In this document: piece by piece, positions 1-25,806 of the stretch
How positions within the stretch are numbered: position 1 is the stretch's first letter
How the letters are laid out: every line of letters begins with the position of its first letter
Origin: a virus
Taxonomy: Duplodnaviria; Caudoviricetes
DNA length: 25,806 nt
Virus record (IMG/VR): IMGVR_UViG_3300044448_004934
Location: 1 to 25,806 of that record
Direction: 5' to 3' (one strand)
The notes under the pieces: model-generated
Database searches by the model: none
Seen by the model: only the letters and a program-made list of their open reading frames with translations
What the model was told of the DNA's origin: nothing
Position numbers and translations under genes: made by a program

Positions 1-817
1 TACGATATGGCTCATCCTTCAAAAGAGCGGCAGGATAGACCTCCGACCCGACAGGCATATTTTGAGTCGTTCGCTGACTCGGGTAAATGTTCGAAGTTAA
101 TGTTGGTGGTGAAGTGATATTAAGTTGCCCATTGTTACCACTCGTTTGGACTGCTGAATTATAAGTTACAAAGAACTCGTCTGATGTATTCGCCGGTATA
201 CATCGAGCAAGCCCTAATTCCAATGATGCTGGAAACTTCCTTTGATGGTTTAAAAATCCTCGTATATCATCGACAGCGATAGCGGTTGGAAACGGAGCCG
301 ACCCGGTTGTATTCCAGTTTCCTGTCGTAAGTCCTTTCATTCTGGTCTGATAAAACCACTCGAATTGGTCGGGTAGTCCTGTCCCTGGTGTTCCGATTAC
401 ACCAGATAAACGTGAAGTCATGGCAGTAAGTAAATCAACAAAATCAAGTGTCCAACGTTCACCAAATCCATATATGTTTCGAAGTTGACCTATAGCTATT
501 CGCTCTTTAACTGAACCAAAATAACAATACAATTCCGCTAATGAGCCCTTTTTTACCTCCGGGTATATCGAGGTTATATCACCAACTACAGGCACCGAAA
601 ACGACCCGAATGTAACATTCCATGTTCCAGGAATTACACTGCATCCATTTATCCGTGGTCCGGTTTCATATATTTGTAATTTTTGACTGCTTTGAAAACC
701 ACCGACAATGGATATTGAACTACCTTGAAAATACCCGGTGTTCAAAAACTTTAATTCGTATTTCGGGGTGATTGCTCCACTATTGAGCGCATTAATAAAA
801 CCTGATGACCATGCCAT
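1..817 (-). CDS. Tail tip/baseplate-hub-like protein, truncated at the window edge (not in ORF track)
   Basis: ATG at 817 overlaps the TAA of the upstream ORF (TAATG). I translated an open frame to position 1 (MAWSSGFINALNSGAITPKYELKF...AALLKDEPYR). Function inferred from its position two genes after the tape measure. Confidence 0.6.
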   Translation of the reverse strand, partial: MAWSSGFINALNSGAITPKYELKFLNTGYFQGSSISIVGGFQSSQKLQIYETGPRINGCSVIPGTWNVTFGSFSVPVVGDITSIYPEVKKGSLAELYCYFGSVKERIAIGQLRNIYGFGERWTLDFVDLLTAMTSRLSGVIGTPGTGLPDQFEWFYQTRMKGLTTGNWNTTGSAPFPTAIAVDDIRGFLNHQRKFPASLELGLARCIPANTSDEFFVTYNSAVQTSGNNGQLNITSPPTLTSNIYPSQRTTQNMPVGSEVYPAALLKDEPYR

Positions 818-1695
818 TACATTCCCCAGTTCTGCCAATTATTCCACGGCATATTCGACGACGTTTCAAATGTATCTTCCAAAGTGGATGATATACCATT
901 ATCCAGATTTACCAATCCATCACCGAAAACGGTGGAAGGGTCAATAATTACACCTTCTGGTGTTAGTGAGTTATCATTTGTAGACGGTTCAAAATCTTCT
1001 TTGTTGGGGTGAAAACCATAAAGTAAATCATAGTCGGGTGTAAGTCTTATTTCCAAGCTCCAAGTCAACCCATGCTCATTTGTGATAATAGATTTGCCCC
1101 TATCGGCTTCCAGTCTTTTGAGGATAGGCCAAGTTCGGTACCAACGTAGATATGTCGGTCCGGGATAGGTGAAGTTAACACCACGTGCTAATGTAATCGT
1201 ACCACCATTCTGAAATGAAAAGCCACTACCAACACTGGCTATTTTGACAATTTCATAGATACCACCAGGGGGTGCGCTTTCCAATACGCAGTAAACATCG
1301 GCACCTGGCTTGTTGGTTATTCCCATACCCTGGAATGGGTTACCGTACACCTCAAGGGTTGTATCACCAGCGGATGGAGGACTTTTAACCGGATACACCC
1401 AATCCTCGTTAATCCCATTATCAGCAGTAAAATGTACCGAATATCCTCGGTCTAAATGATTTTGCAATGCAGCAAATTTATGGGCAAGTTCTTCTCCACC
1501 CTGCATCCGGTCTCTAATAATTGTTATGACCTCACGATTTAACATGGTTGATGTTCGAAGCTTACCATTCATCGTTTGACCGGTACTGGATTCATACTGC
1601 CAATCGCTATACAATTCCGCTAATTTTTCATTTAAATTAATTACAATTAATTGATTACCAATTGGCATCGGGTAAAATCTAAATAATGCACCCAT
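817..1695 (-). CDS. Tail tip protein (distal-tail position)
   Basis: 292 aa, GAGG RBS, beta-rich composition, lies directly after the tape measure gene. Function from synteny only. Confidence 0.55.
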   Translation of the reverse strand: MGALFRFYPMPIGNQLIVINLNEKLAELYSDWQYESSTGQTMNGKLRTSTMLNREVITIIRDRMQGGEELAHKFAALQNHLDRGYSVHFTADNGINEDWVYPVKSPPSAGDTTLEVYGNPFQGMGITNKPGADVYCVLESAPPGGIYEIVKIASVGSGFSFQNGGTITLARGVNFTYPGPTYLRWYRTWPILKRLEADRGKSIITNEHGLTWSLEIRLTPDYDLLYGFHPNKEDFEPSTNDNSLTPEGVIIDPSTVFGDGLVNLDNGISSTLEDTFETSSNMPWNNWQNWGM

Positions 1696-1704
1696 GATTG
1701 ACCT

Positions 1705-4401
1705 CTAAAATAATGTTGATTTTGCTGTACCGAAGTCTAAAAATTGCCGCTCTATTTTTCGGACAATTTCCTCGACTGCATTTCTCTCGACGATATCCGC
1801 ATTGACATTGATTGTAATACCACCACCTGATTGCTGACCCTGAATGATGCGGTTGATAGCCTGCGGCCTTGCACCACTTTCCGGCACTACAAACTCATTG
1901 CGGTGAAGCATAGCCAGACCATCAGACATACCGGTATATCGAATACCACTTCTTGCCGATATAAACCTACCACCAGTTCGTTTATCGTCACCTAAACCGA
2001 CAAATCCTTTAATGGCATCAACCGCTTTTGCAACACCACTTTTAACACCTTCCACAACTTCACCTGGTGTAACCGTTACTGCATCCTTGATAATTTGACC
2101 CAGCATTTTCAACCAATCGACAATACCCTTGCCCAAGGCACCAATCATACGACCCGGCAATAAAACAATAGCCTTGACAATTTCGTATGCTGCTTTCCAC
2201 ACAAGGGCGGGCATTATCTCCATTAGAATTACAGGTAATTCCGTCAATCCAAGTACTATTGCCTCGGTCATTTTTTCCGCTCTGTCTTTGACCATTGCCT
2301 CTCTTGCTTCTTTTTTGATTCGTGCTATTTCGGGAGAACTCAAACCATCCTCTATTGCCTTCTTTTCTTCGTCGCTAAGTCCTCGATTTAGCAATTCTTC
2401 TTGTCTGGCTATGAGTCTATCTATATGCTGTTGAAGAGCTGCATCCTCTGCTGCCATTAATTGATTTCCAAGACTTTCAAGGCTTCCAACCAAGGAAGCA
2501 ATCGAGCCGGCAACCGGACCAAGTGCCGGTGCCATGGCTGACACCAACCCAGCAGCACCACCGACAATATTACCACCGGCAATGTCCACCATAGTCGTCG
2601 ATATATCGATACCAAATTTTATATCGGATAGCTTTTTGGTTTTTCGTGCTGCTTCTTCGGCTTGTTTTCCCAACTCTTTCAATTTAGCAATTAATGGTTG
2701 AACTGCTTCTGTTCCATCATACCCAAGTGCTATCCATTCATTTTTTAAATCATCGACATTAAAATTTAAATCACTGACCTTTTCCAGCATTTTTTCGGTA
2801 TCAAAATCGCCGGTTTCCATTGCTTTTGCTATTTCTTTGGCTGTTTCATCGATTCGGTTATTTAATTTTTCATAATTATTATTTAATTTAGGTACAATTT
2901 CAGCAATATTTTCGAATACATCAAATAAGTTTTTTTGTGAATTAGCATAATTATCTACTGCTTTCTTATCTTCTTCTGTTGGACCGGTTGGGATAAATGG
3001 AACAAAATCTTTGCTTTTGCCCGGTTTTTTTCCTTGTCCTCTTTTCGTAGGTTTAAATCGTAAATCTTTACGGTCAACTAAATTACCCCAAACTTCATCA
3101 AATGTACTTTCAGCAGCGGATATATTACGTTCATGTTCATCCATTAAATGTCGAGTTGCCATATCCTTATAGATTTGCATTTCTTTACTTTTATAATCTT
3201 CCCGGCCTTTTCTTCTTTCCAATCTCGCTATATGCTCTGGTTCTCCTAAATCAGGATAAAGATCATAACCTTTGTCTTTAATTTTCTTATCCATTTTAGC
3301 AATTTTCTTATGTGCTTTATTAAGAAAATGCAAAGGGTCTTCCAATGCTTTTAAAACATTATTATATTCTTCATCACTAAGGTGGACGGGTTGTACCATA
3401 TCCAATGCGCCATACCCAGGACCAAGTGGTGCGCTAGTTATACCTGGTACATCTGGGAGCGTAAAATCTCCTGTTATGATATTTGCAGCGGTTTGCATAC
3501 CTTCAAGAATTGGTGCAAATTGCTGACCAATCCACCGAAACCATTCAACTATTGCTTCGGAATAATATTTCATATCGCTTGCAATTATGGACATGGCTTT
3601 ACCGATACTTTTTTCGCCGGTCAAACCAACAAATATATCACCGATTGAGCCCATGATACTTGTTTTTAATTCAGCCCATCCCCGTTGGAACTCTGCCGCT
3701 TTTTTTATGGCATTTTCATCCAATGCGGGGCCGATTGATTCCGCTCTTTTCTTGAACTCATCCAGGTTTTCTAATGCACCACTCTGAATTAGTGCCGCAC
3801 CAGCTTCCTGGCCGAATATTTGATAGGCATAAGCTGATTGGGTTGCTTTATCGGTTATAGCTCCTAATTTTAAAACTGTTTCCTCGAAAACTGCATTAGT
3901 GTTTCGAAGTTTTCCTGCATTATCCTGTACCGATACACCAAGACCATCGAAAAACTTTCTGGTGCGTGATGTCTTTTCCATCGCCTCGGTCAATTTTGGA
4001 ATAAAACCATTTAGGCTTGTTTCAATCGATGAAAAGGCAATACCACTTGATTCCGCTGCGAGTTTTAACCCGGCTAAATTTTTAACGGCGATTCCGGTAC
4101 GAGCAGAAGTATCAGCTATCGAATTAACATAATCAGCCTGCTGTTTCATCAGAGCAAAAATACCGACTCCAGCAGCACCGGCAGCAATTCCCAAGGTAGT
4201 CAAACCACCTTTTAATGCCGCCATTGCAGCCCTTGCTTTTTTTGCACCACCAGCAAGTTTAGCCATTGCCAATTTGCCTTTCTTTCCAGTCTTGTCTAAA
4301 TCTTTCTGTGTTTTCTTTAAATCACCAGATAACTTTTTTAGATTTACCTTACCTTTTTTCGTATCGATTTTTATGATGTATTCGACAACGTTGTCAGCCA
4401 T
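1705..4401 (-). CDS. Tail tape measure protein
   Basis: 898 aa, Ala/Gly/Lys-rich and helical. N-terminal 'VEYIIKIDTK', C-terminal 'GLAMLHRNEFVVP...ITINVNA' typical of TMPs. Follows the tail chaperones. Confidence 0.92.
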   Translation of the reverse strand: MADNVVEYIIKIDTKKGKVNLKKLSGDLKKTQKDLDKTGKKGKLAMAKLAGGAKKARAAMAALKGGLTTLGIAAGAAGVGIFALMKQQADYVNSIADTSARTGIAVKNLAGLKLAAESSGIAFSSIETSLNGFIPKLTEAMEKTSRTRKFFDGLGVSVQDNAGKLRNTNAVFEETVLKLGAITDKATQSAYAYQIFGQEAGAALIQSGALENLDEFKKRAESIGPALDENAIKKAAEFQRGWAELKTSIMGSIGDIFVGLTGEKSIGKAMSIIASDMKYYSEAIVEWFRWIGQQFAPILEGMQTAANIITGDFTLPDVPGITSAPLGPGYGALDMVQPVHLSDEEYNNVLKALEDPLHFLNKAHKKIAKMDKKIKDKGYDLYPDLGEPEHIARLERRKGREDYKSKEMQIYKDMATRHLMDEHERNISAAESTFDEVWGNLVDRKDLRFKPTKRGQGKKPGKSKDFVPFIPTGPTEEDKKAVDNYANSQKNLFDVFENIAEIVPKLNNNYEKLNNRIDETAKEIAKAMETGDFDTEKMLEKVSDLNFNVDDLKNEWIALGYDGTEAVQPLIAKLKELGKQAEEAARKTKKLSDIKFGIDISTTMVDIAGGNIVGGAAGLVSAMAPALGPVAGSIASLVGSLESLGNQLMAAEDAALQQHIDRLIARQEELLNRGLSDEEKKAIEDGLSSPEIARIKKEAREAMVKDRAEKMTEAIVLGLTELPVILMEIMPALVWKAAYEIVKAIVLLPGRMIGALGKGIVDWLKMLGQIIKDAVTVTPGEVVEGVKSGVAKAVDAIKGFVGLGDDKRTGGRFISARSGIRYTGMSDGLAMLHRNEFVVPESGARPQAINRIIQGQQSGGGITINVNADIVERNAVEEIVRKIERQFLDFGTAKSTLF

Positions 4402-4429
4402 TTGAGTTCTCCCGAAATGGAAAATTCAA

Positions 4430-4651
4430 TCAAGGAGAATTAACCAAATCCATAATACTGATATTCGGAAATAACATAGCCTTTTTTCGGGTTGATTGTC
4501 GCATAGCCTTTTCCAATCTAACTGCTTTTGTCCTCAGGCACTGATAATTAAATAGCAGTTCAGTCCAAGTTAATTTAAGCAAATCAGAAGGTAGACAATT
4601 GTAATTAGTGGCCATAACATCAAGCACGTCAAATATCGTTTCATCTTCTTC
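4430..4651 (-). CDS. Tail assembly chaperone, gpT-like extension, probably translated by +1 frameshift from the upstream ORF
   Basis: 'NCLPSDLLKLTWTELL' resembles gpT/gpGT C-terminal motifs. The frame stays open upstream of the GTG at 4627 back past the upstream ORF's CTT TGA, and the GTG has no SD of its own. Confidence 0.7.
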   Translation of the reverse strand, partial: EEDETIFDVLDVMATNYNCLPSDLLKLTWTELLFNYQCLRTKAVRLEKAMRQSTRKKAMLFPNISIMDLVNSP

Positions 4652-4664
4652 AAAGTGCCCTCCT
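4650..4664 (-). other. Programmed +1 ribosomal frameshift signal, prfB-like (AGG AGG GCA CTT TGA)
   Basis: SD-like AGGAGG, 3-nt spacer, then CTT TGA: the same layout as prfB AGG GGG TAT CTT TGA. The +1 frame is the downstream gpT-like ORF. Confidence 0.7.
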
Positions 4665-5147
4665 TAAAGCATCGGCCGCTTTTTTATGCCCGATTAGGCA
4701 GAGTTCAATCATTTGTTTTCGGTCTTCTTCCGTAAACATTCCTACCCAAAGACGGTTATTTTTACTGCATTGTCTTTTTTCATCCAGAACAACAGTAAAA
4801 TCCTGCCATTTTTCGCCTTTATCCATGGATGCCCTGGTGATACAACGACATAGTACTTTATCCTGGTTTTCGGCCATTTGTAATATCTTGTCAGCATCGA
4901 AGTTTTTTAATGCGTTAAATAATTCCTCGGCATTATCTTCGTTTACTTCATCATTACCCTTTCCAGCTTTCTGAATGGTTATTAAGTCCTCTTTGTTGGC
5001 TATCCCAGATGCTATTAGTGCGGAGCTTATACCAACCGTTTGAGATTCAACGGGGGATAGTATCCTGCCCTCGACAATCAATTTTCCCTCAAAGGCTGGG
5101 TAAGTCCATCGGGAGTTACCAATTATTTCTTTCATAAATGCTTGCAT
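4650..5147 (-). CDS. Tail assembly chaperone, gpG-like
   Basis: Lies between tail tube and TMP. Likely start is the ATG at 5147 (AGGTGG RBS 5 nt upstream), giving 165 aa; the ORF track starts at GTG 5156. Confidence 0.8.
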   Translation of the reverse strand: MQAFMKEIIGNSRWTYPAFEGKLIVEGRILSPVESQTVGISSALIASGIANKEDLITIQKAGKGNDEVNEDNAEELFNALKNFDADKILQMAENQDKVLCRCITRASMDKGEKWQDFTVVLDEKRQCSKNNRLWVGMFTEEDRKQMIELCLIGHKKAADALRRAL

Positions 5148-5214
5148 TATTTCCACCTAATTTTTGCATTATTATATTTTTTCATTAATTTAAATAAAGA
5201 TAATTAATATCTAC

Positions 5215-5282
5215 ATGGTATTTGAACAGGTACCATTTTTCAATCTTCCGTGAGTCTACCAGGGTTTACGGAGGATTTTTTT
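5215..5282 (+). ncRNA. Candidate small structured RNA / antisense intrinsic terminator
   Basis: Two hairpins (5215-5236 and 5242-5277) whose G-U pairs form only on the + strand. The second is followed by a T run. Confidence 0.4.
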
Positions 5283-6228
5283 AATTGGCCACAGCAGATG
5301 AATCGCCATTAATAACCAATATTTTTACGGCTCCAGGCTGTACGGCATCAGCAAAACCCTTGAAAGTCGCTGTTCGCTCGAGCCTTCCGGCGGTTGTTAT
5401 GTCGTCGTTGTACTCCATACAGACAGCATTATATAGGTATATCTGAAACTCGTCAGCACCACTAGTGAAGGTAAAAGAAAGATCTGCAGAAGTGCCGTCC
5501 AAATGTGCATCATAAATATTCTGATCTTCAAGTCCACATGTGACTGTCAATGTACATTCGCGAATATCATTTACATCAGGCGAACTAGTGAGAGTAGACC
5601 CAAGGGTGTAACGAGTTTCTAGCTTATTGTCGATTGTCAATTCGAAATTATACAAATCATAATTAACCGAATTGTAATTCATTTGTCCCGCTTCGTAATG
5701 ATATACTTGTGCGCCATCACCATAAGTCGCGGTAATCCCAGATGTTCTTGCATTAGATGTTTGAGCGATAATATCCATGCTAAGTTTGGCCTCTTCACCG
5801 GCAGTGGCTGAGATTGTCATGCTTGATACCATACACCCCTTGAATTGCTCCATCTTACCACTACCACGTTGAAACTTTATACCAAATGTCGGTAAATCGG
5901 TAGTATCGGCAGCATATTGATGTGTATAGGGTCCACTACCAGAACTTGATACACTTCCAAGAGCATATTTAAGCCATACACCTATGCCCTCGTATTGTAA
6001 TGGTACCTCTACCGTTCCAGATGCAAGCGTTGAAACCTTGAATTGGCCTCGTGCAAATCCTCCATCGGTGGTGGTCAGTACCGACGTCTGTACCCGCTCC
6101 TCAACCCTTTTAAGGGTACACGAGAAAATTCTGTTATATACGTCGAAGGTACCGGTACCATCACCATAGGTACTTTCAACTGTTGATGCGACATTTACAA
6201 ATGCGTTACGTCCGAATTCTAAAGGCAT
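5281..6228 (-). CDS. Major tail tube protein
   Basis: 315 aa, 'ESTYG' near the N-terminus, 'FKGCMVSSMTIS', 'FELTIDNKLE'. AGGAG RBS; precedes the chaperones and TMP. Confidence 0.88.
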   Translation of the reverse strand: MPLEFGRNAFVNVASTVESTYGDGTGTFDVYNRIFSCTLKRVEERVQTSVLTTTDGGFARGQFKVSTLASGTVEVPLQYEGIGVWLKYALGSVSSSGSGPYTHQYAADTTDLPTFGIKFQRGSGKMEQFKGCMVSSMTISATAGEEAKLSMDIIAQTSNARTSGITATYGDGAQVYHYEAGQMNYNSVNYDLYNFELTIDNKLETRYTLGSTLTSSPDVNDIRECTLTVTCGLEDQNIYDAHLDGTSADLSFTFTSGADEFQIYLYNAVCMEYNDDITTAGRLERTATFKGFADAVQPGAVKILVINGDSSAVAN

Positions 6229-6237
6229 TTTTTACTC

Positions 6238-7020
6238 CTAATCAGTTAATGGAAATAAGTTTCTTGTCTGTAATGTAGCATTGAGACTCAACTTTTGGTT
6301 AAAATTTGTTCCGTGGGTTTGCACGATAAGATTAACAGTGTAATCAGCGTTATTTGTTCCTTCTGCCACACATACACCGACCCATCCAGGAATAATAACG
6401 GTTAATTCTTCCCTCAGTCTATCTGTATGTGTACTACCAGCCGAATCATAACTAAACATCTGCACATATTGTATTGCTTCAAAATCAAGCTTACCATTAT
6501 AGGGCTGCAGTCTTTTGGCCAATAACGAAGAGACTCTAAACCAGATGTAAACATCATCGGTTGGTGTCTTCTGAAATACCGCACTCGGTGTTCTCGTACC
6601 ACTTCTTGGGATAGGGTCGCCGACCACTCTAAGTGACGGCGCATTTAAATGGATTTTACCAGTCTTTACACCCGATGGGCTAAAACTGCTACCAAGGCTC
6701 GATGCCTGGTCTGGGTTATTCCAATAGAGCCAGACAACCGATATGCTGTTTCGATTACCAAAAGTTACATTATCAAGGTCTATAGTACAAACCCGATTGG
6801 TTTTGCTAAAAGATGCTGCCTGAATCTGAAAAGTCAATAGACTACCAAGCCCATCAGCGACGATAATATCGAATCCATCTGCCCTGATATTTTCCCAAAA
6901 ATCGTCGAAGTCCGCAGGGACGGAGAACTCGACATCCTCTGCCCCAGATGTTTCGGCTCCACCCAATACATTAACGGTAACAGGCCATCGTGATTTCCAA
7001 TTTGAATTATACCAGGTCAT
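6238..7020 (-). CDS. Virion protein: DUF2341-like N-terminal domain plus fibre-adaptor-like C-terminal domain
   Basis: 'WYNSNWKSRWPVTV...ADGFDIIVAD...LTFQI...WLYWNNP' matches the DUF2341 pattern from memory. C-terminal 'KTPTDD...EGTNNADYTVNLIVQT'. Confidence 0.5.
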   Translation of the reverse strand: MTWYNSNWKSRWPVTVNVLGGAETSGAEDVEFSVPADFDDFWENIRADGFDIIVADGLGSLLTFQIQAASFSKTNRVCTIDLDNVTFGNRNSISVVWLYWNNPDQASSLGSSFSPSGVKTGKIHLNAPSLRVVGDPIPRSGTRTPSAVFQKTPTDDVYIWFRVSSLLAKRLQPYNGKLDFEAIQYVQMFSYDSAGSTHTDRLREELTVIIPGWVGVCVAEGTNNADYTVNLIVQTHGTNFNQKLSLNATLQTRNLFPLTD

Positions 7021-7023
7021 TTA

Positions 7024-7476
7024 TTAACTCCCATCATCGCTACGGTATGAAACAGTTACTTTGACATAGCCGATACCGCAACCCTCGACACCAAATGAAT
7101 CGCCTTCGATGGCTGTAAAATCGCATTTAACATCGTCAACCAATGCACCCAGGGATAACTGTCTATTTGCCGTTATTGCCTTGATGAAGTCACTACAAAC
7201 GTTAAGTGCAGCATCGGAACGACTAATAGGGTTTTTGCCATTAACGAAAGCGTAAATCTCAAATATTGCCTTGCCCTGATATTTTCCCATAGTCGGACCA
7301 AAGTCCTCCATTGAATCCACAAACCGAATACAGGCACGTGGAACCATTATCGGCTCGGGTTCAATGCCTCTTATCACTCGGTTTGTAAAGTCAATCGCTG
7401 AATATCCACCAGCAAAATCAACTGCCGTTAACTCTGCTAATTTTTTATGGATTTGAACTATTCGACTATCGGCCAT
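7024..7476 (-). CDS. Tail completion/terminator protein
   Basis: 150 aa, position before the tail tube, 'ANRQLSLGALV...VKVTVSYR' pattern. Confidence 0.65.
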   Translation of the reverse strand: MADSRIVQIHKKLAELTAVDFAGGYSAIDFTNRVIRGIEPEPIMVPRACIRFVDSMEDFGPTMGKYQGKAIFEIYAFVNGKNPISRSDAALNVCSDFIKAITANRQLSLGALVDDVKCDFTAIEGDSFGVEGCGIGYVKVTVSYRSDDGS

Positions 7477-7922
7477 TATTCATTCTCAAGAAAATCTTTT
7501 AAAATTTCAGACATAAATTTATAATCATTGTCGGCTGTACTCATACGATCCGACACCGGGAATACACCATGCCCCGGTGACCCTGCACCGATTGAGCGAC
7601 CCTTCTGCCAGTTGTAAACCGTTCGATTCATATATAGCCGACGTTGCATAAAAATAGTGCCAAACTCGACATAGGAAGCATATTTAATATTATTTCCAGC
7701 AGTTAATAATATTTCTTTACCTCCTGCTGTTCTTCTTTCCTCTGCCTTGATGCTTCGGAAAAGATTACCAGTCCGGTAATTAGGCCAACCTGTTTGACTT
7801 ACTTCCAACCTTGCCCGATTGACTAAATCATTTTTTACTATTCCAGGCTTTTGAAACAGGTTCTGTATTGTTTCCCCTTTACGCTTGATTGATGCTATGA
7901 ATTGTTCGTATGTCATTTTCAT
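7476..7922 (-). CDS. HK97 gp10-like neck/tail component
   Basis: Motifs 'RTGNLFRSI' and 'YASYVEFGT..M..RLYM'. Confidence 0.8.
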   Translation of the reverse strand: MKMTYEQFIASIKRKGETIQNLFQKPGIVKNDLVNRARLEVSQTGWPNYRTGNLFRSIKAEERRTAGGKEILLTAGNNIKYASYVEFGTIFMQRRLYMNRTVYNWQKGRSIGAGSPGHGVFPVSDRMSTADNDYKFMSEILKDFLENE

Positions 7923-8536
7923 AGTATCGTACCAGGGACTCTATAAGGATAGAGAAATTCTTTAACTTCATCAGGTAGAGATTTCTTCGATAGTTGGACA
8001 CTACCTGCCCTGGTATTGATAGACGACTTACCTTGGGTCTGCTTATTACGATGAAGCTGCGAAGCATAAACACAAATCGCATGCTCTAAATCACCCGGTA
8101 ATGTTCCAGCCGTAAACCCTGCCGTGCAAGTGACCTTATTTGACCTTTTTCCATTGCTAAAAGACCTCGATATATTCGGAGGCAGTAAAGATACCCGACC
8201 CAATGATTTATTTAATTCATAATTTGAAGCATCAATTAAAGTGGCTTCTGTATATTCTCTGCCGCTATCGCTATATATTGATGTAATCGCCGTGACTGGT
8301 GTAATAGGCAATTGAAGTGTATATTCATCCGTTGACATAGGGCTATCAACATATAACGTATATGTGCTGCTTTCCAGGGTTGGTGATAAAGCCGAATCTA
8401 ACAAAGGAAAACCGAGATAATTAGCGATACCTTTCTCCACCCTATCCAACAAATTACCAAGCTCCGTATCGATTTCGGTATTCGATGCGATTTCTGGCAG
8501 GTATTCACGAAGTGTCGAAACAGTAACAAGGCTCAT
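7919..8536 (-). CDS. Head-tail connector/adaptor (gp6-like)
   Basis: 'LVTVSTLREYL...DTELGNLL', 'LPITPVTAITSI', 'VTCTAGF...LPGDLEHAI...LPDEVKEFLYPYR'. Immediately after the capsid gene. Confidence 0.85.
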   Translation of the reverse strand: MSLVTVSTLREYLPEIASNTEIDTELGNLLDRVEKGIANYLGFPLLDSALSPTLESSTYTLYVDSPMSTDEYTLQLPITPVTAITSIYSDSGREYTEATLIDASNYELNKSLGRVSLLPPNISRSFSNGKRSNKVTCTAGFTAGTLPGDLEHAICVYASQLHRNKQTQGKSSINTRAGSVQLSKKSLPDEVKEFLYPYRVPGTIL

Positions 8537-8559
8537 TTTATACTCAAATAGAAGAACTT

Positions 8560-8599
8560 AAAAAAAGGGCAGATACACATTCACCTGCATATCTGCCCC
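8560..8599 (-). terminator. Intrinsic terminator after the major capsid gene
   Basis: GGGCAGATATGCA-ggtgaa-TGTGTATCTGCCC-TTTTTTT on the minus strand. Confidence 0.85.
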
Positions 8600-8610
8600 A
8601 CACCATTTAA

Positions 8611-10083
8611 TTAGATTGCTGCTGTTCCGTACATGTAGGCAACATTAGTTGCACTATCTTGGTCTGGACTTGCCAAAGTCTTTCGTACTGTGGCAACGAT
8701 CTCCATCGCTCCGGATGCTATTTCTTTAGCTGTCTCGATTTGTATACCAGACTTTTGATAGTTGTACCAACTTGACTTGTTAACACAAAGGACACCAGAA
8801 CGGGTCTTTGTAATATTATCATAAAATCCAGATAGATTTAAGTCGTTGCCCATAAATCTGGAAAGCACAATTGGGACCCCATATATAGATCCGAGTTGAC
8901 CTGTCAAGACCGTCGCACGGGGCCCGTACTGGTCCAAAGTTTTTACTTCAGTTAATCCCATAAATTCCTTGATAAAATATTCGGGTGATACAATCAGCAT
9001 TAATCCTTGTGCCGCTGCCATTTCACCGGTCTTGCTAATCAATTCAAGTATTTTGGCACCGGTTAACGCTGCTCCACCTAAATCGATTTCGGTATTTTTT
9101 CGAGCAGGATGACACCAAAAGCGTAGACCATCGAAGGTTTTTCTATGATCGCTTGCGTCAACGAAACTGGCCCCGCCCCATCGGCTTCTTATGTTCCAAT
9201 TATTACGCCCTGTGTCCTGTGAAGCCGCGAATAGCCGGGCATCTCCGTTAATTAGGCAATCCTCGTAGGCGTCTGTGAGGTCTGCACCGATCTGCTTAGT
9301 AAGCAATGGCACCATCTGTACAGCCTGGTCCTCAATTAGGTCTGTATCGACACGGTAACGAGTGGCCAATCCGGTAATACTAATGGTCGCCTGTGCTGAT
9401 TGTGGAGTACTGGCAAGGAAAGCATTATCATCTACAGTATCAGATGCTACAGTTCCACGAATGAATGGACGACCACCATAGTTCATACGAGGAATGAGGA
9501 CAGTCGGACGCTCTACCTGTACAGTAGCAAACTCATCTGCCAGTGTTCTCGGTGTCATATACTCCTGATACATTGATTCACGAAACTCGTCTGGTACCCA
9601 TTCGCCACCTTGACCGGCTGTATCATAAAGTGATTTTGATATTACATCACGCATAAAGGCAGGAGCTTTACGTAAATGGGCAATTAATTTTGCATCTGTT
9701 TTCGGCGTATTTCTGCAAATCATTTTTGCCATGCTGCGAGTCTGGCAAATGTCTTTAAGTTCAGCATGCCATTCCGAATGGTTTTCATCCGTATCGAGAA
9801 GACCCTTGGCAGTTACATTGACATTACCATAACCATGGAGGTTCACGCTTTTCTTGGTTGTAATAAGTTGCAATGAACCATCCTGATTGATGTATTGCTT
9901 TAAACCTGCTTCACTACCTTCAATTATGATAGGCTTGGCAGCAGTTTCCTGGACACCACGAACGGCCTCATTTAGGTCTTTGACCTGCTTATCGAGGTTG
10001 CTCAGTCTATCGGAGTTATTTTTCTGATTTGATTTAATGCTCGTGATAATTTCTTGAGCTTTGTTCACCATATTATTTTCCAT
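8611..10083 (-). CDS. Major capsid protein, HK97 fold, with N-terminal scaffold/delta domain
   Basis: 'AGQGGEWVPDEF', 'LINGD', 'GSIYGVPIVLS', N-terminal coiled coil. GAGG RBS favours ATG 10083 over 10095. Confidence 0.92.
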   Translation of the reverse strand: MENNMVNKAQEIITSIKSNQKNNSDRLSNLDKQVKDLNEAVRGVQETAAKPIIIEGSEAGLKQYINQDGSLQLITTKKSVNLHGYGNVNVTAKGLLDTDENHSEWHAELKDICQTRSMAKMICRNTPKTDAKLIAHLRKAPAFMRDVISKSLYDTAGQGGEWVPDEFRESMYQEYMTPRTLADEFATVQVERPTVLIPRMNYGGRPFIRGTVASDTVDDNAFLASTPQSAQATISITGLATRYRVDTDLIEDQAVQMVPLLTKQIGADLTDAYEDCLINGDARLFAASQDTGRNNWNIRSRWGGASFVDASDHRKTFDGLRFWCHPARKNTEIDLGGAALTGAKILELISKTGEMAAAQGLMLIVSPEYFIKEFMGLTEVKTLDQYGPRATVLTGQLGSIYGVPIVLSRFMGNDLNLSGFYDNITKTRSGVLCVNKSSWYNYQKSGIQIETAKEIASGAMEIVATVRKTLASPDQDSATNVAYMYGTAAI

Positions 10084-10104
10084 TTTTTTCCTCATGTTGG
10101 GTTA

Positions 10105-10848
10105 TTAGGCCAATAAAGCCCGGATTAATTCAAGATTTAATTGCTTTTCCTTATCGTCTTTATCATCATCGTCATATCCCTGTTCCACAGGTTGTTCCAC
10201 TTGTTCCTCAAGTTGTTCCACTTCTTCTTCTTCGGGTTCTTCTTGCTTTTCCTTCGCCTTGGCGAAAGTGATTTTATATTCGTCATTTTCTTCGATGATA
10301 CTGATAATATGTTTAGAGACCATCTTGGCGAATAAATCCATATCACCAACTGAGTCAATGAACTTGGCAGCAGTTGCATTTGAGTTTGCCGGAATGGTAA
10401 CGACTGAGACTTCAAGAAGTTCTGCCTTTTCAAAGTAGGTACCATATTCGCCATAATATTTATCTTCCTGGTTCAGTGTATTCCGTTCAACTGCCCTTAT
10501 AGGTTTAAAGCCAACAGAAACAGCATTTAAAAAACCACCTTCAACTTTACTTTTGATTTTCTTGGCCAATTCATCATTTTCATCAAACTCAATATCAATC
10601 ATTAATTGGCCATCAATAATTTCGGCACTTCCTTTTCCTATTGGCAGGCTTCGTGAATCGTGGTTGAACAGAATGACCGGATTTCTTTTATAGGCATTTA
10701 AGCTCCACCCGGATTGGTTTATTACATCCCCCATCCTGTCTATTTTGTCATTGCTCGCTATAAAACTGTATGAAGTTTCACCAGCAGTTTTCACACGTTC
10801 ACATACCAAATTTTTGATTACCATCATTTTGCACCCGGTTATTGTCAT
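10105..10848 (-). CDS. HK97-family prohead protease
   Basis: 'FIAS...DRMGDVI', 'LFNHD..LPIGK', 'VSVGF', 'LLEVSVVTIPAN', acidic C-terminal tail. True start may be the ATG near 10827. Confidence 0.93.
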   Translation of the reverse strand: MTITGCKMMVIKNLVCERVKTAGETSYSFIASNDKIDRMGDVINQSGWSLNAYKRNPVILFNHDSRSLPIGKGSAEIIDGQLMIDIEFDENDELAKKIKSKVEGGFLNAVSVGFKPIRAVERNTLNQEDKYYGEYGTYFEKAELLEVSVVTIPANSNATAAKFIDSVGDMDLFAKMVSKHIISIIEENDEYKITFAKAKEKQEEPEEEEVEQLEEQVEQPVEQGYDDDDKDDKEKQLNLELIRALLA

Positions 10849-10907
10849 GTCAGCAGTATATATTTTTTAAATAAATTACGCAATAATAGAATTTTCTTAA
10901 GATATTA

Positions 10908-12944
10908 TTAATCATAAACTGGCCTGGAAATTGTGGAGCAACGGCAATTTATATTCAACCCGACATCATTAAAGCCTGTCGGCCAATTTGCTTTCGCTCC
11001 TTGGTGGTCACCATGTGGCACCTCAAATAAATTATATACATCAACGGTTTGACCATCCAATGCCTGATGTGCTGGTCTTACCTTATCATCCCGCTCCGTA
11101 ATCCATTCCTTTATGAATCGTACTTTCTTATCTGGCTCATTTTCCAAATCTACAGCAGCATCTGTTGTAGCTGCATTAACCAGTTTCGTCGATTCCGTTC
11201 TCGATATTGTAATTACTCTACTGGTTGATAATGCTGGAATTTTTTCCAATTCCTTTTTTAAATCATCGGGTGCCAGTGTTGTTTCCAACCCAATAAAAAA
11301 TTGACGCAAACCTTCAATTGTAGTCTTATATATTTGTGTTGTCATTAACCCAAGAAAAGTCAATGGCTTTACATTGCTAATTAAACCAACCAAGGCACCG
11401 GCACCAATCAAGTCACGTAGTCGGTTGCTTTCCTCCCGATAATTTTTTTCGTATATCTCAACAAAAGGCTCTTCAAAATTATCCTGAGCGATTCGGGTAA
11501 AATTATCCTCAGTCAATAACTCGTCAGGGTTGCTTTTGATGTTGTAAATCAAGCCAAGTGTTTTCTTTTGATCTATTCTCGAGAAAATATGCCTTTTTAT
11601 ATCACTCATAAAACTAGATGAAGCATTTATCAAAAGATTTTCGGCTGGAGCTTGTTTTGTCTCTACCCAGGATTGCCAGATGTTCGCCCTTTCCTGTTCT
11701 TGGTTTTTTACAACCGCTTCAATAAATGCAGAGTTTTTTTTTTCATCGTCAAGTGGTGGCTCTTTAACCGGTTCTACTTCAACCGGGCGAAAAACTGGTT
11801 TGACTTCCGGGGCATCTTCCAGTCCCTCATAGGCATAGGCATCCTGTGGTTTCATCCCATTCTGTATATGCTTTTGGATTCGCTCCAATGCCTTATCTCT
11901 ATCACTCAAAGCATCGATATGATTAAAATCATGAACAACCCTTAAATCATCCGACCATAATTTAGCAAGTTTCGTGTAGACTATTTCAAGCTTTCTGGCT
12001 CGATGCTGCTGGTTAACCCAATAGGTTTTTCGCTGGTTTAACGAAGTCGCATAATTCGCATCGGGGATACCAAGTATTGTTGGTGGTATACCAATAGCTG
12101 CCGATATGGATTGCCTTGCCATCAGTCTTGCTTCCTTGTATTCCATTTCTCGTGGTGAAAGGTTTAAAGTCTCTATTTTAGCCATGCCACTGAGGGCAAT
12201 AGCTCCACCCTTTTTCGCCATTTTAGTATACGACGATATAATCTCTTCTCGTACCTCTTTAGGCCATACATCGGCCTCATCGGAAGGGCTAATTAATATA
12301 TCTGGCCTACCTTGAGCAGAAGCCTGCGAAGCCAATAACATCGCATTTGTATCGCTCTTGAGTTCTTCGTAGAGAGGCTGTATCACACCTGTTCCGTATA
12401 GACTTTTCGGACCCTTCGTATAGCTTGCATTTCTACCATAGAGGACTTTTGCAATATCATAAATTACTTCCTGCCCATAACTACTATTTTTTACACCCTT
12501 GATACCAATCGTTTTATCCGTAACAAATTGTGTTTCTTCGGGGTGAAGTCTTATCAATGATGTTGGCAGTTTTCCAGCACCAATCATCAAAATGAAAAAT
12601 GTTCCATTGAGTATTAAATCTAGGGTGATTTGCTGTCGAAACAAATACCCATCCATCATTGTACTTGGGTTGTTCAAAAGGTCTTTCACCGGGTGACTAT
12701 CAAGTATTATGCTGTCTTTACCTGTTCCTCTTATTACTTTTAGTGGTAAGGCACTTAAGTCCTCAGTGCAGCGTGTTATAGCCGCATATAAATAAGCATG
12801 TTCGCCATAGGCTTCCAGGGCATCACGACTTGGGAAAACTGGTTTGTTACCATAGGGGCTATCCCAAGAAGCACCCAGGTTTTCCTTTTTAGGCTTTGTT
12901 GTGATAGCCGGTTGTCGTTTCTTTAGAAAATCCCAAAAAGCCAT
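10908..12944 (-). CDS. Portal protein fused to a MuF/SPP1 gp7-like minor head domain
   Basis: Portal motifs 'DLSALPLKV', 'LLNNPS', 'AAIGIPPTILG..NYA'. C-terminal 'ISRTEST', 'KEWIT..DDKVRPAHQALDG', 'INCRC'. GAGGTG RBS before ATG 12944; the ORF track starts at GTG 12953. Confidence 0.92.
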   Translation of the reverse strand: MAFWDFLKKRQPAITTKPKKENLGASWDSPYGNKPVFPSRDALEAYGEHAYLYAAITRCTEDLSALPLKVIRGTGKDSIILDSHPVKDLLNNPSTMMDGYLFRQQITLDLILNGTFFILMIGAGKLPTSLIRLHPEETQFVTDKTIGIKGVKNSSYGQEVIYDIAKVLYGRNASYTKGPKSLYGTGVIQPLYEELKSDTNAMLLASQASAQGRPDILISPSDEADVWPKEVREEIISSYTKMAKKGGAIALSGMAKIETLNLSPREMEYKEARLMARQSISAAIGIPPTILGIPDANYATSLNQRKTYWVNQQHRARKLEIVYTKLAKLWSDDLRVVHDFNHIDALSDRDKALERIQKHIQNGMKPQDAYAYEGLEDAPEVKPVFRPVEVEPVKEPPLDDEKKNSAFIEAVVKNQEQERANIWQSWVETKQAPAENLLINASSSFMSDIKRHIFSRIDQKKTLGLIYNIKSNPDELLTEDNFTRIAQDNFEEPFVEIYEKNYREESNRLRDLIGAGALVGLISNVKPLTFLGLMTTQIYKTTIEGLRQFFIGLETTLAPDDLKKELEKIPALSTSRVITISRTESTKLVNAATTDAAVDLENEPDKKVRFIKEWITERDDKVRPAHQALDGQTVDVYNLFEVPHGDHQGAKANWPTGFNDVGLNINCRCSTISRPVYD

Positions 12945-12945
12945 T

Positions 12946-13293
12946 TTATTCACCTCTTAATCTAATTTTTATTTCCGTCCGCATATCTCTTAATTCGTTA
13001 TGTGCTTCATTCAAAAGTCTATTCTGCTCTTCATTAATTACTTTCAATTGATTTATAGCATTTTTTAAATCATTGAGATTGTTGATTCGCTCTTCAATCA
13101 TTTCGGATTTTTCCACATCATATTTATCAATGACAGTTCGCCACCTCGAGCGGATTTTTTCCTGCTCTTCAAAATTCCTATCCCTGGATTCAAGCAATTC
13201 CTTTTTATTATTTAGGTATAGCCAGAAAAATATACCAGCCATTACACCCAGTGAACCGTAATCCAGAAGATAGTCAATTATTCCATGTTCCAT
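12946..13293 (-). CDS. Holin-like membrane protein (BhlA/UviB-like architecture)
   Basis: Single N-terminal hydrophobic segment (YGSLGVMAGIFFWLYL) followed by a long charged coiled coil. Confidence 0.5.
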   Translation of the reverse strand: MEHGIIDYLLDYGSLGVMAGIFFWLYLNNKKELLESRDRNFEEQEKIRSRWRTVIDKYDVEKSEMIEERINNLNDLKNAINQLKVINEEQNRLLNEAHNELRDMRTEIKIRLRGE

Positions 13294-13346
13294 TTTTAAT
13301 CCCGAGAATCACCTGTGTATTTATGCCATTTTTTTGGGACAAAAAT

Positions 13347-13379
13347 AAAAAAAACCACATTAAATTAATAATGTAGTTT
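13347..13379 (-). terminator. Intrinsic terminator ending the accessory block
   Basis: AAACTACATTA-ttaatt-TAATGTGGTTT followed by a T run. The G-U pair works only on the minus strand. Confidence 0.6.
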
Positions 13380-13462
13380 CCTCACCACAAACTGATATAG
13401 GATTAAAACAGCCTAAAAAGGTTAAAGTTTATATCAGTTTGATCATTATATAATATTCGAAA

Positions 13463-13705
13463 TTAATTATCATATTTTTTTATATCAAAAGCTTTTAATT
13501 CAGCATATAAACTGCCATTTTTATTATCATAATATGCCGAAAAATCTCTTTTACCTGCTTCGTACCCATATTTATAGGCCAATCCACCGACAAAAGCGAT
13601 AACATCCTCGATTGGAGCTTCATCGTCGTTAAGTAAGTCCTCTAGCCATGGAAAGTTCTCCAGGATTAAATCGTATAATTCCTCTATCAAGTCGTAAGAA
13701 CTCAT
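13463..13705 (-). CDS. Small acidic hypothetical protein
   Basis: 80 aa, GGAG RBS, ATGA-coupled to the upstream ORF. Confidence 0.7.
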   Translation of the reverse strand: MSSYDLIEELYDLILENFPWLEDLLNDDEAPIEDVIAFVGGLAYKYGYEAGKRDFSAYYDNKNGSLYAELKAFDIKKYDN

Positions 13706-13863
13706 TTTATAAACTCCAACTTCAATTGTTTCGGCTTGAATCTTTTATGATACACGCAATTATTATAATGTTTCGGTAGCCCTTTTTTCAAAATAAATGG
13801 CTTACAAGGAACATATCCATCTGTAAGCCAATTGTAATGTACAATACAATACCAAGTTTTCAT
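13702..13863 (-). CDS. Small hypothetical protein, 53 aa (not in ORF track)
   Basis: MKTWYCIVHYNWLTDG...KQLKLEFIK. ATGA overlaps at both ends fill the gap exactly. Confidence 0.6.
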   Translation of the reverse strand: MKTWYCIVHYNWLTDGYVPCKPFILKKGLPKHYNNCVYHKRFKPKQLKLEFIK

Positions 13864-14144
13864 TTTGAATTGTATCTCACCAAATTAGGGGCATCCATAT
13901 ATGCCTCATAAATACGGATTACAACTTCTTCAACTGGTTCTTTTTCACACCTAATCAGCATGATACAATACATTCGTAACGAATCATATATATATCGATT
14001 GTTAATGCTTTCATCTACCCATATATCAATAGATACCGGGGACATTTTCGATGATTTAGCCCATATATGGTTGACTATATAAGCATAGCATTTATCAAGA
14101 TATTTCTGTATCAGGTTTGTATAATCCTGTAGTGTCTTAATCAT
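13860..14144 (-). CDS. Hypothetical protein
   Basis: 94 aa, GGAG RBS, ATGA overlap. Confidence 0.65.
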   Translation of the reverse strand: MIKTLQDYTNLIQKYLDKCYAYIVNHIWAKSSKMSPVSIDIWVDESINNRYIYDSLRMYCIMLIRCEKEPVEEVVIRIYEAYMDAPNLVRYNSK

Positions 14145-14404
14145 GATATAAGCTCCAACATGTAATTATTCATTTCAGTTAGGTTTATATTATTGTTCAG
14201 CCACTCTACACCATCACCGGTTTTATGGTTTTTCAACCCCATAAACTCGATGAAGCTTTTGTATATTTCGCTTTTATCACCTGGAAAGTCTCGAGAATAG
14301 ACACATGCCGCCTTGTATAAGTGATATTCTTTACCTATATGAAGTGCGACATTCCAGGTGGAGTAGTTAGCCCATCCATTGTATTTTTTATATTTCCAGT
14401 CCAT
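14141..14404 (-). CDS. Conserved phage protein (YNGWxNYxTWxVAL motif family)
   Basis: 87 aa containing 'YNGWANYSTWNVAL'. CAA-rich leader with AAGGAG. Confidence 0.75.
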   Translation of the reverse strand: MDWKYKKYNGWANYSTWNVALHIGKEYHLYKAACVYSRDFPGDKSEIYKSFIEFMGLKNHKTGDGVEWLNNNINLTEMNNYMLELIS

Positions 14405-14433
14405 TTGAGTTCTCCTTGTTGTTGTGTTGTTGT

Positions 14434-14748
14434 TCAGTCTATTTCAATGTAATCAAAATCTTCTTCCAAATATTCGTCTTGTTTCTTAGCATCATGATGG
14501 TCTTCCATCATGGCATGTATGTCGTCTAAAGTACGGTCAGCATATTCTATATACATTTCTATAGCATCGGCTATATTTGCCAGTGTTATACCTTTGAGAG
14601 GTATATCGGGTGCCATGTCAACCTCTACCGATTCACCTTCCTCGTTAAATAGATGCACAATAGAGCCTTCATCGAAAGACACAATTAACCATTCTCTTTT
14701 TTCCCAATAATGTGTATATCTGGCACCGTCTAATAATGATAAAATCAT
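14434..14748 (-). CDS. Acidic hypothetical protein
   Basis: 104 aa, AGGAGGT RBS, TAATG overlap. Confidence 0.7.
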   Translation of the reverse strand: MILSLLDGARYTHYWEKREWLIVSFDEGSIVHLFNEEGESVEVDMAPDIPLKGITLANIADAIEMYIEYADRTLDDIHAMMEDHHDAKKQDEYLEEDFDYIEID

Positions 14749-15002
14749 TACTTACCTCCTAAAACAAAATTGATTTTAGAACCAAGGCCACGTTTATTCA
14801 TCACGGTTATCATTTCCATCAAATCGGTGCCGATTGCAATGGCTCCAGGTCTTACTGTTCCATCTCCCGGTTTGGCTTTTGTAAGCTCTTTATATCGTCT
14901 GCCTAATCCGCTGAAAAGCATATAGAGTTCTGCATCTGTTAACCCTGCATATTTTTCGGTGACTTTCTTTTCGTAGGTTTGTAGTTTCTTAGAGTCAATC
15001 AT
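14748..15002 (-). CDS. Hypothetical protein
   Basis: 84 aa, GGAGGT RBS, TAATG overlap. Confidence 0.7.
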   Translation of the reverse strand: MIDSKKLQTYEKKVTEKYAGLTDAELYMLFSGLGRRYKELTKAKPGDGTVRPGAIAIGTDLMEMITVMNKRGLGSKINFVLGGK

Positions 15003-15421
15003 TACCGACCTCCATTTATGTATATATATTTCTCGACAATATCTATGTTATGTTCGATATTAATTCCTTTTATCGCTTGGTTTGCTGCAATTTCGGCTGA
15101 TATAAATGTTGGTTTTATTTTAGCAAAATATTCGTATTCTTGAAGTGAACCACCATATGGTAGATTAGGTCTTCGTAGTGACCGCCTTGCCTCGCTTCTT
15201 GCTTCATCTATTCTATTCTCAATGGCTGTACGTCTTCGTCTTCCACCAGTATATAATATTCGGTTTAAAGACTTAATTCGCTCGTCCCTTGTTACTGCAC
15301 TTTTCATCATTTGAGGGTCTATTGTTAAGCTCATCATTTTCGCTGCTTCTTCGATGGATATATCATCGAAATATGCGTTTCTTAAAATGTCTTGTTCTGG
15401 TAGCCTATATGGGTTTTTCAT
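15002..15421 (-). CDS. Hypothetical basic protein
   Basis: 139 aa, first gene after promoter copy 1, CAA-rich leader. Confidence 0.7.
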   Translation of the reverse strand: MKNPYRLPEQDILRNAYFDDISIEEAAKMMSLTIDPQMMKSAVTRDERIKSLNRILYTGGRRRRTAIENRIDEARSEARRSLRRPNLPYGGSLQEYEYFAKIKPTFISAEIAANQAIKGINIEHNIDIVEKYIYINGGR

Positions 15422-15453
15422 TGTTGTTTTCCTGTTGTTGTTGTTGTGTATAT

Positions 15454-15491
15454 AGTTTAAGGTATTACTTTAAGTTTGTAAACAACTATCT
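15454..15491 (-). promoter_or_regulatory. Sigma70-type promoter, repeat copy 1
   Basis: TTTACA-17 nt-TAAACT. 22 nt (15470-15491) identical to 18083-18104. Confidence 0.75.
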
Positions 15492-15509
15492 GCATTTATT
15501 TTTAAGAAC

Positions 15510-16274
15510 TCAACCATCATAACAATCACAGGCAACTGGTAAATCAAACATTTTCACCTGCGATTTTTCCTGGTCAATAAGTCTTCTCCAACTATATTTT
15601 CCACCCAACCCTTTGATGGATGTTCCTTCTTTTAGGTTTGCATTATCTTCGATTGCAATTGCACGGTCAAATAATTCTGGATTACATGATGCAAGTTGTT
15701 TAACCTCTTGAACTTTCATACTTGGGCAAAAGAAACAAGATGATTTGCCCGGTAAAGGTATATTTGCATTTTTAATGATTTCTATACATTCCTCTCTGCC
15801 ATAATCCCATTCTATTAATGGGTACCAAACCTTATATTTATCATCATCGTAAATTTTTTTGGTTCGATGATGTTCGTCGGCATCAATACCAATAATTTTA
15901 ATTATTTGATTTCCTTCATTCCAAAAATCTATACACTTTTTTTGGCTTTTCATAAATTTATCTATAGGAGTTTTTTTGAACTTTAGACTACAAGATTTGA
16001 ATCCATAGATAATACTCGGAAGTGATTTGTATTTATGGCAAAATTGTTCAAGATTTAAGTTCTTCCCATCCTTCGTTTTATATTGTACCGTGATAATTCC
16101 TGGATAGCCCTTTGAGCGAATCCATTTATCCATATAGGCCACATGTTTATATGTCTTAGGTCTTTCTCCTCCGGTATCACTAAATAAAATAAAATCGACT
16201 TCTATTTTTCTCCGTACTATTTCGATTAATAATGCTGTAGAATTGGTACCACCACCAAATGTTAATAATTTCAT
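15510..16274 (-). CDS. PAPS reductase-like (PP-loop, Cys-rich) protein
   Basis: 'TFGGGTNSTALL', 'FSDTGGE', 'CSLKFK', 'GIDADE..R', 'YPLIEW', 'KSSCFFCP', C-terminal 'CDC'. Confidence 0.85.
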   Translation of the reverse strand: MKLLTFGGGTNSTALLIEIVRRKIEVDFILFSDTGGERPKTYKHVAYMDKWIRSKGYPGIITVQYKTKDGKNLNLEQFCHKYKSLPSIIYGFKSCSLKFKKTPIDKFMKSQKKCIDFWNEGNQIIKIIGIDADEHHRTKKIYDDDKYKVWYPLIEWDYGREECIEIIKNANIPLPGKSSCFFCPSMKVQEVKQLASCNPELFDRAIAIEDNANLKEGTSIKGLGGKYSWRRLIDQEKSQVKMFDLPVACDCYDG

Positions 16275-16438
16275 AATGCTCTCACTAAAATTGGAAAATA
16301 CTTTCGTTTACACTGATATTCATTTTGATAGTAAGCTCTAAAATTGTCCTTTTCATTTTTAACGATTAGGACTACCTTTTCGCCTAATGCCTGATGAAGC
16401 TTACGACGGGCAATTTTATATGCCTCATCGTAAGTCAT
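16271..16438 (-). CDS. Small basic hypothetical protein, 55 aa (not in ORF track)
   Basis: MTYDEAYKIARRKLHQALGE...PILVRAL. Its TGA overlaps the ATG at 16274. Confidence 0.6.
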   Translation of the reverse strand: MTYDEAYKIARRKLHQALGEKVVLIVKNEKDNFRAYYQNEYQCKRKYFPILVRAL

Positions 16439-16446
16439 AAACTTGG

Positions 16447-16824
16447 TCACCCTTCCTCGACAATATCAAAAAAATATTTATCAACGAGAGTATCATCTAA
16501 TGAGTTTATACTTTCCAGATATTCGTACGCTTCTATCCTGCTTAAAACAATGAACTTTGAACTATCAACATAATTACCATTGGGTAATTTCTTACCATAT
16601 TTAGTTTCGGCACCTCCTTCACCATAGAGTATCCAGGACCCTTGATTCGTTACAAATAGGTTTTCTTTGAGGTATACCGGGGTGCTAACATGCCCTTCGT
16701 TCCAATATTGGCAGACCAGAATTGCAGCGCCTAAATCGTATCGTTTTCTATCCTTGAAAAAGATACCGCTCTTTTTTTGACTGAGTCTATAAATTTTTGT
16801 AAATTTCGTATTGCTTTTCGACAT
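16447..16824 (-). CDS. Conserved phage hypothetical protein (KRYD...GEGG family)
   Basis: 'KRYDL', 'ENLFVTNQGSWILYGEGGAETKY', 'LSRIEAYEYLE'. CAA-rich leader. Confidence 0.75.
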   Translation of the reverse strand: MSKSNTKFTKIYRLSQKKSGIFFKDRKRYDLGAAILVCQYWNEGHVSTPVYLKENLFVTNQGSWILYGEGGAETKYGKKLPNGNYVDSSKFIVLSRIEAYEYLESINSLDDTLVDKYFFDIVEEG

Positions 16825-16834
16825 GAGTTCTTCC

Positions 16835-17314
16835 TTATTGGTTGTTGTTGTTTTTATTAAATTTATTTTTAACTTCTTTATTAATATATTTTACAGCATC
16901 ATCGATAGATGTAAAAGTACATGAGGCATAATATGCTTCTCTTTCCCTATCTCTTTTCTCCTGCTCTTTTCGCCTTTGTTCGCATTGTCTTTTGCTCATC
17001 ATGTAGCTAATACTGATTTGCCTTTTTTCTTTCCACAAATCAGGTGGGTCTATCATTTGCCTCCATGGTTTATCATAGTCCAACTCGATTACATTTTCCT
17101 GTATTGCCTTTTTTAGTTCTGCAATAGATTTAAAATGGAAGAAGTTATCACCCTGGAAAACTTGAATTATATCGTAATCAATACCTTCTTCCGGCAACCA
17201 ATTTTTGAACTTTAAGTAAATGCCTTCGGTCCGAAACTTATAATAAGAGCCTGGTGGGTTATGGTTTGCTGTATCCGACATATATTGCAGATAAATATCC
17301 TTATAGTCTTTCAT
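16835..17314 (-). CDS. Hypothetical protein
   Basis: 159 aa, GGAGGTG RBS, TAATG overlap. Confidence 0.7.
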   Translation of the reverse strand: MKDYKDIYLQYMSDTANHNPPGSYYKFRTEGIYLKFKNWLPEEGIDYDIIQVFQGDNFFHFKSIAELKKAIQENVIELDYDKPWRQMIDPPDLWKEKRQISISYMMSKRQCEQRRKEQEKRDREREAYYASCTFTSIDDAVKYINKEVKNKFNKNNNNQ

Positions 17315-17781
17315 TATTCACCTCCCAGGGTGTATTTTTTACGCTTTTCAGCGGATACATGCCTTTCCATATATTCAACCATGTAATGCTGGATAATGCT
17401 GGATATACTCTCCTCTATCCTATATTCTCCAGGGCTTTTATTGTATCCGTGAGTAACGTAATATGTCATTTCTCGGTTTATGAGCTCCTGGATACTCTTT
17501 TCTACCTCATCATAAATACCGATTACAACTTCATCCGATTCGTTGAACCAGCTTACAGCAGCAGCAAAGCAGTTTGTAAAATGCGACCCCGGAACAAATA
17601 ATGCTTCTGATACATCTATTAGACTCTCATCACCTGTATAAATCTTTAAGAGTAGGTGGTGGGCAGTTGTTCGAGCTTCATCCCTGGTGGTATCATATAC
17701 CGATATGGAAGAACTTCCTATCAGGCAATTCATACCCATTTGGAACGCTTTTAATAGTCTTGTCTTTTTTTCTTCTTTCAT
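17314..17781 (-). CDS. Hypothetical protein
   Basis: 155 aa, CAA-rich leader with AAGGA. Confidence 0.7.
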   Translation of the reverse strand: MKEEKKTRLLKAFQMGMNCLIGSSSISVYDTTRDEARTTAHHLLLKIYTGDESLIDVSEALFVPGSHFTNCFAAAVSWFNESDEVVIGIYDEVEKSIQELINREMTYYVTHGYNKSPGEYRIEESISSIIQHYMVEYMERHVSAEKRKKYTLGGE

Positions 17782-17805
17782 TGTTGTTGTCCTTGGTTGT
17801 TGTTG

Positions 17806-18033
17806 TTAGTTATTGGCAATTTTATTGATTTTTTCAGTTATTTCATGACCTATTGTAAGGGCTCGTGCTTTGTTATTTTTTCGGTTATGTATTTCTCCAT
17901 TTTTTTCGATTGTTACGTAATCTCTACCAAAATATATTCTTGCTTTGCCATGGTTTTCCCATAACCTTGGTCTTTCACCATAATAGTTAATTTCATTTTC
18001 TTTTAGTTTTTTGATTAAAGTTTGGTTTGTCAT
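17806..18033 (-). CDS. Small phage protein (WExxGKxRIYF motif)
   Basis: 75 aa, first gene after promoter copy 2. Confidence 0.7.
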   Translation of the reverse strand: MTNQTLIKKLKENEINYYGERPRLWENHGKARIYFGRDYVTIEKNGEIHNRKNNKARALTIGHEITEKINKIANN

Positions 18034-18066
18034 TATTGTTTTCCTCGGTTGTTGTTTATATATATA

Positions 18067-18104
18067 CTTATAAAGTATTATCTTAAGTTTGTAAACAACT
18101 ATCT
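18067..18104 (-). promoter_or_regulatory. Sigma70-type promoter, repeat copy 2
   Basis: TTTACA-17 nt-TATAAG, immediately after a terminator. Confidence 0.7.
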
Positions 18105-18106
18105 AC

Positions 18107-18134
18107 AAAAAAAGTGCCGAAAACTCGACACCTT
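18107..18134 (-). terminator. Intrinsic terminator after the ERF gene
   Basis: GTGTCGA-gttt-TCGGCAC-TTTTTTT. Confidence 0.8.
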
Positions 18135-18157
18135 TATTTTTTAAGCTCTAAACCTCT

Positions 18158-18820
18158 TTACACAAATGGCTCAATTAGTTCACCACTTTTGACCTTTTCG
18201 ATAAACCTCTTGGTTTCTTCCAGTCCCCATTTGTCCATATTCCATTTTACTTTAAGGTGGAGTTGATAGTCCTTTATGTCGCTGCCAGTAATTTCCTTTA
18301 CTAAATTAATTAATGGCTTGTATTTTATAGGCTCAAATTTAGGCGCTTCTTTTTTAGCCGGTGCTTTTTTAGCCGGTGCTTTTTTAGGTGCTGCCTTTCT
18401 TGTATTATTTTGTATGTGGTTATGTGCTTCGGTATCAGCATCCTGTGTATCATCCAGCAGGAATAACTTATTGAAAGCATATTTACCTGCATAGGATGAA
18501 GCAGAACCGGTAATTTGGCTTTTATCCCATCCTTTCTTTACGTCCTCCTCTCCAGCGTGTGCATGCGTGGTGATAAATGATTGTGGATTATTTGTATCGA
18601 TTAATCTGATTGTACATTTTACATAAGTCCTATCGTTTACAACAATCAAATCATCTTGAAGTATCGGTAGAACTCCGTATTTTTCAAGAAGTGGTTTCAA
18701 GGCTTCCTGTATATCTTCCAGGGAGCGATAGTTGTATTTTCCGAAATTATTACGCTGGTTTTTAGGTGATTTAAGCTCTATCTGTATTCTCAAAAGCTTT
18801 TCATAAATTGACATTCTCAT
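18158..18820 (-). CDS. erf: ERF-family single-strand annealing protein
   Basis: 'NNFGKYNYRSLEDI..ALKPLL', 'SQITGSASSYAGKYA...LLDDTQDAD'. Confidence 0.9.
   Translation of the reverse strand: MRMSIYEKLLRIQIELKSPKNQRNNFGKYNYRSLEDIQEALKPLLEKYGVLPILQDDLIVVNDRTYVKCTIRLIDTNNPQSFITTHAHAGEEDVKKGWDKSQITGSASSYAGKYAFNKLFLLDDTQDADTEAHNHIQNNTRKAAPKKAPAKKAPAKKEAPKFEPIKYKPLINLVKEITGSDIKDYQLHLKVKWNMDKWGLEETKRFIEKVKSGELIEPFV
18349..18387. repeat. 15-bp tandem repeat (about 2.6 copies) encoding APAKK units
   Basis: CTTTTTTAGCCGGTG x2 plus a partial copy, inside the ERF linker. Confidence 0.85.
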
Positions 18821-18972
18821 TGTTTTATCCTGTTGTTGGTTGGTTTTAGTTGTTGATTAATCACACAGCACATAGCAAATATGACTATGATGCCAAGTAG
18901 TGTGATATGACCGATGAAGGGTAGTTTTATTATCGGATAGTGGTGAAGCATTAGCCAGCATTGTTCAATCAT
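18817..18972 (-). CDS. Small membrane protein, 51 aa (not in ORF track)
   Basis: MIEQCWLMLHHYPIIKLPFIGHITLLGIIVIFAMCCVINQQLKPTNNRIKQ. ATGA overlaps at both ends. Confidence 0.55.
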   Translation of the reverse strand: MIEQCWLMLHHYPIIKLPFIGHITLLGIIVIFAMCCVINQQLKPTNNRIKQ

Positions 18973-19148
18973 TTGTTGTTGTCCAGGTCTTTTAATTCTA
19001 TGGTTTTTTGTGAGACTATTTTCAATCCTGCAACTTTTAATGTTTTTATGAATTGTGCTGCTACACGAGGTGTAAAAGTTCTTGTCTGTTCTTCACCGAA
19101 ATAATTAAGCCAATTTAATCTTATTGTTTCTTTTTCACGTGGCATCAT
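18969..19148 (-). CDS. Small hypothetical protein, 59 aa (not in ORF track)
   Basis: MMPREKETIRLNWLNYFGEEQTRTF...KDLDNNK, AGGA RBS. Confidence 0.65.
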   Translation of the reverse strand: MMPREKETIRLNWLNYFGEEQTRTFTPRVAAQFIKTLKVAGLKIVSQKTIELKDLDNNK

Positions 19149-19194
19149 TTTATCCTATTGTTATTGGTTAAGTTTTTCATTTGTGGCAGGTGTG

Positions 19195-19623
19195 TCATTG
19201 GTACCATCCAAAGTGAAACTTGTGGCGGTTCTTTCCTAACGTATCGCGAATCGGTTCTGGCTTATGTTCAACATATACCCATTCACCTGACCGCATTCTT
19301 GGTTTTTCTGATAGCCTCAAGAATGTACGCTTTGGTTTTTTGGTCATCCATTTTGGCGTGCGGTATATTTGCTTTTTGCCATCGCAACAGTCATTTGAAC
19401 AATCGCACATGCAACGTGGATCTGCATACTGTTCATTTCCTTGATGTAAACGGTCAAAATAGAATTTCAATCGCCTTGCATCTTCCCATGTTGGCCCAGC
19501 CCACCTAATGTCATTCCTGCCTATCACATACCATTCCCTGTCCACTTCACATACCTTTAAATCATTCCCGCAAAAACGATCAAACGGTATAGACTCTCCC
19601 GTATCAAATACAATCTTCAACAC
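19195..19623 (-). CDS. Hypothetical protein with a Cys cluster
   Basis: 142 aa, AGGAG RBS, GTG start, 'CMCDCSNDCC'. Confidence 0.65.
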   Translation of the reverse strand: MLKIVFDTGESIPFDRFCGNDLKVCEVDREWYVIGRNDIRWAGPTWEDARRLKFYFDRLHQGNEQYADPRCMCDCSNDCCDGKKQIYRTPKWMTKKPKRTFLRLSEKPRMRSGEWVYVEHKPEPIRDTLGKNRHKFHFGWYQ

Positions 19624-19633
19624 TCACTCCTAT

Positions 19634-19885
19634 TTACGTAGCTGGTTCTACAATAAAATCTAAAATCGTATTTGGATGATCCTCTGTAATTATGTAGTCT
19701 CTACCGCAAAGACAATCTTTGGCCGTGCAAAAACTATTTGATTCGGGGAATACAATTTCTAATACTTTTTGGTGACCTCCTAAGCGTTCATAGGTGCCAT
19801 ATACCTTAACTTCTATTTCTTCTTGTGTGTTGTGGAAACTGTTACCACATGTGATCAGAACTTTTTCTATTTGATTGTTTTTCAT
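19634..19885 (-). CDS. Small hypothetical protein, possible metal binder
   Basis: 83 aa, 'CGNSFH...CTAKDCLCG'. First gene after promoter copy 3. Confidence 0.7.
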   Translation of the reverse strand: MKNNQIEKVLITCGNSFHNTQEEIEVKVYGTYERLGGHQKVLEIVFPESNSFCTAKDCLCGRDYIITEDHPNTILDFIVEPAT

Positions 19886-19916
19886 TGTTGTTTTCCTTTG
19901 TTGTTGTTGTTTAATT

Positions 19917-19945
19917 AATTTAAGGTATTATTTTATACTTGTAAA
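19917..19945 (-). promoter_or_regulatory. Sigma70-type promoter, repeat copy 3
   Basis: TTTACA-17 nt-TAAATT, with the shared TAATAC spacer motif. Confidence 0.7.
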
Positions 19946-19955
19946 GGAAAAAGAT

Positions 19956-19980
19956 AAAAAAAGGAGGGTTTTACCCCTCC
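19956..19980 (-). terminator. Intrinsic terminator after the fibre gene
   Basis: GGAGGG-gtaaaa-CCCTCC-TTTTTTT. Confidence 0.85.
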
Positions 19981-20003
19981 CATAATCGGCTATCTTTTAC
20001 AAT

Positions 20004-21623
20004 CTATGCAAACATGATGGCGATAATCTGGTCACCATTAGGAGCAGCACCAAAAGTGATTTGTCCTACACCACCAGTACCACCAGTCCCAGCCACTGAA
20101 AACTCAGAAGCATCGGCAGGGCTGGACGCTACCTTTTTACACATCAAACCGTTTCTGTATACCATAACAGCATTTTCGAAACCAGCCGGTATCGCAATGC
20201 TTAGGTCATAAGCAGTATTACTCGACCCCGTAAAAGCATCACGATAAAAGGCAAATCCACATTTTGCAATAGTTACAGCATCATCGGCAATTTTGGCAGT
20301 TGTTACAGCATTGGCAGCAACCTTGGCAGCTACAACAGCATTATCAGCAAGCTCATCGGTAGCAACGGCAGCAGTCGCAATTTCGGTTGCTGATATACCA
20401 CCAGCGGCAACCTTCAGCCCGGAACCACCTTTTGATAGTGTGGCTCCATCGAGATTAATGTTGAGGTTTGCACTACCACCGAGGGCAATGCTACCAGCAC
20501 CAGAAAGACCATCACCAGCGGATAAAGTCAATGCACTACTAGCCAATTTCTGATTGCTGACGCTTCCGTCCTGGAGCATAGCAGTTTCAACGGAATTGGA
20601 TTGTATTGTTGTAACTCCAGCATTTGATATAGCAATATCACCGGACATGGTAACAGCGGCAGGGCGGTTTCCAGCATCACCGATAAGCATTTGACCGGAA
20701 GAAACATTTGCCAATTTCCCGAGGGTGATTGCTCCATCACTGACACCAGATGTGACAACAGCATTGGCGGCGATTTGAGTAGAACCGACACCAGCATCCT
20801 TAATTTTGAGTCCGGAACCGGATACAGCGAGAGTAGCACCATCAAGGTCAATAGCGAGAGAAGCACTACCACCAAGGGCAACCGCTCCACCACCAGTCAA
20901 ACCGGAGCCTGCTGAGTATGTCACACTGCTGGAAACAAGCTTTGAATTGGCGATAGAACCAGCCAACATCGCATTAGTGATTCCAGTGGCTTTAATGTAA
21001 AGCTGGTCGGACCCGTTAACACCAACGGAACTATCATCGATAAGAACATTAAAAGTATTGGAAGATAGACCAAGTGCTGTACCAGCTTGACGACCACCAG
21101 AAGTGGAACTGAAAAGTATCCAATTCTGTGAACCGAATCCGGTTAAAGTTGCACTTTGAACATATCCCTCGTCTGCATTTGAGCCCTCACGAATGAAGAC
21201 GGCAGCACCGTCCTGGAGGTCAGCAAAAGCAGCAGCATCATCGGTTCTGGTGGCAGAAGCAGCAGCACCATTATATTTATAAATACCGTTTTCTGTTCCG
21301 GTACTTTGTCCGGTTACAAGGAAACGGTCACCAGATGCCATTGTCGTACCGTCGATTTGATTACCAGGTCCGCTCAAGTCAATATTAGAATTAGCTTTGA
21401 CTCGAACACTATGCTTATATGATAGGCCGTTTACTTTGCTATCAACATAAGATTTTCTAACTAAATCATTGGAGTTGCTCGGGTCAGCACTCACTTGTGG
21501 GATGACGGCGAAAGACCAAAGCGAATCGAGTTTCGCTTTAGCTGGTGTTATTGCGTTATTTGCCAGTTTATCAGTACTGACTTCAAGGTTTTTAATCTGG
21601 TTTCCGACGATTTGAATAGCCAT
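20004..21623 (-). CDS. Virion fibre protein (head or tail fibre-like)
   Basis: 539 aa, Gly/Ala/Ser-rich. 'KSYVD...KHSVRV...IDG..SGDRFLV..Q...ENGIY' fibre module, duplicated 'AG.GL.G.G..ALGGSA.L.I.LDGATL...GSGLK' units and (V/I)xxAK(L/I)A repeats. Confidence 0.8.
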   Translation of the reverse strand: MAIQIVGNQIKNLEVSTDKLANNAITPAKAKLDSLWSFAVIPQVSADPSNSNDLVRKSYVDSKVNGLSYKHSVRVKANSNIDLSGPGNQIDGTTMASGDRFLVTGQSTGTENGIYKYNGAAASATRTDDAAAFADLQDGAAVFIREGSNADEGYVQSATLTGFGSQNWILFSSTSGGRQAGTALGLSSNTFNVLIDDSSVGVNGSDQLYIKATGITNAMLAGSIANSKLVSSSVTYSAGSGLTGGGAVALGGSASLAIDLDGATLAVSGSGLKIKDAGVGSTQIAANAVVTSGVSDGAITLGKLANVSSGQMLIGDAGNRPAAVTMSGDIAISNAGVTTIQSNSVETAMLQDGSVSNQKLASSALTLSAGDGLSGAGSIALGGSANLNINLDGATLSKGGSGLKVAAGGISATEIATAAVATDELADNAVVAAKVAANAVTTAKIADDAVTIAKCGFAFYRDAFTGSSNTAYDLSIAIPAGFENAVMVYRNGLMCKKVASSPADASEFSVAGTGGTGGVGQITFGAAPNGDQIIAIMFA

Positions 21624-21634
21624 TTTTGTAGCTC

Positions 21635-21877
21635 CTAAAGTTTAAAATATGTAGCAATCAGCGAATCACCGGCAGATGCCACAAAAGAGGTGGAAAAAGT
21701 AGAATTAGACGTAATCGTAATTTCTGAATCTGATTGCCTAATGCCATTCCAAAATACCATAAGAGTTCGTAAAATAAAAGGCTTTAGAGTATAATTTATT
21801 GTATTCCCATCGATTTGTGCAGATATGTTTTGCGATACAAAATTAACTTTAGTATTGGTAAATTGTGATATACCCAT
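21635..21877 (-). CDS. Small virion protein similar to the fibre C-terminal domain
   Basis: 'LMVFWNG...SE...GDSLIATY' versus the fibre's 'VMVYRNG...SE...GDQIIAIM'. GAGGA RBS. Confidence 0.6.
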   Translation of the reverse strand: MGISQFTNTKVNFVSQNISAQIDGNTINYTLKPFILRTLMVFWNGIRQSDSEITITSNSTFSTSFVASAGDSLIATYFKL

Positions 21878-21888
21878 TACATCCTCGA

Positions 21889-22281
21889 TTAATGCGTTTT
21901 AACTGATAAAATTGTATCGTCTACATCACCACTTCCGGCATCTAATTTATAGAAGATATACCAATTCTCTACACTCGCATAGAGAACGGCATTAATAGCA
22001 ATGACCGCAGACCCTTTCGTTGTCGTTGTCAGTCCTCTATCGATGGATGCACTTGTATCAGGCAAAATGATATTATCACCTGCTGCATCACTGGATATTT
22101 TCACCGATACAGCAGTCGTTGAAACTGCTAAATCGCTTAATTTAATCTGAATTGAATTAAGCTCCGAAAGATAGTAATCCTGCAGGGAAAAACTCATATC
22201 AACGGTTGATTTCTTGTTAACGTCGTATGATGTACTAATCGATGAGGCAGATGTTGAGCGGAAAAATGAATAATTTGCCAT
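21889..22281 (-). CDS. Ser/Thr-rich putative virion protein
   Basis: 130 aa, AGGTG RBS, beta-rich, upstream of the fibre genes. Confidence 0.55.
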   Translation of the reverse strand: MANYSFFRSTSASSISTSYDVNKKSTVDMSFSLQDYYLSELNSIQIKLSDLAVSTTAVSVKISSDAAGDNIILPDTSASIDRGLTTTTKGSAVIAINAVLYASVENWYIFYKLDAGSGDVDDTILSVKTH

Positions 22282-22313
22282 TTTACACCTATAAAAATTT
22301 TAAATCATTTCAT

Positions 22314-22350
22314 AAAAATAAAGCCGGGAGGTCAACAACTACCTCCCGGC
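22314..22350 (-). terminator. Intrinsic terminator/attenuator upstream of the virion gene at 22281
   Basis: GCCGGGAGGT-agttgttg-ACCTCCCGGC-TTTATTTTT. Confidence 0.8.
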
Positions 22351-22393
22351 AAACAACAATGTTAAAAACAACAAGGATGATTCACCAGGAATC
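22314..22393 (-). ncRNA. Candidate trans-acting sRNA (about 80 nt) with UUG-rich seeds
   Basis: Promoter TTGTGT-17-TAAACT (22428-22400), 5' hairpin GATTC/GAATC, single-stranded AUCCUUGUUGUUUUUAACAUUGUUGUUU, then a 10-bp terminator stem. Confidence 0.5.
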
Positions 22394-22492
22394 GAGTAAA
22401 GTTTATCCGATTTTATTTACTAACACAAATGTATTTTATCGTAATATTTTATAAAATCAATTTGTAATATCTTAAATCTGATATTATACTAG

Positions 22493-22565
22493 TAATTAAT
22501 TAATTCTTATTTAATTTAATTAATAATTTTAATTAATAATTTAATAATTAATTAATTAATAAAAA
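22493..22565. other. Extremely AT-rich TAAT-repeat tract in the divergent intergenic region
   Basis: 73 nt containing a single C and no G. Confidence 0.8.
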
Positions 22566-22602
22566 CTAATACAACAACACAACACAACACAAGGAAGAAC
22601 TC

Positions 22603-23487
22603 ATGCAGAGATTTTATCATATCAAATTATCGGATAGCCAAAAGAAGGACTTAACCGATTCCGAATTGGCTTTTGTCAAGCTTTTCAACACTTGCCGATG
22701 GGCATACACTAAGCAACGAAACCCATTAGATATTTTTCGTAACTTTAAAAATCCAAAAAACCATAACCTCATCCAGGTGATGCAAATGATACAAAAGTAT
22801 TTTCAAGGATTAATGAAATCGGGTAAGCAGAGAAATATATGGCGGGAGCTAGATTGGGAAAGTAGTTTCCAGGCATGGATACTCCGTATGTCACCGGTAA
22901 TTGACGAGAAAGAATTAGATAAACCAATTCATGTAACCGAAGAAAATCAACCAAGAACCACCCAGGAATATAGATTACCGAAGGAAGACGAAATATTTGA
23001 ATTGATAGAAAAGTATCAGCAGATGGAGTTTGTCCTATCGGATGAGGAACTTAAGAAGTTTCAAACCATATTTGATTATTTGATAAAAGATTTTCGTCCT
23101 CAATCCATAAACACATACGGTAATTTATATTTTAACTATCATTATGAATCCGCTGATTACATGAAGGAATTACTTCTTTTACGAATCGATACCGTAACGA
23201 AAAGATTAGAAAAAAATGAACTCGATATTTTCCTGGCCTGGTGTCTCAATAACGATAACAAATGTTCCTGGCTTTTAGTCTGGACTTTCTGTAACTTTTT
23301 TGAAGGTGTGGAAAAGGCTGAAAAGGATTTGACGAAGACCTCTTTTGACGAGTTCTTCCAGCTTGGAAAATACAAGCCACAACCGGAAAATGAAAACATA
23401 AAGAATGGTTATATCAATATCAATTTTGATAGTAACAAAGTCTATTCGTTGCGAGATATACGAAGGATGGTGACCGATGATGGGTAA
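22603..23487 (+). CDS. Hypothetical protein, possibly replication-related
   Basis: 294 aa, CAA-rich leader with AAGGA. 'DWESSFQAWILR' resembles the DWxxxFxxW motif of DnaT-like/phage replication domains (weak). Confidence 0.55.
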   Translation: MQRFYHIKLSDSQKKDLTDSELAFVKLFNTCRWAYTKQRNPLDIFRNFKNPKNHNLIQVMQMIQKYFQGLMKSGKQRNIWRELDWESSFQAWILRMSPVIDEKELDKPIHVTEENQPRTTQEYRLPKEDEIFELIEKYQQMEFVLSDEELKKFQTIFDYLIKDFRPQSINTYGNLYFNYHYESADYMKELLLLRIDTVTKRLEKNELDIFLAWCLNNDNKCSWLLVWTFCNFFEGVEKAEKDLTKTSFDEFFQLGKYKPQPENENIKNGYININFDSNKVYSLRDIRRMVTDDG

Positions 23488-23659
23488 ATACGAGAACAAA
23501 AATATTGTATATGGTGGGAAAAATTACATCAATTCCATCATAGAATTGACCCATTCGGAAAGGGATAAATTGGAATACATTCGAAAAAAACTAAAATGCA
23601 AGACGATAAACGCTGCCATTCAAAAGCTATTGAAGCAGGCTATCAAGGAGGCCGAATGA
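23477..23659 (+). CDS. Small ribbon-helix-helix-like DNA-binding protein
   Basis: 60 aa, 'SIIELTHSERDKLEYIRKKLKCKTINAAIQKLL' strand-helix-helix pattern. Confidence 0.5.
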   Translation: MMGKYENKNIVYGGKNYINSIIELTHSERDKLEYIRKKLKCKTINAAIQKLLKQAIKEAE

Positions 23660-24060
23660 TTATATTTTGTAAAAGTTGCGGCAGACTAAATCAAGGAGAT
23701 TACAAATCAGCGGATGAGGCCATTTGTATATCTTGCAATGCTCAAATGGTACCGAAAATAAATGAAATAATTACAACTTGTCCTGGGTGCAATATTGTAG
23801 TCACTGGTGATATTTGGAATTGGAACCCATACTGCAAATCATGTAAAACGGAAATTACAAACCCGTTACACCATAAATGTTGGGGTAAAACCGTCAACAA
23901 GGGACATAACTTTAAAAAGTTCAGCCTTAATTTAAATGCAGATGAAATGGATTGGCTGAAAGGACTATCTAAAAAAGAAAAGGTACAGGCCGGTCAAATT
24001 ATTAGATTGCTTATTCGTAAAGAAGCAGGACTTTTCTGTATCGAGAAAAATGCCAAGTAG
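23656..24060 (+). CDS. Double zinc-ribbon plus CopG/RHH-like protein
   Basis: AGGAGG RBS and ATGA overlap give a start at 23656 (134 aa). Four CxxC motifs, then 'KKFSLNLNADEMDWLKGLSKKEKVQAGQIIRLLIRKE'. Confidence 0.65.
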   Translation: MIIFCKSCGRLNQGDYKSADEAICISCNAQMVPKINEIITTCPGCNIVVTGDIWNWNPYCKSCKTEITNPLHHKCWGKTVNKGHNFKKFSLNLNADEMDWLKGLSKKEKVQAGQIIRLLIRKEAGLFCIEKNAK

Positions 24061-24125
24061 AGAGGTGGATTAATGGGTTCTACTCTACTTGGCTTGAACC
24101 CAAAATATTATAACTGGATTGGAAA

Positions 24126-25806
24126 ATGGATATTGGAAAGGAATATATAGATAGCAGAAAAAAGAATGGTATCGCTGCAGAATATGTTGATATTGATTCG
24201 TTAAAATTAGCACCTGACAACCCGAGAATAAATGAGCATGTAGTTGAAAAGGTGGCAAAATCAATTCAATCCTATGGGTTTGCGGCACCAATAGTCGCAC
24301 AATTGGATGGTACAATCCTGGCCGGGCATACAAGGTTTAAAGCGGCGAAGAGCTTGAATCTTTTAAAAGTACCCTGCCGGTATATGGATATAAGTGGAGA
24401 TAAGGCGAAACTTTACAGGATAGCCGATAACAAGCTTGGTGAGTTGGCCGACTGGAATCTAGACATGCTCGGAAAGGAACTGGAAGAACTAAGCGAGAAT
24501 TATAAGCTTGAATTAAATGACATGGGTTTTTCAGATGATGAGCTTCTAAAATATATGGATATAGATATATCAGAGGATCAAGAAGAGAATCAGGAAACAG
24601 ACTTTGAAGCCCTGGATAACAAAGAATACGAGCCGGGAGAAACCTTCGAAGCGGGAAAGGTTATCGAGGTTGGAACGGGCAAGATAATTTGTGGTTGCTG
24701 CATTGAAACAATGCGAAAAATGCCCGAGGCGTCGATAGATTCCATTGTTTGTGACCCCCCCTATCAAATCAACTTTATGGGGTCGGCCACCGGGTGGGAT
24801 AAAGAGTTTGACTCCGATGAATGGAGCCGGCAATGTTTACGGGTACTCAAACCAGGTGGACATCTGATCGCCTTTGCTGCTACCAGAACGATCCATAAGA
24901 TTATGGTATCCGTTGAAAAGGCAGGATTCGAGATCCGTGATCTTTTGTCTTGGTTGTATTTTTCCGGCTTTCCTAAATCAATGAATATTTCGAAACAGAT
25001 CGATAAAATGGCAGGGGTAGAAAGAAAAGTTGTTGGAGAGTATCAAGTTAGCAGAGTTTTTGATGGTTCTGATCTTGTTGGTGGTAATGTTAAGGCAGGA
25101 TCTTTAAACATAACCAAACCAGCAACACCGGACGCTATAAAATGGGACGGTTGGGGTACTGGCCTCAAACCCGCACAGGAACCCGCCGTCCTTGCACGTA
25201 AACCAATGGAGAAGGGGCTATCGATTACCGCTAATGTTTTAAAGCATGGGACGGGTAGTTTGAACATAGATAAAAGTCGTTTTGGTTATGGTGATCCGTG
25301 TTGGGTTGGGCCAAATAAAGATCCTGGAGATGTTATTTTCTACAACAGTAGCAATTGGCAACCTAACAGCAAAGCCGGTACACATAGCAAAGGAATTAAT
25401 GTAAAACACAACAGTAACAAGTTAGGCCGATGGCCTGCCAACATCTACCAATGTGCGAAACCGTCCAGATCGGAAAGGGATCAGGGGTTGGAGGACTTCG
25501 AACCGATAAAGGGACATGAATCCGTAAACAGAAAAGAGGGGTCGGCGGGTCTTGAGAATCCACGAGCCGGATCAGGTCGCACGGCCTCGGAGGTAAAAAA
25601 CTATCATCCAACCGTCAAGCCGGTAAAATTAATGGATTGGCTTGTTGGACTGGTTACCCCTCTGGATGGGGTTGTATTGGATACATTTGGCGGTTCCGGT
25701 ACTACTGGACTGGCCGCAAACCTAGCCGGATATAAATGGATCTTGATAGAGAAAAATCCGGATTATTGCAGTATCATTCATGGGAGGATTGCAGGCAATG
25801 ACAAAG
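24126..25806 (+). CDS. ParB-N domain fused to an N4C/N6A DNA methyltransferase (beta class), truncated at the window edge (not in ORF track)
   Basis: My translation shows 'DNPRIN...SIQSYGF..PI...ILAGHTRFKAA...RIADNKL', then 'IVCDPPY', 'RVLKPGG', 'HPTVKP', 'VLDTFGGSGTT'. The frame is open to the end of the window. Confidence 0.93.
   Translation, partial: MDIGKEYIDSRKKNGIAAEYVDIDSLKLAPDNPRINEHVVEKVAKSIQSYGFAAPIVAQLDGTILAGHTRFKAAKSLNLLKVPCRYMDISGDKAKLYRIADNKLGELADWNLDMLGKELEELSENYKLELNDMGFSDDELLKYMDIDISEDQEENQETDFEALDNKEYEPGETFEAGKVIEVGTGKIICGCCIETMRKMPEASIDSIVCDPPYQINFMGSATGWDKEFDSDEWSRQCLRVLKPGGHLIAFAATRTIHKIMVSVEKAGFEIRDLLSWLYFSGFPKSMNISKQIDKMAGVERKVVGEYQVSRVFDGSDLVGGNVKAGSLNITKPATPDAIKWDGWGTGLKPAQEPAVLARKPMEKGLSITANVLKHGTGSLNIDKSRFGYGDPCWVGPNKDPGDVIFYNSSNWQPNSKAGTHSKGINVKHNSNKLGRWPANIYQCAKPSRSERDQGLEDFEPIKGHESVNRKEGSAGLENPRAGSGRTASEVKNYHPTVKPVKLMDWLVGLVTPLDGVVLDTFGGSGTTGLAANLAGYKWILIEKNPDYCSIIHGRIAGNDK

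Follow-up and report, generated by a model that had tools for sequence, protein, structure and literature searches.

The minus strand of this phage record encodes, at 22393-22314, what is likely a small RNA able to switch off the translation of many early genes together. For the full version of this reading, a lytic timer that damps early translation with a delay, we estimate a probability of roughly 0.55. The window (i.e., the whole stretch of DNA analysed) is a whole 25.8-kb virus record of a tailed phage, and its 38 proteins, compared with PHROGs, include a portal, a head protease, a tail tube-like protein, a tape measure, an ERF recombinase, and a ParB-methyltransferase. Throughout, "early" and "late" are labels given by gene content and promoter position, not by timing data. 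The unit sits between phage genes 22281 and 22603 and consists, in order, of a promoter, a 5' hairpin, a U/G-rich linker of 28 nt, and a terminator hairpin with a GC stem of 10 bp:

22423..22428, minus strand: predicted -35 box, 3/6 consensus in the window, aligned with TTGACA of L034, L035, and L036
22400..22405, minus strand: predicted -10 box after a 17-nt spacer, hexamer identical to that of the early promoter at 15482-15454
22314..22393, minus strand: predicted small RNA of ~80 nt, with an inferred start 7 nt past the -10 box
22379..22393, minus strand: 5' hairpin of 5 bp, pairs kept with other letters in three relatives, G-U pairs on this strand
22367..22377, minus strand: seed A, complementary to the SD and the upstream CAA repeat, best helix 11 bp with the 14404 leader
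22351..22361, minus strand: seed B, complementary to the spacer and AUG, its CAU part private to the window phage and close strains
22323..22350, minus strand: terminator hairpin of 10 bp with an 8-nt loop at 22333-22340
22314..22322, minus strand: U tract, read from the sequence
21889..22281, minus strand: downstream small virion-block gene, 33 nt past the U tract, syntenic marker for 9/20 units

The 5' hairpin, the terminator with its 8-nt loop, and the U tract fold as the first-pass annotation had claimed, with a z of about -4.9. The 28-nt linker is U/G-rich as described; its description as unpaired needs the qualification that it can form a weak 5-bp hairpin. The terminator loop is likely a third seed, and the outermost bases of its 10-nt match are the closing pair of the stem. 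The claimed promoter is a weak consensus match in the window, overlooked by our initial promoter scan and scoring below the threshold used when all 20 units described below were scanned; it is supported by the alignment of its boxes with a TTGACA-17-(-10) arrangement in L034, L035, and L036. Judged from sequence only, the unit has the promoter and intrinsic terminator of its own that are expected of the sRNA class. No second promoter was evident in the 33 nt ahead of gene 22281, and that gene needs read-through or a further, unseen promoter.

All of the matches to early-gene starts listed in the first-pass annotation were confirmed in the sequence, and an eighth predicted target, absent from its list, was added:

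19883..19893, minus strand: start of gene 19885, 11 nt, perfect
18847..18856, minus strand: leader of the ERF recombinase gene 18820, 10 nt
18031..18041, minus strand: start of gene 18033, 11 bp with one G-U
17779..17788, minus strand: start of gene 17781, 10 nt
16845..16856, minus strand: leader of gene 16824, 12 nt, a match that would be shorter in close strains
15419..15429, minus strand: start of gene 15421, 11 nt, perfect
14413..14423, minus strand: SD of gene 14404, 11 nt, the strongest predicted target
22571..22602, plus strand: CAA leader of the divergent gene 22603, predicted eighth target

Genes 19885, 18033, and 15421 each come directly behind one of three similar promoters, so that the first gene behind each of these early promoters is indeed matched, and homologues of gene 22603 are likewise among the top targets in G001, G005, and G006. 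When the linker was paired with all 38 start regions of the window, the top eight partners ranged from -21.3 to -15.8 kcal/mol, the next standing at -13.6; these eight are the eight genes with unstructured CAA leaders (0 to -2.5 kcal/mol for the target leaders), and none of the 16 virion genes is among them. With the whole RNA and opening costs included, energies of -4 kcal/mol or lower were reached in 10/22 non-late vs. 1/16 late start regions (p 0.04). The difference between all early and late genes was not significant (p 0.07, 18 vs. 16 genes) because 11 of the 18 early genes have no called CAA leader. Perfect 10-mers of the linker occurred in 5/38 start regions, compared with at most 3 for 45,110 control windows. 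However, this margin was lost with shorter words (17 control windows equalled the linker at 9-mers and 226 equalled or exceeded it at 8-mers), and dinucleotide shuffles matched the observed values in 5/300 cases for the duplex and 17/150 for the contiguous helix. In the window alone the pairing is therefore largely compositional, and the case is modest and only suggestive.

Relatives carry the argument further. The unit is present in L034, L035, and L036 (= G001), between the homologues of genes 22603 and 22281, and a metagenome contig (L054) holds it as well, identical to L036 across the unit. The stems of this group (clade 1) keep 36/36 pairs, with five compensatory columns: counted from the loop, nine terminator pairs persist in all four distinct units, and in five columns both partners have changed. 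Pairing also persists in the 5' hairpins despite their different letters, and the stems hold five G-U pairs that can be read solely on the minus, or unit, strand. Invariant across clade 1 are an 11-nt core of seed A, offset two bases 3', and the first 7 bases of the loop. The anti-AUG part of the seed is not shared across these relatives; the anti-AUG seed proposed earlier therefore holds for the window phage and its closest strains only, the conserved seed being directed at the SD and upstream of it. In the four of four sequencing runs of close strains that cover the region, the 80 bases differ at only two positions, both between the seeds, and seed B is unchanged in all four. Since the rate of change of the unit in the single contig spanning the region is not below the contig average (37 in 901), these changes are informative by placement only, not by rate. 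The seed of G001 pairs with that phage's own ERF leader over 15 bp. In pattern searches, the element pattern gave 7 loci in viral contigs (three true, four discarded as lacking hairpins) and 22 in metagenome contigs (one true, L054), while none of the 23 loci with the exact terminator-stem pattern in viral contigs had the linker, and a protein search (query A1) of metagenome contigs gave no matches.

More distant family records were reached via homologues of gene 22281 and of the capsid (capsids 38-44% identical), and units in them, one per record, were found by descriptor and then by ranking hairpins according to how well their upstream 28 nt paired with the leaders of their own record. In total, 20 such units, in seven seed groups, were found among related phage records. 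Among the 19 records examined, the unit ranked first in all eight with at least three called leaders, gene starts in relatives being taken from a simple in-house caller. With relaxed leader calling it came first in five of six further records (G001, G002, G004, G005, and G006); G014 yielded no unit and five records had too few leaders. When the ranking was fixed beforehand, the unit was first in only three of six new genomes, and these three passes are weak: G021 offered a single candidate, G022 closely resembles G005/G006, and the margin in G020 was 1.4 kcal/mol. The units of G018, G019, and G023 were recovered afterwards through synteny, that of G019 pairing weakly. No candidate unit was found in G008, G012, G013, and G014, more distant records mostly without called leaders. 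G008 (+7850) and G012 (-18344) each have a strong hairpin that holds UUGUUG in its loop and is followed by a U tract; it pairs poorly with their called start regions.

Each lineage has its own leader text, mirrored by the seed of its unit: a CACUCAA repeat with an AAUCAA spacer in G005/G006, a GCUACC spacer in G004, the GCAAACGAC block in G002/G003 (up to -43 kcal/mol), a CGGAGAA ribosome site paired via one G-U in G007/G018/G020, and, in clade 2, leaders with three A ahead of the SD. When seeds were compared against all called start regions, the own group was best for 12/13 (group permutation 1/720) and, after seven later records were added, for 17/20 (group permutation 1/5040 with seven groups), a matrix that is partly circular since pairing with own leaders was how the units of G002, G004, G005, G006, and G007 were originally selected. 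The preference for own over foreign leaders was greater for nine units than for 34 other terminators (p 0.0002), and helices of -8 kcal/mol or lower were formed at 165/408 non-structural vs. 46/295 structural start regions, counts that are pooled and not independent. The non-circular part of the comparative case is position: 6/22 loci with a homologue of gene 22281 have a unit directly upstream, with three seed types, to which G019 and G022 add; the types found at the syntenic position of the window are those of clade 1, G004, and G005/G006/G022. Covariation of seed with targets, as expected of the sRNA class, is thus seen between groups, and matching of own vs. neighbouring leaders within clades was not significant (p 0.82 and 0.11). 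The co-conservation of seed and leaders that the first-pass annotation proposed as a check is positive across all seven sequence groups, and it supports the minus-strand small RNA, predicted to pair in trans with early-gene starts. By these sequence comparisons the conserved element is real and its comparative support strong.

In capsid and tail-tube trees, groups 1, 2, 4, and 6 and the pair G018/G020 form clades; G007 is grouped with that pair by seed type and stands apart from it in a small-protein tree. In several units, anti-SD bases lie within the 5' hairpin. The terminator loops of three clade-2 units (G009 19876, G021 4563, and G023 25315) carry anti-SD text, which makes them candidates for a second seed, parallel to the clade-1 loop with its anti-CAA text. 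A descriptor match in L078 (+1778) was dropped, being the reverse of a real leader. At ~7000-7035 of G007 (L078 1750-1805), an early leader opens with a 5' GC hairpin and adjoins the unit back to back; such units may have originated from inverted leaders.

The placement of the units fits a movable cassette running from promoter to terminator. Twelve of the 20 lie ahead of virion or packaging genes, at a distance of 44-105 nt measured from the start of the hairpin; nine precede a homologue of gene 22281, and three a homologue of gene 4650-5156 in the tail-assembly region. The other eight stand after the end of one gene and ahead of an early gene with a leader, so the location at the head of the late region, as first described, holds for 12/20 units only. 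In G010, G011, L039, and G020, the next early gene after the unit has its own operator-bearing promoter, and in clade 2 the unit promoter is embedded in the last codons of the upstream gene. A -35 box starting with TTG and a -10-like box precede all 20 units (17 with a 17-nt spacer), 13 of these promoters reaching a score met by 10% of random places, and by inspection a U tract follows in 18/20, G001 and G019 being without one. In G002, G018, and G020, small cassettes of early genes, each with a promoter and a leader of its own, are dispersed among the virion genes and frequently lie on the other strand, and gene blocks are shuffled between records of the family.

Early promoters carry an imperfect palindrome between the -35 and -10 boxes, with a lineage-specific consensus, which is likely a repressor operator. 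In the window it is found at:

18072-18084, 15459-15471, and 19922-19934, minus strand: spacer palindromes of early promoters

It was also found in early promoters of G010, G011, L039, G020, G001, and L034, and the spacer of the unit promoter was without it in the 14 records examined. The idea of an activator site ahead of the unit promoter was rejected, since the operator-like match there (2-4 mismatches) was no better than 26-32 background sites in the window, G001, and L034. A 60-aa protein encoded at 23477-23659 (plus strand of the window) gave weak ribbon-helix-helix leads (Pfam below cutoff; Atlas 0.91) and is a candidate binder of the palindrome; a small gene upstream of clade-2 units resembles it by eye. 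Terminator-like hairpins at 19962-19981 and ~18112-18132 (minus strand) end the virion block and the ERF block, each followed by the next early promoter.

The name "GcvB-like", given to the RNA in the first-pass annotation, is apt for its predicted mode of action and fails as a family assignment. GcvB is encoded by a chromosomal gene beside gcvA and has amino-acid transport targets, whereas the unit lies between phage genes 22281 and 22603 with phage early genes as predicted targets. The Rfam model of GcvB gave no match in the window, nor in 22250-22480 at E up to 10, where the best Rfam match was Hrs13 (20.5 bits vs. a gathering score of 52), and no family reached threshold in the window or in seven relative loci. 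GcvB silences ACA translation enhancers (PMC3879156) and shares with the unit an unpaired U/G-rich seed directed at ACA/CAA enhancers beside the SD of many mRNAs (PMC3879156, PMC4104026). The unit differs in being ~80 nt long, phage-encoded, and aimed at the phage's own genes, and in a seed that lineages exchange for another sequence, one other than a G/U repeat in G002, G004, and G005; a G/U-rich unpaired seed against C/A-rich leaders is present in the window, and the seeds of groups 4-6 are not G/U repeats. A similar ~80-nt, phage-encoded, trans-acting repressor is the CI RNA of P4. The c4 RNA of P1/P7 (RF01695; PMC8546580, PMC2864571) is also a phage trans RNA of ~80 nt, and it represses phage genes via short single-stranded seeds; however, c4 is processed and controls an antirepressor operon, whereas the unit has its own promoter and terminator and ~5-10 scattered leaders as predicted targets. 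The Rfam C4 models had no match in the window and no gathering-level match in the seven relative loci, and, as regards a linked icd/ant immunity operon as target, no antirepressor family was recognised among the 38 window proteins, though most early proteins there are without any family. The unit, as predicted from sequence, acts in the manner of GcvB and is similar in size and origin to c4, and it is a member of neither.

Among other systems, the start-associated sequences (SAS/ESAS) of Cluster K mycobacteriophages (PMC3203893) resemble the leaders of our family in tagging the ribosome sites of non-structural genes privately, and often adjoin inverted repeats with a subcluster-specific consensus. 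They differ in that their sequence is unrelated and in that, here, a candidate partner RNA varies in step with the tag. VpdS and PreS (PMC12197685) and SviR (10.1101/2022.04.08.487710) are also phage or satellite trans RNAs with several mRNA targets; in the literature covered, their described targets are host genes, host sRNAs, or a helper phage rather than a shared early-gene tag of their own.

On the reading that we prefer, host RNA polymerase would transcribe the unit from a promoter that looks host-type and is without the early palindrome, yielding an ~80-nt stand-alone phage RNA in which the linker and the terminator loop are exposed and complement C/A-rich ribosome-binding leaders; its predicted targets are early and replication genes of the phage itself. 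By pairing across the enhancer, SD, or AUG, it would keep ribosomes off and repress translation, and since the helices cover these elements in unstructured leaders, ribosome occlusion is the likeliest effect. The absence of the palindrome from the unit promoter suggests that this promoter is unrepressed and that the RNA accumulates, rather than being late-activated; building up after infection, it would damp early translation with a delay, in parallel with a protein repressor acting at the early-promoter palindromes. Where the unit precedes virion genes, as in the window, these are probably reached by read-through, which would be a secondary arrangement. We consider RNA-RNA pairing with the phage's own leaders highly probable from the sequence comparisons, and repression as its effect probable.

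The same pairing and repression could instead serve a resident state (a plasmid-like prophage or carrier), in which early and replication genes would be kept silent and immunity would be lineage-specific, as with c4. The unit promoter has the look of a constitutive promoter without an operator, seeds and leaders vary by lineage as immunity types do, the early promoters carry lineage-specific palindromes, the targets include the recombinase and probable replication genes, and c4 itself offers the precedent of a trans-acting 77-base antisense repressor (PMC8546580). Lytic shut-off is nevertheless favoured because no integrase was found in the proteins scanned, and we regard the resident state as unlikely: neither an integrase nor a recognised repressor family was present among the 38 window proteins (PHROGs) or among 58 proteins compared with Pfam, 24 of which belong to the 41 called in the complete G010, and there was no clear prophage in GTDB genomes. 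A single-protein search of GTDB gave no match, and an alignment search gave two MAG contigs, with capsid identities of 35% and 27%, that were not accepted as hosts. We judge it improbable that the motif is a protein site, whether a DNA operator in either orientation or an RNA-guided protein complex, or that pairing stabilises or activates messages. The Cluster K leader tags have an undefined RNA or protein partner, and four genomes have one reversed copy (PMC3203893). However, in our family compensating hairpins, whose G-U pairs fall on one strand, flank the reversed copy, and seed-leader mismatches lean towards G-U-compatible changes (23 vs. 14), a weak tendency seen in just 4/7 groups. As for the sign of regulation, the leaders are unstructured (0 to -2.5 kcal/mol) and leave an activating RNA no site to unmask, and it is the SD or AUG that the helices cover.

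It is quite improbable, in our estimate, that the unit at core serves the virion-gene block in cis, as a leader or attenuator like the lambda pR'-tR' arrangement, with incidental complementarity. The 12/20 units placed closely ahead of virion or packaging genes, the lack of an evident second promoter before gene 22281, and the missing U tracts of G001 and G019 would suit such a role, and attenuation may be a second role of the unit. Since the other 8/20 units precede leader-bearing early genes, four of which have operator-bearing promoters of their own, attenuation is not the core role, and the late-attenuator caveat of the first-pass annotation is accordingly disfavoured; it would also leave unexplained why seeds track distant leaders. 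We give very little credence to the remaining possibility, that the matches are chance low-complexity or that the plus strand is the working one, as a CAA/GGA decoy for CsrA or a host GcvB-type RNA or as a mini-gene with a leader of its own. The plus strand of the window does hold a CsrA-like consensus, and leader-like text ahead of two ATGs, and the opposite strand of G002/G003 reads by eye as a leader, an SD, and a 12-codon frame. AgvB, which carries CACAACA and blocks GcvB, is a precedent (PMC4104026). However, the GGA consensus of a CsrB/RsmY-type decoy occurs in 1/20 units, on a strand without promoter or terminator, and 9/20 units lack any GGA motif sought, which speaks against the decoy considered earlier. 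The clade-1 relatives have no ATG there, and the promoter boxes, the U tracts, and the five clade-1 G-U pairs favour the other strand.

Returning to early-gene repression by the minus-strand RNA, we favour, at somewhat better than even odds, a broader proposal as well: that the leaders and the unit form an RNA address system, in which the early regulon is labelled by a private leader tag that a single movable cassette of promoter, seed, and terminator reads, with tag and seed re-keyed together between lineages, alongside the promoter operator, so that translational shut-off or immunity is specific to the lineage. The whole early regulon appears to be addressed by one RNA via a lineage-exchanged tag; if true, phage gene control would have a further layer, widespread and so far undescribed, that explains start-associated sequences in general. 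The kind of control is predicted to be trans-acting antisense, and its own-early-regulon variant appears new. Known phage antisense RNAs have a single gene or operon or the host as target within the literature covered, and the consulted portions of that literature, including a 2025 review (PMC12197685) and leaving subscription journals mostly outside, held no phage RNA reading a shared tag of its own early genes. The seven natural seed-leader groups provide a ready comparison of cognate with foreign pairs and a possible source of orthogonal RNA-leader pairs, and they make it testable whether an RNA reads the start-associated tags of mycobacteriophages.

The sequencing runs that contain the window sequence are seawater or marine metagenomes, or unlabelled metagenomes, and no RNA dataset was among the 24 runs listed. 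Against cultured phages the capsid had a single match, of 26.5% identity, and an Atlas search with protein 22603 gave no usable match. DNA-modification genes differ across the family (a PAPS-reductase-like gene, the ParB-methyltransferase fusion, QueC, and C5 and N4/N6 methylases):

window 15510-16274 and 24126-25805, G002 11578-12129, and G010 26605-28902: variable DNA-modification genes

Beside gene 22603, very AT-rich TTAATTAA-like repeats were seen at ~22490-22570 of the window and ~2700-2760 of L034; in relatives, this tract near the gene includes a (TA)n run, and it is a possible replication origin.
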